This document shows positions 1-64,000 of a stretch of 64,000 nt of DNA, piece by piece. The first letter of the stretch is position 1. Each line of letters begins with the position of its first letter. Location: the IMG/VR virus record IMGVR_UViG_2811995239_000002, positions 1 through 64,000 of that record; one strand, written 5' to 3'. Position numbers and translations under genes: made by a program. The DNA comes from a virus. Its lineage: Duplodnaviria > Caudoviricetes. A model generated the notes under the pieces. That model searched no databases. It had not been told where the DNA came from and worked only from the letters and a program-made list of their open reading frames with translations.

Positions 1-204
1 TCATGATGCTTTTTTGATGCCAGATATATGCCGATGTTTCCAGGCCTGATAATCACCATATAGCCATTTTGATGCGCGGCCATATTTGATTGGTGGTGGG
101 AAGTTTCCTTTCTGGATGTGTTTGTAGAAATAGCGATCCGAGAATCCAGAATCCTCCATTATAAACTTCATGTCAATGAGCGAGTCGTCTCGTAGTTCGC
201 GCAT
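1..204 (-). CDS. AlpA-family excisionase/recombination directionality factor
   Basis: 67 aa HTH with GNFPPPIKYGRASKW AlpA-like signature, at prophage end. Confidence 0.8.
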   Translation of the reverse strand: MRELRDDSLIDMKFIMEDSGFSDRYFYKHIQKGNFPPPIKYGRASKWLYGDYQAWKHRHISGIKKAS

Positions 205-339
205 GGGTTTTATCTCCGGTTTGGAAATCGAACCTGTAAAACAGGTAAAAGAATGCCCTCACAGTGGAGGGCGAAATTGGGGATAACGTTGCAGTGCTTT
301 CGCACCCAATAGCCAGCTCATAACTGGCTATCAGTTGCG

Positions 340-507
340 TCAGCGGAAGTAGAAAAAGCTTCCGGATCGAGTGCGAAGTGCAACCCATGCCGTTACATGC
401 TTCCCAGTCCTCGCCGAAGGGTGACCTTCGATTAGTTCCATCTGCTGCGTATTGCTGCGCCAGTGGGTCATGCCAAGCATCCGGCGTGCTGCTGCGTTAC
501 TTTTCAT
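340..507 (-). CDS. Small phage hypothetical protein (55 aa, MKSNAAARR...)
   Basis: Read manually; GAGGAG RBS upstream, same strand as neighbours. Confidence 0.5.
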   Translation of the reverse strand: MKSNAAARRMLGMTHWRSNTQQMELIEGHPSARTGKHVTAWVALRTRSGSFFYFR

Positions 508-516
508 AAACTCTCC

Positions 517-756
517 TCATGCCGCGCGCTGGGCGCGAAGCGATTTAATGTGCTCGCTCGTCTCCAGTTCGGCGCGTATCTGTGCCGTCTCACGGTGATC
601 GAGGTGCTCAAAGTCATTGTTGAATCGGTCGATTGAAGCGGTGTTGATCCGGCCCTGTCGCCAGTAGCGGACTATCTGTGGTGTGCAGCTGTGAATGATG
701 ACGGGCCAACCGTGCTGGTCAGCGTAAATCTGACCCCGTTGAATGAGTGCAAACAT
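517..756 (-). CDS. DUF4222-like phage protein
   Basis: MFALIQRGQIYADQHGWPV, typical of early-left phage genes. Confidence 0.55.
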   Translation of the reverse strand: MFALIQRGQIYADQHGWPVIIHSCTPQIVRYWRQGRINTASIDRFNNDFEHLDHRETAQIRAELETSEHIKSLRAQRAA

Positions 757-1411
757 CACGCACCTCACTGTTATTGATGGATGAACCTAGTTGAGATTTG
801 GCGCTTTGATAAGCTGCTGAGGCTTCTTCTTCGGTTGCATAGTCACCGAGATATTTAGTCTTCCCATTTTTTGTTATGTTCGCGGTCCACCGACCTGAAG
901 GTCTTTTCGATACCCCAACAAATTTTGATGTACTTCCTTTTCGTTTCCTTTGATTTAACTGCTGTTCAGACAATGTCGACCATCTGCAATTTTCAGGACA
1001 ATAACCAGAGGAGTTGTCTATTCGATCGAGAGTTGTTCCTTTTGGTCTCGGCCCCATATCTTCATAAAATGCTGAGAATTCCCGCCACCTATCGCATACT
1101 ATTATTCCCCGGCCTCCGTAATCCTCATATCTCTTGTTATTTACATTGTTGCACCTCTGCATCATTGAGTCCCAACTGTGGTACTCGCGACTTCCTGTCA
1201 TTCCATGCTTTCGTCTAATTTTTGAGACGGTCTCTCGATGAAGGCACCCACATGATTTAACTGATCCATTTTTGAAGCTGCATAGGCGGATGGCTTTTTT
1301 ATTTCCACACTCACACTGAAACAAACCCATTTTGTGTTTCTTTTGTGATGGCAATTCCTCTAAAAAGGTCAGACGGTTCTTCTTATCTCCCGGTTTTAAT
1401 TCTGTAGGCAT
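719..1411 (-). CDS. HNH endonuclease with C-terminal AP2 domain (homing-type)
   Basis: CECG/SCGC zinc motifs, YGGRGI, TLDRIDN..GYCPENCRW, AP2-like SKFVGVS...YLGDY; ATG at 1411. Confidence 0.85.
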   Translation of the reverse strand: MPTELKPGDKKNRLTFLEELPSQKKHKMGLFQCECGNKKAIRLCSFKNGSVKSCGCLHRETVSKIRRKHGMTGSREYHSWDSMMQRCNNVNNKRYEDYGGRGIIVCDRWREFSAFYEDMGPRPKGTTLDRIDNSSGYCPENCRWSTLSEQQLNQRKRKGSTSKFVGVSKRPSGRWTANITKNGKTKYLGDYATEEEASAAYQSAKSQLGSSINNSEVRDVCTHSTGSDLR

Positions 1412-1412
1412 A

Positions 1413-1631
1413 TCACCCCCTAAATATCTTGGCCTGTCTTTCGGATAACTCTGCACAATCAACACATAACTTGACGCCTGGAATGACCTTCCTTCTGCTA
1501 TCAGGAATTTGTGATCCGCATTCTTCACAACGTTCAGCTGATACGGCGTTGCGGTCGATGCGGTGAGCTGAAAGTGCAGCGTTACGCTGAAGCTCTTCAA
1601 TTTCTGCTGCGGTATCGATGATGTCTGCCAT
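1413..1631 (-). CDS. TraR/DksA C4-type zinc finger protein
   Basis: MADIID, CEECG...CVDC. Confidence 0.9.
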   Translation of the reverse strand: MADIIDTAAEIEELQRNAALSAHRIDRNAVSAERCEECGSQIPDSRRKVIPGVKLCVDCAELSERQAKIFRG

Positions 1632-1633
1632 GG

Positions 1634-1848
1634 TCAATGCTCCCGGAACTGGCCGTTAATACGGCCAATCGTGTAAACGAATAAAAGAAAAGGGACACCA
1701 AGCCCTTAATCTTCTCGAAATGCTTAGCCAGTAACGGCCTGCTTACCGCGTCGAATTTCGGCTTTGGCTTTTGCGCCATCGCAGCCTTCAATTCTTCGTT
1801 GCATCGGCGCGCCGTGGCACGTAAGGCGTTTTCCTGTTCTGCCGTCAT
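1634..1848 (-). CDS. Phage hypothetical protein, apparently 1-bp frameshifted at ~1704
   Basis: Adding one G restores ...KGLGVPFLLFVYTIGRINGQFREH* ending just before the TraR start. Confidence 0.5.
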
Positions 1849-1850
1849 AG

Positions 1851-4040
1851 TTAAACTCCCAGAGTAGCGACGATATCTCTCGCTGTTTCGCGTGTGCTGC
1901 CCTTGCTGGATATCGCACGCCGGGCATTAACATGGTGAAGGGTGAAGCCGAGATGTTCGTAAAGCTCAAGAACTCTCGGAGCAGTTGAGTTGCTGATGAG
2001 AATCTTTGCCCCTCGCTGGTGGGCAGAAACGCAGTTTTCCGCCAGGGCAATCTGGTCATCCCAGGTGAAACCGCCAGCGGCATAATTTGTGAAACCTGCG
2101 GTACCAGGTAACGGCTCATACGGTGGGTCGCAGTAAACGACATCACCATCACCGGACAGCGCCAGAGTCCTGCGATATCCAGCATTCAGGAACACGCATT
2201 TATGCGACTTCAGCTTAAAAGCCATTATCTCAATCTCTGGGAAATAGGGCGCTTCGTACTTGCCCCAGCCGACGTTAAAGAACCCATCACGGTTGTAGCG
2301 GATCAATCCGTTAAAGCAGTGCCGGTTGAGGAAAAGAAAGGCAGCAGCGCGCTCAGGTGCGCCCATGCGCTGGTTATTAAACTCATCCCGCAGATCTTTG
2401 TACGCCTCCTCGCTGTTGGCACGCTCAAACAGAATTTTGGCAAGTGAGCAAACTCTGATGTGGTCCACTTCAAGCATCTGATAGAGGTTAATCAGATCTG
2501 CGTTGACGTCAGCAAGCAGGAACGATTCGTGCTTTTCGGAGTTGAGGAAAACCGAACCGCCGCCGACGAATGGCTCAACCAGGCGTTTACCTTCAGGAAT
2601 TAGGCGGTCCAGTTCCGGCAGCAGCGAATATTTGCCGCCAGCCCATTTAAGGAACGGACGCTGCCAGGTATGCGGCGCTGGCTCTTCTACTGGAAGCGCT
2701 GCGGCGATGCTTTCACCAATCCAGCGCATTACCGGTACCGCCATGCTGTTTCCGATGGCTTTATAGCGTGGCCCGTCCGGGCATTCATCAGCATCCTTTC
2801 CGCGCCAGCTGATCATGGTGTGATTGTCAGGGAAGCCCTGAAGACGCTCGCACTCAATCGGCGTAAGTCGTCGAACTGCCACGCCATGCATTACCGCTGG
2901 TGCAAGATTGGTTCCGCTGCTAGCGCTGGTTAATGTCGGAGATTGCTCTTCTGCGTAACCAATTCCACCGGCTTTAGCACCCTGTCCGGCCTTGAATGCA
3001 TACGCAATAGCAGGAGGCTGTCCGCTGTTAGCGTGGCTTTTATCGTGGTTTCCTGCGCGAATCGTTGGCGATAGATCCGACGTCGCATCAGCTCCACTGT
3101 CTTTGTAGCTAAATGCGATGCAGGCGTTTTCTTGTCCGTTGTTGCGCCCAAGTGTGTGTGCCAGTTCGCAATTGGTATCTGGATCCTGCGTGCCGTGCAC
3201 TGCAAAAGTCTCAGTATCAAAATCCAACCTGATCCCATGCGCGGTGCAGGCGGTCGCCACATCAATATGACCGGCAGTATTGCCACCGCCAAAAGCAATC
3301 AGGTGTCCAGCTTGTGCCTGATTGTCATCTGCGCCACACGTTCCAACGCCTCGTGCAGTAAGGGCGGCAACAGCCTTTTGCGTTTCTCGGCGCGGCGCAG
3401 AATCCCGGCGCACGCTGTCGAGCTCAAAAAGTACCGCTGCGGGATCGAATCCTTTTCGAGCACTTGCGACAACGAACACACGACGGCGGCGTTGGGCCAC
3501 TCCGAAAAATTGAGCATCAAGGACACGCCAGGCGATAACCCTTTCTGGTCCAGACACACAACCTGCGTGCGTCCATTTTCCCCCTGCCGGCTGCAACTCA
3601 CTGCTTTCTCCGGCAAGTCCTGCCAGAAAGCACCCGAATGCGTTATCTTTGCTGCTGAGCACGCCGGGGACGTTTTCCCAGACGATGATTGCTTCTGGCT
3701 CACCGCGTTCGCGGCGCTTTGCGTCGATTGCATTGGCTAATTCCACGTAAGAAAGGGTTAATTGCCCGCGCGCGTCGTCAAGACCATTGCGCAGCCCGGC
3801 AACGCTGAACGCCTGGCATGGTGTACCACCAACCATCACGTCAGGTGCTTCAACTTCACCAGCGAGCACCGTTGCTGCAATTTTTGTCATGTCGCCCAGA
3901 TTGGCAACTTCAGGCCAGTGATGAGCAAGAACTGCTGAGGGGAAGGGTTCGATTTCAGAGAACCAGGCAGGTTTCCAGCCGAGAGGTTCCCACGCTTTAC
4001 TGGCAGCTTCGATGCCGCTGCACACGCTTCCGTATTTCAT
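1851..4040 (-). CDS. Fused C5-cytosine (Dcm-like) and N6-adenine (Dam-like) DNA methyltransferase
   Basis: N-part: SVCSGI, GGTPCQ, ENV, QRRRR, RRLTPIEC..QGFPD, GNS; C-part: KWAGGK, EPFVGGGS, DPPY. Confidence 0.92.
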   Translation of the reverse strand: MKYGSVCSGIEAASKAWEPLGWKPAWFSEIEPFPSAVLAHHWPEVANLGDMTKIAATVLAGEVEAPDVMVGGTPCQAFSVAGLRNGLDDARGQLTLSYVELANAIDAKRRERGEPEAIIVWENVPGVLSSKDNAFGCFLAGLAGESSELQPAGGKWTHAGCVSGPERVIAWRVLDAQFFGVAQRRRRVFVVASARKGFDPAAVLFELDSVRRDSAPRRETQKAVAALTARGVGTCGADDNQAQAGHLIAFGGGNTAGHIDVATACTAHGIRLDFDTETFAVHGTQDPDTNCELAHTLGRNNGQENACIAFSYKDSGADATSDLSPTIRAGNHDKSHANSGQPPAIAYAFKAGQGAKAGGIGYAEEQSPTLTSASSGTNLAPAVMHGVAVRRLTPIECERLQGFPDNHTMISWRGKDADECPDGPRYKAIGNSMAVPVMRWIGESIAAALPVEEPAPHTWQRPFLKWAGGKYSLLPELDRLIPEGKRLVEPFVGGGSVFLNSEKHESFLLADVNADLINLYQMLEVDHIRVCSLAKILFERANSEEAYKDLRDEFNNQRMGAPERAAAFLFLNRHCFNGLIRYNRDGFFNVGWGKYEAPYFPEIEIMAFKLKSHKCVFLNAGYRRTLALSGDGDVVYCDPPYEPLPGTAGFTNYAAGGFTWDDQIALAENCVSAHQRGAKILISNSTAPRVLELYEHLGFTLHHVNARRAISSKGSTRETARDIVATLGV

Positions 4041-4495
4041 GATGCACGCTCCGGGTCGTTAATATCCCAGCCATTACGCTCAATATTGGTTTGCAGCCGC
4101 TTATCTCCGACCTCTTCAATGCTGCGTCCGGTCATCTCTGCGACTTCAGAGTTTGAGTGTCGCCACAGGAGTTCCAGCTCTTCCGCTGTCCATTCAGGCA
4201 TGACTTTTCCTCCTGACGTTCTGGTCAGAGAATGTAATTTGCTGCGTACGGAGTAAATTGAGCGCCCAGTTGCCGTGGCGACTTCTTCAGGTGTGAAACG
4301 ACGGAGAAGGAACAGTTCGGCTTTGGTCCAGCGTCTGCCAGTCATTCGAGATGGTAGTGGTGCTCCAATACGATATGCCTGAGTGACTATGGCACGTTCC
4401 GTGCGCTCAAGCTTTTCAGCAATGACCGATACCGGCATTGTTCCACCAACTTCATGCAGAAAGAGATTTTCCCACGGTTGCCAAAGTTCGCTCAT
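4037..4495 (-). CDS. Myb/SANT-like repeat DNA-binding protein
   Basis: Repeated W(Q/T)xxE..L motifs. Confidence 0.6.
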   Translation of the reverse strand: MSELWQPWENLFLHEVGGTMPVSVIAEKLERTERAIVTQAYRIGAPLPSRMTGRRWTKAELFLLRRFTPEEVATATGRSIYSVRSKLHSLTRTSGGKVMPEWTAEELELLWRHSNSEVAEMTGRSIEEVGDKRLQTNIERNGWDINDPERAS

Positions 4496-4773
4496 TGGTT
4501 CTCCTTAAGACGATACACGCAGCCGCCGATCGTTCCGTTTCCCCATTCCTCAGCGATCAGGTGTTGTTGTATTTTTTTCAGGGCCGGGCCTGAGATGAAT
4601 GTTTGTTGCATCTCTAAGTTAGGGGCCCATCCCTCGTAATATGGCTCGTGGTAATTGAGGGTGATTCCTTCTGAGTGGCTTAGTGCGCCTGCTGAAGTTT
4701 TCCATCTGTGGAACACGGTGATATTGTTCCGCGCGTCCTTGCGCAGAATGCTGAGGATAGTTTCAGGAGTCAT
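4492..4773 (-). CDS. Phage hypothetical protein (MTPETILSILRK...)
   Basis: ORF coupled (ATGA) to next gene. Confidence 0.55.
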   Translation of the reverse strand: MTPETILSILRKDARNNITVFHRWKTSAGALSHSEGITLNYHEPYYEGWAPNLEMQQTFISGPALKKIQQHLIAEEWGNGTIGGCVYRLKENQ

Positions 4774-4816
4774 ATCGATAACGGCGATGCCGCCCGTTGT
4801 TAGATAAGAGAGGCGG

Positions 4817-5443
4817 TTATGCCGCCTGTTTGAGTTCTCTGATTCGAATGCCGGTAACGTCTTTGCATTTAGCCTGGTGGTCAGGCCATCCGTTAAGGCG
4901 TTGCCATGTTGATGCGTACTGTTCCTGAAGTTTCTTGCTGTCGTTCTCAGCGCCGGCGTACTGCGTAAATTCAGCCAGAATCTGGTCTGCATCAGCCGGT
5001 TTTATGTGATGCATCTCTGCATCGGCATCAATCGCAGTTTCTTCTGTAGGGATACAGAACGCCTGAAATGCTGCGTATTTGTAGGCGATCGACATAGCCT
5101 TGTTGGTGGCCTTGTCGCCACTGTCCATCGCTTCGCCGTAGGTGGTGACCGTGTGGATGCTGCCGTCTTCAGTGCTGACGAAATCGAAGTCGCCACGAAC
5201 AGTGATATAAAACAGAGCACCACCACTTTTACTGGTTCGCTCTACACATGTGCGTTCGGTATATCGAGGTAAAATCAGGAGCTTATTCTTGACCAACTCA
5301 GGAGCCAGTGCGTTGTAGATGTCGTCGATTCCGCGAAACGCATAGTTAACCTGGCTGCCTTGTTTTTTCTCTTTCCTGATACCTTGCTCTGCAAGCGCAG
5401 AAGCTACTCCGCTGATTGCTGCGTAAACTTTTTTCTGTTCCAT
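4817..5443 (-). CDS. ERF-family single-strand annealing recombinase
   Basis: YAFRGIDD, GEAMDSGDKATNKAMSIAYKYA..Q.FCIP ERF motif. Confidence 0.88.
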   Translation of the reverse strand: MEQKKVYAAISGVASALAEQGIRKEKKQGSQVNYAFRGIDDIYNALAPELVKNKLLILPRYTERTCVERTSKSGGALFYITVRGDFDFVSTEDGSIHTVTTYGEAMDSGDKATNKAMSIAYKYAAFQAFCIPTEETAIDADAEMHHIKPADADQILAEFTQYAGAENDSKKLQEQYASTWQRLNGWPDHQAKCKDVTGIRIRELKQAA

Positions 5444-5450
5444 AATTACC

Positions 5451-5639
5451 TCAGAATGGAATTTCGGAAGGATTGGACAAGAACTCGCATTTATTGATGC
5501 GTTCATTACGAGCCATGCGCAGACAATGACGCTTCATGCTTTTGTTGGCGGCCTTGCGCCAGTACAGAGCTTCAACAACGTGATACTTGCGTTTTATCCG
5601 GCTGAGTTCCGGTGTTTTTGCTAAATCAACGGGGATCAT
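5451..5639 (-). CDS. Phage hypothetical protein
   Basis: GAGG RBS, ends in EIPF. Confidence 0.6.
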   Translation of the reverse strand: MIPVDLAKTPELSRIKRKYHVVEALYWRKAANKSMKRHCLRMARNERINKCEFLSNPSEIPF

Positions 5640-5647
5640 TGTTCACC

Positions 5648-6619
5648 TCAGTAGTGAATTTTTGCGCAGGGGATCAGGTCGTCTTTCAGCGCGGTAAGCA
5701 CTTCGATAGCCTGTTCTCGGGTTAAGCTGGTGTGGCTGGTGAGCGCGTTAACGATGTTGGTACCGACCGTCTTCCGATGTTTCACGTCAGCTTCACGCTT
5801 TGCCTGCTCGTCAGCGATGCGCTTCTCTTCCGCCAGTCGTTTCTCTTCTGCCTGTTTTGCTTTGAGGCGTTCAGCTTCAACCGCCGCGGCCTTTTCGCGT
5901 TCCGCCCGGGCCTCTGCTTCCTGCTTCTCACGTGCCGCACGCTGCTCTGCTTCAATGCGCTGGCGCTCAGCCATCTCAGCACGCGCTTTCTCTTCAGCTT
6001 CACGGCGCGCTGCCGCTTCAATCTCAGCCTTGTGCTTCGCTTCGGCATCGCGGCGGGCTTGCTCTGCCGCTTCCTGCTTCAGTCGCTCGTCACGTTCACG
6101 CTGAGCCTGTTCCGCCTGACGGCGCTGCTCTTCGCGGTCGCGGTCAAAATCCTTATTCATCAGCAAGGCCATTTCGTGGTCCGCTTCAAACTTGGCCGCC
6201 AGCTCTTGATCAAACTTGATGTTCATTTCCAGAGCTTCGGCGTGCAGCGCGTTCATGGCTTCCTCAGCCTTAATGCGTTCCTGCTCGGCTTCCCATTCGG
6301 TGAGTGGGCGACGGGTTGCATCGCGCAGCTCGTCACAGGCATCAACGAACCGCTTAATTTCGGCCTCAGCAGGGCGGACAGCCTCTTTCAGTCGCTTCAG
6401 ATACTCACGGCCCGGCTTTTCGATTGCCGTCTTACTGCGGGACACCTGCGCCGCCAGAGAGGCGACACGGTCACGGCCTTTCTTCGTGGACAGGTCCGGC
6501 ACTTCGTTTACTGCCTGGCGGATTTGCTCAAGGTAAGCGTCAAGGCCGCCCGATACGTAAAGCACTGGCGCCTGCTCCGGCTTGATTTCGATGACAGTTA
6601 AGTCCGTTACTTCGCTCAT
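5648..6619 (-). CDS. Coiled-coil (TolA-like annotated) phage protein
   Basis: MSEVTDL start; long E/A/R/K-rich helix. Confidence 0.75.
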   Translation of the reverse strand: MSEVTDLTVIEIKPEQAPVLYVSGGLDAYLEQIRQAVNEVPDLSTKKGRDRVASLAAQVSRSKTAIEKPGREYLKRLKEAVRPAEAEIKRFVDACDELRDATRRPLTEWEAEQERIKAEEAMNALHAEALEMNIKFDQELAAKFEADHEMALLMNKDFDRDREEQRRQAEQAQRERDERLKQEAAEQARRDAEAKHKAEIEAAARREAEEKARAEMAERQRIEAEQRAAREKQEAEARAEREKAAAVEAERLKAKQAEEKRLAEEKRIADEQAKREADVKHRKTVGTNIVNALTSHTSLTREQAIEVLTALKDDLIPCAKIHY

Positions 6620-6689
6620 GGTTTCTCCTGAAATTTGGATGTGCAGATCCCGCCCGCAAAAAGCCAGGCCGTTCGGTTGAATAGGGTGG

Positions 6690-6902
6690 TTAGTGCTGGA
6701 TGGGGTTGCCGTGACCGTCCAGAAGGACGTCAATCACGCAGTCGCTGAGGCGGATGATTTCTGCATCGGTGTGCAGGTACACCCATTTGCGCTCCTGAAT
6801 GACTGCTGAGACGCGATAAGTGCGGCCTTCATGCATTGCCATCATGCCAGGAGTGACGCACTGGCGTATGAGCGGGGTGGTGCCGTAGTGCATTCCAATC
6901 AT
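6690..6902 (-). CDS. kilR: KilR-like FtsZ/cell-division inhibitor
   Basis: RQCVTPG...HEGRTY matches Rac KilR as recalled. Confidence 0.75.
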   Translation of the reverse strand: MIGMHYGTTPLIRQCVTPGMMAMHEGRTYRVSAVIQERKWVYLHTDAEIIRLSDCVIDVLLDGHGNPIQH

Positions 6903-7057
6903 ACCTTCACCTCAACCTGTTCCAGGAGGCCAGCGATATGCATCTGCCAGCGGTTAAGCACCAACTTTTCACGCGGTGCCGATACTGACGTCAGCTGCCA
7001 CTCGTTATCGTTGAGCTTTTTGGCGGTGTACTGCTTGCCGTTGTGGGTGACTGTCAT
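6899..7057 (-). CDS. Phage hypothetical protein (MTVTHNGKQY...)
   Basis: ATGA-coupled to neighbours. Confidence 0.6.
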   Translation of the reverse strand: MTVTHNGKQYTAKKLNDNEWQLTSVSAPREKLVLNRWQMHIAGLLEQVEVKV

Positions 7058-7308
7058 GATTCCTCCCGGGCGCGGAGCATTGCGTCGGCAATGTGATACG
7101 CATCTTCGGCTAATTCTTTGTACTGTGGTGATTTCGGGCCGCCACCAAACGAATGCCCGTCCCATCTACGCACAATGGCTGCCATAGCCTTTGCCGCGAA
7201 GTAGTCGCGTAGCGACATACCGCCACTGGTAATAACCTCTTCCACGCCTGGGGCTACCGGCTTTCTTATGTGTGGAAAAGCTGGTCCGCCATGATTTTCT
7301 TTGCTCAT
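7054..7308 (-). CDS. Phage hypothetical protein (GGPAFP...GMSLRDYFAAKAM family)
   Basis: Common phage motif. Confidence 0.7.
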   Translation of the reverse strand: MSKENHGGPAFPHIRKPVAPGVEEVITSGGMSLRDYFAAKAMAAIVRRWDGHSFGGGPKSPQYKELAEDAYHIADAMLRAREES

Positions 7309-7447
7309 AATCATCTCCGCGCTTAAGGCCGCGCCGCCGAACGTTAAACAAGACTTCTGCGCTAATGGGCGGTGGATGGCCGCCGGTTGTCATAACTAAG
7401 CCGCCTCGATGAAGCGACTGAGGTATGAAAAAACACGCCGGAGCGGG

Positions 7448-7729
7448 TCAGTCGTCGTCTTCTGCGGTATTGGTTAGCTGCTTAAATGCTTCGAAAGCAG
7501 ACATCTGACCCTCGAATTTCTTCCCGAAAACATCAGCCTGTTCCTGAGTAAATGCATCAAGTGCGTTGTCCATAGCCTCTTCGTTGTCTCCAAAGCCCAG
7601 GTTCAAAGACATTTCAGCACCATCAAACATGGTCGATATGCATAGCGCGCAATCGCCATCACTGTTTTCACCTTTCTTCACCAAAATCTGACGACCGTAG
7701 CTTTCGAACAACTTTGCAAAACGTTCCAT
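7448..7729 (-). CDS. Acidic hypothetical protein, first sizeable gene of pL operon
   Basis: GAGG RBS, 93 aa. Confidence 0.65.
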   Translation of the reverse strand: MERFAKLFESYGRQILVKKGENSDGDCALCISTMFDGAEMSLNLGFGDNEEAMDNALDAFTQEQADVFGKKFEGQMSAFEAFKQLTNTAEDDD

Positions 7730-8059
7730 CCTCTTACCCTCTGTCGTTACCCGCTGATGCGGGAGAAATGCTTAATTCAGCCCAGCCCACTCAACTTCGA
7801 ATGGACTGGAATAAATCTGTTTGCGCTTCGCACCTCTCATCCCGTCCGTGTTTCCCGTTCCCACGCCTTTATCGCTCTCGCGAGGGGGTAGCCTCACACC
7901 GACCGGATCGCGCCCGGTGCTACGCCGCACATTTGCGTTGGGGTCTAAACAGGATTACCGAGTGCTGTTCCGACTTTGCATGTTGTTAAAAAGCAGGCGA
8001 CTTGCTGTCCGCCGCTGGCTAACTTCGCTCAGCTGTCGATGTTTCGTTTCGATGAGCTA

Positions 8060-8147
8060 ACAATAGCTAAAGCGATTATTTGAGTCAATCGCCAAAACGA
8101 TATTCATCATCGATAAAGTGATAATTAATTGAAAGTTAAAGCGATAT
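8060..8147 (-). promoter_or_regulatory. pL promoter and OL operators of prophage A
   Basis: TTGACT-17bp-TATTGT (8088-8060); repeated ATCGC-N4-GCGAT-like palindromes also present at OR. Confidence 0.75.
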
Positions 8148-8230
8148 TTTTTTAAGGAGAGAGTGAAAAAAGTGATGCTGGTAGTGTTTGATGAGATGGG
8201 AGGGGAATCAAAGCGTCTTCATAGGGGCAA

Positions 8231-8255
8231 TAAAAAACCCGCCGGAGCGGGTTGT
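8231..8255 (-). terminator. Intrinsic terminator after cI-linked moron
   Basis: ACCCGCTCCGGCGGGT hairpin followed by T-run. Confidence 0.7.
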
Positions 8256-8257
8256 TG

Positions 8258-8782
8258 TTATCCTTGTTTCGGGGTCGTGTAACCTTCAAGGTTGAATTTA
8301 AATTGTTTTGGCCCTGCCTGATAGAAATCAGCCTCGATAATGAGCTTCTTGTGGTTGGGTATGCTTTTGATAAAGCCGTTGGACTGATCAAAGAAAATGA
8401 CATCTGAGCGACCACTCTCAGCAGGACTCATTTTATACTTGTGAATTTTGTCATTATCGAACTTAACTGAAATCTCGCAACCATTATAAGAGTTGCAACT
8501 AAATTGACCCTTGCTTATCAATAATATTGCTTCATTAGGTTTAAGATCTTCTGCTTTTTGGTCACCCTTCAATTCAGTTTTTGGGGACCGAAGAACTAAA
8601 GTCATCGTAGATCCTCCATTGTAAGGGAAATCAAACTCTACAGAGTTGTCGGAGTCAGTTTGCAGAAATTTTGTTGCTGTTCCGCGCATTTCATCGTTGT
8701 CGTAAGAGGCGATCCACTCTGCCGAAAAAGTCGTAGTAGAGACAAGTAAAGAGCCTGCAAATACTATTTTTATCCATTTCAT
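8258..8782 (-). CDS. Secreted/periplasmic protein downstream of cI (possible exclusion moron)
   Basis: Signal peptide MKWIKIVFAGSLLVSTTTFSA; AT-rich; rex-like position. Confidence 0.7.
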   Translation of the reverse strand: MKWIKIVFAGSLLVSTTTFSAEWIASYDNDEMRGTATKFLQTDSDNSVEFDFPYNGGSTMTLVLRSPKTELKGDQKAEDLKPNEAILLISKGQFSCNSYNGCEISVKFDNDKIHKYKMSPAESGRSDVIFFDQSNGFIKSIPNHKKLIIEADFYQAGPKQFKFNLEGYTTPKQG

Positions 8783-8901
8783 TATAGAGCCATCCACTTT
8801 GAAAATTGTATGAAACATCCTAACCAGAAATAGCTAATCCGCAATGGAAAAAACTGATAAGTTGCTCTCAATTCAATAGACGCAAAAACCATAATACGTG
8901 T

Positions 8902-9600
8902 TTATGCGAAGCGTTTGTAATCTATTGATTGCCTGAGTAGGACCTTTGCCATTACATAGAACGAGTCCTCGTCTCCGGCTTCGACGTACCATTTTTCGTA
9001 AATCGGGTTATCTGAGATAACTGCCAGGCGGTCACGCTGCATCTGTAGGCGCTTGACGTGCAGAGTCTTCCCGAAGACAAAGACATATACCCCATCACCA
9101 TCAAAATGCGTTACTCCGGTGTCAACGAAGATCTGATCGCCAGGCGAAATGGTGCCGTCCATGCTGTCGCCGTTAACCGTGATGACTTTGACGTGAGTAG
9201 CTGGCCTGTTACCGAACAAGGCGCGGGCCTGTTCAGTCGTGTATTCGATGGCTCGGATAGTTTCAATGAAGTCGCTGGTGACAATGGTCCCTGGCCCAGC
9301 GCTGGCTTTAACGTCGAGTACATCCACGCGGTAAATCCCATTCAGTGACGGCTTAACCTGGTATAGCGCAGTCGTTTCTCTTGCGCCACTGGAAGCCATT
9401 TCCCCTTCACCAGTAGACAGCCACTCCGGCCGCACACCCAGAACAGAGGCAATCTCAACAGTCTTACGAGAGCCGTTAGCTTCCTTGAGTAGCTTATTGA
9501 CGCTGGACTGAGCCATGCCGACATCTTTGGCTAATCGGCCCTGTGTATATCCAGCATGTTTCATTGCCTGCGCCAGGCGCTCCGAGAATCCCATATTCAC
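8902..9600 (-). CDS. cI: CI repressor (HTH plus S24 peptidase)
   Basis: N-terminal HTH, ASAG cleavage site, GDSM catalytic Ser, VKRL. Confidence 0.95.
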   Translation of the reverse strand: MNMGFSERLAQAMKHAGYTQGRLAKDVGMAQSSVNKLLKEANGSRKTVEIASVLGVRPEWLSTGEGEMASSGARETTALYQVKPSLNGIYRVDVLDVKASAGPGTIVTSDFIETIRAIEYTTEQARALFGNRPATHVKVITVNGDSMDGTISPGDQIFVDTGVTHFDGDGVYVFVFGKTLHVKRLQMQRDRLAVISDNPIYEKWYVEAGDEDSFYVMAKVLLRQSIDYKRFA

Positions 9601-9623
9601 CTCTATTAATGACTCCCTTAACT

Positions 9624-9710
9624 CTATCGCTCAAGCGATTATTTAGCAAAAAATCGCCTATGCGATTGACATTCACTAAAGTGATAACCATAATCGCTTT
9701 AAACTGATAG
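9624..9710 (+). promoter_or_regulatory. OR operators and pR promoter
   Basis: TTGACA(9666)-17bp-CATAAT(9689); ATCGCTCAAGCGAT and ATCGCCTATGCGAT palindromes. Confidence 0.8.
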
Positions 9711-9715
9711 CTGAG

Positions 9716-9973
9716 GTGATTATGAAGACCCCAACAGTAGAGAAGAACTCCGCAGTAGAGAAAGCGATCGCCATCGCTGGCAGCCAGAAAGAACTGGCAA
9801 AACGCTGCGGCAAAGCCCAGTCCACTATCTGTGACTGGCTTAACGGAAAGAAACGCATCTCCCCGGTTCACGTTCCTGAACTGGTGAAAGCGGTTGGTGG
9901 TGAAATCCAGGCTCACGAATTCCGCCCAGACCTGCCGTCCATCTTTCCACACCCTGACAACCATGCCGCTTAA
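9716..9973 (+). CDS. cro: Cro-like (YdaS family) regulator
   Basis: GSQKELA HTH, EFRPDL; divergent from cI. Confidence 0.88.
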   Translation: MIMKTPTVEKNSAVEKAIAIAGSQKELAKRCGKAQSTICDWLNGKKRISPVHVPELVKAVGGEIQAHEFRPDLPSIFPHPDNHAA

Positions 9974-10002
9974 CGGCGGCCCTAACCACGAAAGGGAAAG
10001 CA

Positions 10003-10545
10003 ATGCATTCACTTGCGTATCAACACAATACCGGAATACACCCGGGAGCGATGATAAACCGCGCTCAATCTAAAGCGGCACCAGACCACGAAAAGATCCG
10101 CAATGCGGTCCGTGCCTGGTCGTCGTCCCTGGACAATCAGGACGTCGTCTCGGCGCTGATCATCAACGAATACCGGGAGCAGGGCGGGACCGCTATCAGC
10201 TTTCCGGACGACATCAGCCGGGCGCGCCAGAAGCTGTTCCGCTTCCTGGATAACCGCTTCGACTCCGATCAGTACCGCGAGAACGTTAGAGAACTGACCC
10301 CAGCAATCATGGCTGTTCTTCCTGTTGAGTTTCGTACACGCCTGGCGCCGCAGAACGACACCATGTCGCTGATCGCATCTGCCATGAAGGAATGTTCAGA
10401 AGCAAAGCAAGCCGTTCTCCTGAACGCGCCTGAGCACCAGAAAATGAAGGAGGTAAGCGAGGGCATAGCGTCTCTGTTTCGCCTCATGCCGGAGCAGGTA
10501 GGACCGCTGATGACGATGGTCACTTCAATGCTGGGGGTTATGTGA
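10003..10545 (+). CDS. YdaT/CII-like regulator
   Basis: Position after cro; ARQKLFRFLD, MKECSEAKQAV. Confidence 0.8.
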   Translation: MHSLAYQHNTGIHPGAMINRAQSKAAPDHEKIRNAVRAWSSSLDNQDVVSALIINEYREQGGTAISFPDDISRARQKLFRFLDNRFDSDQYRENVRELTPAIMAVLPVEFRTRLAPQNDTMSLIASAMKECSEAKQAVLLNAPEHQKMKEVSEGIASLFRLMPEQVGPLMTMVTSMLGVM

Positions 10546-10630
10546 AGACTTCAGAAAGGGCGAAAGCCGGTCTGCGCGAACAGAACCGACTTTCAGGTGG
10601 AATTAACTGGATCAATTCACAGGAGCAATT

Positions 10631-11485
10631 ATGGCAAACACTGCCGAAGTAATCAATTTCCCTGTGCCTGACGTGGCACCTAAGGAGCCGCGCGTGGCAG
10701 ATCTCGACGACGGGTTTACGCGCATCGCTAATGAATTACTGGAGGCTGTCATGCGGGCTGGATTGTCTCAGCATCAGTTGCTGGTCTTCATGGCTGTAAT
10801 GCGCAAAACATACGGTTTCAACAAAAAAGCTGATTGGGTCAGTAACGACCAGTTATCTGCCCTTACCGGCATTCTTCCGCATAAATGCTCTGCTGCAAAA
10901 AGCACGTTAGTTAAGCGTGGAGTATTTACCCAAATCGGGCGATCTGTCGGAATTAACAAATCGGTCAGTGAATGGGTGAAATTACCCAAATCAGGCAATA
11001 AAAATAAATCTTACCTGAAAGAGGTAAATTTACCTGAATCAGGTAAGGAATGTTTACCCGAATCAGGTAACGACACTTACCCAAATCAGGTAAACACAAA
11101 AGACAAACATACAAAAGACAATAAAGACAATATTAATAAACCCCCTAAATCCCCCAAACCGGCTTCGTTCGATCCGGCTGGTGTTGACCTTCCTGAATGG
11201 CTGTCAGTTTCAGTCTGGAAGTCATGGGTCGATTATCGTCGCGACCTGAAGAAACCGATCAAGTCTCAGCAGACGGTTACACAGGCCATAAACCTGCTCG
11301 AGCGTTGCAAGTGCAGAGGATATCAGCCTGAAGAAATCATCAACCAGAGCATTGCAAACGGCTGGCAGGGTTTGTTTGAGCCGAAGGGGGCCAAACAGCC
11401 TGCACGCTCTCCGTCCCGCGTAGCTGAGAACTTCGCTGGCAAGGACTATGGCCAGACTGAAATTCCGTCATGGGCGAGGGACTGA
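10631..11485 (+). CDS. Replication initiator (lambda O-like)
   Basis: VADLDDGFTRIANELLEA, RKTYGFNK; internal iterons. Confidence 0.92.
   Translation: MANTAEVINFPVPDVAPKEPRVADLDDGFTRIANELLEAVMRAGLSQHQLLVFMAVMRKTYGFNKKADWVSNDQLSALTGILPHKCSAAKSTLVKRGVFTQIGRSVGINKSVSEWVKLPKSGNKNKSYLKEVNLPESGKECLPESGNDTYPNQVNTKDKHTKDNKDNINKPPKSPKPASFDPAGVDLPEWLSVSVWKSWVDYRRDLKKPIKSQQTVTQAINLLERCKCRGYQPEEIINQSIANGWQGLFEPKGAKQPARSPSRVAENFAGKDYGQTEIPSWARD
10982..11093. repeat. Replication origin iterons (five 17-bp TTACCYRAATCAGGTAA-like palindromes; weaker copy at 10926) followed by A-rich tract
   Basis: Copies at 10982, 11011, 11030, 11054, 11077. Confidence 0.85.
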
Positions 11486-11487
11486 GT

Positions 11488-12342
11488 ATGGAACTGCTCG
11501 AAAAAATCGACGCTATCGAAAAAATGCTGGAAGTACTCGGCAGGCCGCCAGAGCAACTCCCTAACTGCGAGACCGTCTGCGAAACGGTGATTTGCGAGAA
11601 ACACGGCGAATACGAACAACGTAAACGCGTGCTTACCAGCAGCCTGATCAAGCTGCCATCACCGCCGACTCGCTGCCCAGGCTGCCTGCGCGATGAGTTG
11701 ACATTCCTGTATGCCGAGAAAAAACGCTGGGAAGACCGCACGCGCCAGCAGAACATCGATCGCCTGCTGCGCCAGCTTGAAATCCCTGAGCGCTTTGTGA
11801 CGTGTACGCTGGAAAACTACCTGCCGGTGGGCAAAGAGTCAGAACGCGCGCTGCGGGTTTGTCAGGCATATGCAGCGAAGTGGCCAGAGCGACTGAAGCA
11901 GGGTGGCGGACTGGTGATGTGTGGCAAGCCGGGTACCGGTAAAAACCACCTTGCCCTGGCGATCGCTCGTTATGTCATCGAGAACCACCAGAGCCCGGTA
12001 ATTTTCACCACAGCGCTGAAGATTGCCCGTGAGTTCAAATCAACGTGGTCGAAAACAGCGATTCGCTGCGAAAACGACGTGATTTCTCAATTCACCACTC
12101 CTGACCTGTTGATCATCGACGAGGTCGGCGTCCAGTTCGGCAGCGAGGCTGAGAAGCTAATCATGTTCGAAATCATCAACACCCGCTATGAGCGGATGAA
12201 GCCGACCATCCTGATCAGCAACCAGACCAAAGAAGAGTTGGCAGCTTTCGTGAGTGAACGAGTTATTGACCGCATGAGCGACGGCGGTGGGTGCACTCTG
12301 TCATTCACCTGGGATTCATACCGTTCCAAGGGGGCTTCATGA
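11488..12342 (+). CDS. DnaC/IstB-like helicase loader ATPase
   Basis: GKPGTGKN Walker A, LLIIDEVG Walker B. Confidence 0.9.
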   Translation: MELLEKIDAIEKMLEVLGRPPEQLPNCETVCETVICEKHGEYEQRKRVLTSSLIKLPSPPTRCPGCLRDELTFLYAEKKRWEDRTRQQNIDRLLRQLEIPERFVTCTLENYLPVGKESERALRVCQAYAAKWPERLKQGGGLVMCGKPGTGKNHLALAIARYVIENHQSPVIFTTALKIAREFKSTWSKTAIRCENDVISQFTTPDLLIIDEVGVQFGSEAEKLIMFEIINTRYERMKPTILISNQTKEELAAFVSERVIDRMSDGGGCTLSFTWDSYRSKGAS

Positions 12343-12638
12343 AAGGCAAACAGGCAATCATGCGTTATCTCGAAACGCACCGTACTTTCACTGCGAAGGA
12401 TGTGGCAACCGAATACGGAATATCACTGAGCTGCATAACAAAAAACGCTCTTGAGCTTGAGAAGAAGAGGGTAATCATCCGGCTTAGCAAAGTCTGGCGA
12501 ACGGTGACTTATCGCCTGGCGACACCGGAAGAGCAGGATGGTACCGCGCGCAGCTGCACCAACGGAATATTTCAGGAGTGCCGCCAGAGTCCGGCGATGA
12601 AGCGAGTTCTGGCATTTTACGGGAGAGCGTCAGCATGA
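12339..12638 (+). CDS. DUF977-like winged-helix protein
   Basis: HTH and C-terminal NGIFQECRQS..MKRVL. Confidence 0.6.
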   Translation: MKGKQAIMRYLETHRTFTAKDVATEYGISLSCITKNALELEKKRVIIRLSKVWRTVTYRLATPEEQDGTARSCTNGIFQECRQSPAMKRVLAFYGRASA

Positions 12639-13306
12639 AATCAACGGTAGAAACAAAAATCTGTGAGTTAGTGAAGTCAGGGCATGAGCTGGCGAAAGAA
12701 CTGCATTGTGCTGAGTCTGCCGCGCTGGTGCGTAATCTGGCTACGCAGCTGGAAGTGCAACTGGTGCGTAGCAATGCTCTGGCCGCAAAGCTGAGCATGA
12801 TTAACGGCCTCATGGGCGCTGCTGAACAGGCCAACAAACTGGCACAAGAAGCAACGGAAAAACTTGTGCAGGAGCGTGACGCGCTGGCTGCGGAGAATGC
12901 GGCGCTGAAGGCGTTTGGCGACAAGCTGAATGAGATGCATAACGGCCTGAATGGTGAAGGAACCGGAATTCAAGGGCGTGCAGAAGTGGCTTGTCAGCAG
13001 GCTGCGCTGGACGCTGCGATGGAAGAATTTGACGCAATCAAAACCCCAGCCACATCCGCTTTCCTGGCTGAAGTGCAATCAAAAGCTCGCGAAGAAGGTG
13101 CTTACTTTGTTGCTAATCGAATGCTTGCTGCATGGGATGCCGGATTTATCGATGACACCGCAAAGAACGCTGCGGACATCGCACGAATGATACTGACCTC
13201 CACAGAGTTTATGGCTGATGCGCCGGAAGGCGATTTCGAACGCTCATTCGCTGATGGCGTGCTGAAAGATATCGCAGCCCAACTTCGCAAAGGAGCCGCC
13301 CAATGA
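12635..13306 (+). CDS. Phage accessory protein (Ead/Ea22-region mosaic)
   Basis: ALAAENAALK, TPATSAFLAEV motifs. Confidence 0.65.
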   Translation: MKSTVETKICELVKSGHELAKELHCAESAALVRNLATQLEVQLVRSNALAAKLSMINGLMGAAEQANKLAQEATEKLVQERDALAAENAALKAFGDKLNEMHNGLNGEGTGIQGRAEVACQQAALDAAMEEFDAIKTPATSAFLAEVQSKAREEGAYFVANRMLAAWDAGFIDDTAKNAADIARMILTSTEFMADAPEGDFERSFADGVLKDIAAQLRKGAAQ

Positions 13307-14139
13307 GCACTGGTATCAAACACCCAGCAATTCGCTACCACGGCGGTAAATTCCGCCTGGCATCGTGGATTACCAGTCATTTCCCTGAGCACCGCTGCTA
13401 TGTTGAACCGTTCGGCGGCGCTGCATCCGTCCTGCTGCGTAAGGAACCCAGCGAGGCCGAGGTATATAACGATCTTGATGGTGATGTAGTGAACCTGTTC
13501 AGTGTCCTGCGCGATCCTACTGCCAGTCGTGCGCTTATCGAAGCATGCGCATTAACTCCTTATTCCCGAACTGAGTTCCAGTGCGCTTACGAGCCAACTG
13601 ACGATCGTGTAGAGCAGGCTCGACGTCTTATCGTTCGCGCCACTATGGGCTTCGGGAGTGCTGGCGCCACGAAAGGTTGCACTGGCTTTCGTCTCGATAC
13701 CAAACGCAACAGTAGCACCGCACAACGTGTATGGGCTCGCCAGCCGGATAATCTCGCCGCGGTCGCCAGTCGGTTCTCTGGCGTCCTCGTTGAGAACCGA
13801 CCGGCTATTCAGTGTATGCAGGACCATGACACGCCGACAACGCTCCACTTTGTTGATCCGCCGTATGTCCATGACACCCGGACAGGTTCAACAAAAACAA
13901 GCGCATACCGCTTCGAAATGACGAACGACGAGCATGTAGAACTACTCGACGCGCTGAAGTGTTTACAGGGGATGGTCATCGTTTGCGGCTATGACAGCAA
14001 ACTTTATAACGATGCGCTGGCGGGCTGGCTGCGCGTCACCCGCACCACGTCGGCAAATGGTCATTCAGGCTCAGTGCAACGTACCGAATGCCTCTGGATT
14101 AACCCGGCAGCACAGCAAAAACAGGAGCGTGCAGCATGA
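13303..14139 (+). CDS. D12-class DNA adenine methyltransferase
   Basis: RYHGGK, EPFGGAAS, DPPY. Confidence 0.92.
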   Translation: MSTGIKHPAIRYHGGKFRLASWITSHFPEHRCYVEPFGGAASVLLRKEPSEAEVYNDLDGDVVNLFSVLRDPTASRALIEACALTPYSRTEFQCAYEPTDDRVEQARRLIVRATMGFGSAGATKGCTGFRLDTKRNSSTAQRVWARQPDNLAAVASRFSGVLVENRPAIQCMQDHDTPTTLHFVDPPYVHDTRTGSTKTSAYRFEMTNDEHVELLDALKCLQGMVIVCGYDSKLYNDALAGWLRVTRTTSANGHSGSVQRTECLWINPAAQQKQERAA

Positions 14140-14390
14140 GCAACATCGACAAACAGGCGCTGCGCCAATTAGCAACGGATGCGCATGAACTGGGCATCAT
14201 CAAGCGTTACACGAAAGGCATTGAGGCCAATAAGAGGTTCGCTGCCACCGCCACTCCTTTAACCGTTCTGGCGCTGCTGGATGAGCTGGAAGCCAAAGAC
14301 AAGCAGATAGCAGATTTAAAGGAAGCGTTCCGCATTGCCTTGTCTGCTGCTGGCATCGACGTCGCAGTTGGCATCGGTGAGGGGGAGTGA
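14136..14390 (+). CDS. Ead/Ea22-like protein
   Basis: MSNIDKQALR, P.TVLALLDELE. Confidence 0.75.
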   Translation: MSNIDKQALRQLATDAHELGIIKRYTKGIEANKRFAATATPLTVLALLDELEAKDKQIADLKEAFRIALSAAGIDVAVGIGEGE

Positions 14391-15454
14391 TGGGTATCAC
14401 GCATGTTGTGAGCTTCTCTGGTGGCAGAACATCCGGGAGACTTGTCAGGGAAATGGAAAATAAACGCCAGTTGGGGTGGGATGTTCGTTACGTGTTCATG
14501 GACACCGGAGCGGAACACCCTGAAACCTATAAATTCATCAGGGAGGTTGTCGCTAACTGGGGGATTGACCTTATTTGCCTTCGCGTCCAGGTAAATCCCG
14601 AACTGGGGAAAGCGAACAGCTACAAGGTCATTTCCATTGATGAAATTGGCCCCGATTTGCAACCGTGGATCGATGTTATGGCGAAATACGGCACTCCATA
14701 TTTCGGCGGCGCGTTCTGTACGCGGACAATGAAAATTGAGGTATGCGAACGATTTTGCAAAGAGAATTTTACCGATTACCGGTCGTGGCTTGGGATGCGT
14801 GTCGACGAACCGGCACGAATCTGGGGTGAAGCTCTTTTCCCTAAATTGCGCCGTATGAATTTCGATAATTACATGATGATTGATTTATATCGCGATTTAT
14901 CGCAGTCGCAAACTAAGGAGCAAATGCAGGAAACTCTGGAAACTCATTTCATGATTTTCGGTGACGTGGCAAATGAGATTATTAATCGTGTTCTTTCTAT
15001 CGCCATATCAAAACAGCGCTTTATGGCAGAAATAATTGATGATGAAAAACAGGATGTTCTGAACTGGTGGAAGCTGCAACCGTTCGATCTCGGTATCCCT
15101 GAGCACCTCGGTAACTGTGTTTTTTGCATCAAGAAAGGCGTCAACAAAGTTGCTCTTGCTATGCGTGATGCTCCTGAAATGCTGGCGCAATTCCGTGAAG
15201 CAATCATGTCACCTGATGTGCGCGTTGTTGAGCGCCGCCAGCAGGAAAACAAAATCATGTACAGGAAAGGGCATTCTCTGGACAGCATTGAAGAAGCATA
15301 TCAATCACTAACTCGCGATGAAATTGCGGCAACCATGCGCGGCGGCGGTGGTGAAGAACCGGGTTCCTGCACGGAAAGCTGCGAGGCTTTTATTGTAGGA
15401 AACAGCGATTCGGCTCAGATGGACTTGTTCGCAAATCAGGAGAAAGCAGCATGA
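14387..15454 (+). CDS. PAPS-reductase/PP-loop family protein with Cys clusters
   Basis: SFSGGRTS PP-loop, DTGAEHPETY, CTRTMK, GNCVFC, SCTESC. Confidence 0.85.
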   Translation: MMGITHVVSFSGGRTSGRLVREMENKRQLGWDVRYVFMDTGAEHPETYKFIREVVANWGIDLICLRVQVNPELGKANSYKVISIDEIGPDLQPWIDVMAKYGTPYFGGAFCTRTMKIEVCERFCKENFTDYRSWLGMRVDEPARIWGEALFPKLRRMNFDNYMMIDLYRDLSQSQTKEQMQETLETHFMIFGDVANEIINRVLSIAISKQRFMAEIIDDEKQDVLNWWKLQPFDLGIPEHLGNCVFCIKKGVNKVALAMRDAPEMLAQFREAIMSPDVRVVERRQQENKIMYRKGHSLDSIEEAYQSLTRDEIAATMRGGGGEEPGSCTESCEAFIVGNSDSAQMDLFANQEKAA

Positions 15455-16095
15455 CCACTATTACCAGATTCACCAAAGAGCAGTTAATCAAGCGCCTGGA
15501 AGAACAGCGGTCGGGAGCGCGCTATGCGTTAAGCTTTGTGCAGGATAGTGAAATCCTGCGAGATATTGAGATGGATTTGCGCATTACTGAAATAGCGCTG
15601 GCATCGCTTGAGGCTGACAGTGACAGTAGCATCCACCCGGCGCACGGCCCAGTAACACTCGATCGCCTGCGCCGCATTCGTGAAATCTTGGGCAAAGCCG
15701 CAGCACAAAGCGATGGCGGCAATCTCGGTTACGCAATGTCTGATGCTGTGAAAGCGATTGATGAATTGCTGGAAGTGCGAAAGGCGGAGCCTGCCGGATA
15801 CCACGTTATCAAAGAATGCGGAAAAGTCGGCTGTAGTGTTGCAACACTTGAGGAAGCCGAGAAAACACGAGAATTCTGGAATAAAAAGTGGGCTATTAAG
15901 CCGTATTTTTACACCGCCCCGCCAGCGCCGGTAGTTGATGCTGATGATAATTTCTATTCATGGTTCGGAAGAGAATGGGAGCAATACTATCAACCTAATA
16001 ATTACTCTTTATCGGCAAAGAAACACCTAGGGGCAATTGCTGAATCTGCATGGTTTGCATGTCGCGCCGCCATGCTAAACGGAGGTAAATCATGA
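15451..16095 (+). CDS. Eaa-like phage hypothetical protein
   Basis: IALASLEA, APPAPVV, CRAAML mosaic motifs. Confidence 0.65.
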   Translation: MTTITRFTKEQLIKRLEEQRSGARYALSFVQDSEILRDIEMDLRITEIALASLEADSDSSIHPAHGPVTLDRLRRIREILGKAAAQSDGGNLGYAMSDAVKAIDELLEVRKAEPAGYHVIKECGKVGCSVATLEEAEKTREFWNKKWAIKPYFYTAPPAPVVDADDNFYSWFGREWEQYYQPNNYSLSAKKHLGAIAESAWFACRAAMLNGGKS

Positions 16096-16604
16096 AAACT
16101 ATCCACCTTTCAGAGCGTGAGCTTTCCATGATTTTCAGCATGCTGACGCCGCCTTACACAGTCAGCGATACCCACACGGACGAGTTCAACGAATTGCGTA
16201 ACAAAGTCTTTTACGCTCTGCGTGATGCTCAGAACGATGAACCTGTAAGTAATCGTGATGAGTTGCAGGTAATTGGCTGGCTGCGTAGTGATTACAACAG
16301 CGACGACAAACGCGACCCGAACGCACCTCTGTTTATGTTGGGCAGCAATGACCCGTCTGAAGCTTGGGGTGTGAAATATCTCCCGTTGTCTGGCAACTCT
16401 CCGGTGATTCCAGATGGTTACGTGCTGGTGCCTATCGTCCCGACCGAGGACATGATTATTAACGGCTTCGAATCTGTTCCAGATCCACACTTCAGCGATG
16501 AAAAAGAGTGGGAGGAATACGAAGCATTAAGCGGATGCCGCAAGGCGGCGCGCCGGGCTGAGTTGTGCTGGGCAGCAATGATCTCCGCTGTGCCCAAGGG
16601 GTAG
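16092..16604 (+). CDS. Phage hypothetical protein (GNSPVIPDG...WAAM)
   Basis: ATGA-coupled; shares blocks with 48488-49273. Confidence 0.65.
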
Positions 16605-16614
16605 TAACCGAAAC

Positions 16615-16641
16615 GAAAAAGGGGCCGACATTTGTCGCCCC
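16615..16641 (-). terminator. Intrinsic terminator downstream of the tRNA-like gene
   Basis: GGGGCGACAAATGTCGGCCCC-TTTTT on minus strand. Confidence 0.75.
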
Positions 16642-16643
16642 CC

Positions 16644-16734
16644 AAATAGGGAGGGGATTTGAACCCCTGGACCACATTTCTGCAGTCTGCGCAGTATCAA
16701 TGCGCCGCAATAAACCAAGCTCTGCCACCCTGCC
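16644..16734 (-). tRNA. Atypical type II (Ser-like body) tRNA or pseudo-tRNA with GAT (Ile) anticodon, degenerate acceptor end, no CCA
   Basis: Hand-folded cloverleaf: D arm with GG, GCGCA-TTGATAC-TGCGC, 7-bp variable stem with GAAA loop, AGGGG-TTCAAAT-CCCCT. Confidence 0.75.
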
Positions 16735-16807
16735 ATACTTGGCGTTGATAAGATTTATCTCATATCGTTTAATGATTGCCAATTATCCATTTTTGGTAGG
16801 GTGTAAT

Positions 16808-17065
16808 ATGTCTAACTGGAACATAGCAGCAAAAAGCAAAGAAGAGCAGGACAAAGTTAACGTAGACCTGGCGGCCAGCGGCGTGGCGTACAAAGAGCGC
16901 CTGAACATGCCGGTTATCGCTGAGCAGGTAGCACGAGAGCAGCCAGAGCATCTACGCGAGTATTTTATGGAGCGAGTACGTTACTACCGTGAGCAAAGCC
17001 TGAAGCTACCGAAATCATCCGATCCGCGCTACATCGAAATGGCGGAGCAAAACGCCAAAAAGTAA
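16808..17065 (+). CDS. holE: DNA polymerase III theta subunit homolog (HolE/Hot)
   Basis: [35 protein letters not shown]. Confidence 0.9.
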
Positions 17066-17091
17066 CTAATTAATTACTAGGAGGTAAGAAT

Positions 17092-17304
17092 ATGGCCCTA
17101 AAAAAAGTAACCATAAAGGGTGGTTCTGCTGATGGTCAAAGTTTTATGCATGAAGTAAGTAGCAAGCCTGATGATAATGGTGCTTATGGTTACATTGAAA
17201 AAGAAACGAGTAGTTTACTTTCAACGAAAGTCACATACTTCATAGAGAAGGATGAGAGCGGTAAAGTTGATACATACTTTGTTGATTTCACAAAACCACA
17301 TTGA
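17092..17304 (+). CDS. AT-rich hypothetical protein
   Basis: AGGAGG RBS, 70 aa. Confidence 0.65.
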   Translation: MALKKVTIKGGSADGQSFMHEVSSKPDDNGAYGYIEKETSSLLSTKVTYFIEKDESGKVDTYFVDFTKPH

Positions 17305-17385
17305 TTATTGATAATCAACCCGCCATAATCATTTCATCGGAGCCTGAACAACTCCGGTGACTTCTGCGCATTTAAGGGGACTTAA

Positions 17386-17484
17386 ATGCGACTACAATCT
17401 GAACTCTTCACCTTGTCACAGATGCAGAAATGCACCTGTGGTTTTCTGCATTCTGCGTTTAGCCTCTGCGGAGGTGAAGCGTGA
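17386..17484 (+). CDS. 32-aa leader peptide coupled to ninB
   Basis: [32 protein letters not shown]; RBS and ATG in a hairpin; stop overlaps ninB GTG. Confidence 0.5.
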
Positions 17485-17918
17485 GCATAAAATTCTACCT
17501 TCGCGACGAGCAGGTTCGTCGCAACCTCATCGATTACATCAATAAACAGCCTGTCAGCGCTGATTTCCCGCTTGTGGTCACTCTTTCTGACCCTAAACGA
17601 ACCCTTCCTCAGAACTCTCTGTTCCATGCCTTGTGTGGCGATCTGGTTAAGCATCGCGTCCAGTGGGCTGGCTCGGCATGGTCACAACCTTCATGGAAGG
17701 CAATTCTGGTATCCGGTCATTCCATCGCCACCGGCGGGCAGGGCAAGGTTATTGCCGGGCTTGAGGGTGAACTTGTCGCCATTCGCGAAAGCACAGCATC
17801 AATGGGCGTTAAGCGGATGAACAGCCTCATCGAGTACACCCAGGCATTTGCGGTCAGTCAAAACATCCAGCTTCGCGACGTCCGTTATCAGGGCGATTTC
17901 TTTGGGAGAATGTCATGA
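17481..17918 (+). CDS. ninB: NinB/YbcN-family recombination protein
   Basis: [30 protein letters not shown]. Confidence 0.85.
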
Positions 17919-18637
17919 GCAATCTGATCACCTCAAACACCATCACCATGTCCAGCATTGATATTGCCGAGTTGGTTGGAAGTAGGCCGGACAACGTGAA
18001 AGTCTCTATAGAGCGCCTTGCAGAGCGCGGCGTAATACGGCTTCCTGCAATGCAGGATTTCGAAAAAATCAATAACTTAGGTCTTGCTGTAAAGGTAAGT
18101 GCTTATGTTTTTGAGGGTGAACTAGGCAAGCGTGACAGTATCGTTGTAGTCGCTCAGCTTTCTCCAGAATTTACCGCCCGTCTCGTAGATCGCTGGCGTG
18201 AACTGGAGGAGTCCGCTTTAAGTATCCCCAAAACGCTACCGGAAGCTCTCCGCCTTGCCGCCGATCTGGCTGAACAGAAACAACAACTGGAAAATCAGCT
18301 TGCTCTCGCAGCACCTAAAGTTGAGTTCGCCGATCGCGTCGGTGAATCCGAAGGCATCCTCATTGGCAACTACGCCAAAGTAGTAAAGCTCGGACAAAAC
18401 AAATTGTTCGCCTGGCTTCGTGACAACGGAATCCTGAGCGCCAGCGGTTCACGCCGGAACGTTCCTAAGCAGGAATATATGGATCGTGGCTATTTCACTG
18501 TGAAAGAAACCGCAGTTAATACCAACCACGGCATTCACATCTCCTTCACGACAAAGCTCACCGGGAAAGGCCAGCAATGGCTAACCCGGAAACTGGTAGA
18601 TCATGGTCTGCTTAAGGCGCAGGGGGATGCTGCATGA
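17915..18637 (+). CDS. Rha-family/KilAC antirepressor
   Basis: TMSSIDIAEL N-term; PKVEFAD, GQNKLFAWLR, TGKGQQW C-term. Confidence 0.85.
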   Translation: MSNLITSNTITMSSIDIAELVGSRPDNVKVSIERLAERGVIRLPAMQDFEKINNLGLAVKVSAYVFEGELGKRDSIVVVAQLSPEFTARLVDRWRELEESALSIPKTLPEALRLAADLAEQKQQLENQLALAAPKVEFADRVGESEGILIGNYAKVVKLGQNKLFAWLRDNGILSASGSRRNVPKQEYMDRGYFTVKETAVNTNHGIHISFTTKLTGKGQQWLTRKLVDHGLLKAQGDAA

Positions 18638-18918
18638 GGTCTGTTTACCGAAGTAAAAAATGGCTAGCCGCAGTCGGCCAGATTGAGCAATGCGTCCTGT
18701 GTGGTGCATGGGGCGTGCAGGTCGCACATCGAAACGAGTCAAAAGGCATGGGAATGAAAGCCGATGACTGCGCCACCGCCGCGATCTGTGTCACCTGTCA
18801 TTCTGAGATTGATAACGGTAAGAACCTGAGTAGAGATGAGCGCCGTCAGTTAATGGATCGCGCTATCGTTCTGACCGTTATCCAGATTGCCCGTCGTGGC
18901 CTGGTGGTGCCCTTATGA
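18634..18918 (+). CDS. DUF1364/DUF968-like Zn-binding nuclease-like protein
   Basis: CVLCG, AHRN, CVTCH. Confidence 0.7.
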
Positions 18919-19277
18919 ACCAATATCGTATCTCATTGCCGTGGCCGCCGAGCAATAACCGCTACTACCGGCATAATCGCGGCAGAACCCATATCAGCAC
19001 AGAGGGGAAGACGTACCGCGACCTGGTTGCCGAAGTCATCAAAACAGAGATGCTCGACATTGGTGTGACTTGTCCTCTGAAGGTTCGCATTGAATGCCAC
19101 ATGCCGGATCGCCGCCGCCGTGACCTGGACAACCTGCAAAAGGCAGCATTCGACGCCCTGACTAAAGCCGGGTTCTGGGCTGATGACGTGCAAGTGGTTG
19201 ATTACCGCGTAGTGAAAATGCCGATCGCGAAAGTCGGCAGGCTTGAACTGACCATCACCGAACTGGAGGCAGCATGA
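18915..19277 (+). CDS. rusA: RusA Holliday junction resolvase
   Basis: [26 protein letters not shown]. Confidence 0.93.
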
Positions 19278-19390
19278 ACCACGACGACTTCCTCCGTTAC
19301 CAGGCAGAAAGCGTTAAGCGTGCCAGCATGCCACCAGTAGCAAAGCACAGCCAGACCAAAACCAATCAGCCACAGAAGGAAGCCGCATGA
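19274..19390 (+). CDS. YlcG-like small protein (38 aa)
   Basis: [17 protein letters not shown]; ATGA overlaps on both sides. Confidence 0.55.
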
Positions 19391-20031
19391 AACGCGCAGA
19401 CCAAAATATTGCATGGTCAGAATTGGCTAAGGTTCCTCGCCGTTCGTACCTTGGGAAATACCGACGTCTTACTCCTGCGCAAAACCGCTGGGTTCGCTCA
19501 CTGCTTGGCATGTGGGGGAGAGAGTTTGGTGGAAGCGGGACGGAGCATCTTACTGACAGTGCTGGAATGTGGTCGATGATTCTTACTGGCTGGACTGGCG
19601 AACAGCAGGAGCGGATCACTACGGTGCTGGCAGGACTGCGCAAGATGGGATATTCCGGTGACCAACTCATCACTCAGGCAAAAGCTATCATTTGGCCTAA
19701 GAAGTCACTTTCTGACCTGATGGAGAAAGCCAGTGATGAGGAAGAGGCTGAGTTCATGGAGCAGGTAATCCTAAAATCCTTCACCAAAAGCAGCATCGTC
19801 TACGAGATCGGGAAAGACTATTACACCTGGCGCAAGACCATTAACGATATGGCGCGTTGGATGCAGTACCATCACGCTCCCTTTTTGACTGAAAAGCAAT
19901 GTATAGATCGCGTTCGTTGGTGCATTGAGTTGTTCAATTCTGCTGTCTTCTTCACGTTAATTGCAGAACTTGGCATCGAAAACAAAGAAAATTGCAAAAA
20001 AGACTTGAAAACAAGTTTTGAAGATGCATAA
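19387..20031 (+). CDS. Late antiterminator Q-like protein
   Basis: Position between rusA and pR'/tR'/lysis genes. Confidence 0.7.
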   Translation: MKRADQNIAWSELAKVPRRSYLGKYRRLTPAQNRWVRSLLGMWGREFGGSGTEHLTDSAGMWSMILTGWTGEQQERITTVLAGLRKMGYSGDQLITQAKAIIWPKKSLSDLMEKASDEEEAEFMEQVILKSFTKSSIVYEIGKDYYTWRKTINDMARWMQYHHAPFLTEKQCIDRVRWCIELFNSAVFFTLIAELGIENKENCKKDLKTSFEDA

Positions 20032-20126
20032 TTCGTATATGCTCGGACGTCGAAGGCGAAAGAGCGAGGTGATATAAAAACACCAACAGAATTCAAGCCC
20101 GAGGTTAAACGCCTTGGGCTTTTTAT
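20005..20126 (+). promoter_or_regulatory. pR' late promoter and tR' terminator
   Basis: TTGAAA-16bp-CATAAT; AAGCCCGAGG..CCTTGGGCTTTTT hairpin at 20095-20124. Confidence 0.6.
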
Positions 20127-20202
20127 TTGCCTGTAGCTCAGAGGAAAGAGCATCTGCCTTCTAAGCAGTTGGTCGCTGGTTCGAATCCAGCCAGGCGAGC
20201 CA
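20127..20202 (+). tRNA. tRNA-Arg (TCT)
   Basis: 76-nt cloverleaf, TAGCTCAG, loop CTTCTAA, GGTTCGAATCC, encoded CCA. Confidence 0.9.
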
Positions 20203-20393
20203 AAACCCAGCCAGGGTATCTTCAGCCGCAGAGCTGACATTGCCACACCCTCACATTGCCAGCTTGTCGCTGGCTTTTTTTATTTCAGGCCCCGGGAATC
20301 ATCATCGACAAGCCTCGTTGTTAAATCCAGCCCGAGGGCCTGACCCCTTTCAAACACACACAGCGCCATCCGTCATTAACGGAGGTGAGGCCT

Positions 20394-20717
20394 ATGAAAA
20401 TGCCATACAAACAAGATTTCATCGCTGCGCTACTTGCCGCCAAGGAGCAGGGTATTGGTGCAATGCTGGCTTTTATCATGGCGTACCTGCGTGGCCGCTA
20501 TAACGGCGGCGCGGTAACAAAAACGCTAATTGATGCGCTGATGTGCGCGATGATCGCCTGGTTCGTCCGTGACCTTCTGGACTTTATCGGACTGAGCAGC
20601 AACCTCGCATACATTGCCAGCGTCTTTATTGGATACATTGGCACCGATTCGATCGGCAATCTGATTAAGAAATTCGCAGCCAAAAAGGCGGGAGTTGACG
20701 ATGCAAACCAGTCCTGA
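20394..20717 (+). CDS. Lambda S-family holin with dual start (Met-Lys-Met)
   Basis: MKMP...[20 protein letters not shown]. Confidence 0.93.
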
Positions 20718-21153
20718 CGGCATTGCGCTGATAAAAAAATTCGAAGGTTGCCGGCTGACTGCCTATCCAGACCCAGGGACAGGCGACGCTCCGTGGACGA
20801 TTGGTTATGGATGGACTCACCCGGTAGACGGCAAGCCAGTAAAACCCGGAATGACCATCGATCAGGCAACAGCTGACAGGTTACTTAAAACAGGGCTGGT
20901 GAGTTATGAAAACGATGTGCTGAAGGTGGTCAGAGTCAAACTGACACAAGGCCAGTTTGATGCACTGGTATCGTTCGCTTACAACGTTGGCTCGCGTGCG
21001 CTTTCAACATCCACTCTGCTGAAGAAGTTAAATGCTGGCGACATCAAAGGTGCTGCCGATGAGTTCCTGCGTTGGAATAAGTCGGGCGGAAAAGTTATGC
21101 CTGGACTCAATAACCGACGCAAAGCTGAGCGTGATGTGTTCCTGAAGGGGTAA
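20701..21153 (+). CDS. Endolysin (GH24 lysozyme)
   Basis: FEGCRL..Y.D....[24 protein letters not shown]. Confidence 0.95.
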
Positions 21154-21155
21154 AG

Positions 21156-21458
21156 ATGAAAATCTTCATTGTTATTTTTTCTCTCCTGCTTTCTGCGTGT
21201 GATTCCGGCCCGGAGCCAGCAAAATCCACGATGGATGTTTCATCCCAGCTTTCTGCTGATGCAGATCGCATCAAAGTAACCAAAATGTCTGAGTTCCGCG
21301 ACACGCTTGCATACGATAACTGGCGAGGTGTCTATCTCATTCAGGATAAGCAGACCGGGAAGGAGTACATCGGCATTAGCGGGATTGGCATCTCAGAAGT
21401 CGGGTCGCACACACAACTGATAGGAAAAGTTCAGCAATCCGTAGGGGATGAGCGATGA
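21156..21458 (+). CDS. Lipoprotein inside lysis cassette
   Basis: Lipobox LSAC. Confidence 0.75.
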
Positions 21459-21919
21459 GCCGCTTAACCGCAATCACCATCGCTGTGGTTGTCTGCATCA
21501 TAGTATCGCTGGGATGGGCGGTGAACCACTACCGCGACAACGCCATCACCTACAAAGACCAGCGCGATAAAGCCAAAGAGAAACTCATTCTGGCGAACGC
21601 CACCATCAAAGACATGACTACCCGCCAGCGTGATGTCGCTGCGCTGGATGCCAAATACACGAAGGAACTTGCCGATGCGAAAAAGACCATTAGCGATTTG
21701 CGTCGGGATGTCGATTCTGGTGCTAAACGGCTGCGCATCGCCGCAACCTGCCCTGGAGTGCCCAAAACCACCTCCGCCACCGGCGTGGATGATGCAGGAG
21801 CCCCCGAACTTACTCCAGACGCTCGACGGAATTATTTCGATCACCGGGACGGAATCGAAGTAACCGATAAAATGATTCATGGTATGCAGGAATACATCAA
21901 CACGCAGTGCCTCAGATAA
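21455..21919 (+). CDS. Rz: Rz i-spanin
   Basis: N-terminal [26 protein letters not shown]. Confidence 0.93.
21675..21863 (+). CDS. Rz1: Rz1 o-spanin embedded in Rz
   Basis: Lipobox [16 protein letters not shown]. Confidence 0.88.
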
Positions 21920-22027
21920 GCAAAAGTGAAAAATATTTCAATTGGTCATGTCTATTTATAGCTATTCAATTCAACCAACATCTATTCATTGAGTGACTAT
22001 ATCTATCTGAATTTAAATGATTTAATC

Positions 22028-22055
22028 AAGCCTCGCTTATTGCGGGGCTTTTTGT
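22028..22055 (+). terminator. Intrinsic terminator after lysis genes
   Basis: GCCTCGC-TTATT-GCGGGGC-TTTTT. Confidence 0.7.
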
Positions 22056-22196
22056 TTTGGACTTCAACGCGCATCTCACGCGCACATCAACGAGAGCCTT
22101 TCAGTAAGCGAGCCTGAGAAATGCCGTTATAGGTGGCGACCTCTCTCGGGCGGCTTTTCTGTGAGACAGGCTCACTTTCTAAAAGGTAAAGACGCT

Positions 22197-22742
22197 ATGA
22201 CAAATCAAACCGTGAATGTTTACGGCGTATCTGTCCGGGTTGACTCCGCAGGAAGATACAACCTGAACGATCTGCATGCAGCAGCTGTTGCCAATGGAGA
22301 GGCGACGGAATCGCAAAGGCCGAACAAATTTATTCGAAGTGCAGCTGTAAAGCGTTTCGTTTCTGCACTGGACTCCAGAGGACAAAAATGTCGTCTGGAA
22401 GAAAATCAATCACTTAGTATTGTGAACGGTGGTGTCAACCAAGGTGTTTGGGCTGCGGAGTTATTAGCGATTCGCTATGCGGCATGGATTAAGCCTGAGT
22501 TTGAAATTCAGGTGTACGAAACATTCCGAGAAGCTGTGCTTAGTGGCATTAGCAGCATGAATCGACTTAACCGCCTCGACTTGCTGATCGCGACCGAGAC
22601 CAAAGAGGTCAGTGCCTGTGCCAAAGCAATGAATAAGTGGGGAGTAGGCGGACGCAAGAAGCTTCTCAACTGCGCTCGTGAGCGGATCGTCAGTCAGATG
22701 GATCCAGATATGGTCGCACTGATGGAAGGGAAGGTCGCTTAG
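22197..22742 (+). CDS. KilA-N domain protein
   Basis: GRYNLNDLHAA, YAAWIKPEFEIQV. Confidence 0.88.
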   Translation: MTNQTVNVYGVSVRVDSAGRYNLNDLHAAAVANGEATESQRPNKFIRSAAVKRFVSALDSRGQKCRLEENQSLSIVNGGVNQGVWAAELLAIRYAAWIKPEFEIQVYETFREAVLSGISSMNRLNRLDLLIATETKEVSACAKAMNKWGVGGRKKLLNCARERIVSQMDPDMVALMEGKVA

Positions 22743-22947
22743 TCAACATCCCCTCGATTACGGGTATGTAAAAGAGAGCCACTTTCACAATGGTTCTTCA
22801 TTACAGAAGCTCTTCACTGAGGGGCTTCGATAATGATTTGTGTAACCCCGCAAGGATGGTGATCACATCTTGCTGACGGGTAAGCCGTAAGTGGCTAAGC
22901 ACATCTGAGAAGCAGAGCGAACGCTGCGACAAGGCAAAGAGGTAATC

Positions 22948-23166
22948 ATGTCCGACATCTACCAAATCGCGCTAACCACCCAAACAGGCGAAACCTTCAC
23001 GGGCAAGATGTCACGACGTCAGCCTGAGCTGGTTAACGGATTTGTGCCGCTGGCGACCGAGACGGGAGAGTGGCTGTATTTCGCGCCTGCCGATGTAAAG
23101 CGCGTGGAGTTCACGCCGGTACCAGCAGAGGAAGCACCGGCAGAAACCGAGGAGCCCGCATCATGA
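22948..23166 (+). CDS. Phage hypothetical protein
   Basis: GAGG RBS. Confidence 0.7.
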   Translation: MSDIYQIALTTQTGETFTGKMSRRQPELVNGFVPLATETGEWLYFAPADVKRVEFTPVPAEEAPAETEEPAS

Positions 23167-23369
23167 ATAGCGCATTTATCCCTGTCACCCTGAGTCTGGA
23201 TGTTTCAGCTGCGGGTGAAGAGGCTCAGGCCGTAGCCAGCGAGCTACTGCGCCGAACCAATGGCCTTAGCCCGCGCATCGCTGAAGATGAGGCGCTTCGC
23301 ATCCTGCTGGTCGACGTGACCCGGGATTACCTGAAGGCCAAGAGCAAGGCAGAACAAACAACGGAGTAA
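23163..23369 (+). CDS. Phage hypothetical protein (MNSAFIPV...)
   Basis: ATGA-coupled. Confidence 0.55.
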   Translation: MNSAFIPVTLSLDVSAAGEEAQAVASELLRRTNGLSPRIAEDEALRILLVDVTRDYLKAKSKAEQTTE

Positions 23370-23372
23370 CGA

Positions 23373-23888
23373 ATGACCAAACCAGATTGGGAGGCCATCG
23401 AATCGGCTTACCGGGCTGGTTCGTTATCAGTAAGGGCCATCGGTGAAAAGCATGGCGTTAACCACGCCACCATCCTGAAGAGAGCAAACAAAGAGGGATG
23501 GCAGCGCGACCTGACTGAAAAGGTAAGAGCGGCAACGAAAGCCAAGGTAACCAAGTCGGTAACCAAAGACGGTAACCAGGCACCAGTGGTTACTGATGAG
23601 CAGATTATTGACCAGGCATCTGACGAGGCCGCCGCTGTAGTCATGGCTCATCGGGAAAGTTTGGCGGCATGGCGCGGCATCACCAATAAGCTCAGAGACT
23701 TCCTCGAAGATGCAGATATCACGGAAGAGAATCACGCCTCAATGTCTCGCTCGATCACTGCCGGTGTTGATGCTCAAATCAAAGTGATAAACGCTGAGCG
23801 CAAGGCGTATAACCTCGACACAGAGGAAGGTAATAAGACGGTTGATGACCTGTCTAACCTGATGGATTCACTGTCTCAGGGGGCATAA
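23373..23888 (+). CDS. Terminase small subunit
   Basis: PDWEAIESAYRAG HTH, upstream of TerL. Confidence 0.85.
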   Translation: MTKPDWEAIESAYRAGSLSVRAIGEKHGVNHATILKRANKEGWQRDLTEKVRAATKAKVTKSVTKDGNQAPVVTDEQIIDQASDEAAAVVMAHRESLAAWRGITNKLRDFLEDADITEENHASMSRSITAGVDAQIKVINAERKAYNLDTEEGNKTVDDLSNLMDSLSQGA

Positions 23889-25360
23889 TGAAACCTGAGC
23901 ACATCAAGCTGCTGGCCGACAAAGACTGGCGGCTTAATAACCTTTACTGGATCACCGACAAAGAGGGAAAGCCTACGCGGTTCAGGATGACGCCTGAGCA
24001 GCGGGAATACTTCGAAGGGATCCACACCCGCAACATCATCCTGAAAGCTCGCCAGCTCGGTTTCACGACTGAGGTGTGTATCATCCAACTCGACGCGGCT
24101 CTGTTCGAGTCGGCAAAGTGCGCCCTGATTGCCCACACGCTGAATGACGCAAAGCGCCTGTTCCGCGAAAAGGTTAAGTACGCATACGATAAGCTGCCTG
24201 CAGAGATAAAGGCTGCCAATCCGGCCAGTAACGACTCTTCCGGTGAGCTCGTCTTCAAGAAGGGTGGCTCGCTGTACGTAAGCACGTCATTTCGTGGTGG
24301 TACGCTGCGTTACCTGCACGTTTCCGAGTTCGGGAAGATATGCGCCAAGTATCCAGACAAAGCCCGTGAGATAGTCACTGGTGCGTTTGAGGCGGTATCG
24401 ACCGGATGCTTCGCTACTATCGAGAGCACGGCAGAGGGCCGGGCGGGTTACTTCTTCGATTACTGCCAGACGGCAGAGAAAGCGTTACTGCAGGGCAAGC
24501 CATTATCCGCCCTAGACTGGAAGTTTTTCTTCTTCTCCTGGTGGAAGAACCCGCAGTATGCAATCGACCCTGTCGAAGCACTGCCGGTGCGCCTGCTGGA
24601 ATACTTCGCTGAGATGGAGGCGAAGCACAGTGTAGTCGTCAATGAACGCCAGAAAGCCTGGTACTACGCCAAAGAGAAAACGCTCGGCGATGACATGAGG
24701 CGCGAATACCCGACCATTCCAGCCGAGGCATTTCAGCAATCTGTCGAGGGCGCGTACTACGCCAAGCAGTTCCGCTGGCTTTACACCAACAAGCGGATCG
24801 GCCAAATCCCTGATAACTCGCACCTTCCGGTACACACGTTCTGGGATATCGGTGTGGGCGACTCCACGGCGATCTGGTTCGTTCGCGAGGTTGGCGAAGA
24901 GTTCCACATCATCGACTACTACGAAAACTCCGGTGAAGGCCTGAGGCACTACATGAAGGTGCTGAAAGACCGCGGCTATGAGTACGGTGAGCACTGGGGG
25001 CCGCACGACATTGAGAACCGCGAGTTTGCTGCTGATGCGAAGTCACGCAAAGAGCTGGCGCGCGAAGGTTACGAGATTGACGGGCAGATGTATTCGATGA
25101 ACTTCCGCGTTGTGCCGAAAGCAGGGATCGACACTGGTATTGAGTCGGTCCGTGAAATCCTCAAGTCCTGCGTATTCGATGAAGAGAAGTGTGCTGTTGG
25201 CATCTCTCACCTTGAGGGCTACCGCAAGGAGTGGGACGACAAACGCGGCTGCTGGAAAGACAAACCGCTTCATGACTTCACATCGCATGGCGCTGACAGC
25301 TTCCGTTATTTCGCAGTGACGAAGAACAACCGCAAGCAGGTCGGCACAGTATTCTTCTAA
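23888..25360 (+). CDS. Terminase large subunit
   Basis: LKARQLGFTT Walker A, LHVSE Walker B, WDIG and SHGADS nuclease motifs. Confidence 0.95.
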   Translation: MKPEHIKLLADKDWRLNNLYWITDKEGKPTRFRMTPEQREYFEGIHTRNIILKARQLGFTTEVCIIQLDAALFESAKCALIAHTLNDAKRLFREKVKYAYDKLPAEIKAANPASNDSSGELVFKKGGSLYVSTSFRGGTLRYLHVSEFGKICAKYPDKAREIVTGAFEAVSTGCFATIESTAEGRAGYFFDYCQTAEKALLQGKPLSALDWKFFFFSWWKNPQYAIDPVEALPVRLLEYFAEMEAKHSVVVNERQKAWYYAKEKTLGDDMRREYPTIPAEAFQQSVEGAYYAKQFRWLYTNKRIGQIPDNSHLPVHTFWDIGVGDSTAIWFVREVGEEFHIIDYYENSGEGLRHYMKVLKDRGYEYGEHWGPHDIENREFAADAKSRKELAREGYEIDGQMYSMNFRVVPKAGIDTGIESVREILKSCVFDEEKCAVGISHLEGYRKEWDDKRGCWKDKPLHDFTSHGADSFRYFAVTKNNRKQVGTVFF

Positions 25361-25372
25361 GGAGCATCGCCA

Positions 25373-26842
25373 GTGAGCGAACAAGATAACGGCCTTCAAC
25401 TGGCTGTGAACAACCTCGCCACTGAAATGAGGCGAGCGAATTACCTGAACGCAATCGGCATCGGTGGCGGGAACACGAAGCGCCCAACGCTTTACCAGGA
25501 ATTTGGCTACCCGCGCACGATCACCTTCAACGACTTCTACAACATGTACCGCCGCAATGCCGCTGGCTTCGCTGTGGTTCATCGTCTGCTGGATGGTTGC
25601 TGGCAGGATTACCCGGTCATAGTAGACGGTGATGAAGCGCAGGAAGCGGAGAAAACAAACGCCTGGGAAAAGAAAGTCACCAAGTTCATGAAGAAGCTGT
25701 GGCCGAAGGTGAAGGATGCCGATCGCCGCAATATGGTTGGGCGTTACTCAGCGCTCCTGCTACAGGTGAAAGACAATCGGAACTGGGATCAGGAAGTCGA
25801 CACGGCTTTAGTAAAACGACTCGGCGAGTCAGCACTGGTAAAGCTTATCCCGGTATGGGAGCCGCAGTTAACTGTCGCCGAATGGGATAACGACCGTCAG
25901 TCTGAAACGTTCAGCCAGCCGAAGATGTTCAACTTCAACGAGCAGCCGGTTGGTGATGAGCCTTTTGTCGGTCCGATGCGCGGCGAACCGGTGCACCCGA
26001 GCCGCGTCATCCTGTTCTGTGAAGGATCTGAAGACGACAACGTCCTGTCTGGCATCCCGTTGCTGGAGGCTGGCTACAACAAGGGCCTCGACCTTGAGAA
26101 AGTATCTGGCGGTGGCGCTGAGGGCTTCCTGAAGAACGCCAGCCGTCAGATTGCCGTCGAATTTAGCAAAGAAACCGACATGGATACGCTTGCAGACCAG
26201 GCAAAAAAGGCAGGCTATGCCGATCTCGGCGAAGCGATGGGCGATAAGGTCAACAAGCTTAACCGTGGTACCGATGCGGCGGCAGTAATGCAGGCCGGGC
26301 AGATGCGCGTTCTGAGCGTTACGCCCGGCGACCCGGGGCCGACGTGGGAAGTCACCGCGAACGAACTGGCCGCCTCCGTACAGATACCATTCACCATCTT
26401 GTTCGGTCAGCAGACCGGGCGACTGGCGAGCGATGAGGACAAAGCTGACTGGGCTATCCGTCGCAACACGCGTCGTAATGGCTTCCTGACAGACCGGATC
26501 ACTGCGCTGCTGGAACGCTTCTGGACGCTTGGGATTATCGACCCACCGACAAAAGGCGAGGTCACCATCTCGTGGAGCGACCTGCTGGCACCCGGCGAGA
26601 AAGAGAAAATCGAAAACGCTTCGAAACTTGCCGACATCGTCCAGAAAACCACGCCTTACTATGGCGGCGACGCGCCGTTTACGGCAAATGAGCTGCGCGA
26701 AGTTGTTGGGCTTGACCCGCTACCGGAGCCAAAAGAACCACCAAAACCGGACGATAAGGTGACTACCGATGATCCACTGGCCGATGACACCAGAACAGAC
26801 GGCAAAGGTGGGGCTGCCGATCGTTCCGCGCAGCAAGGTTGA
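25373..26842 (+). CDS. Portal protein (DUF1073 type)
   Basis: Position; VHPSRV, IPFTILFGQQTG. Confidence 0.85.
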   Translation: MSEQDNGLQLAVNNLATEMRRANYLNAIGIGGGNTKRPTLYQEFGYPRTITFNDFYNMYRRNAAGFAVVHRLLDGCWQDYPVIVDGDEAQEAEKTNAWEKKVTKFMKKLWPKVKDADRRNMVGRYSALLLQVKDNRNWDQEVDTALVKRLGESALVKLIPVWEPQLTVAEWDNDRQSETFSQPKMFNFNEQPVGDEPFVGPMRGEPVHPSRVILFCEGSEDDNVLSGIPLLEAGYNKGLDLEKVSGGGAEGFLKNASRQIAVEFSKETDMDTLADQAKKAGYADLGEAMGDKVNKLNRGTDAAAVMQAGQMRVLSVTPGDPGPTWEVTANELAASVQIPFTILFGQQTGRLASDEDKADWAIRRNTRRNGFLTDRITALLERFWTLGIIDPPTKGEVTISWSDLLAPGEKEKIENASKLADIVQKTTPYYGGDAPFTANELREVVGLDPLPEPKEPPKPDDKVTTDDPLADDTRTDGKGGAADRSAQQG

Positions 26843-27776
26843 CCCGACCCGATCGGCAAAGCAGGTCACCGCGATGTACCGGGATATCGAGGAGCGGTAT
26901 CTCGGCATCAAGCGCGCGCTGAAAACTCTGTTCGACCAGCGCCTGACCGGACGAGATCGAGAGGTAAACAGCCATAACTGGCACTTCCTTTGCCACGACC
27001 ACGGCGCGGACATGCGGCTCTACCAGGTCAACGCCGGCAAGTTCATCTACGACATGTCCGCGCTGGAACTGGCTGACCTGCTGGAGGCGGTGCAGTCGAT
27101 TCTGGATGATTACCTGCTTGATGGTGGCGAGCAAAACCTCTGGGCGATGGATTACGTCGTCGCAGAAGCGCAGCGCGGCACGCTGGAGGCATTCAACAAC
27201 CTCTCACAGCAGTCGCAGGTGTATGCCAGCCAGACGACGCTACAGCAGCTTTTAAGCAGTCCCGGACATCTTAACCAGGTGGCGTCGGCCAGGCTGACCA
27301 CGTTCAGCGACTGGAAGGTTATCAGCGACACCGTCCGCGGCGATTTAACCAATATCATCACTGACGCAGTAGCGCGCGGGGTTAATCCTCGCGAGACGGC
27401 CAGCGTTATCAGCAAGCGCCTAGATGTGTCGATGTCGAAGGCAAAGACCATCGCTCAGACTGAGCAGGTCGGCGCGCTGCGGCAGGCACAATGGAACGAA
27501 ACCGACTGGGCCGCTGATCGGCTGGGGCTTAACACTGGACTGCTGTGGCTGTCAGCGCTCAAGCCTACGACGCGCACCTGGCACGCCAGCCGACACGGCA
27601 AGGTCTACACCACCGAAGAGGTGCGGTACTTCTACGCTGAGAACGGTAACCGGTACAACTGCTACTGCAGCCAGATTCCAGTCCTGCTCAACGACGACGG
27701 CAGCATCTTCAATGAGGGGTTGGCGGATAAGCTGAAAAAAGAGCGTCAGCAGTGGGCAACCAAGGAGGCTGCGTGA
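26784..27776 (+). CDS. Head morphogenesis protein (SPP1 gp7/Mu F family)
   Basis: IAQTEQ, TRTWH, NCYC. Confidence 0.85.
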   Translation: MTPEQTAKVGLPIVPRSKVDPTRSAKQVTAMYRDIEERYLGIKRALKTLFDQRLTGRDREVNSHNWHFLCHDHGADMRLYQVNAGKFIYDMSALELADLLEAVQSILDDYLLDGGEQNLWAMDYVVAEAQRGTLEAFNNLSQQSQVYASQTTLQQLLSSPGHLNQVASARLTTFSDWKVISDTVRGDLTNIITDAVARGVNPRETASVISKRLDVSMSKAKTIAQTEQVGALRQAQWNETDWAADRLGLNTGLLWLSALKPTTRTWHASRHGKVYTTEEVRYFYAENGNRYNCYCSQIPVLLNDDGSIFNEGLADKLKKERQQWATKEAA

Positions 27777-27883
27777 CTATTTATTGGCGCTGTTGTTGCG
27801 GACGTACCGTGAGCTACCAGTGCGTAACTGCACTGGACTATTTCCCCTGGTGCTGTAGAGCGCCAATGTTACGAAAAATCTAA
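27773..27883 (+). CDS. 36-aa Cys-rich small protein
   Basis: AAGGAGG RBS, GTGA coupling; MTIYWRCCCGR...WCCRAPMLRKI. Confidence 0.45.
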   Translation: MTIYWRCCCGRTVSYQCVTALDYFPWCCRAPMLRKI

Positions 27884-27897
27884 ACAGAGGACGCAAC

Positions 27898-29268
27898 GTG
27901 AAGCTATCCAGCATCCACGTTAAATCCCTCGCCATCAACGCCTCCAACATCTCAACGACCACCATCAACGGCCAGGAACACTACGTCATTCGTGGTGCAG
28001 TCCCGATCGTCGATGACATCGTGATGAATGGTGGCCTGTACCCGGCGGAGGAGATTAACAACAGCTACCAGACGATGGAAGGCAAGCTGATGCCTCTCCC
28101 GCATCCGATGGTAGATGGCAAATATGTCAGCGCCAATGACCCTCGAGCTATTAACGCATTCCACGTAGGCGCATGGGCTCAGAACGTCAGTAAGGCTGGT
28201 GATAGGACGGTAACTGACGTCTATATCAACAAAGCGGTTGCAGAGACAAAGCCAGACGGCAAGCGCCTGATTAATCGCCTAGATGAGATGATCGACGGCA
28301 CCAACACAGACCCGATTCACCTGTCTACCGGGTTGCTCACCAACAAAGAGAAGAAGTCTGGTGAATCGAAGGGCAAGAAGTACTCATGGATTGCCCGCAA
28401 CATGCAGTTCGACCACATCGCCATTCTGCTGGACGAGCCGGGGGCCGGGACGCCGGAAGAGGGTGTCGGCATGTTCGTGAACGCTGACGGTCAGGAGGGA
28501 GAAGTCGAAACCGCCAGTCTCATCGACGCGGCAAACAGCATGAAAGACGGCTGGTGGAACAAAGTGAAGTTCTTCATCAGCAACGCTTCAGAGATGTCAT
28601 TCGACGACATCTACCAGGCGCTGCGCATGTCCATCAAGCAGGACGACAAAAAGTGGCGATACGTCGTCAGCGTCTGGCCTGACCATTTCGTTTACGAAGA
28701 GGATGGTGAAAACGCCAAGCCGAAGCTCTTCGACCAGAAGTACCTCATCTCTGACAAGGTAGTAACGCTTGTTGGCGATCCAGTAGAAGTCGTGCGCAAA
28801 CCAACTGAGTACGAAGTCAAAACCAACGGAGAAGAAAACCCGATGAAAGAGAAGATGATCGCCGCGCTCAATGCCGCAGGCGTTAAAACCGAGGGGCTGA
28901 CCGACGATCAGGTCTGGGATGCCTACAACCAGCAGATGCAGAAGAAAGATGGCGGCGGCGACCCGGGCCAGGCTCAGATTAACTCTGACGCGATTACTGC
29001 TGCAGTAAATCAGGCGCTGAAGCCGCTTACCGATGAAATCAGCACGCTGAAATCTCAGCTGCAGGCGAACGCTGAAAGCGACCTGAAAACCAAACGTGAC
29101 GCGGTTAAAGCGAAATTCTCGTTCATGACCGAAGCGGCGATCAACTCGCTGGCTGGCGATGCGCTGAACGACTTGTACTCACAGTGCCAGACCAGCACCG
29201 GTCTGAACCCTGCATTCCAGGGGAATGGCGCTCAGAGTGAAATCCTTAACATGGAGGCACCTGAATAA
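27898..29268 (+). CDS. DUF2213 prohead protease/scaffold
   Basis: PLPHP, LSTG, FDHIAILL..PGA. Confidence 0.82.
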   Translation: MKLSSIHVKSLAINASNISTTTINGQEHYVIRGAVPIVDDIVMNGGLYPAEEINNSYQTMEGKLMPLPHPMVDGKYVSANDPRAINAFHVGAWAQNVSKAGDRTVTDVYINKAVAETKPDGKRLINRLDEMIDGTNTDPIHLSTGLLTNKEKKSGESKGKKYSWIARNMQFDHIAILLDEPGAGTPEEGVGMFVNADGQEGEVETASLIDAANSMKDGWWNKVKFFISNASEMSFDDIYQALRMSIKQDDKKWRYVVSVWPDHFVYEEDGENAKPKLFDQKYLISDKVVTLVGDPVEVVRKPTEYEVKTNGEENPMKEKMIAALNAAGVKTEGLTDDQVWDAYNQQMQKKDGGGDPGQAQINSDAITAAVNQALKPLTDEISTLKSQLQANAESDLKTKRDAVKAKFSFMTEAAINSLAGDALNDLYSQCQTSTGLNPAFQGNGAQSEILNMEAPE

Positions 29269-29729
29269 TGGCTCTCGCTCCTCGTTTCCATACCGTAATC
29301 GCGGGTCCGGCCCGTAAGAATGACCCGCAGGTCATTGAAGCAATCATGGCGGCGGCCGTGAAACCCGGCTCACTGGTGATGCTAGACAGCACCGGGAAAC
29401 TGGCGGTTCACAATGTCGCTGGTGGTGCAGGCGTTGCTCTGGCTCTTCAGCACAACTATATCGGCGGTGGTGACATTCGCGACTCGGTTCCAGCAGGTGA
29501 TACCGGCGCGGCCATCATGTGCGAAGACGATGTGGATTACCACATGCTGGTCAAAGCAGGCGAAGTGTTGCTGGAAAACGAAGGTCTGGTTTCTGCCGGT
29601 GACGGCACGCTGGCCAAGTCAACCACGCCAGCCACCGACCAGGTCCTCTTTTATTCACGCGAAAAAATCACCGTTGGCGCTGAAGCTCAGCTCGTGAAAG
29701 TTCGCAAATCAGGGAAAGCAACCGCATGA
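29268..29729 (+). CDS. Head decoration protein
   Basis: Position before the major capsid gene. Confidence 0.7.
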   Translation: MALAPRFHTVIAGPARKNDPQVIEAIMAAAVKPGSLVMLDSTGKLAVHNVAGGAGVALALQHNYIGGGDIRDSVPAGDTGAAIMCEDDVDYHMLVKAGEVLLENEGLVSAGDGTLAKSTTPATDQVLFYSREKITVGAEAQLVKVRKSGKATA

Positions 29730-30781
29730 GCATGATCGTATTCAACAAAAAGCTGGTTACTGAATATAACCAGGTAAAGCAGGCGTGGAATCAGCTGCTG
29801 ATGCAGCGTGAGTCCTTCAACATCAACCAGAACACTATTTCCGCCCAGTATGGCGGCGCGCTGGAAGTTAACCAGGCAGCGCTGATCTCCAAAGACTACT
29901 GGCGTGAAGTGGACAACATCACCACCCGAGTCTTCCGTAATGACGAAGGCAACGGCCTGTTGGATGATTTGCTCGGTCTCGGCACGCCGATCTCTATCGG
30001 CAAGACAGCGGCGCTGTACCGCGTTTCCAGTGACGCTGGCAAGGTTCATCGCTCACTGACGGGCCACGTACCGGAAGAGCTGGATAAAGTCATCTACGAC
30101 GAAGCTGGTGACCCAATCCCGATCTTCAACACTGGCTACAGCCGCGAGTGGCGCGAGTGGAACGGCATGCAGTCGGAAAACCTCGATGCTATGGCCGACG
30201 ACCAGGAAGCGCACGTTGCCGCTATCCGCGAGGATATGGCCGACTATATGCTCTCCGGTGACGCCAAAGTGAAAGTGAAGGGCTACGTCGGCGCTGGTAT
30301 TACCAACCACGCCAACACCAACCAGGTGGATCTGAGTGCGTCTGGTCTGAATATCGACCTGACAACCTCTACTCCAGATGAGTCAGTAGCGTTCTTCACT
30401 GGCCCGTTCGCGAAACTGCTGGACGATAACTTCGTGCAGGAAAAGGTCAAACTGTGGGCATCCCCAGCCATCATGCGCAACCTGAACCGACCATATTCCA
30501 ATGCGGCCGGCTTCAAGGAAGGTACCGTGCTGGAATACATCCTGCGCTACGGCCGCATTGAGTCGTTTAACCAGACCTTTAAGCTGACCGGTAACCATTT
30601 CATCGCGTACGTGCGCAACTCACAGTACATCAAGACGCGCATCGCCGCGCCGGTGGGAACCTTCATGATCCAGCGCCAGAATCCGTTCGACAACTACAAC
30701 ACCCTGGTCTGGAGTGCTGTCGGTCTGCAGATTAAGCGCGACTTCAACGGTCGTTCAAAAGTGTTCAACGCACAGGGTTAA
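29726..30781 (+). CDS. Major capsid protein
   Basis: 351 aa, position, followed by terminator. Confidence 0.85.
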   Translation: MSMIVFNKKLVTEYNQVKQAWNQLLMQRESFNINQNTISAQYGGALEVNQAALISKDYWREVDNITTRVFRNDEGNGLLDDLLGLGTPISIGKTAALYRVSSDAGKVHRSLTGHVPEELDKVIYDEAGDPIPIFNTGYSREWREWNGMQSENLDAMADDQEAHVAAIREDMADYMLSGDAKVKVKGYVGAGITNHANTNQVDLSASGLNIDLTTSTPDESVAFFTGPFAKLLDDNFVQEKVKLWASPAIMRNLNRPYSNAAGFKEGTVLEYILRYGRIESFNQTFKLTGNHFIAYVRNSQYIKTRIAAPVGTFMIQRQNPFDNYNTLVWSAVGLQIKRDFNGRSKVFNAQG

Positions 30782-30802
30782 GGGGCTTCGGCCCCTTTTC
30801 TT
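30780..30802 (+). terminator. Terminator after capsid gene
   Basis: AGGGGC-TTCG-GCCCCT-TTT. Confidence 0.85.
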
Positions 30803-30813
30803 CAGGAGAGAGC

Positions 30814-31086
30814 ATGAAAAAGTTAAAAGTCGAGAAAACCGGATGCTGGGGCACGATTGATGGTGTGTTCCAGCAACTGCCGGTAGGCCATGAGTTCGTT
30901 GCTGTGGATATCCCTCCAGCGTTCTCTGGCCGGGTGTCAGTCGTCGGTGAAGTCGATAAGCAGGCGCTTGAAGTTGCCACTCCGGGCAATACTCCTGCAG
31001 AGCAGGCAGAGCAGGCAGAGCAGGCAGAGCAGGCAGAGCAGGCAGAGCAGGCAGACACCTCCGCTAAATCGAAAAAGGCGAAATAA
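30814..31086 (+). CDS. Head accessory protein with (AEQ)6 repeat
   Basis: GGAG RBS; position after capsid gene. Confidence 0.7.
   Translation: MKKLKVEKTGCWGTIDGVFQQLPVGHEFVAVDIPPAFSGRVSVVGEVDKQALEVATPGNTPAEQAEQAEQAEQAEQAEQADTSAKSKKAK
30997..31050 (+). repeat. 9-bp tandem repeat (GCAGAGCAG)x6
   Basis: Seen directly; in frame. Confidence 0.95.
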
Positions 31087-31088
31087 CC

Positions 31089-31469
31089 ATGGCTGACCCA
31101 ATCACAGCGGCAGACGTGCAGGCGTTCCTCGGTGAATTGGGTTACTCCATCCCGGGCGCGCTGCTGGATCCGATTCTCTGCGTGGTGAACAAGATTATCC
31201 CGTGTCTCGATGGCGCGGGGTATGACGAGTGCACCTCGAAGCTGATCCTGATGTACGCCGCCGCGCTTATGGCTACGTCGTCCGGGGCTCGCCGCATCAA
31301 ATCACAGGGTGCGCCGTCTGGCGCGTCCCGCTCGTTTGAATATGGCGACGACAGCATCACCTGGCTGCGCGACTCGCTGGCCAGGCTCGATACCAACGGA
31401 TGCACCAGTGAGTTACCGATTAGCGCTGGTAACAGTGTCGGCCTGTTCATGGTGGTGGGAGGTTGCTAA
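31089..31469 (+). CDS. Head-tail connector-like protein
   Basis: SQGAPSGASRSF..LDTNGC; position. Confidence 0.7.
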   Translation: MADPITAADVQAFLGELGYSIPGALLDPILCVVNKIIPCLDGAGYDECTSKLILMYAAALMATSSGARRIKSQGAPSGASRSFEYGDDSITWLRDSLARLDTNGCTSELPISAGNSVGLFMVVGGC

Positions 31470-31744
31470 TGCTTGAAGCAAAACAAATTGCCGATCTGCT
31501 GAACCAGTTATTCGAGATAGACCCAGCGGCGGCGGCTGACCTAGCCAATCACCGGGTGGTATGCAACGACGCATTTCTCGGTAGCGACATTCCCTTTGTC
31601 TGCTCGCAGTCACGAGATGGCGTTATCACCATGGGGCTGGTCGGGTTCGTGAATGCCATGGCTAAGCCAGGAACAGGCTACGCAGCAGCCATGTATGACG
31701 ATGCCAATCATCTCACTGGTTTTACCGTCGTAGGTGCTGAGTGA
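31469..31744 (+). CDS. Hypothetical protein
   Basis: TAATG-coupled. Confidence 0.6.
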   Translation: MLEAKQIADLLNQLFEIDPAAAADLANHRVVCNDAFLGSDIPFVCSQSRDGVITMGLVGFVNAMAKPGTGYAAAMYDDANHLTGFTVVGAE

Positions 31745-31914
31745 TGACGTACAAATCAGTTAAGCACGGCCTGCCGCGTTCGTTCACCCGCGTCTGGGTG
31801 ATGACCGACACCGGGCGTGAGACAACCGGCTACGTGAAATCGAATGGTGAATGGCATATCAACTGTGAGCGTATCCGGGCGACCGGCGCGAAAGTGCTGA
31901 GGTGGAAGGAGTGA
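31744..31914 (+). CDS. 56-aa phage protein (MTYKSVKHGLP...)
   Basis: Read manually; TGATG coupling. Confidence 0.55.
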   Translation: MTYKSVKHGLPRSFTRVWVMTDTGRETTGYVKSNGEWHINCERIRATGAKVLRWKE

Positions 31915-32017
31915 GAGTTGGTGTATAAAAAGCCAGCAAATGGTAAAATTAACGAGCCGGGGAATGCGTCAACATTGCCACCGGCTCTAACCATCATTAC
32001 CTATTGCGGAGGTAACT

Positions 32018-32686
32018 ATGGCTCATCAAATCTTAAGCCATCAGCACCATAATGCGCCATCTTATAATGGCGTTGCAGGCGTCTATCAGATTACCAACAC
32101 CATCACTGGTGAGGCGTATATCGGCTCTACGGTTAACATTTCAGGACGGTGGGCGAGTCATCGCTATAAGCTGCGGAAAGGCACGCATGGAAACAGAAAC
32201 CTTCAGGAGTCATGGAATAAACATGGCAAAGGGGTCTTTGATTTCTCCGTTCTGGAAGTAGTGAGTAATAAGTCAGAGCTTATTGCCGCCGAGCAGCGAT
32301 TCTTTCGCGAATTAAACCCGACTTTCAACATCGCGCCAAACGCAGGAAGCTGTCTCGGAGTTATTCATACCGAAGAATCAAAGGCGAATATGGCGGAAAG
32401 CCGCAGGGGAGAAAAGAACTGCTGGTTCGGAAAAGTACCGACCTGTGCAGGTATGAGCAGCCAGCCTGAAGTCAAAGCTAAAATATCAGCCAAGAATTCA
32501 GGCGCTGGCAACCCTATGTTCGGTGTTACCCCGCCACACGCCAAGTTTACCGATGAGCAGGTGCGCGAAATTCGTCGCGCCATTTCAGATGGTGATTCTC
32601 TTACCACTATCGCCAAAAGATATGGCGTCTCAAAGGCTAATATTGCCCATATCCGGCAGGGTCGGTCATATGCGAGGGTAATCTAA
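32018..32686 (+). CDS. GIY-YIG homing endonuclease with NUMOD3-like repeats
   Basis: GVYQI...YIGS...R..SH, HTEESKANM..S..GEKN.WFGK. Confidence 0.9.
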   Translation: MAHQILSHQHHNAPSYNGVAGVYQITNTITGEAYIGSTVNISGRWASHRYKLRKGTHGNRNLQESWNKHGKGVFDFSVLEVVSNKSELIAAEQRFFRELNPTFNIAPNAGSCLGVIHTEESKANMAESRRGEKNCWFGKVPTCAGMSSQPEVKAKISAKNSGAGNPMFGVTPPHAKFTDEQVREIRRAISDGDSLTTIAKRYGVSKANIAHIRQGRSYARVI

Positions 32687-33036
32687 TGTCGGCAACAGCT
32701 TCGTGGTCATACACCGCCACGGCGACCATCTGGCGAAAGCTGGAAGGTAATGACGAATACGGCGATCCGCTGGGCTATGCCGAACCTGAGCAAATCCTCT
32801 GCGATTACGAGGGCGGGCTCAGTAAGAAGTTAGCCAGCCTGGGCGCTGAAATCGTCGTTAAGAACACCGTCTGGACAGAGTTCGCGCTGGCGGCCACGGG
32901 TGATTACCTGCTGATTGGCGTGTCAGCCGAAGCTGACCCGGTTGTGGCCGGTGCCGACGAGGTGCGTCAGGTTATTCGCTATGCCGACACGTTCGAGCGC
33001 CTAGTGGATGATTACGCAATCCTGACGGGAGTGTAG
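32686..33036 (+). CDS. Head closure/adaptor protein
   Basis: DEYGDP motif; position. Confidence 0.7.
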   Translation: MSATASWSYTATATIWRKLEGNDEYGDPLGYAEPEQILCDYEGGLSKKLASLGAEIVVKNTVWTEFALAATGDYLLIGVSAEADPVVAGADEVRQVIRYADTFERLVDDYAILTGV

Positions 33037-33038
33037 CC

Positions 33039-33407
33039 ATGGGCATTAAAGTGAAGGGCATTAGCCAGGCGAAGAAAAACCTTAATGCTCTGGTTGGTGA
33101 TATTCAGGGGAGAAAGGTCGTTAGAGCCATGCAATCAGCTTTGATTATCGGCGGATCTCAGGCGGCGCTCTATACCCCGATCGATACATCAACCCTCATA
33201 AATAGCCAGTTCCGCGAGATTACTGTAAATGGCAATCGCGTGACGGGCCGGGTGGGCTATTCAGCTAACTATGCTGCATACGTCCATGACCCAAGCGTAC
33301 CTCAGAACTTCCGCCGGGCGACGGCCAGGAAGGAGTTTTTAACCAAAGGGTTTGAAGACACGCAGCGACAGATTGATGCTGTGATCGCCAAGGAAATGTC
33401 TTTATGA
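33039..33407 (+). CDS. HK97 gp10-like neck protein
   Basis: TPIDTSTLINS, YAAYVH, FL.KG. Confidence 0.8.
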   Translation: MGIKVKGISQAKKNLNALVGDIQGRKVVRAMQSALIIGGSQAALYTPIDTSTLINSQFREITVNGNRVTGRVGYSANYAAYVHDPSVPQNFRRATARKEFLTKGFEDTQRQIDAVIAKEMSL

Positions 33408-33787
33408 ATCCTCCTATGTATCAGCGAGTCAGGAACATGTTTGGCGATGCCGGTCTTACTAACGGTTTCCTGGTTCAGCTTCTTAATTTCAATGACCCGA
33501 ATGACCTTTCGAAAGCGATTATGGTGTTCAGACCAAATGGCGGAACCCCCATCAGAAATGACCTCGGGAACGATAATTATGTCCTGGTCGATGTGATTGG
33601 TGCAAAGGACAAAAACCAGGCGGCGGCAACGGCAGCTCAGTCAATCCTTGATTACGTTCAGGCAAATCCTCACGCAGACGAATGCGTGGGTAAGATCGAA
33701 AACATGGGCGCTTACCCAACTCCGGTGACGACGGAGGAGGGGAGGATTGTCCTGAGATTACAGTTTTCCTGCACTTTCGGGGACTGA
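33404..33787 (+). CDS. Tail terminator
   Basis: Position before tail tube gene. Confidence 0.7.
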   Translation: MNPPMYQRVRNMFGDAGLTNGFLVQLLNFNDPNDLSKAIMVFRPNGGTPIRNDLGNDNYVLVDVIGAKDKNQAAATAAQSILDYVQANPHADECVGKIENMGAYPTPVTTEEGRIVLRLQFSCTFGD

Positions 33788-33851
33788 AGAAAAATCATCA
33801 ACACAAGGTCGCCATCTGGCGGCCTTTTTTTATACATAAAAGAGGTCAAAG

Positions 33852-34631
33852 ATGGCTAATTGCCAAAACTCCAACGAAAGGGTATTCGGCTCGGCAACAG
33901 TGCTGGAGCTGGCCTATGGTTGCCCAGATGCGCGGCCTACAGAAGACGACTGGAAGGCTCTCGGTGCGGGAACCAGTAAGGGCCTGGATTTCGCTCCAAA
34001 CTCGGTCACTTCTGACGCAGACGATACTGCTGGATGGGTAGAAAACATCATCACGAACGCAGACGCGACAATCAGTTTTGATGGTGAAGTGCGTAAGCAC
34101 GACAAGCTGGACCAGTTCGGCTATGGCAATCTGGTGAAGTACTTTACTGATGAGATCAATGCCAAGCGCCAGCCGACGCTGTGGGCACGTATCGCTATCG
34201 GTCCAATCGAATTCTCGGGCTATATGGTGATTTCTAACCTTACGCCAGCAGATGGCGGAAGTAACGACATCATCACGTTTACCGTTGAGTTCAAAGTATC
34301 TGATGGCACTACTGTTCAGGTTGTAAATACGGACGCTACGCCTTCAACTCCTTTGGCATTCTCCAAAGATCTGCCAGCGACTAAAGCTGCCGATGCAGAC
34401 AACGACGTCGTTCTTGATGTTGATGTAACAGGCGGTCGCCCTACATACAGCTACAAATGGTTCCTTGGCAGTACTCAGATCGACTCAACTGCAAACCCTA
34501 CGGCGGCAACAGCCACGCTCTTGCTGCTTGGTGTTACAACCGCATCGAGTGGTAGCTATCGCTGTGAGGCCACGGATAGCGACGGAAATAAAATCACCTC
34601 AACAACCTGCGTGCTCACTGTTACTGCATAG
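33852..34631 (+). CDS. Major tail tube protein with C-terminal Ig-like domain
   Basis: YSYKWF, SGSYRCEATD Ig motif. Confidence 0.85.
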   Translation: MANCQNSNERVFGSATVLELAYGCPDARPTEDDWKALGAGTSKGLDFAPNSVTSDADDTAGWVENIITNADATISFDGEVRKHDKLDQFGYGNLVKYFTDEINAKRQPTLWARIAIGPIEFSGYMVISNLTPADGGSNDIITFTVEFKVSDGTTVQVVNTDATPSTPLAFSKDLPATKAADADNDVVLDVDVTGGRPTYSYKWFLGSTQIDSTANPTAATATLLLLGVTTASSGSYRCEATDSDGNKITSTTCVLTVTA

Positions 34632-34691
34632 CGAACATTACAAAGGCTGTCGGCTGGCAGCCTTGATAATGACCGTTTATCAGGAAACACC

Positions 34692-35363
34692 ATGACTGCT
34701 TTGAGAGAGATTGGCGAAATAGGCATAAGTGACAGCCGTGAAGGCGGGAAAGATTACTTGTTACGACCGTCTTTCGAGGCAATGACAAGGATCGGTGAGC
34801 CGCATGAAATTGTTGAGATATACGCTGATATCCATGGTCGCGAGGCGGAAAAATTAATCTCTGTCTGTGCAGATGCTTTTGGCGGTTTGCCTGACTGGAT
34901 GGGGCCAGCGATGCGCAGGGTTTCAGATCGTCTGCTAGCAAAAGCCATGGATGTTTTACAGGCGTGCTCAGACGAAGATTTAACGCCGATTGTTGGCCAA
35001 TGGGATGAGGTTGAAGGAAAGCTTTCTTATTCGCCCGGTCTCATGCCTCAGTCAGATATTGTCATCTTTGCTCAGCATCTTTTACAGCATGGCGTAACAG
35101 GGAAAGCCAGGACGCGAAAACTCCAGCGCCATGAATCATCAGGCGGTACTACAGAATTTAACGCCATTGAATACATCAACGCAGCAAGGATCCACTTCAG
35201 TATAAGCCTGGATGAAGCGCGTTGTTTGACCATGACTGAATTTCAGGCGTTGCTGTCAGAGAAATATCCAGACCAAAAAGGGCTAACAAAAGAAGAATAC
35301 AGCGCAGTTGCTGATGATTTTCTGGCTAAGCAGGCGGCAAGAAGGGCCGCAGCGAAGAAATAA
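34692..35363 (+). CDS. Tail assembly chaperone (DUF6246-like)
   Basis: Between tube and tape measure; LTMTEF. Confidence 0.75.
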   Translation: MTALREIGEIGISDSREGGKDYLLRPSFEAMTRIGEPHEIVEIYADIHGREAEKLISVCADAFGGLPDWMGPAMRRVSDRLLAKAMDVLQACSDEDLTPIVGQWDEVEGKLSYSPGLMPQSDIVIFAQHLLQHGVTGKARTRKLQRHESSGGTTEFNAIEYINAARIHFSISLDEARCLTMTEFQALLSEKYPDQKGLTKEEYSAVADDFLAKQAARRAAAKK

Positions 35364-35404
35364 CTCCCGGCTATTGCGTGGGATAATCCACAGGAGAAAG
35401 ATCA

Positions 35405-37744
35405 ATGGCTGGTGAGGAACAAGTAGGCAATATCGTCTATCAGGTGCAGATGGATGTTGCGAATCTGATTGAGGCCCAGCGCAAAGTAAATGAGCGCCTT
35501 GAGAAGATGAGTGGCGGAGCGTCAAAAGCGGCCAGTAAGTTTGACCAACTCCAGACCAGCATAAACAAAGTCGCCGGGGCCATAGCTGCATCGATAGTGG
35601 TTGACTGGGGGCGTGCATTCCTCGTTGCTGCTGACAACATGAGCCAGCTCAACGCTCGTATAGAGAGACTTACTGGTAGCGCAGCGACAGCCTCGCAAAC
35701 TATGCAGAATCTGATGCGCATCAGTTCAGCAACGGGTGGTTCGCTACAGGATACAGCGAAGCTGTGGGAGACTCTCAGCACGGCGTTACGCGATACCGGC
35801 GCGACAAACGGCCAGATCATCCAGCTCACCGAAACACTTCAGAAAATAGGTCGCATTGGCGGATCCTCGGCAGAAGAAATGGCGAATGCTCTTCGTCAGT
35901 TCGGTCAATCAATTTCCTCCGGCACTGTCCGGGCCGAGGAGTTCAACTCCATTCTTGAACAGATGCCTGAACTGGCGCGCCAGATTGCTGCCGGAATGGG
36001 CGTTAGCATTGGCGAATTACGACAGAGGATGCTGGAAGGTAAGTTGACTGCTGAAGATGCCTTAAATGCTATACAGAAGCAGACATCCTCTGTAAACGCA
36101 GAGTTCGACAAACTTCCACGGACGCTTTCGCAGGCCAATACTGCTTTCACTAACTCAGTGTTGAGCATGGTTGATTCAATTAACCAGGCGACAGGTGCAA
36201 GTACCGGGCTTGTTGCGGTTATTGATTCCGTCACTGCTGCGTTGGATCGTTTGATCGGAAAGTCTGCATCCGCTGCATCACAAATTTCAGACCTTACCAG
36301 CACAGCAGAAATGTTTGAACGCCGGGCCCGCACATGGGGATGGCTTGGTCTTGATGGATGGGAGGCGCAGAGTAAGGCGCTGTCCGGACTGAGCAACAGG
36401 GCAGCAATGCTGGTTAGCGATCTGGATGCTGTTACAAAAGCATCAGAGCAGGCCGCTAATACCAAACCTATTGAGATAAAAGCAACCGGAACTGGAAATA
36501 AGCCAAAAGGTGGTAAATCTCAGGCTCAAAAAGATGCCGAACAATACGCCAGGTCGCAGGAAGAGATAACTCAGAAGCTAGAGGCAATGCGACAGAAAGC
36601 TGACTTGTCAGCAACAAGTGTTGGCGAATTGTCCCGCGCTCAGGCTGTGCTTAATGCCCAGCAATCGCTGGGTAAATCTGCGACTGAGCAGCAAATTGCT
36701 CTTGCAGGTGAATACGCCGCTAAAGCCTGGGATAACGCGAATGCACTTCGTGAACAGGCTAAAGCGGAAAAGGAAAGAGCCGAAGCCAGCAACAAATTCA
36801 ATGCAATTCAGGGGCGCACCAGCAAAACAGCAGGTCTCGATAGTCAGTACCAGCAGGACATGGCAGACCTTAACCAATACGCTTTGCTTTACCCTCAGAA
36901 AATTGCAGAAGCTGAAGCGGCACGGGCAGCCATCGAACTGCAATATCGACAGCAGCGTTCTGCTGCGATGTTTGAAGAGTGGACACAACTTAACCTCGCT
37001 ACGCAAATGGCTGGCGCTGCTTTTACGTCGTTTGGCAATAATGCCAGCAATGCGTTTACCGGCATTCTTGCTGGCAGCATGACTGCGCAGGAAGCTATTA
37101 ATTCCCTTGTCAGCAATGCGTTGAACAGTGCAATCAATGCGGTTGTGCAGTGGGGGATAGACTGGGCCAAATCTGCTCTTATGGGGCAGACGGCTACTGT
37201 TGCAGCGGTATCAGCTTCGACTGCTGCGCAGACAGCGGGGCTTGCCACTACGACATCAGCCAGTACTGCGTCCGCCGCAACAACAACAGCGGCCTGGACT
37301 CCGGCTGCTCTCGTCGCATCTATCGGGTCTTTCGGTGGTGCGGTCGCGATTGGTCTCGGTGCTCTGGTTGCTGCGCTGGCGGTTGGCAAAGGCCTGGCGG
37401 GGAAACGTAAGAACGGTGGGCCAGTATCTGCTGGCTCGATGTACCAGGTAGGCGAGGGTGGCATGCCTGAAATCTACCGGGCCAGCACCGGCAAGCAGTA
37501 CATGATCCCCGGTGATAACGGGAAAGTCATCAGCAATAAGGATATGACGTCAGGAGGTGGTTCCGGCGGCGTTGTGGTTAATGTAAATAACTACACGTCA
37601 GCAGATGTGCAGACGCAAAGCAGAAACGAAAACGGAACTCAGTATGTTGATGTGTTCATTCAGGATATGGAAACAGGCGGGCCGATGTCTTCTGCAATGC
37701 AAAGTACATTTGGCTTATCGCGACAGGCAAACGGAGATCTGTAA
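35405..37744 (+). CDS. Tape measure protein
   Basis: RAEEFNSILEQMPELA, C-terminal GGPV..G..Y.VGE. Confidence 0.93.
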   Translation: MAGEEQVGNIVYQVQMDVANLIEAQRKVNERLEKMSGGASKAASKFDQLQTSINKVAGAIAASIVVDWGRAFLVAADNMSQLNARIERLTGSAATASQTMQNLMRISSATGGSLQDTAKLWETLSTALRDTGATNGQIIQLTETLQKIGRIGGSSAEEMANALRQFGQSISSGTVRAEEFNSILEQMPELARQIAAGMGVSIGELRQRMLEGKLTAEDALNAIQKQTSSVNAEFDKLPRTLSQANTAFTNSVLSMVDSINQATGASTGLVAVIDSVTAALDRLIGKSASAASQISDLTSTAEMFERRARTWGWLGLDGWEAQSKALSGLSNRAAMLVSDLDAVTKASEQAANTKPIEIKATGTGNKPKGGKSQAQKDAEQYARSQEEITQKLEAMRQKADLSATSVGELSRAQAVLNAQQSLGKSATEQQIALAGEYAAKAWDNANALREQAKAEKERAEASNKFNAIQGRTSKTAGLDSQYQQDMADLNQYALLYPQKIAEAEAARAAIELQYRQQRSAAMFEEWTQLNLATQMAGAAFTSFGNNASNAFTGILAGSMTAQEAINSLVSNALNSAINAVVQWGIDWAKSALMGQTATVAAVSASTAAQTAGLATTTSASTASAATTTAAWTPAALVASIGSFGGAVAIGLGALVAALAVGKGLAGKRKNGGPVSAGSMYQVGEGGMPEIYRASTGKQYMIPGDNGKVISNKDMTSGGGSGGVVVNVNNYTSADVQTQSRNENGTQYVDVFIQDMETGGPMSSAMQSTFGLSRQANGDL

Positions 37745-38226
37745 TGGCTGATGTTAAATACCCTCCGTTTCTTCCCCTTCCGCAGCGCGCGAACATGAAC
37801 ATGACGCAGGATACCAGCTTCCGGCAAAGTAATCCGGCTGTTGGTCCTGCTGTGTTCACGCCTGTCACTACTGACCTGAAAACGACATGGAGTCTTAACT
37901 GGATTTTCACTCTTGCAGAAGCAGAGCGATTCAAGTCCTGGCTGCGATCGCCAAACTACTGCAATCGTGGTCAGGAATGGTTTGATATTCCGGTTGATTT
38001 GGGTGACACGCAGGGCGTGCAGGTTCAGGAAGTTCACTTCATAACTATGCCGGTACAGACCAGTAAAAACGGAAATACCGTTACCTGGTCTGCCGACATT
38101 ATCTGCAATGAAATGTCCGATATCACGGAAGATTACGATGACTGGATCGTCAATGCTCAGCCGGGAATGGGCTGGTGGTACGACTTACTTGTGACGGAGA
38201 TTCTGCCAGATGCCAACGTTACGTGA
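37744..38226 (+). CDS. Distal tail protein
   Basis: Position after tape measure. Confidence 0.7.
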   Translation: MADVKYPPFLPLPQRANMNMTQDTSFRQSNPAVGPAVFTPVTTDLKTTWSLNWIFTLAEAERFKSWLRSPNYCNRGQEWFDIPVDLGDTQGVQVQEVHFITMPVQTSKNGNTVTWSADIICNEMSDITEDYDDWIVNAQPGMGWWYDLLVTEILPDANVT

Positions 38227-38680
38227 ATGGAAGGAGAGGCGCCCGGCGTCTGACCTTAAGCAGACAGTGACGTTCAGTCATTCTGCTTTTGGCACCGATC
38301 GGCTGGTGAATAATCTCTTTCAGTCAGCTCAGTTTGGTGGAAATTCATATCAGCCAACCCGCTTTGCGTTCACAGAACCTGCTCAGGATGGCACGACGAC
38401 GCTTAACGCTACAATCACCTTCGCTGCTTTGTCTCAGGATATCAAGTCTCGACTTAAGTCATGGCGTGGAGCGGCAAGAATGGAACCGATACTGTTCCGG
38501 TATGATATCTGGGACAATATTGGCGACATGACTCCTCTAAAAACGTACTCAATGTACGTTCGTGACGTCGCCGCTGCGGCTGAAAACGTCTCTGTTACTG
38601 TCGGCATGACAAATCCGTTAAGTGTTGCCACGCCGATTATCTACACCGTTCAGGATTACCCAGGGCTGAGCAATATCTGA
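38210..38680 (+). CDS. Minor tail protein (DUF1833-like)
   Basis: Ends YPGL; position. Confidence 0.7.
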   Translation: MPTLREWKERRPASDLKQTVTFSHSAFGTDRLVNNLFQSAQFGGNSYQPTRFAFTEPAQDGTTTLNATITFAALSQDIKSRLKSWRGAARMEPILFRYDIWDNIGDMTPLKTYSMYVRDVAAAAENVSVTVGMTNPLSVATPIIYTVQDYPGLSNI

Positions 38681-39072
38681 TGAATGCAACCGATTTTATT
38701 CTGAAGGTTAACCGCCTGCCGTGGATTGACCGCGCCTGTAGTTTCGATGCGGTGGATTGTTGGGGGCTGGTGGTTCTCTACTATCGCCATGTTCTCGGTG
38801 TTGAGATACATCAGACGCCGGACTACGAAGCCGGTAAAGACTTCATTACCTGCTATGAAGGTGATCGTGTGTTCTGGCATCCGGGATTGCGTGCTTCAGG
38901 AAATATCGCTGTTTTCTACCGTGGTGATAATCCCGATCACATTGGCATAGTCATTGACGGTAATCGTTGCCTGCACTCTCGTGGTATGGGCGAAGGAGTA
39001 CGCATCGACCCGCTACCGGTACTTGAAAGGGTATTCACCAGAACGGAGTTTCTTCAGTATGGCGACATTTGA
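38680..39072 (+). CDS. NlpC/P60 tail assembly protein
   Basis: DCWGLV, HIGIV, LHS. Confidence 0.88.
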   Translation: MNATDFILKVNRLPWIDRACSFDAVDCWGLVVLYYRHVLGVEIHQTPDYEAGKDFITCYEGDRVFWHPGLRASGNIAVFYRGDNPDHIGIVIDGNRCLHSRGMGEGVRIDPLPVLERVFTRTEFLQYGDI

Positions 39073-41566
39073 AATTCAGCGTCTGCCTGGTGCGCCTAAG
39101 CAGCGCGGCCGCCTTGAGCCAGGTCAACGCATGATCGACTGGCTTGATAGTCAGAAATTGCACAGCAATGTGATTGTTAAGCTGAACGGAAAGGAGCTGA
39201 ATGACGAATTTGATATCGGATACCGGTTTAAAGTCGACGATCACCTGTCTGTGTTCGATCAGCCCCAAAACATGGGCGGACTGAAAGATATCATTAAATT
39301 GTCTGCACCGTGGGAGGCACTTAACCCGATCCGCCTGACCAAGAAAGGTATGGCGGCGTTGCAGAAATTCCTGGTTGGTGATGTTAAAAAATCACCGTCA
39401 GTTGCAACGGGTGAGTCACCAAATAACGATTTAACCGGTCAGACGAACGTCGCTCGCCTGTACAAAGGGCGCCCGAATATTTACGGCCAGGTTCGCGCAT
39501 ATCCTGACCTGATTCAGGAGTCACTGTTCGAGTACATCGATAACAAGAAATATGTCACCGAGTTCATGGAAATTGGGTATGGGCGTTATGATATATCATC
39601 CGTCCGCTACTCAGAATCGTCGCTTATTGCAATGGCCGGAGCCAGTTACCAGATTTATCAGCCAGGTGAGGTAATTGGCACGATTAACGAGGGATATGCT
39701 TTCGATGATGTTGACGGTCAGGAACTTGACGGGCCGGATAAAGCGACCGGTGAAATAGTTCAGCAGGCAACGACAAACAGCATTGTTGAAGGTATTTATG
39801 CCGGCGGCCAGATCTCTGTCAGATTAGTAAAAAACAACGATTTTGATTATTTTTTCGATGCAGTTAAGCCACTTGATGTGACGTTTATTCTTAACGTAAC
39901 GTACAACACCGCATCGGGAGCAGTCACAAAAAACATTACTGTAAATGGCACGCTCATCAGTGCAACGCTCACAGACGACGGCGCGATTATAGATCCGGTG
40001 CAATGGTACACATTTGTCTTTAATGACCTTACCGGCGCAGACATCAATGAAACGCCAGCCACAGCGACGATTAACACCACATACTTTCAGATAACGCAGT
40101 ACGAAAGCCTTGCCGTAGGCCCGTTCTTTGCGGCTGTAGAGTCAACCTATCTCTGGATCCATATGTCCGCAAACCAGGCGAACGGGAAAAAGGGACCTGT
40201 GTTGCTCACATGGTGGAAAGTCGATGACGATAACAACATCATCCCCGGCACGCAGCAGTCAATGCAAGTGAATGTTAATAACAACACCGGGTACTACGAC
40301 TATGTGTATTACACATACAAAATTCAGCCAACAGCAGGAAAAGGACGGTATGCGTTTACTGCAAGGCGACTGAATAATGCCGCCAACGATAACACCGTTT
40401 ATCTGCTTGCGGCCCATTCGATAAATATCAGACAGAACGTTGTTTATCCGGCTGACACGCTCGTTAAGCTAACAGTAATGGAGACGGAAAACGCCTCCGG
40501 CATCAAAGAGCGCAAATACAACCTGCTGGCCCAGCGCCGGGTCATTTCATACAACCGCACCACAGGTGAAGTGGATTACACACTGCGCGCGTCACGGTCG
40601 TTCGCTGATGCTGTTTTGCATGAGTGGGTGATGGTTGCTAAGCAGGACGTTAACCGGCTTGACCTGCCGACGCTGTACGCAATTGCAGACAGCCTTGATG
40701 ACGAGCGGTTAGGGTATTTCGATTACACCTTCTCTGATGCGAAACAGTCCCTCGGTGAGCGCATTCAGACAATCTGCAACGCTGCCCGTGTGGACATCAA
40801 CTGGATAGGAGACATGCTGACGTTCTGGCGAGACGAGAAAGTGGATGTTCCGGCGGCGGTATTTGGGCGTAGTAATATGTTCTGGGATGAGTTCAGAATG
40901 GGGTACTCAATGAGTCTCCCGAATGGATATGATGGAATAACCCTGGACTACACAGACCCGCGCACAAACAAGAAGGCCTACATCTACCTCTCTGTTTCAA
41001 CTGATGGGATAAGTGAAGTTCCGGCATCAACAGAGAACGCGATGACGATAAGCCTGGCCGGATGCCGCAATGAGTTGCAGGCGCTCAACCGGGCGTATCT
41101 GGAAGCAAATCGTCTTGTACATTCACGCCTGAGTATGACTGTGAAAGTTTTCGAAACCACACAGGTTGTGCGCGGCGCCGTGATCCAGTGCCCTGATATG
41201 TACGACAACGAACAGCAGACAGGATATCTGAAGGGAAGAGACGGAAATGTTTTCCTCACATCTGAGCGACTGTCATTCCCCGGAGATATGTGGGTGGTTA
41301 TGACGGACAGTCTGGGGAATTATCAGGGACGTTACCGGGCTTATCCTGTCGACGGAAATCCTAAAGCATTCTCGGCAGCGGCCGAGGCGTTCGACCTGAA
41401 TATCTATGACGGGAGAACCGTGCAGACCCCATCGCGCTACTTTCTGGCAAGCAGCGAAGAGCTTAATTCAACGCTCTGGCGGGTGGAGTCGTCGAAACCC
41501 AATGGCGATGACACCCAAACTCTTTCTGTCGTTGAGTACGGCGACAGTATTTATCTGAACGACTAA
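39059..41566 (+). CDS. Central tail hub/host-specificity protein J-like
   Basis: PNIYGQVRAYPDL, large tail-tip gene. Confidence 0.82.
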   Translation: MATFEIQRLPGAPKQRGRLEPGQRMIDWLDSQKLHSNVIVKLNGKELNDEFDIGYRFKVDDHLSVFDQPQNMGGLKDIIKLSAPWEALNPIRLTKKGMAALQKFLVGDVKKSPSVATGESPNNDLTGQTNVARLYKGRPNIYGQVRAYPDLIQESLFEYIDNKKYVTEFMEIGYGRYDISSVRYSESSLIAMAGASYQIYQPGEVIGTINEGYAFDDVDGQELDGPDKATGEIVQQATTNSIVEGIYAGGQISVRLVKNNDFDYFFDAVKPLDVTFILNVTYNTASGAVTKNITVNGTLISATLTDDGAIIDPVQWYTFVFNDLTGADINETPATATINTTYFQITQYESLAVGPFFAAVESTYLWIHMSANQANGKKGPVLLTWWKVDDDNNIIPGTQQSMQVNVNNNTGYYDYVYYTYKIQPTAGKGRYAFTARRLNNAANDNTVYLLAAHSINIRQNVVYPADTLVKLTVMETENASGIKERKYNLLAQRRVISYNRTTGEVDYTLRASRSFADAVLHEWVMVAKQDVNRLDLPTLYAIADSLDDERLGYFDYTFSDAKQSLGERIQTICNAARVDINWIGDMLTFWRDEKVDVPAAVFGRSNMFWDEFRMGYSMSLPNGYDGITLDYTDPRTNKKAYIYLSVSTDGISEVPASTENAMTISLAGCRNELQALNRAYLEANRLVHSRLSMTVKVFETTQVVRGAVIQCPDMYDNEQQTGYLKGRDGNVFLTSERLSFPGDMWVVMTDSLGNYQGRYRAYPVDGNPKAFSAAAEAFDLNIYDGRTVQTPSRYFLASSEELNSTLWRVESSKPNGDDTQTLSVVEYGDSIYLND

Positions 41567-41630
41567 CCAGTATTTAACAATCCTGCTTCGGGTATATCCC
41601 GTGGCACCCTTGCGCCTGTAAGAGAGAAAT

Positions 41631-43889
41631 ATGGCTAATTCATATCAGAATATCCCTGTTCCTACCCCAACACAGAACCCCGTACCGAGTGCAGACATCC
41701 GCGACCATGTGTTTGCCGGTTCTAAACTTGATGAGTTCGTGACATCAATGGGGTGGACATACACAGATCGGTTTGGTGGTAAACACTACACAATTGAGGG
41801 GCTGCGGTGGCTGGCACAGCAAGCCATCTCACAGTACGGCTATATAACACTGGATTCGTTTGAAACTGGTAACACCATTACGCTTCCCAATCAAGTGCTT
41901 CGACTTGAAACAACTGGTGAATATTACCGTTGGGACGGGGCTCTACCGAAAGAAGTACCTGCTGGCTCAACTCCAGAATCAACGGGGGGAGTAGGGACCG
42001 GTGCGTGGATAGGCGTTGGTGATGCAGCACTTCGTGGCCAATTAGCATCTTCTGAAGGTGCTTCTATTGTTAGGGCTTCAGATGGCCGCACGGTTGAGCA
42101 GTGGCTTGTCGCGTCTGATTCAGCTTCGTATCGTGCCAAGAATATAGCCAAATTGGCATGGGTGGATTACCAGGTCCATAACCGTGGTGATATTGGGGTT
42201 TGCTTCCTGGGTGACTCTATCACGGCCGGCTATGACCAGACATCTTCTGATGTAATTCCACCGCAGGATGGTGATTGGGCAACCAGGGCAACAATGAACT
42301 ATCCATATCGGTTTGCAGATTTTCTAAAAGAAAAATCAGGATGTGGTGTAAGTCCTTTTGTTATGCGGGCAATTTCCGGGTACACCGCTAAAAATGCATA
42401 CGAAAAGCCAGAGTGGGAATCAAACCCTAACTGTGATGTTGTGATTATCAATTACGGCATTAACGACTCCGGTAGCGCTGGAACTGGCATAGAAGATTAT
42501 ATGTCATATATGGAAAAGTTAATTCGCCGATATATCGACTTTGGCGCTGCGGTTATTATCTGCACTCCTTATTGTGGGTTGAATGGAGCCTGGAGCCCAA
42601 CGTGGTTGCAGTGGGGTCGACGCATGCGGATGATGGCTACTATCTACGGTTGCCCTTGCTTTGATTCCTTCGAAACCAACCTGCATAGATATGGTGGGGC
42701 GGTTCAATCTGATCAACATCATATGAATTCGATGGGATACTCCATCATGGGGGAAAAGATCGCTTCTATGATGATGGCTGGAGGTCTTCTGGATTCATAC
42801 AAACCATTAGTCAATGAGTATACTGTTTGGCCGGGGATGTTCTGTGATTCAGTTGGGTGGTGTGACGCATTTGGGAATATATCAACTGGAATGGTTGATG
42901 GCGCTTATGTGCGACATAAAATTTCAGGGGCTATGCCAGAAGGGCAGAAGTCATTAGTATCCTTTAGTTTTTATCTGGATGCTGAAGCAGCACATATATA
43001 TTCAAAGTTAACTGGAGTCATCGCAACAAACTATACAAACGGTACGGAATGGAATAATAACGCGCAGCCGTATTATATCCATTCGTCAGACCAGACCATG
43101 TCATATGGCATGGAAATTGAACGTTCCCCTAAGTCGGCAGTAGACTATAGAGGAGCGCCCGGTACAAACAAATTTATTGGTCGTGTAATTGGTCGAGGAT
43201 GGCATACTATCTCTTTCTCAAAGGGGATTGATGACCCTATTGCGTATATTCAGTCCTTAACAATTCAGCCTATACCGGTTGGATTGTCTACCGAACAGAT
43301 GTGGGGGCAGGCAGAAGAACGCAGATACAAAGTTGTGCAATGTAAGAAAATTCCATCGCCTTCCGGTCAGAATGGCTCCTTACCTTCAGCAGTTGCATTG
43401 AACAATTTTTACATGAAAGCTCCACAGTCTATTCTGGGGACTGGCAGTAACTTCTATAATCTGCCAGTGCCGAATCACTACAACTCATCCCATGCCAAAT
43501 TGATAATTACCAATGCGGCTGGAATGTATATTGAAGCGCTGGTTGTAAAAACAACAAACAGTGGCGGCATGCTTAACGTACGCATACTGAACTCAACACT
43601 TGATAGTGGAGACACCCCCGGCATAACTTGCCAATTTGCAACATCAAAACGCAATATTGTCTACGGCGCTGGGGCTGTTGACGATAATCAACCGTGGGTC
43701 GCAATTGATGACTACAACGGCGGCATGCAGTTACAAAACATTAACTCGTCAGATATGGCTTGGGTTGGTGGGGTTTACCTCGCATTCAACCTAACATGGC
43801 CTGGAACAGCCCCAACTGGTTACTGGAATATTGAACTTTGTGGATCGGACTGGTTCGGTAATTCAGAGTCGGCATTTGGCGCGTACTAG
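41631..43889 (+). CDS. Tailspike with SGNH/GDSL esterase domain
   Basis: N-terminal anchor [10 protein letters not shown]; GDSIT, AISG, NYGIND, DQHH SGNH blocks. Confidence 0.85.
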
Positions 43890-43896
43890 TGTAAAA

Positions 43897-43938
43897 CTAT
43901 TGCACCCAAGCATACTTTTAATGTCTGGGTGCAATTTA
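43897..43938. terminator. Bidirectional hairpin between convergent tailspike and acyltransferase
   Basis: ATTGCACCCA...TGGGTGCAAT inverted repeat. Confidence 0.55.
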
Positions 43939-45066
43939 CTAGTTGGCTGTAAGTTTCCTTGCGAGTTTTATTGTAGGTTTCTCGATGTATTTATAAGTTA
44001 TGAAAGATATCAACAAGCATATAAAAACAAACAAAGTCAAACCGCCAAATCCATGCATTTTATCCCATAAGTCTGGGTAATGCTTTTGTATCACTCTAAT
44101 AACGATCCAGTGAACCAAATAAAGAGAATAAGATATATCACCTAAAAATGATAAAGGTTTAATTTCTTTTTTTATTACGTCCTCTGAAATTAGCGCAGCA
44201 ATAACAAGTATAACTGAGGGCCAAAGCATTCCTGTTACACCCTGCCTTATCCACCCATGAAAGAACATTAAGTAAACAAAAGACGACAGTAACACCAAGG
44301 AAACACATGCTTTAATTTTTGTGTTTGTATTTTTAAGTGCGTGTCTATACTTCATAAATAAGAATGCAATAAATATCCCGAATGCGAATTCCCAAAACAT
44401 AGTATTTGATAGTATTTTAAGAGGTGATTCAGACACCGATGTAAGTATGAACTCAGCCTTTGCATTTGAAATAATTAAGAAAGACCCGTTAAAGTAGTAC
44501 TGTATTATAATAGGGAGTAAAATAAGACAAATCCCGGAAAGCAACCCTCTGAATGTATGCGATATGCAGCCGCAAACACAGAATATTAAGTAAAAATATA
44601 TTTCATATGTCAGCGTCCATGCTGGTCCAACAAAATTATACTTATAAGTAGGCGCATTAGCATTATAATCGATATGGAAAAGAAAATAAGACTTTACCAT
44701 ATCAATAACTCTAGGGTTGTTATAGTAAAAAACAAAGACAGCAATCCACGCAAATGTGAATACGGGGTAGATCCTTAGGAATCTTTTTATTATAAATGTT
44801 TTTACGTTTAGTTCTTTTTTATTATGCGTTATGTAGTATATAATAAATCCGCTCATTATAAAGAATATATCAACACCAATAAATCCATTTACTACAAACT
44901 TATTCCACGCATTTCCCATTAGGTCTTTAGAGTGATAAAGAACAACAAACAGCGCTGCAAACCCTCTCAAATACTGAATTGAGTAAATTTTATCAGAAAT
45001 TGTTTTATCTCTAAATACATAAGTATCATTAGAATAGACAGCATTCTGGTTATTAAATATTGACAT
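43939..45066 (-). CDS. Acyltransferase-3 (Oac/OafA-like O-antigen O-acetyltransferase) moron
   Basis: IQYLRGFAA..VV.YH, GVDIFFIMSGF, WTL.YEIYFY, GDISYSLYLVH, IEKP; very AT-rich, multi-TM. Confidence 0.9.
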   Translation of the reverse strand: MSIFNNQNAVYSNDTYVFRDKTISDKIYSIQYLRGFAALFVVLYHSKDLMGNAWNKFVVNGFIGVDIFFIMSGFIIYYITHNKKELNVKTFIIKRFLRIYPVFTFAWIAVFVFYYNNPRVIDMVKSYFLFHIDYNANAPTYKYNFVGPAWTLTYEIYFYLIFCVCGCISHTFRGLLSGICLILLPIIIQYYFNGSFLIISNAKAEFILTSVSESPLKILSNTMFWEFAFGIFIAFLFMKYRHALKNTNTKIKACVSLVLLSSFVYLMFFHGWIRQGVTGMLWPSVILVIAALISEDVIKKEIKPLSFLGDISYSLYLVHWIVIRVIQKHYPDLWDKMHGFGGLTLFVFICLLISFITYKYIEKPTIKLARKLTAN

Positions 45067-45464
45067 TTTAAGCCTTTTATTTTGCTTATAATACTTTAGA
45101 CATCAAACTCTACCATAGTTGCACTTTCTACAACAGCAATCAAAGTATATCTATATAGGGCGCGGCCTGTTTACCTGTAAGATATAGTCAGGATTCTGAC
45201 CGCCGCACCTCCTATCCTCACGCCGCTACTCGTTTTTCTCGCAGGGAGTTCGGCATGGGAGGTGACGTGTAATTTTTGTTCAGTAATGCCAGAGTATGGC
45301 GGAGACTGTGATTTAAGTTGCCGCATCAGAGCGTATGCAAGACACTTATGCGGCCAGCTGGCGATCGTTCGATAGTGCGAATATAGAATGGTTGGCAACT
45401 GCTGCGACGATACAACGACGCATGGGCTGGTGAGTTTGATGATTGTCCGGCGATGTATGTGGCA

Positions 45465-46634
45465 CTATTCCACCTTTTCATCTAACCAATCAGCCCACCA
45501 TTGCATCATCTCCCGTCGCGTGTCGAGATAAGCCGCGTGATTGTACACTGACCGAGTACCACCGCTAACGTGCGCCAGTTGCATTTCTATCGCGTCTCTG
45601 TTCCAGTGCTTCTCGTTGAGAACGGTACTGAACTGGTGACGGAATCCGTGCCCGCTTGCCTGGCCTTCATATCCAATATTGCGGATCACGCCTAACACTG
45701 CGTTTTCGCTGATCGGTTTCTTCCTGTCGCTGCGTCCAGGGAAACACAATTCATACTGGCCGGTTATCTGTTGCAGAAACCTGAACAACTCCATGACCTG
45801 ATCTGACATCGGGACAACATGCAACTTTCTCCCTTTCATGACGGAAGGATCAACGCTGATTAACCTGTTTTCATAGTCAATTCCCGTCCATACCAACGAT
45901 CGAAGCTCAACTGTACGCATGGCCGTATAGTGAAGAATCTGTGTTGCTATCTTAGAGATAACCCATCCACCGTAACCGTTAAGAGCCTTCTGGAACTCGT
46001 GTATGCGGTGCATGGGAAGGAATGGGTAGTTTTTCTTCCTGTATCCTCGCATGGCTCCTGCCAGGTCTCTGGATGGATTGTATTTAGCCCTGCCAGTTAC
46101 GATCGCATAACTGAACACTTCCCCGCATCTTCGCCTCGCCTTATCAGCGCGCTCCATTGCGCCTCTGTCTTCGAACAGCCTGATGATCTTCAGTAGCACC
46201 ATAGGCTCAACATCTTCCATTTTCAGATGACCGATGACCGGCAGTATGTCGTCGGTGAACATGCTCATCATCTCGTCAGCATATCCCTTCGACCACACCT
46301 TTGATTTGTGCGCATGCCACTCACGGAAGATATCTCCGAACGAATCAGCCGCAGCTTCCTTCTCTTTCTTCTTTATGGCCTGTTTCTGCTCTGCCGGGTC
46401 CACACCTGCCAGCAACTTCATTTTTGCTTCTGACTGTTTTGCCCGTGCTTCAGTGAGGGAAATTTCAGGATAGGGGCCAATGACCAGCGTCTTTTCCTTG
46501 CCATCGAACCGGTAACGCATGCGCCACACCTTTTTACCTGATGGTGGAACGAACAGGAAAAGGCCTCCGGCATCTGCGAGGCGATATGATTTTTCCGCAG
46601 GCCTGGCTGCGTCTATTTGCTTTACCGTAAGCAT
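45465..46634 (-). CDS. int: Tyrosine integrase of prophage A (IntS/Sf6-like)
   Basis: Arm-binding N-term, MRTVE, HGFR, QLAH, YNHA. Confidence 0.95.
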   Translation of the reverse strand: MLTVKQIDAARPAEKSYRLADAGGLFLFVPPSGKKVWRMRYRFDGKEKTLVIGPYPEISLTEARAKQSEAKMKLLAGVDPAEQKQAIKKKEKEAAADSFGDIFREWHAHKSKVWSKGYADEMMSMFTDDILPVIGHLKMEDVEPMVLLKIIRLFEDRGAMERADKARRRCGEVFSYAIVTGRAKYNPSRDLAGAMRGYRKKNYPFLPMHRIHEFQKALNGYGGWVISKIATQILHYTAMRTVELRSLVWTGIDYENRLISVDPSVMKGRKLHVVPMSDQVMELFRFLQQITGQYELCFPGRSDRKKPISENAVLGVIRNIGYEGQASGHGFRHQFSTVLNEKHWNRDAIEMQLAHVSGGTRSVYNHAAYLDTRREMMQWWADWLDEKVE

Positions 46635-46686
46635 GTGGGCATAAATCCGTGGTCATTTTGCTGTGTGCCCACAATATGCCCGCAAA
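46633..46686. promoter_or_regulatory. Putative integrase arm-type sites (prophage A)
   Basis: TGTGGGCAT / CGTGGTCAT and inverted GTGCCCACA / ATGCCCGCA repeats. Confidence 0.5.
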
Positions 46687-46797
46687 AGTTTGGCGTAGTC
46701 AATTCTCTTTGGTTCGCTTCGGTTGTATAAGAACTTTGAATTATTAAGGTGTGATGGGCGTTACGTTCTGGTGTGGAGTGGTGGGTTCGTTTTGAAA

Positions 46798-46872
46798 TGG
46801 TGTCCCCTGCAGGAATCGAACCTGCAACTAGCCCTTAGGAGGGGCTCGTTATATCCATTTAACTAAGGAGAC
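46798..46872 (-). tRNA. argW: tRNA-Arg (CCT), argW type; integration site
   Basis: 75 nt, anticodon loop CTCCTAA, GGTTCGATTCC, CCA. Confidence 0.95.
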
Positions 46873-47012
46873 GTAGAACTAACTGATTTTTAAGTGTTCT
46901 GCTTGCTTCGCATGTTATCCTATCAGCCCACGCCCCATCAAGCATTTCATTCCTTTTATTTCCCTTCCTTTCTTATCCATTCGTCTAAAAAATCACTTCG
47001 TTCACTTGCCAT

Positions 47013-47057
47013 TGCGTACAGATTGAGTACAGAATGCTGAAATTCAGTGTGTACAGG
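47013..47057 (+). promoter_or_regulatory. Putative arm-type sites of prophage B integrase
   Basis: Three TGNGTACAG direct repeats. Confidence 0.5.
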
Positions 47058-47067
47058 ATACAAAGCC

Positions 47068-48237
47068 GTGGCCCTCAGTGATACCAAACTTCGCAGCATC
47101 AACGCCAAGCCTTATAACGGCGCCCCCGAAGTCACAGATGGTGACGGACTGAGTGTACGTATTACCCCAACCGGAACGATTACGTTTCAGTACCGTTACC
47201 GCTGGAACGGTAAGCCTGTCCGTCTTTCTGTTGGCAGATACCCTGCAACGTCTCTCAAAGAGGCTCGCGTGATTGTCGGTGAAATGCGCGAATTGTACAT
47301 CAAGGGGCTGAACCCTAAAAATTATTTTGCCAAAGAAGATGGTGAGTTAACGCTGAAGGAATGTCTTGATCAGTGGTGGACTAAATACGTTGAGACACTC
47401 AAGCCCAACACGCAGACGCTGTATAAGTCAGTTGTGTACAACACCATGTACAAAGAATTCCAGGATGCACCGGTAGTCAATATCCCCGTTTCATCCTGGG
47501 TCAGGTTCTTCGATAAGCAGGAAAAGAAGAACGGCAAGAAAGCCAGAGTATTACTTCTCCAGCTACGATCAGTGATGAACTGGTGCATCAGCCGTCAGTT
47601 GATCACATCATGTGAAGTATTGAAACTCAGCGTAAAAACCATTGGGAAAAAGCCAGATGTTGGTAGCCGGGTTCTCACCTATACCGAGCTTGCAAAGGTC
47701 TGGCTGGCGCTGGAAAACAGCAAGATCGTTACATCCAACAAAGTTCTTCATCAGTTGTTGTTGCTATGGGGGGCTCGACTGTCAGAGTTGCGACTGGCTA
47801 CCGCAAGCGAGTTCAACATGGATGATCTGATTTGGACTACGCCGGAAGATCATTCCAAGATGGGTAATGTCATCCGCAGGCCTGTATTCGATCAGGTAAA
47901 GCCCTATATTGAAAGGCTGCTAAACGCAGGTAATGACGTTATTTTTCCAGGACAAAAGCTGGACAAGGCAATAGACCGATCGTCGGCAAATCTCTACATG
48001 AAAAAGTTAAGGGAAAAAATAGACATACCGGAGTGGCGAACACATGACTTTCGGCGTTCACTGGTAACAAATTTGTCAGGGGAGGGAGTTATGCCCCACG
48101 TTCTGGAAAAGATGCTGGGGCATGAGCTTGGGGGAGTGATGGCGGTTTATAACAAACACGACTGGCTGGTGGAGCAGAAAGATGCTTATGAACTGTATGC
48201 CGATAAAATATTCTGGCATATTAAACAGCTCGGTTAA
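47068..48237 (+). CDS. int: Tyrosine integrase of prophage B
   Basis: LSDTKLR, DGDGLSVR, GARLSE, HDFRR, LGH, YN. Confidence 0.95.
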   Translation: MALSDTKLRSINAKPYNGAPEVTDGDGLSVRITPTGTITFQYRYRWNGKPVRLSVGRYPATSLKEARVIVGEMRELYIKGLNPKNYFAKEDGELTLKECLDQWWTKYVETLKPNTQTLYKSVVYNTMYKEFQDAPVVNIPVSSWVRFFDKQEKKNGKKARVLLLQLRSVMNWCISRQLITSCEVLKLSVKTIGKKPDVGSRVLTYTELAKVWLALENSKIVTSNKVLHQLLLLWGARLSELRLATASEFNMDDLIWTTPEDHSKMGNVIRRPVFDQVKPYIERLLNAGNDVIFPGQKLDKAIDRSSANLYMKKLREKIDIPEWRTHDFRRSLVTNLSGEGVMPHVLEKMLGHELGGVMAVYNKHDWLVEQKDAYELYADKIFWHIKQLG

Positions 48238-48406
48238 CGCCGCCTTCATCTATCCATTTCATAACTGCCTTTCGGCTATATCTGGATGGGTAGGTGAGAA
48301 CAGGATCGGGAAAACCGTGTTCTTTACGTAAACGCCAGACAGCCGTCTTTTTCTTTTTGAGCAGGTCGAAAACTTCCTGCTCTTCCATAAAATCGGTAGT
48401 AGTCAT
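48221..48406 (-). CDS. Excisionase-like HTH protein
   Basis: GFPDPV...YSRKAVMKW, convergent with int. Confidence 0.75.
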   Translation of the reverse strand: MTTTDFMEEQEVFDLLKKKKTAVWRLRKEHGFPDPVLTYPSRYSRKAVMKWIDEGGVNRAV

Positions 48407-48487
48407 AAGCACCTCATCAAAAATTACCGTTAAAAATACATGTTCCACATCCGCCGCGTGCGCCTTCAGTACAGACACCGCAACGAT

Positions 48488-49273
48488 CTACTTTTTTTGT
48501 GATGGATTAACCTCATACTGAGGTGCAGCAGCCAGCATCGCTGCCCAGCACAACTCAGCCCGGCGCGCTGCCTTGCGGCATCCGCTTAATGCTTCGTATT
48601 CCTCCCACTCTTTTTCATCGCTGAAGTGTGGATCTGGAACAGATTCGAAGCCGTTAACAATCATGTCTTCTGTCGGGACGATAGGCACCAGTACGTAACC
48701 GGGTGGTGCAAAGTAGCGGACTTCTACCGTTCTGTCTGGCCCGGATGCCAGGTCAACGCCAATCACCGGAGAGTTGCCAGCCTCCTTGATGTGAAGACGC
48801 GGCTCACCGTCTTTCGGTTCCGGCCACTGGCGTGCCATGTTCACCTTCAGCTTTTCTTCCATCGCTGCTGTTATTTCACCGTCACTGATACCGGCGCGGC
48901 GCTGGGCGTCCCATAACAGGAACTGCATATCAGCCCACTCGCTGAGGTCGTCAGGTTCGGCTGCGGCTTCCAGCGCTTCTTTGCTGAGGTGCTTAAGTGG
49001 CCCAATCGGGCCGACATTGCCGAACGTCTTATCTGACCATTCAGCGTGGCGTCGCCGAATTAAATTGCGCAGTTGAAGCGATGAGCCTTTCTCCTCTGGC
49101 AACTCATCACGATTACTTACAGGCTCATCGTTATGAGCATCACGCAGAGCGTAAAAGACTTTATTACGCAATTCGTTGAACTCGTCAGAGCGAATATCTT
49201 CAGCGCGGTACGGCGGCGCCATTAAGCTATAAACTATCGACAACTCACGCTGCGATAACTGGATAGTTTTCAC
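48488..49273 (-). CDS. DUF550 / dATP-dGTP pyrophosphohydrolase domain protein
   Basis: WSDKTFG, LKHLSKEALE, EWADMQFLLWDA. Confidence 0.8.
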   Translation of the reverse strand: MKTIQLSQRELSIVYSLMAPPYRAEDIRSDEFNELRNKVFYALRDAHNDEPVSNRDELPEEKGSSLQLRNLIRRRHAEWSDKTFGNVGPIGPLKHLSKEALEAAAEPDDLSEWADMQFLLWDAQRRAGISDGEITAAMEEKLKVNMARQWPEPKDGEPRLHIKEAGNSPVIGVDLASGPDRTVEVRYFAPPGYVLVPIVPTEDMIVNGFESVPDPHFSDEKEWEEYEALSGCRKAARRAELCWAAMLAAAPQYEVNPSQKK

Positions 49274-49428
49274 GATTTACCTCCCTGAAGCATGGCGGCT
49301 CTTAACTCACGCAGTTCACGTAAGGCGGAAATTATCTGTGAAAATTTCTCGTCAGGAGGTAATGGGCCAGAAGAATTAACCGCTGACTTAATCAGACTGT
49401 CTAACTGCTCATTGGTAATCTTATTCAT
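49270..49428 (-). CDS. 52-aa hypothetical protein
   Basis: Read manually; coupled both sides. Confidence 0.5.
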   Translation of the reverse strand: MNKITNEQLDSLIKSAVNSSGPLPPDEKFSQIISALRELRELRAAMLQGGKS

Positions 49429-49895
49429 ACACCCCTCCTGATTTCCCAGAGAACTCGAGGCACTCCACCATTGCCTACCGGGTCTCGCTTATCTTTCAGC
49501 GCAACGCTTGATGCAGCCCACCCTTTTCTAGATGGAAGCTCCTTAACCTGAACAAATCCAGCAGCACGCAGAGATGCACCTGATTCATCAGCCTGGGTGT
49601 AGGTAATACAGCGAACGTACCCCATTGCCTTCGCTGCACGCCATATAGCCCCGTAAAGAGCACTGTTAGCGTTGCGCTCGCCTGTCGTGCATGTACGGTT
49701 TACTTCAATCGTCAGACCGTCATCGAAGTGTCTGGCCACCGGCCTGCCAGCTGTAGCCACTCCAATAAGTTCACCATCTTCATTTTTCAGCCCAATGCTG
49801 AACTTGTGGCCGCGTGGTGGCTTGTTGTGTCGGTGGTGCTGGGCAACAAACTCCTGAGCGGCGCGAAGAGTAATCGGTGATATCCGCATGCTCAC
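49425..49895 (-). CDS. XF1762-family, Mom-like GNAT-fold protein
   Basis: HHRH..P, GVA..GRPVAR, EVNR.C, ITYT...ESGASLRAAGF. Confidence 0.7.
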   Translation of the reverse strand: MSMRISPITLRAAQEFVAQHHRHNKPPRGHKFSIGLKNEDGELIGVATAGRPVARHFDDGLTIEVNRTCTTGERNANSALYGAIWRAAKAMGYVRCITYTQADESGASLRAAGFVQVKELPSRKGWAASSVALKDKRDPVGNGGVPRVLWEIRRGV

Positions 49896-50836
49896 TCCTT
49901 ACCCTGAAGCATGGCGGCACGGCAGGCGTTATGGCCTTGCGCGAAGCTTTTCTGATAAAGGTTCATGTCATCAGATATAGCCATTTCATCAGGCACAGCC
50001 ACCGGCGCTGGCGCAGTCAGCGGAGGAACGCCCAGCATCTCACGCATTTCATTCACCCCGGCGTAATGCTCAGCGCGCTGTTCCGGCGTCATAGCGTCAA
50101 TTTCAGCGTAATAGTCAGCGCGACGTTGCAGAGCAGTCAGCAAAGTTTCTGTTTTGCAGCCCTTGCCGATAATAAGACCTGGCTTTAACTCAACGGCGCA
50201 CGGAAGAGTTGCAGGGACTACCGGCGCTGGCGGGGCGATGAATAACTCCGTTTTACCCATCGGCTTATGATTGCATTTCGGACAGACGTCGTTATCTCGC
50301 CAGTCCTCAATTGTTTCCCACCCACAGCAACCACAGTCGTAACGGATGTAATCAGGCTCCGACTTCCTCCCTGCTAACAATTCATCAATCGCTTTCACAG
50401 CGTCAGACATTGCGTAACCGATGTTACCGCCATCGCTTTGTGTTGCTGCTTTGCTCAGGATTTCACGAATGCGGTGCAGGCGGTAATTTGAGAGAGGACC
50501 GTGCGCCGGGTGGTTGTCACTGCCAGCCTCAAGCGATGCCAGCGCGATTTTGAAGATAGCCGCATCAAGTTCAGCCTCTTCTACGTCCGGGTATTTTGCA
50601 GCTACTGTAAGCCGGTGCTGAAGTTTTGCTATTAACTGCTCTTTGGTGAATGCATTATTTAAACCTCCCACACCTTTCCACAGGACAGGCATACGGCTTT
50701 GCCGTCGTCGCAGCCCGCACTTTGCAGGCTCTGCGGTTAGCGATGCCAGCGCGATACGCGCCAGCTCTTTCTGTTCGCTGTTAGTGAGCGTTTTAACTTC
50801 GCCGTTAAGATATGCGGCGATAAGCTCTCTGTTCAT
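49892..50836 (-). CDS. Eaa-like mosaic protein with Zn ribbon
   Basis: IALASL, CGCCG..CPKC, CRAAML. Confidence 0.65.
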   Translation of the reverse strand: MNRELIAAYLNGEVKTLTNSEQKELARIALASLTAEPAKCGLRRRQSRMPVLWKGVGGLNNAFTKEQLIAKLQHRLTVAAKYPDVEEAELDAAIFKIALASLEAGSDNHPAHGPLSNYRLHRIREILSKAATQSDGGNIGYAMSDAVKAIDELLAGRKSEPDYIRYDCGCCGWETIEDWRDNDVCPKCNHKPMGKTELFIAPPAPVVPATLPCAVELKPGLIIGKGCKTETLLTALQRRADYYAEIDAMTPEQRAEHYAGVNEMREMLGVPPLTAPAPVAVPDEMAISDDMNLYQKSFAQGHNACRAAMLQGKE

Positions 50837-51042
50837 AGTGAAATCTCCTGACATCCATCACCCTTACGGCACACTGAAGCGGCGCCGTTCCTCACGCTAG
50901 CTATAGTTACTGTTCCGTCATCGCACTGCGTGATGATGAGCGGATATTCTTTCTCGGTAACACAGTGAGGATTTTCACCCGCCATTGCAGCGGGTATGAC
51001 AAACAGGGTGATGAGTGCTGCTATTCTGGTAATAGTGGTCAT
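50833..51042 (-). CDS. Small secreted Cys-containing protein
   Basis: Signal peptide, 4 Cys. Confidence 0.55.
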   Translation of the reverse strand: MTTITRIAALITLFVIPAAMAGENPHCVTEKEYPLIITQCDDGTVTIASVRNGAASVCRKGDGCQEISL

Positions 51043-51045
51043 GGG

Positions 51046-51204
51046 TTAGTCCTCCCCCGCGAGACGCTCGTAAACGTCCTGCGCTTCCTGGTGCGTTAAT
51101 CCAAGCTGGTTAACCATAAAATTAATCACTTCGCCGTATGGCCGGCCTTCTTCGATTTGACGGCGGAGGATTTTCACGTCGTCATCCAGTAATTTTTCTG
51201 TCAT
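51046..51204 (-). CDS. 52-aa hypothetical protein
   Basis: Read manually; ATGA-coupled. Confidence 0.5.
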   Translation of the reverse strand: MTEKLLDDDVKILRRQIEEGRPYGEVINFMVNQLGLTHQEAQDVYERLAGED

Positions 51205-52303
51205 GCTGCTTTCTCCTGATTTGCAAATAGATCCATCTGCGCTGAATCGCTATTTCCGACAATAAACGCCTCGCAACTTTCCGTACAGGAACCCGGCTCC
51301 TCACCACCACCACCGCGCATAGTCGCCGCAATTTCATCGCGGGTCAGTGATGAATACGCCTCCTCAATGCTGTCCAGTGAATTCCCCTTCCTGTACATAA
51401 TTTTGTTTTCCTGTTGGCGGCGTTCTACGACGCGAACATCAGGAGACATAACCGCTTCACGGAATTTCTCCAGCATTTCAGGTTCATCACGCATAGCCAG
51501 TGCAACTTTGTTGATGCCTTTCTTGATGCAAAAAACACAGTTCCCCAGGTGCTCAGGAATACCCAAGTCGAACGGCTGCCTATTCCACCATTCCAAAACA
51601 TCCTGTTTTTCGTCATCCATGATTTCAGCCATAAAGCGCTGTTTTGATTTAGCGATAGAAATAACGCGATTAATAATCTCGTTTGCCACGTCACCGAAAA
51701 TCATGAAATGAGTTTCCAGCGTTTCCTGCATTTGCTCTTGAGTTTGCGACTGAGATAAATCACGGTATAAATCAATCATCATGTAATTATCGAAATTCAT
51801 ACGACGCAATTTAGGGAAAAGCGCCTCACCCCAGATTCGCGCAGGTTCGTCGACACGCATTCCGAGCCACGATTGGTAATCGACGAAATTATCCTTGCAA
51901 AACCGCTCGCACACCTCAATTTTCATTGTCCGCGTACAGAACGCGCCGCCGAAATATGGAGTGCCGTATTTCGCCATAACGTCGATCCACGGTTGCAAAT
52001 CGGGGCCAATTTCATCAATGGAAATGACCTTGTAGCTGTTTGCTTTACCAAGCTCAGGATTTACCAGGACTCGGAGGCAAATGAGGTCAATACCCAGTTA
52101 GCGACAACCTCCCTGATGAATTTATAGGTTTCTGGGTGCTCTGCGCCTGTGTCCATGAACACGTAACGAACATCCCACCCCAACTTACGTTTATTTTCCA
52201 TTTCCCTGACCAGTCGGCCTGACGTTCTGCCACCAGAAAAACTCACAATGTGCGTGATACCCATCGCCGCTTCACGCTGCGTCTGTTTGTCGATGTTGCT
52301 CAT
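51201..52303 (-). pseudogene. Second PAPS-reductase-family gene, 1-bp frameshift at ~52094 (or sequencing error)
   Basis: Near-identical to 14387-15454, split over two frames at NW/GID. Confidence 0.8.
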
Positions 52304-52791
52304 GCTGCACGCTCCTGTTTTGATTTACGCAGCGCTTCTTTGTAGTTGGCCTTTGCTGCTTTTTTGGTGTCACACCATTCGCCTTCAATATCACGACGTG
52401 GGTAGCCATAAGCCGCGTCGTATGAGCAACGGAACATTCGGCATTTCCCATGACGGTTATATTCGACTTCTGGAAGCTGGTAGCCCAACAACCATTCACT
52501 GAATGACTGGCAACTATCAGCATCAAGATAATCCTCGTAACGGGTGCGCTTTTTTGGCTCTGGCAGCGCAGAAATTGCTGTTGCTTCGCCTTTTTCTGTG
52601 ACGTGATAGAGCGTTCCGCCACCCGTAAAATCCGGCGCAGGCCGGGAAGTGGCAAAACCTTCAGCAACAAGCTCCTGCCACTTCGAGTTGTCCGTATGAC
52701 CGTCACCAGCGAGGAAATAATTGCGGTACGGCGTCCTGTTGCGCTCGTTGATACCCAGCGCGTGCTGCATGAGTTCGATACCAGTGCTCAT
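52300..52791 (-). CDS. Phage hypothetical protein (MQHALG..YRNYF)
   Basis: ATGA-coupled. Confidence 0.7.
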   Translation of the reverse strand: MSTGIELMQHALGINERNRTPYRNYFLAGDGHTDNSKWQELVAEGFATSRPAPDFTGGGTLYHVTEKGEATAISALPEPKKRTRYEDYLDADSCQSFSEWLLGYQLPEVEYNRHGKCRMFRCSYDAAYGYPRRDIEGEWCDTKKAAKANYKEALRKSKQERAA

Positions 52792-53072
52792 TGAGCGGCC
52801 TCCTGGGTTGGCATCAATGCGTTGCGAACGCATGGCTTGTAGTAGTGATGAAAAGCGAATGTCAGGCCGAGTTTTGTCGGTCGGTCGTGTTTGCCAAGCA
52901 ATCCGAGACGAATACAGATAGTCGTTGCCGTGTATCCGGAGTGATAACCAGACGCGCGCTTGAGCACTGTTTCAGCGAGAATGGTGCGGAAATCAGTTCT
53001 CCCAAAGTTCGTTCCTTCGAAAGCGGCATTGACCACTTCGTCGGTCAGATGCGAATCGTCTACGATGCTCAT
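52788..53072 (-). CDS. Phage hypothetical protein
   Basis: ATGA-coupled. Confidence 0.65.
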   Translation of the reverse strand: MSIVDDSHLTDEVVNAAFEGTNFGRTDFRTILAETVLKRASGYHSGYTATTICIRLGLLGKHDRPTKLGLTFAFHHYYKPCVRNALMPTQEAAQ

Positions 53073-53533
53073 GACTGCACTCCTTTGCGTAACTGGGCGG
53101 CGAACGTATCAGCCGCGAGAGACATTCCACGATAGCGAGGGGATAGGTCGACATTCCCTTTAACTGCCTCATCATCAGCAATCTTATTTTGCGCATTGGC
53201 AAACATCTCCACCCCCTGAGCCCGCACTTCAGCCAGGAAAGCGTCGGTCGCTGGGGTTTTGATTGCCTCAATCGCAGTATTTCCGCAATCATCGAGCAAT
53301 TGCTCAGTTGGTCGATACTCGATACCAAAAGCACCCTTCACCGGATTAAACCCGAGTCGATAAAAGTTCGCGCAGTCAGCAAGCTTTGCATTCTCCGCAG
53401 CCAGCGCCTCAAATTTTGATTTAGCCAGCAGTACCGCGTCATTTGCTTCTTTCAGGACAGACATAGCCTTTTCGTTGTCTGCCTCCAGTTGCTTTACCTT
53501 CGCTTCAAGTTCTTCATAGGTTGGCTTGCTCAT
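53069..53533 (-). CDS. Phage accessory protein (ALAAEN/TPATDAFLAEV family)
   Basis: Motifs shared with 12635-13306. Confidence 0.7.
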   Translation of the reverse strand: MSKPTYEELEAKVKQLEADNEKAMSVLKEANDAVLLAKSKFEALAAENAKLADCANFYRLGFNPVKGAFGIEYRPTEQLLDDCGNTAIEAIKTPATDAFLAEVRAQGVEMFANAQNKIADDEAVKGNVDLSPRYRGMSLAADTFAAQLRKGVQS

Positions 53534-53754
53534 TGTTCGGACTCCTGGTTAACCTTCTTGACTAACTCAATCCATTGAGGGGCTAATATTTCTTCAGCTC
53601 GATTACGGGAACTGACTGGACTGTTAAGTTGCACCCGATGACAGTTGTAAGGACATTTCAGGCCGCCGCGACACATGCCCCAGTGATCAACTTTGAAGGC
53701 ATATTCAGGCATATTTCCGCAATCAGGGCAGCGGGGTAAATCAGACTGCTTCAT
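53530..53754 (-). CDS. Lar-like zinc-ribbon protein
   Basis: LPRCPDCG...CPYNC. Confidence 0.55.
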   Translation of the reverse strand: MKQSDLPRCPDCGNMPEYAFKVDHWGMCRGGLKCPYNCHRVQLNSPVSSRNRAEEILAPQWIELVKKVNQESEQ

Positions 53755-54560
53755 GAGGTAACCTCATCTGACTCGTGGCGAAACTCCCGAAGAATGGAAA
53801 TAATTTCAGCCTGCATTGCTGGTGGAATTTCAATAGTCAGCATTTCGCCGGAGTCCTCTGCACACGACGAAATAAGCTCAAGAAACTTCCTGGCTTTTCC
53901 TGCATTAAACTGAGGGCTGGCAATGCTCTTGGTGACTTTTTTCTTACCCGCGTCCTCGGCTTTCTTCATCAGACGAGAAGCTTCGCGATCGGCGTACACA
54001 CCATGTTCACGAGAGATGCCAATCGCGATGGCATAGTTCATTGATCCATCACGTACTAGCTTTTTGATATATGGTGTGCATTCGTGAAGCTGAAGGTGTT
54101 GCAGGATATCTGACTCTGAGCGCTTAACTTTTTTCGCTATCTCTGAAGGACTCCATCCCTGATTCTGAAGGCGATGATAGGCTGCACCGCGCTCAAGCGG
54201 AGTAAGCGCAAGCCCCTGAGAACTGGTCACCATAAAAGCGATTTTATCCGCTTCGCTACCGACGAAGTCCTTGCACTCCAGGCGCACAATGTCGTGCCCC
54301 ATTTCGATAGCAGCCAGCGCACCGTGATAGCGATGGTGACCGTCGATCACCTTCACACCACGCTCAGTAACTTCTACGGCCAGCGGAGGAATATATTCAC
54401 CGGCGATAAAAGCATCACGGAATTCTTCAACATGCGCCTGGTTAAGCTCACGAACGTTGTAGCCTTCTTCGGTGTAAATTTTATCCAGAGGGACGTTGTA
54501 GGTTTTGCGGGTTGTTAACCCGGCGTCTTTGTCATTGTAGAGCTGGCCTAAGCTGGGCAT
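53751..54560 (-). CDS. ParB-like N-terminal domain DNA-binding protein
   Basis: IPPLAV, IDGHHR, LTPLER, HTH. Confidence 0.82.
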   Translation of the reverse strand: MPSLGQLYNDKDAGLTTRKTYNVPLDKIYTEEGYNVRELNQAHVEEFRDAFIAGEYIPPLAVEVTERGVKVIDGHHRYHGALAAIEMGHDIVRLECKDFVGSEADKIAFMVTSSQGLALTPLERGAAYHRLQNQGWSPSEIAKKVKRSESDILQHLQLHECTPYIKKLVRDGSMNYAIAIGISREHGVYADREASRLMKKAEDAGKKKVTKSIASPQFNAGKARKFLELISSCAEDSGEMLTIEIPPAMQAEIISILREFRHESDEVTS

Positions 54561-54635
54561 GGTTACTCCTTAAGGTAGAGGGAGAGTGCTTTGCTATGCG
54601 CCCTCAGCGCAGGCGCATAAAACAACACGACGGGA

Positions 54636-55448
54636 TTAAACGGAGCCTTCGTAAATCGGGAGGTCTTCGCCGAGCTGGTTTTCCATATCGGTAACGATTT
54701 CCTGGAAGGCATGCTCAACGACTTTCTTCGGTTCGATCAGCTCATACCAGAGGATCAACTGACCATCACGCAGTCGGTAACGGATGCGGGCGTCAACCTG
54801 ATATGGCGAACCGTTATGGAATGGAGAAATTGCCAGGCTGATTTTTTCCGGCATTTTGGTATTACCAGAACCGGATTTTTCATCGCTGAACTGGAACTGG
54901 CAGGTGCCATCCGAAAGGCGCTTAACTGACTTGAATTCAGATTTGCGTGTTTCCTGGAATTCGAGAACCATTTCCAGAAGTTCTGTACCCGACGGGCCCT
55001 GGTATGAATCACTAACCGGCGCAACATTCTGAATATTGTTTTCCAGAAATTCAGCAAAGTTGATCTGGTCCATTTTGGTGCCATCGTTGGCTGTCCATGA
55101 TTTCCATTCGTCGGAGAACGGGCAGTCATAAACAGCTTTATGTGCAGCCCAGCTAGGATTGTCAGCGTTCTGGTGGAAATCAAGCACGGCGACAATACGC
55201 GTTTTGGTTTTATCCGCGAAAACTACAGTACGTTCATCACGGAATCGCTGGATATAGGCGATCAGCGAACCGGGAGAAATCAGGTTTGCGGCCTGACGGA
55301 TACGCGATGGAGCGAGTTGCAGACTCTCAAGAGATTTGACTTCAAAACCTTCTGGCACAACGACAGACGGGATATCCGTTGAGGTCTTCAGCGTTGCAGA
55401 GACCAGATCACGGATATCGAGCACGGTAGAGCCTTCAATTTGAGACAT
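54636..55448 (-). CDS. YfdQ (DUF2303) family protein
   Basis: AVLDFH, Q..FAEFLE, ARIRYR. Confidence 0.8.
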   Translation of the reverse strand: MSQIEGSTVLDIRDLVSATLKTSTDIPSVVVPEGFEVKSLESLQLAPSRIRQAANLISPGSLIAYIQRFRDERTVVFADKTKTRIVAVLDFHQNADNPSWAAHKAVYDCPFSDEWKSWTANDGTKMDQINFAEFLENNIQNVAPVSDSYQGPSGTELLEMVLEFQETRKSEFKSVKRLSDGTCQFQFSDEKSGSGNTKMPEKISLAISPFHNGSPYQVDARIRYRLRDGQLILWYELIEPKKVVEHAFQEIVTDMENQLGEDLPIYEGSV

Positions 55449-55480
55449 TGAATATTTCCTTATCAGATTGGAACGGGGTA

Positions 55481-55840
55481 TTACTGGGCAAGCTTGATAG
55501 GCGCGGTCTGAGCGGTTGGCTCGATGACTTTCAAATCAAGCTGGGTTTGCGACGGGTCGTCGCGGAGCAGATCGCCATCAGAGGTTGAGAACATAATGGT
55601 GTCAGCGCGGTCAAGTTCAGGGATGGTGCGGCTTACTTTCGGCGTGACTTTCATAGTGTTTTCGTCACGGGTATTCAGCATCTGGCAGTTCAGCGTCAGT
55701 GTTACGGCACCTTTTTTACCCGTTTCCCGTACAGCCTTAATTACTTCAGCCAGCGCCTCAGTAAGTTCAGCATCCAGAGTGCCTTTATTGATATAAGCAA
55801 GGTGCTGGCTAAACGGCGTGGTATTTTTTGTTTCGGACAT
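55481..55840 (-). CDS. YfdP-like protein
   Basis: VRETGKKGAVTLTL, G.LLRDDP.Q; adjacent to YfdQ. Confidence 0.7.
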   Translation of the reverse strand: MSETKNTTPFSQHLAYINKGTLDAELTEALAEVIKAVRETGKKGAVTLTLNCQMLNTRDENTMKVTPKVSRTIPELDRADTIMFSTSDGDLLRDDPSQTQLDLKVIEPTAQTAPIKLAQ

Positions 55841-55852
55841 AATTCTCTCCAG

Positions 55853-56005
55853 TTATAAACATGGATCGCCTTTCTGGGTAAGTAGCCTGTACATCCAGCT
55901 ACGGCGCCAGGCACGAGCGATGGTTTTTTGATTGCGAACAGCCTGCACACCTCGCGGGACGCGCATCAGGTCGCCGTACTGAAAATTAACGTTACGGAAG
56001 GTCAT
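55853..56005 (-). CDS. 50-aa basic hypothetical protein (MTFRNVNF...)
   Basis: Read manually. Confidence 0.45.
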   Translation of the reverse strand: MTFRNVNFQYGDLMRVPRGVQAVRNQKTIARAWRRSWMYRLLTQKGDPCL

Positions 56006-56023
56006 ATAAGTCACCGATGAATT

Positions 56024-56088
56024 TGGTGTCCGGCAGGAGTTGAACCTGCGCAGGGGAGGGAAGCCCAGCCGACACCGGAAGCGGACAC
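56024..56088 (-). ncRNA. tRNA-like minihelix RNA (acceptor plus T-arm)
   Basis: GTGTCCG/CGGACAC stem, GCAGG-TTCAACT-CCTGC T-arm, ends ACCA. Confidence 0.55.
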
Positions 56089-56093
56089 ATTGA

Positions 56094-56170
56094 ATAAAAA
56101 GGGCGGTTACCCATCAGAACATTATCTTCTTCCTCCTTTGGAATGGTTGAAGACTGGATAACCGCCAAAT
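56094..56170 (-). terminator. Long terminator hairpin/putative sRNA containing an SD-AUG-UUC-UGA minigene
   Basis: GGCGGTTAT...GTAACCGCC-CTTTTT. Confidence 0.55.
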
Positions 56171-56177
56171 GCTTAAT

Positions 56178-57062
56178 TCATTCCTCAGCTCTGACAAACT
56201 GCCCTTTATCATTCAGGCAATAAGGGACATTGGCCTCAATACCATTTTCACCAACATAAGCCACCGCAAAGCGAGTGCGTTCTCCGTCATGCCACGGAAC
56301 AGCTGCGCAACCACCCTCACCAAGAACAACGCGGCGCACACTGCCAGCACATGCCACTACTGAATTCTTTCCTGATGCCGTGATTTGGGCGGAGTCACCG
56401 CTGCTACCGATTTGGGCGGAGTCACCGCTGCTACCGATTTGGGCGGAGTCACCGCTGCTACCGATTTGGGCGGAGTCACCGCTGCTACCGATTTGGGCGG
56501 AGTCACCGCTGCTACCGATTCGGGCGTAGTCACCGCTGCTACCGATTCGGGCGTAGTCACCGCTGCTACCGATTCGGGCGTAGTAACCGCTGCTACCGAT
56601 TCGGGCGTAGTCACCGCTGCTACCGATTTGGGCGGAGTCACCGCTGCTACCGATTTGGGCGGAGTCACCGCTGCTACCGATTCGGGCGTAGTCACCGCTG
56701 CTACCGATTCGGGCGTAGTCACCGCTGCTACCGATTCGGGCGTAGTAACCGCTGCTACCGATTCGGGCGTAGTCACCGCTGTTGTTTTCCCCATCCACCT
56801 GGTCGCCAGAGAATTCCATGCTGGTAAGTTCGCCAACCATCTTGTCGGTAGCAGCCGTTTCAGTTTTTATAAACTCGGGATTGTCCAGGAACGTGGAGTA
56901 CATCTTATCGACCAGCCAGCGCGCATCATCGAAACGCTTATCCGCAACAAGGGCACCATGTACATCTGCGTATGCGCCGCCCTGCGGGAATTTATCCAGA
57001 AACCAGCGGAAGCCATCAGTACATGCATGCCAGTTTTTTACTTGTTCTTTGGTTATTTGCAT
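56178..57062 (-). CDS. Nonapeptide-repeat (GDxAxIGSS) beta-solenoid-like phage protein
   Basis: 15 repeats between ACTDGFRWF N-domain and AYVGENGI C-cap. Confidence 0.85.
   Translation of the reverse strand: MQITKEQVKNWHACTDGFRWFLDKFPQGGAYADVHGALVADKRFDDARWLVDKMYSTFLDNPEFIKTETAATDKMVGELTSMEFSGDQVDGENNSGDYARIGSSGYYARIGSSGDYARIGSSGDYARIGSSGDSAQIGSSGDSAQIGSSGDYARIGSSGYYARIGSSGDYARIGSSGDYARIGSSGDSAQIGSSGDSAQIGSSGDSAQIGSSGDSAQIGSSGDSAQITASGKNSVVACAGSVRRVVLGEGGCAAVPWHDGERTRFAVAYVGENGIEANVPYCLNDKGQFVRAEE
56376..56780. repeat. 27-bp coding tandem repeat x15
   Basis: Three unit variants in order A B A A C C A B A A C C C C C'. Confidence 0.95.
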
Positions 57063-57208
57063 TAAGCGACCCTCGAAATAAGAAGAATTAAAGTTATGGT
57101 CAGGGTTACGCCAATGAAGGTAGTGAACCCGGTATTTGAGCTGAAATGTTTACGGCGCCAGCGGAGCACATCACGCCCCGTCAACTGATAGATGTGTTCA
57201 GGTTTCAT
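57062..57208 (-). CDS. 48-aa membrane-anchored small protein
   Basis: AGGAG RBS, C-terminal TM, TAATG coupling to repeat gene. Confidence 0.55.
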   Translation of the reverse strand: MKPEHIYQLTGRDVLRWRRKHFSSNTGFTTFIGVTLTITLILLISRVA

Positions 57209-57266
57209 CGTTGGTGCTCCTTTTCATATCGGGGAGTGCACTGCATCGAATGCACTTTCAGGCATG

Positions 57267-57327
57267 AAAAAAAAGCCCGTCATGGGAGGCGGGCAAAGAC
57301 TACACACAGCAATGGTTGATTCAGGGG
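57267..57327 (-). ncRNA. RprA-like sRNA 3' half with terminator
   Basis: ATTGCTGTGTGTAGTCTTTGCCC...GGGCTTTTTTTT matches recalled RprA 3' region. Confidence 0.7.
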
Positions 57328-57329
57328 TG

Positions 57330-57539
57330 CTAATAGCCAAATGTGTTTAAGGCATCGACATGAGTTGGTTTTCTTGGGATTTCGCTTGCGGGGAAGGTTT
57401 TCTCCCAGTGCTTATATAGTCTGGCTGCTATGTTTGCCCGTTCAGCTGTAGTGAAGGTGCCAAGCGACTGGGTCGTCTTTAGTTGAGTGCTTCTCACACT
57501 AGCGGAAAAACCAAAATGACTTTTGTGCGTATATTTCAT
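57330..57539 (-). CDS. AP2-like small DNA-binding protein
   Basis: SLGTFTTAERANIAA. Confidence 0.6.
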   Translation of the reverse strand: MKYTHKSHFGFSASVRSTQLKTTQSLGTFTTAERANIAARLYKHWEKTFPASEIPRKPTHVDALNTFGY

Positions 57540-57625
57540 GAAAGTGCCTCCACGAATTCAGCAAAGCTAAGTGCTTCTTCGCCTTCAGCCAGACTTTCAA
57601 AATACTCTTCGTATGCTTTATCCAT
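57536..57625 (-). CDS. 29-aa acidic peptide, first pL gene
   Basis: MDKAYEEYFESLAEGEEALSFAEFVEALS; GGGGG RBS, ATGA coupling. Confidence 0.55.
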   Translation of the reverse strand: MDKAYEEYFESLAEGEEALSFAEFVEALS

Positions 57626-57682
57626 CGTGTGACCCCCATTCAGTGGATTAGTAAAAGGCCCGAAGCCTTTGATTAATACACT

Positions 57683-57750
57683 AACCCGCATTGCCGACAT
57701 CCTGTCCCGCCACGGTTCCGACGCATGGTTTAAAGTCGCGCCGTTCGACC
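57683..57750 (-). ncRNA. HK022 putL-like antiterminator RNA
   Basis: CGAACGGCGCGACTTTAAACCATGCGTCGG...GGCGGG..CAGGATG..GGCAATGC resembles recalled putL; downstream of pL. Confidence 0.75.
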
Positions 57751-57811
57751 ATCTCCAGCAAACCCGTCCGTAACGTTTACGGTTGGGTATCTTTCCGCTG
57801 TTGATGTGCAT

Positions 57812-57865
57812 AATGTAGGATATCCAACATTAGTGTGTCAAGAACGTATGTAGGATAACCAACAT
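57812..57865 (-). promoter_or_regulatory. pL and OL of prophage B
   Basis: TTGACA-18bp-TACATT; operators TGTAGGATATCCAACA and TGTAGGATAACCAACA. Confidence 0.75.
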
Positions 57866-57880
57866 ATTTTGTTTGGGCAC

Positions 57881-57906
57881 AAAAAAACCGAGCTGTTGCT
57901 CGGCTT
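57881..57906 (-). terminator. Terminator after cI
   Basis: CCGAGC-AACA-GCTCGG-TTTTTTT. Confidence 0.75.
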
Positions 57907-57923
57907 ATTGGAGGGGAAGGGGA

Positions 57924-58577
57924 TTAGAAATCCATTATGACTTGTTTAACCAAACCTACGATTGTGCAATTTTCACCACATTCTATAGCTTTGTAGTTTG
58001 GGTTTAGCGGTACTAGGTATCTATGAGGCCAGTCTTCGACAAATTTTTTCAAAGTTGCTTCATGTCCACCATCGAGATAGGCGACAACTATTTTTCCATT
58101 CAGAGCTTCAATGTCCATGATCTCTGGCTCTACGATGATCACCGAATCCTCTGGTATTGATGGAGCACCTGATGGGTTTGTCATTGAATCTCCACGCACC
58201 CTTAAAGCAAAGGCACCATCAGAAACTAACGCGGTGGTATACACCCATTCCTTTGCATCGTCAGCTCGAATTCCTGGATCGGTTCTTGTCCATGAACCAG
58301 CTTGTACCCATGAAATTAGCGGAACTTCTTTTACATTAAATATTTCAGGTTTCAGGTTGAGCTTAGGCTTTGGATCACCTTTGCCTGATACAAGCCAGAG
58401 TGGGTCGCATTGAAGCGCATTCGCTAATGACTGAAGGTTTGCGCCGTTTGGCTGATAGTCGTCCTTTTCCCATCCCGTAACCGTGACACGATTCACACCA
58501 GCCATCTCAGCTAGTGCCTGTTGCGTCAACTTAAGTTCTTTCCGCCTTTGGCGGATACGGTCGCTCATATTCATCAT
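57924..58577 (-). CDS. cI: CI repressor (P22 c2-like)
   Basis: HTH, PLISWVQAG, GDSM, ATLKK. Confidence 0.95.
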   Translation of the reverse strand: MMNMSDRIRQRRKELKLTQQALAEMAGVNRVTVTGWEKDDYQPNGANLQSLANALQCDPLWLVSGKGDPKPKLNLKPEIFNVKEVPLISWVQAGSWTRTDPGIRADDAKEWVYTTALVSDGAFALRVRGDSMTNPSGAPSIPEDSVIIVEPEIMDIEALNGKIVVAYLDGGHEATLKKFVEDWPHRYLVPLNPNYKAIECGENCTIVGLVKQVIMDF

Positions 58578-58642
58578 GTAGGCAATCCTACCATTTTTAT
58601 TATGTAGGATTCTTGACATTGTTATGTTGGATATCCTACATT
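58577..58642 (+). promoter_or_regulatory. OR operators and pR of prophage B
   Basis: TGTAGG..TCCTAC palindromes; TTGACA(58613)-18bp-TACATT. Confidence 0.75.
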
Positions 58643-58672
58643 AAGTCTAAATTAAACCGTCGGAGAACAAAC

Positions 58673-58870
58673 ATGAGGAAATCCGAAGTTATTAATTATT
58701 TCGGAGGTGTCTGTAAAACCGCATTAGCTCTTGGGATTAAGCATCCGTCAGTATCCGAATGGCCTGAAATAATTCCAGAAGTTAGGGCATATCAGGTTGA
58801 AAAAATCACCAACGGGCGTTTGAAGTTTGACCAGTCGCTTTATCAAAATTCTACTGATTCAGCCGGGTAA
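58673..58870 (+). CDS. cro: Cro
   Basis: VINYFGG..KTA.ALGI...SVSEWPE.IP. Confidence 0.9.
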   Translation: MRKSEVINYFGGVCKTALALGIKHPSVSEWPEIIPEVRAYQVEKITNGRLKFDQSLYQNSTDSAG

Positions 58871-58895
58871 ACGTAACTACCAAAGGAAATTCAAT

Positions 58896-59366
58896 ATGGT
58901 AGAGCAAAGTCTCAAAGAAGTTGTGAAAGCGATGTGCAAGGCATATCCAGGCGGGCGTGAAGCTATGGCTGGTGCTCTTGGTATGACGGTCACTCAGTTC
59001 AATAACAACCTGTATGAGAAAAACGGATGCAGGTTCTTTGAAGTCGCTGAGCTTGAGGCAATGGAAGATATTTCCGGCACAGCCGAACTGGCTGATTACT
59101 TTGCAAAGAGACGCGGCGCATTGCTGGTGGATGTTCCCAAATTCGAAGACCTTGATCGGGTCGAACTATTCAACAAAGCCATGAAAACAGCCGCTATGCG
59201 TGGACATGTGGATCAGGTCATCAATCTCGCTCTGGAAGACGGGGTTATTGATGAAGCTGAAGCGGATGAAATCAGGCACTACCACAGGAAACACCTTGCA
59301 GCCAGAGAGGAAGAAGTGAAATCCATCCTTGCTGTCTTTGGTCGACGAAAGCCAAAGCGAGAGTAA
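58896..59366 (+). CDS. YmfL/CII-like regulator
   Basis: YPGGREAMAGALG, NNLYEKNG. Confidence 0.8.
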   Translation: MVEQSLKEVVKAMCKAYPGGREAMAGALGMTVTQFNNNLYEKNGCRFFEVAELEAMEDISGTAELADYFAKRRGALLVDVPKFEDLDRVELFNKAMKTAAMRGHVDQVINLALEDGVIDEAEADEIRHYHRKHLAAREEEVKSILAVFGRRKPKRE

Positions 59367-59401
59367 CCCCTTACAGGCTCACCACGTAAGCAGGAGGGCC
59401 A

Positions 59402-59680
59402 ATGTATCAGGACGAAAATATCTACGTGACTATGCCCACGGTTTTTTCTCGTGAGGACGCCCCGTGGATTAAACAGCAGCTAGCAACACTCCCGGCAGGC
59501 ATGCGGGAAAAAATCGCGATGGCGTATGCGCAGGCGTACCAGGAGGCGTTTGACGCTGAACCGGTGTCATTCCGGCAGCAGAACGCAGCACGGCGGAATG
59601 CTAACCGCCGATTGCGAGAGTTTTGCACGAGGTATACCCCGGCAGTCAGGGGCTATACGTCGCCCCCACCCAGGGCATGA
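59402..59680 (+). CDS. Phage hypothetical protein
   Basis: GGAGG RBS; NAARRNANRRLR. Confidence 0.7.
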   Translation: MYQDENIYVTMPTVFSREDAPWIKQQLATLPAGMREKIAMAYAQAYQEAFDAEPVSFRQQNAARRNANRRLREFCTRYTPAVRGYTSPPPRA

Positions 59681-59840
59681 ATTTTTGAAACGGGTTTGGG
59701 GGAAAGGGGGCGGTGTTGGGTTTTAGCCCGAAGGGCTGGAACAGCTTTACCAGAAGAGATCGATCTAACAGATAGATCACTGTATGGGGTTAAAACGTCG
59801 CATGGAAATCTGGACGTTTAGCCTTCCAAAAGGAGCCAAA

Positions 59841-60116
59841 ATGATTTATTCAGATGCTAACGAAAAATGGGCCCCGGTGCCGGTTGAGCCTTATTCCAGA
59901 GCTTACGAAGTCAGTAATCTGGGGCGGGTGCGCAGCATTCCACGCCTTGCTAACTCTGAATACTTTATTCGCCACATCCACGGCGGTTTTCTGAAAGGCC
60001 GGACACGAAAAGACGGAACCAAAACCGTTGTGTTGTCTGTTCAGCGTCAGCGCGCGAAGTTTGTGATAGCTGATCTGGTTGCTATGGCATTCGGGGAGGT
60101 GTCCGCCGATGCTTAA
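59841..60116 (+). CDS. NUMOD4-motif protein lacking HNH domain
   Basis: EKW.PV....YEVSNLGRVRS. Confidence 0.75.
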   Translation: MIYSDANEKWAPVPVEPYSRAYEVSNLGRVRSIPRLANSEYFIRHIHGGFLKGRTRKDGTKTVVLSVQRQRAKFVIADLVAMAFGEVSADA

Positions 60117-61638
60117 CATCCAGCCGCGTGAAAAACAGATCGTCGCACTCAACATGCTGCGCAGTGCATGGAAGAAGAATAATTCGTTCATGCTCTACGC
60201 TCCGGTTGGTTTTGGTAAAACGGCTATTGCTGCACTGATCACTGATGGATTTGTCAGTCGTGAAATGCGCGTAATGTTTGTGGCTCCGTACACCGTACTG
60301 CTGGATCAGACCGCATCCCGTTTCATTGAGTACGGTCTTCCTGGTGAAGAGATCAGTTACGTATGGCGCGATCATCCGTCATACAACCCGAACGCACTCA
60401 TTCAGATAGCCAGTGCTGATACGCTCATCCGTCGTGAATTCCCGGATAACATTGACTTACTGATCGTTGATGAAGCGCACCTGAAGCGTAAAAAACTGCT
60501 GGAAGTTATCGACAATCTTACCCGCAACACTTCAACGAAGGTGATTGGCCTGTCCGGTACGCCGTTCGCTAAGTTCCTGGGCAATTACTATCAGCGCCTG
60601 ATCAAGCCTACGACGATGAAGGAACTGATTGCCCTTGGCGCGTTGAGCAAATATGAGTTCTACGCGCCGTCGCATCCTGATCTGTCAGGTGTGGAAACGT
60701 CATATGTCGCGGGCTACGGCAGCGACTACAAAGAAGGCCAGCTCAGTAAGGTTATGAGTGAAGCCAAACTGGTTGGAGATATCGTTAAAAACTGGCTTGA
60801 GAACGGCGAGGACCGCCCGACGATTTGTTTCTGCGTCGATGTTGCCCACGCTAATTACGTCACGATGGAATTTGCCCGCGCCGGGGTAACCGTTGAAGTT
60901 ATGACGGCCAGCACCCCGCATGACGAACGTCAGCTGACGATCCGCCGTTTTGAGCAGGGCATTACCAAAATCATCATTAACGTCGGCGTATTAGTCGCCG
61001 GGTTCGACAGTGATGTTCGCTGCATCATCTTTGCCCGCCCAACCAAAAGTGAAATGCGATGGATTCAGACGCTTGGCCGTGGATTACGCGCGGCCCCTGG
61101 AAAAGATCACTGCCTCATCTTCGATCACAGCGGCACAGTGAACAAGCTGGGTTATCCCGATGATATTGAGTACGACTACCTCCCATCGTCATCTGACGGC
61201 ATGGAAGAAGCCCCGCAGCGCGTCACTAAAACCGATGAGCCGGAGAAACTGCCGAAAGAGTGCAGCCAGTGCCATTACGTGAAACCAGCCGGAATTTATA
61301 TCTGCCCGAAATGCGGTTTTAAACCGCTGGCCGGGGAGGATGTTGAAACAGACAAATCCCGCGGACTGACAAAGGTCAGCAAAGCAGAAGTCAAATACAC
61401 CGCAGAGCAGAAGCAATCCTGGTGGTCACAGATTCTTTTCTATCAGCGCACCCGTGCGGCACAGGGACGCCCTGTCAGTGACGGATGGTGTGCGCATACC
61501 TATCGACAAAAATTCGGTGTGTGGCCGAGAGGGTTACATAACACCCCGCAGCAAATCACACCTGAAGTAACGAATTTCATCAAATCAAAACTGATCGCCT
61601 TTGCGAAAAGGAAAGAGAAACAAGGGGAAGCCGCATGA
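60109..61638 (+). CDS. SF2 DEAH helicase with Zn finger
   Basis: APVGFGKT, DEAH, SGTP, Q..GRGLR. Confidence 0.93.
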   Translation: MLNIQPREKQIVALNMLRSAWKKNNSFMLYAPVGFGKTAIAALITDGFVSREMRVMFVAPYTVLLDQTASRFIEYGLPGEEISYVWRDHPSYNPNALIQIASADTLIRREFPDNIDLLIVDEAHLKRKKLLEVIDNLTRNTSTKVIGLSGTPFAKFLGNYYQRLIKPTTMKELIALGALSKYEFYAPSHPDLSGVETSYVAGYGSDYKEGQLSKVMSEAKLVGDIVKNWLENGEDRPTICFCVDVAHANYVTMEFARAGVTVEVMTASTPHDERQLTIRRFEQGITKIIINVGVLVAGFDSDVRCIIFARPTKSEMRWIQTLGRGLRAAPGKDHCLIFDHSGTVNKLGYPDDIEYDYLPSSSDGMEEAPQRVTKTDEPEKLPKECSQCHYVKPAGIYICPKCGFKPLAGEDVETDKSRGLTKVSKAEVKYTAEQKQSWWSQILFYQRTRAAQGRPVSDGWCAHTYRQKFGVWPRGLHNTPQQITPEVTNFIKSKLIAFAKRKEKQGEAA

Positions 61639-62606
61639 ATACCAAACAAGCCGCAATTGGTCGCTGGGCTGAAATTTTTGAGCATTACGGCCTGCCTGGC
61701 ATCACCGGGAAGAACCATTTCAAAGGGGAATGTCCGTTATGCGGACGCAAGGGGAAATACCGCTGCGACAACAAGAACGGCACCGGCTCATATATTTGCG
61801 TATGTGGTTCTGGAGATGGCTGGTCCCTGCTGTCTGGTTTTACTGGCAAAGAGTTTAAGGTACTGGCCGCTGAAGTGGATCAGATCATCGGCAACGAGTA
61901 CACCGCTGACCGTACAAGAGTAAACCCTGTACGCACAACGCTGGCGCAACAGCGTGATCGGGTCAGCCGCAAGTTTGCAAAGCTCACTCCGCTGCGCGGC
62001 ACCAGCGCAGACAGTTACCTGAAGGGAAGGGGAATTAACTCCCTGCCTTCTGAGAGCGTCAAATACTGTGACAAACAGCCAGTAGACGGTAAAAACCTCC
62101 AGGCGATATATGCGCTGGCTACAGATGACCGTGGAGAACTGTGTTACCTGCACCGCACTCTGCTTGATGGTGACAAGAAGGCCCATACAGGTGGCGCATC
62201 CAAGAAGATGATGAAATTGCAGGAAGACAGCTATTTAGAGTTTGCTAAATCTGTAGCCATCCGAATGTTCCCGACTGCTTCAACGCTGGGCATCGCTGAA
62301 GGTATCGAAACAGCTTTGGCCTGCCATCAGATCACCAAATGTCATACCTGGGCAACGATGAACACGGCCTTCATGAAAAAGTTCCGTGTTCCTGCCGGGG
62401 TAAAGAACCTGATTATTTTCGCTGATGCGGATTCTAACGCTGCCGGGCACGCTGCCGCATTTGAATGTGCCGCCGCAAACCTGCATGCGAAGAACGATCT
62501 GGAGACTGTATCTGTACGCTGGCCTGCCCAGGGTGACTTCAACGATCTGCTTCTCAATGGCTCTGAGGTATTCGAATGGGTATTCCACAAGGGGACGAAG
62601 CAGTGA
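61635..62606 (+). CDS. Primase (Zn-binding plus TOPRIM)
   Basis: CPLCG, AEGIETA, FADAD, DFND. Confidence 0.9.
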   Translation: MNTKQAAIGRWAEIFEHYGLPGITGKNHFKGECPLCGRKGKYRCDNKNGTGSYICVCGSGDGWSLLSGFTGKEFKVLAAEVDQIIGNEYTADRTRVNPVRTTLAQQRDRVSRKFAKLTPLRGTSADSYLKGRGINSLPSESVKYCDKQPVDGKNLQAIYALATDDRGELCYLHRTLLDGDKKAHTGGASKKMMKLQEDSYLEFAKSVAIRMFPTASTLGIAEGIETALACHQITKCHTWATMNTAFMKKFRVPAGVKNLIIFADADSNAAGHAAAFECAAANLHAKNDLETVSVRWPAQGDFNDLLLNGSEVFEWVFHKGTKQ

Positions 62607-63220
62607 AGAAACCAGCCAGGCAAAAAGTGAAGGTATACAAGCCGAAGAAATGCGCCCAGTGCGGTGAGACCTTCACACCGGATCGTAACCTTCAGAAGGT
62701 ATGTGGTCCACGCTGTGCGATTGACTATAACCGCGCGCTGAAGGCTAAAAAGGCTGAAACAGAGAGAAAGGTCAGCCTTAAGATTCGCAAGAAGGCGCTC
62801 CAGCCCCGTGGATATTTTCTCAGTAAAGCTCAGTCTGCGTTCAACGCTTTTATCCGTGAGCGAGACGAGGGCAAACCGTGCCCGTCATGCGGCACCTGCC
62901 ATCCCCCGATGATTTTCGGCGGCCAGTGGGATTGCGGGCATTTCCTGAGTGTTGGATCGCGTCCTGAACTCAGGTTTGAAGAAAAGAACGCCTATCGCCA
63001 GTGCAAGGCCTGCAATGGTGGTGCTGGTCGGTTTACCGCTAAAAACAAAACGGTACACGAACGCTACAGAACGACGCTCATCGAGTGGTTTGGGCTTGCG
63101 CTGGTGGAATGGCTGGAAGGCCCACACGAAGCAAAGCATTACTCAAAAGAAGACCTGGAAGAAATTGCGGCTAAATACCGCCGTAAAACCCGCGAACTGA
63201 AAAAGCAGAGGGCAGCATGA
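62603..63220 (+). CDS. ninG: NinG/Rap endonuclease
   Basis: FNAFIRERD, CPSCG, DCGHF.SVGS.PELRF. Confidence 0.9.
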   Translation: MKKPARQKVKVYKPKKCAQCGETFTPDRNLQKVCGPRCAIDYNRALKAKKAETERKVSLKIRKKALQPRGYFLSKAQSAFNAFIRERDEGKPCPSCGTCHPPMIFGGQWDCGHFLSVGSRPELRFEEKNAYRQCKACNGGAGRFTAKNKTVHERYRTTLIEWFGLALVEWLEGPHEAKHYSKEDLEEIAAKYRRKTRELKKQRAA

Positions 63221-63459
63221 CAAGACAATACGTTAAAAAAATCACCTATCCATGCCTGACAGCGGCAATTTTTCAGGATGTCATTTACGTCATGCGTCCT
63301 GCCAGCGCATCTGAATTACTTGCAGAAGCAGATAAGGCTAGTGAGTTCTATTTGAATTATTTCCCATTCGCGACGCTGGAGGATATCAGGGAAGACATTC
63401 TGTATAGCTTCGGTGGACTCTACCTGAACGATTTCCAGCTTATCAGGGAGGCTGCATGA
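63217..63459 (+). CDS. Hypothetical protein
   Basis: ATGA-coupled. Confidence 0.6.
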   Translation: MTRQYVKKITYPCLTAAIFQDVIYVMRPASASELLAEADKASEFYLNYFPFATLEDIREDILYSFGGLYLNDFQLIREAA

Positions 63460-63614
63460 TTACTGCGCTAATTATCATTTATTCGTTCATGGCTGGGATG
63501 ACTGCCGAATATACGCACACTAGGTTAGAAAAAATATCATCACCAAGAAACTTCTATCTCACGGCCTTCATCTGCGGGGTGTGCTGGCCTTATGTAATCT
63601 GGAGAGCCAAATAA
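63456..63614 (+). CDS. 52-aa hydrophobic protein
   Basis: Read manually; coupled both sides. Confidence 0.5.
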   Translation: MITALIIIYSFMAGMTAEYTHTRLEKISSPRNFYLTAFICGVCWPYVIWRAK

Positions 63615-64000
63615 TGTATGACCTTATTTATTGCGATCCGCCGTGGGAATACGGCAACAGAATCAGCAACGGCGCCGCCTGTAACCATTACAGCACAATG
63701 AGCATGGAGGAGCTTAAACGCCTCCCGATATGGGAACTGGCTGCTGAAAACGCTGTACTGGCGATGTGGTACACCGGGACACACAACCGGGAGGCTGTGG
63801 AACTGGCTGAATCCTGGGGATTCCGGGTCAGAACGATGAAAGGGTTTACGTGGGTAAAACTGAACCAGAATGCCGCCGTTCGCTTCAATAAGGCATTAAG
63901 CACTGGAGAGCTGGTGGACTTCAATGATCTGCTGGAAATGCTGGACCGTGAAACCCGCATGAACGGCGGTAACCATACCCGCAGCAACACTGAAGATGTT
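63614..64000 (+). CDS. MT-A70 family adenine methyltransferase (truncated by window)
   Basis: MYDLIYCDPPW..., HYSTM, WGF...FTWVK read manually. Confidence 0.88.
   Translation, partial: MYDLIYCDPPWEYGNRISNGAACNHYSTMSMEELKRLPIWELAAENAVLAMWYTGTHNREAVELAESWGFRVRTMKGFTWVKLNQNAAVRFNKALSTGELVDFNDLLEMLDRETRMNGGNHTRSNTEDV

Follow-up and report, generated by a model that had tools for sequence, protein, structure and literature searches.

tRNA genes whose body and anticodon belong to different amino acids offer a natural route to genetic-code ambiguity, and few natural examples come from well-studied bacteria. The locus studied here raises the question of what such a gene does in a prophage. It combines a serine-type body, an isoleucine anticodon and a non-canonical acceptor end: would its RNA carry serine, isoleucine or mostly no amino acid, and is the gene kept by selection? 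The window, that is the whole stretch of 64,000 nucleotides analysed, comes from the viral record IMGVR_UViG_2811995239_000002. A literature search found no description of a prophage tRNA family of serine type with a GAU anticodon.

A class II tRNA-like gene with a GAU anticodon

On the minus strand of the window, ARAGORN called a tRNA-Ile(gat) of 91 nt at 16644-16734. The same element matched Rfam RF00005 with 40.9 bits (E = 3.2e-5 for the window; gathering score, 29 bits), a value within the range of 40.8-59.4 bits obtained for the class II tRNAs on a single E. coli chromosome. Relatives described below scored 49.8 (variant B), 46.4 (variant C) and 48.3 bits (C2). The window element is a real tRNA-type gene. 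Its features and those of its surroundings are as follows.

16644-16734, minus strand: class II (long variable arm) tRNA-like gene (ARAGORN, Rfam, fold, segment table)
16698-16696, minus strand: anticodon GAT; G1 is at 16734 and the discriminator T at 16644
16645-16647, minus strand: positions 70-72 (A, T, T) facing G1, G2 and C3 at 16734-16732 (sequence and segment table)
16616-16643, minus strand: terminator hairpin (16643-16620) and T-run, directly after the discriminator (fold)
16754-16782, minus strand: promoter-like stretch read by eye (TTGGCA 16782-16777, 17-nt spacer, TG 16762-16761, GATAAA 16759-16754)
16808-17065, plus strand: DNA polymerase III theta (holE) homologue, divergent neighbour (Pfam PF06440, E = 1.6e-36)

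The parse of the minus strand (16734-16644) given in the original prediction agrees with the sequence letter for letter. The GAU anticodon was likewise recovered, being read at 16698-16696 as in the ARAGORN call, and the internal arms pair as well as had been claimed: in the fold and in the segment table, every stem forms except for the outer acceptor pairs. The cloverleaf is the minimum-energy structure of the window element, with just the inner four acceptor pairs formed. The minimum-energy fold z-scores (-0.37, -1.32 and -1.60) were unremarkable and not significant. The variable region measures 20 nt, as compared to 5 nt in the host tRNA-Ile.

ARAGORN, the Rfam alignment and the manual parse all give the window element acceptor and T stems of 7 and 5 pairs. 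Registers of 8/4 and 9/3 were ruled out by reading the sequence, the 8-pair register failing in the window, and so was a G3-U70 (alanine) register. The ARAGORN start for variant B, one base upstream, was rejected since it would leave an unpaired base between the T and acceptor stems. A plus-strand structure was also discarded: the G-U pairs in the variable stem of variant A and the T- and D-loop motifs fit the minus strand only.

As predicted, the gene is antisense to the early-right operon. It sits between plus-strand lambdoid operon genes, with DnaC-like, Dam methylase and PAPS-reductase-like genes upstream and NinB and Q-like genes downstream, and it diverges from the holE homologue, whose ATG (16808) is 73 bp away. 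A holE-like ORF adjoins variant B and lies about 850 bp from variant C in contig L052. This homologue may serve as a context marker for the tRNA-like gene, any functional tie between the two being putative. Apart from the nearby holE homologue, the neighbourhoods of A, B and C have no protein gene in common. Pfam and PHROGs scans around A and C and lists of the ORFs on the B and C contigs revealed no gene for a synthetase, nuclease, toxin or tRNA-modifying enzyme. An attachment-site scar was considered and rejected, with no integrase or insert beside the gene.

The original prediction gave the gene its own intrinsic terminator. The structure is indeed there, a hairpin (16643-16620; -17.2 kcal/mol, z = -2.59) followed by TTTTT directly 3′ of the gene; a consensus scan, on the other hand, made no terminator call for the window hairpin. 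The stem of this hairpin carries a 1x1 mismatch (16638/16625). The same scan called an 11-pair terminator in variants B and C, and a 16-mer of the terminator core is common to A, B and C. Upstream, the promoter-like stretch would give a leader of about 13 nt. This block is kept in variants A and B and in part in D; the promoter side of variant C is unrelated to that of A and B. A consensus promoter scan called none in A, B or C.

Distribution of the family

The family consists of three intact variants, A, B and C, and a decayed fourth variant, D. Variant A was found in the window and two contigs, variant B in six contigs, and variant C in four contigs and 11 of 5426 complete E. coli genomes. 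In these genomes, variant C is 100% identical over 124 nt and is annotated as a plain tRNA-Ile. The tRNA-like gene was present in 5 of the 19 viral contigs with the terminator 16-mer and in six of seven metagenome matches. Anticodon-arm scans recovered contigs L047 and L042. The member in L042 is decayed, with no ARAGORN call, no Rfam match at E up to 1 and no cloverleaf fold. A scan with the promoter block returned 21 matches, five of them known members and 16 chance matches. Overall, the family was recovered from independent collections and is rare.

Other searches returned no member. BLAST with A, B and C against a phage collection of 50,697 records found none, nor did a plasmid search with variant A as query. 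A T-loop and terminator pattern gave five matches in contigs of species-representative genomes, none of which is a family member: four have an unrelated tRNA next to them (Pro, Ser GCU, Leu, Glu) and come from unrelated phyla, and at the fifth no tRNA was called. A joint acceptor and terminator pattern had no match in viral contigs. Among the remaining anticodon-arm matches, L043-L045 were due to chance, L046 had no tRNA at the match site and L048 was an ordinary 75-nt tRNA-Ile.

A serine-type body of probable phage origin

In variants A, B and C, the variable arm has one unpaired nucleotide before the stem and none after it, followed by C48. The same layout is present in four of four E. coli tRNA-Ser and in one phage tRNA-Ser, and in none of seven tRNA-Leu or two tRNA-Tyr. 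The three variants also have C11:G24 and keep G1 and G2. BLAST places phage tRNA-Ser genes first among the relatives of B and C and gave no match for variant A in the phage collection. When whole lengths are compared with E. coli class II tRNAs, variant C is the only one for which Ser stands clearly apart from Leu and Tyr; for variant A, the identities to Ser (65%) and Leu (63%) hardly differ. The predicted serine-type body is thus borne out by the layout of the variable arm and by the phage tRNA-Ser relatives of B and C, with thinner evidence for the window's own variant A.

Variant B has a counterpart in the late-operon tRNA-Ser(GCU) of Klebsiella phage ST13-OXA48phi12.5 (L056:2494-2581), of class II serine architecture and probably of the ancestral type. 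Its variable arm is identical to that of variant B and its D arm differs by one base; the T loop, C11:G24, the 5′-GG start and the U36-A37 context are also shared. In contrast, the phage tRNA has a GCU anticodon, a perfect 7-pair acceptor stem, G73 and an encoded CCA, and is sense-oriented just behind Q, whereas the prophage family has GAU, outer acceptor pairs that are G-U or mismatched, A or U at positions 70-73 and no CCA, and lies antisense in the early operon with its own terminator. As judged from these likenesses, the body is derived from a lambdoid-phage tRNA-Ser(GCU). Relatives with a repaired acceptor stem and CCA, which the original prediction had proposed to look for, did not turn up in the cassette family and exist only as ordinary late-operon phage tRNA-Ser.

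The acceptor end and amino acid identity

The outer acceptor pairs of the window element are G-U, G-U and C/A in the fold and in the segment table, as had been claimed. The second claim on this end, that CCA is not encoded, also holds because GGG directly follows the discriminator T. The same arrangement, GGC facing ATT, occurs in variant B, and variant C has G-U, G/A and A-U. Outer pairs that are G-U or mismatched occur throughout the family, no member encodes CCA, and A, B and C have nothing but A or U at positions 70-73. As an internal control, the window has two further tRNAs, Arg TCT and Arg CCT: both have the canonical mismatch-free acceptor stem of 7 pairs and the encoded CCA that the element lacks. 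The acceptor end of the element is non-canonical, although the word disabled used in the original prediction may overstate the case, two of the three outer pairs being G-U wobbles.

In phage T4, CCA-less tRNAs are matured via RNase BN and the CCA-adding enzyme. CCACCA tagging, for its part, requires GG at positions 1 and 2. According to PMC5824355, tRNAs with unstable acceptor stems receive a CCACCA tag and are then degraded, in E. coli as well.

For bacterial tRNA-Ser, G1-C72 and G2-C71 are described as "absolutely conserved", and E. coli uses G73 together with acceptor-stem determinants (PMC9976931). The E. coli serine elements listed in PMC6827378 are C72, G2:C71 and A3:U70, with C11:G24 likewise a tRNA-Ser feature; the same source reports that acceptor and discriminator changes dampen a tRNA-Ser given a foreign anticodon. 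In the window element, the partners of G1 and G2 are U72 and U71, and the discriminator is U73. Nor is the anticodon one of serine (NGA or GCU), every family member having GAU. Measured against these determinants, the acceptor end is without what SerRS needs.

Isoleucine identity is represented by the anticodon. The window element has G34, A35 and U36 followed by A37, as in tRNA-Ile(GAU). The minor determinants given for tRNA-Ile are C4:G69, U12 paired with position 23, and C29:G41, with A73 as discriminator (PMC9976931); the window has A4:U69, A12:U23, G29:C41 and U73. Among the three intact variants, A73 and U12:A23 are found in B only, and C4:G69 and C29:G41 are missing from all. The class I shape with a short variable loop is not that of the window element either. 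The host tRNA-Ile(GAU) (E. coli, L036), with which the family shares GAU and, in variant C, the complete 7-nt anticodon loop, is a class I tRNA of 77 nt; its variable loop has 5 nt, its acceptor stem is fully paired, and A73 and CCA are present. Over the whole length, it is only 53-58% identical to A, B and C.

Conservation and covariation

Stem pairs were counted directly from a script-assisted manual segmentation of the variant sequences; the segmentation was manual because a MAFFT alignment misplaced the anticodon and the variable region of variant C. From one variant to another, about a quarter to a third of the body positions change (A and B differ at some 26 of 91). Each variant nevertheless keeps every one of the 17 inner stem pairs Watson-Crick (51 of 51 cells), and seven of these pairs, 4:69, 7:66, 12:23, 27:43, 29:41, 49:65 and 50:64, show two-sided compensatory changes. 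The variable stems differ in sequence and each one pairs. GAU, U33 and A37 are unchanged in A, B, C and D. The inner pairs that stay Watson-Crick, the seven two-sided changes and the pairing of every variable stem show that the structure is under selection. The rival outcome considered by the original prediction, random decay without covariation, was not observed, since the three intact variants covary and one copy is decayed. This covariation rests on few lineages, there being just three independent intact variants, and may in part be a legacy of separate, functional tRNA-Ser ancestors.

Within variants, the body is also sharply conserved. Between the window and L020, there are no changes in 90 body positions and 69 in 270 flanking positions; between L005 and L021, the counts are 0 of 84 and 35 of 270. 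In contigs from four sequencing runs, 16644-16734 is unchanged and the sequence differs beyond about 16603 and 16830. A search of sequencing runs listed 20 that share about a third of the sampled words, none of them recorded as RNA. The tRNA-like body is better conserved than the adjacent holE coding sequence.

A candidate tRNA mimic and its alternatives

The reading that we favour, tentatively and at somewhat less than an even chance, is a selected tRNA mimic with an isoleucine anticodon, poorly charged or uncharged. The element would be a selectively maintained, self-contained prophage gene made of a weak promoter-like stretch, a tRNA-like body and a terminator. It would descend from the tRNA-Ser(GCU) gene located behind gene Q in lambdoid phages. 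A single change, C35 to A, would have made the anticodon GAU, and the acceptor nucleotides read by SerRS (C71, C72, G73, plus CCA) would have been replaced by A or U. The remainder of the L-shape, namely the D arm, the elbow, the serine-type variable arm, the anticodon arm and the inner acceptor pairs, would have been kept by compensatory evolution. The structure, ancestry, conservation and context of the gene are what the analysis shows; beyond that, we infer that it would be transcribed in the lysogen into an RNA that folds like a tRNA, shows an isoleucine anticodon loop and is a very poor substrate for aminoacylation. This RNA would act as a mainly uncharged mimic, bound by a partner that reads the anticodon loop of tRNA-Ile or the tRNA shape, and would be no regular donor of an amino acid. 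A toxin or nuclease directed at tRNAs may be this partner, and so may IleRS or the ribosomal A site together with RelA.

A known parallel is allo-tRNA(UAU), a serine-type tRNA with an isoleucine anticodon and stem-destabilising changes, found near mobile or toxin-antitoxin genes; all six that were tested failed to function in E. coli translation, and a role outside translation has been put forward (Mukai et al. 2017, PMC5389517). The prophage family shares with it the serine-type long-arm body joined to a non-serine, isoleucine anticodon, the weakened stems and the mobile association. Allo-tRNAs are described as related to tRNA-Sec, with acceptor and T stems of 8/4 or 9/3, UAU for codon AUA, and hosts among Acidobacteria and other soil bacteria (PMC5389517), whereas the prophage elements are canonical 7/5 class II structures with GAU in prophages of Enterobacteriaceae. 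Likeness by description, not by sequence, also links the family to the Bacillus cereus pseudo-tRNA "tRNA-Other", a tRNA-like gene of a mobile island that affects phenotype without a translational role and differs in organism, origin and shape (PMC3399842).

Several points speak against a mimic. With G-U wobbles at two of the three outer pairs, the acceptor helix may remain stacked and the RNA may accept an amino acid. The conserved decoding features fit a translating tRNA equally well. A weak promoter and a single gene copy may yield too little RNA for a decoy to match an abundant tRNA. The decayed L042, the rarity of the family, the missing promoter call, the lack of a shared partner gene and the unremarkable z-scores were also counted on this side.

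If the RNA is charged after all, it could be a detuned missense tRNA, a possibility that we regard as doubtful but the most serious of the alternatives. SerRS would charge it weakly through the variable arm and the tertiary core, and serine would enter at AUU and AUC at a tolerated low rate, the weakened acceptor end acting as a brake against lethality. The serine layout of the variable arm and the retained C11:G24, G1 and G2 are consistent with this, as are the conserved anticodon loop, U33, A37 and elbow. In yeast, a tRNA-Ser with a foreign anticodon is lethal unless dampened, and changes at 1:72, 3:70 and the discriminator have that effect (PMC6827378). Such dampened tRNA-Ser (Berg et al. 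2019, PMC6827378) resemble the prophage gene in serine body, non-serine anticodon and acceptor or discriminator changes; they are yeast laboratory constructs with measured mistranslation, whereas the prophage gene is natural, its charging and mistranslation being putative. The GGC-facing-ATT end common to A and B, retained while inner pairs changed, would also fit stabilising selection on a set activity. However, the E. coli serine determinants C72, C71 and G73 are all gone, an unstable acceptor end invites CCACCA tagging, the natural serine-type tRNAs with an isoleucine anticodon cited above were inactive in translation, and a gain for the prophage from Ile-to-Ser errors is not evident. The broader proposal, that prophages of E. 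coli and related enterobacteria would give their lysogens a selection-tuned, serine-charged tRNA reading AUU and AUC, as programmed mistranslation and a trait of lysogenic conversion, is also doubtful.

It is unlikely that the gene is a relic, that is a non-functional, mutated phage tRNA-Ser hitch-hiking in the mosaic nin region, its conservation reflecting the recent horizontal spread of a few alleles. Rarity fits a relic, as do the single allele of the 11 E. coli genomes among 5426, the absence from 50,697 phage records, from plasmids (variant A query) and from the five species-representative matches, the clear decay of L042, the lack of a consensus promoter call and the non-significant fold z-scores. 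However, the bodies of A, B and C have diverged with all 17 inner pairs still Watson-Crick, seven two-sided compensations and a constant anticodon, and the body is better conserved than the neighbouring holE coding sequence. Moreover, the damage is limited to positions 70-73 in three lineages, unlike what neutral decay would be expected to produce.

Quite improbable, in our estimate, is a remoulded isoleucine tRNA. The C35A change would have created IleRS determinants (G34, A35 and U36, with an A37 able to carry t6A) on a serine body, and the acceptor changes would have erased serine identity, leaving an isoleucine-charged spare decoder of AUU and AUC whose foreign body evades toxins directed at tRNA-Ile(GAU). 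An initiator tRNA refitted with the anticodon GAU accepts isoleucine in vivo, and the toxins CdiA-CT EC3006 and Kp342 cut the acceptor stem of tRNA-Ile(GAU) specifically. The anticodon loop of variant C, equal to that of the host tRNA-Ile(GAU), and A73 with U12:A23 in variant B argue for such a decoder. So does the finding that the enterobacterial contact-dependent toxin CdiA-CT EC3006 cleaves target-cell tRNA-Ile (PMC9424206), and nuclease-resistant phage tRNAs are reported to rescue cells attacked by tRNA nucleases (PMC12445682, PMC10264068, PMC11555353). The latter are also phage-borne, with altered sequences thought to counter tRNA nucleases; as described in these sources, they are chargeable isoacceptors with cognate bodies in lytic phages, whereas in the prophage family the body is non-cognate, the acceptor end is damaged and the gene lies in a prophage, antisense to the lytic operon. 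Against a remoulded tRNA, variants A and C have U73 in place of A73, C4:G69 and C29:G41 are missing from all three variants, a mismatch-ended acceptor suits IleRS, CCA addition and EF-Tu no better than SerRS, and one weakly promoted gene could hardly stand in for an abundant tRNA.

Finally, a role other than as a tRNA-shaped RNA acting in trans, either as an attachment or recombination site in the DNA or as a small RNA made of trailer and terminator, is very improbable: the block from the T loop to the terminator is indeed the best-conserved part between C and A/B (BLAST similarity of only 56-60 nt from the T arm through the terminator, 86-88% identity, with an unrelated promoter side in C), but four stems have compensatory changes, which indicates that selection acts on the RNA folded from the minus strand rather than on DNA, the G-U pairs of A's variable stem can form on that strand only, no integrase or inserted element lies beside the gene, and the trailer is little beyond the terminator hairpin.

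Implications

The nucleotides at which the prophage tRNA-like gene departs from the related phage tRNA-Ser are exactly those that decide charging. One practical consequence concerns annotation: listing the variant C genes as tRNA-Ile is an error, and they are not to be counted as isoleucine isoacceptors. Should the RNA mistranslate, the best-understood bacterium would have a missense tRNA of natural origin. Should it be uncharged, the RNA would be, after allo-tRNA(UAU), the second independently evolved tRNA-like RNA of a mobile element with a serine body, an isoleucine anticodon and a weakened acceptor end. A second such case would suggest a recurrent function tied to the decoding of isoleucine codons or to tRNA-Ile-targeting toxins. 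In both cases, the readings are directly testable in laboratory E. coli.

The window gene

Every segment of the arms and loops parsed in the original prediction matches the minus strand at 16734-16644, where ARAGORN and the Rfam tRNA model agree on a tRNA. The corresponding features are:

16734-16644, minus strand: class II tRNA gene, 91 nt (ARAGORN, Rfam tRNA model)
16643-16620, minus strand: hairpin followed by TTTTT, beginning one base past the discriminator (-17.2 kcal/mol, z -2.59)
20127-20202: ordinary tRNA-Arg(TCT) behind the Q-like gene, acceptor stem intact, CCA encoded
46798-46872: ordinary tRNA-Arg(CCT), acceptor stem intact, CCA encoded

ARAGORN named the gene tRNA-Ile(gat). Its Rfam score (40.9 bits; gathering score 29) is low compared with the two tRNA-Arg genes of the window (64 bits each), yet normal for a tRNA with a long arm: on one E. 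coli chromosome, the genes of this kind (Leu, Ser and Tyr) score 40.8-59.4 bits. Direct reading showed the predicted outer acceptor pairs, G-U, G-U and C/A. CCA is not encoded, as had also been proposed, because the discriminator T is followed by GGG. The two tRNA-Arg genes, with unbroken acceptor stems and encoded CCA, served as internal controls for the acceptor end. The proposed intrinsic terminator largely held: the hairpin and T run lie where expected, though the stem carries one internal mismatch and was missed by a consensus terminator scan. This mid-stem G/G mismatch (16638 against 16625) becomes a G-U pair in contigs L020 and L051 and in contigs of four sequencing runs, all of which have a minus-strand T at the 16638 site. 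When the putative primary transcript was folded, the leader 16734-16750 paired with the 5′ half of the D-arm region, displacing the acceptor stem; such pairing may compete with tRNA folding ahead of 5′ processing.

Genomic setting

The source record of the window is an 89-kb provirus. A lambdoid early-right operon on the plus strand surrounds the element:

upstream of the element, plus strand: DnaC-like loader, Dam methylase, PAPS-reductase-like protein
ending at 16604, plus strand: two ORFs of unnamed function
starting at 16808, plus strand, downstream of the element: holE (theta) homologue
downstream of the holE homologue, plus strand: NinB, antirepressor and Q-like protein genes, then tRNA-Arg(TCT)

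The Dam-type methylase and the protein with a PAPS-reductase-like domain lie in that order at 13303-15454. The gene order from 16604 to the Q-like gene agrees with the predicted arrangement, antisense to the pR operon and divergent from the holE homologue. Being antisense to the lytic operon, the gene would need its own promoter. A promoter-like stretch (TTGGCA, 17 nt, TG-n-GATAAA) was found by eye at 16782-16754 on the minus strand. Since a consensus scan called no promoter in the window copy or in any other variant, transcription is only inferred. In E. coli the gene is similarly placed, with replication gene P on one side and the nin genes on the other, and is antisense to both. A holE homologue of the nin region lies next to or near the gene in the contexts of variants A, B and C (window 16808-17065; L010:10048-10302; L055:5782-6036; L052:1063-1317); at the E. 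coli locus L001, that place is taken by a DinI gene and ORFs of unnamed function.

A rare family

Members were collected by pattern scans and BLAST across independent collections; the scans gave many chance matches. Variant A, with a body identical to that of the window, is present in L020 and L051. Six contigs (L005, L006, L010, L021, L049 and L055) carry variant B, of 86-87 nt. Among 5426 complete E. coli genomes, 11 have variant C (92 nt), each copy at 100% identity over 124 nt and publicly annotated as tRNA-Ile; L052-L054 have it too, and C2, in L047, is two substitutions away. BLAST found no member in 50,697 phage records, and a search with variant A found none in plasmids. The anticodon GAT and the terminator core are common to all variants. 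A and B have an upstream block in common as well, the upstream region of C being unrelated. The shared terminator junction would favor a single origin. Overall, the gene is real, conserved and odd, but rare.

Variant D (L042:10090-10205, minus strand) is a decayed copy. Its D and anticodon arms are those of variant B, and its upstream block is related too. The T stem is disrupted and the T loop has changed, with a shorter hairpin in place of the terminator; neither ARAGORN nor Rfam called a tRNA in L042. The C2 contig, of viral origin, ends in the SraC/RyeA-SdsR/RyeB small-RNA locus (L047:14109-14188; Rfam 103 and 94 bits), which suggests host DNA or an integration site.

Signs of selection on the RNA fold

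Variants A, B and C were segmented by hand. The 17 inner pairs counted (acceptor 4-7, D 10-12, anticodon 27-31, T 49-53) are Watson-Crick in all three (51/51 cells), and seven pairs changed on both sides between variants, a covariation count drawn from three intact lineages only. The variable stems (7, 5 and 7 pairs) differ in sequence and length and are all paired. Between the window and L020 or L051, the body shows 0/90 differences and the flanks 69/270; between L005 and L021 the values are 0/84 and 35/270, these flanks including mosaic junctions. In the contigs of four sequencing runs, 16644-16734 is letter-identical and divergence from the window starts beyond about 16603 and 16830. Minimum-energy z-scores of the folds are unremarkable, and L042 has lost its T stem. 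Within the limits of three lineages and mosaic flanks, pair conservation and compensatory changes point to selection on the folded RNA.

Serine ancestry and the acceptor end

One unpaired base, a stem, no base after it and C48 make up the variable-arm layout of all four distinct E. coli tRNA-Ser, of 0/7 tRNA-Leu and 0/2 tRNA-Tyr; A, B and C have it. In the phage collection, BLAST matched B and C best to tRNA-Ser genes: five of six records for C are so annotated, as are 20/30 for B among the matches listed, with other isotypes at 0/30. One such relative, from Klebsiella phage ST13-OXA48phi12.5, is a tRNA-Ser(GCU) located behind gene Q. Its variable arm is that of variant B and its D arm shows a single difference, and it has a perfect acceptor stem as well as G73 and CCA. 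The layout, the BLAST relatives and this match indicate descent from an ordinary phage tRNA-Ser type. GAU is reachable from tRNA-Ser(GCU) by a single C35-to-A change, and the remaining consistent differences lie in the acceptor end. For B and C, layout and relatives agree with the serine-type body originally predicted for the window gene. For A, whose whole-length identity does not separate Ser (65%) from Leu (63%), the assignment would follow from layout and kinship with B: the two share the anticodon arm, upstream block and terminator, the D loop of A being two bases longer.

The outer acceptor end is GGC facing ATT in A and B, despite changed pairs 4:69 and 7:66, and GGA facing TAT in C. 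In all three variants, positions 70-73 hold only A or T, and the 5′ GG and every other pair are retained across lineages; the damage is thus confined to the end of the 3′ strand. Three accounts fit this pattern: selection may have acted against a working serine acceptor end, the end may be free of constraint, or the family may have been founded when a tRNA without its last bases was fused to a terminator. Excerpts of PMC9976931 describe the pairs G1-C72 and G2-C71 of bacterial tRNA-Ser as 'absolutely conserved'. They name the variable arm as the primary element, the anticodon as irrelevant and, for E. coli, G73 and acceptor determinants as important.

Possible functions

Any mechanism must accommodate a whole L-shape, including the serine-type arm, that is conserved while the charging end is not. 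Conservation of the anticodon and its loop context argues that something reads the anticodon. We tentatively rank highest a poorly charged or uncharged RNA acting as an anticodon-bearing mimic, because acceptor-end determinants of both candidate synthetases are largely absent (for Ile, A73, C4:G69 and C29:G41, as listed in part of PMC9976931) and because there is one natural precedent. According to section 16 of PMC5389517, serine-type allo-tRNAs with Ile anticodon UAU and destabilised stems, which lie close to mobile and toxin-antitoxin loci, showed no activity in translation in 6/6 tests. A single gene may, however, be too weakly expressed to titrate an abundant target. According to an extract of PMC5824355, tRNAs with unstable acceptor stems receive a CCACCA tag and are degraded.

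A throttled missense tRNA, inserting Ser for Ile, is a distinctly less likely explanation; acceptor and discriminator changes dampen otherwise lethal foreign-anticodon tRNA-Ser, as a section of PMC6827378 reports. Set beside the conserved pairing, a relic appears improbable. Somewhat more doubtful still is a remoulded tRNA charged with Ile, which lacks the Ile determinants named here; it could evade toxins that target the tRNA-Ile of the host, and a tRNA-Ile-cleaving toxin, CdiA-CT EC3006, does exist, acting in target cells (PMC9424206, in part). A DNA-level or trailer function is very unlikely.

The gene would work like the allo-tRNAs yet is not one of them, because they are defined by stems of 8/4 or 9/3 and its stems are 7/5. 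Nor does it qualify as a tRNA-Ser, given its acceptor end and anticodon, or as a tRNA-Ile, given its shape and discriminator. A literature search found no description of the family. tRNAs whose body and anticodon disagree are a known kind on mobile elements, to which this family adds another case: a real, conserved gene open to direct work in E. coli.
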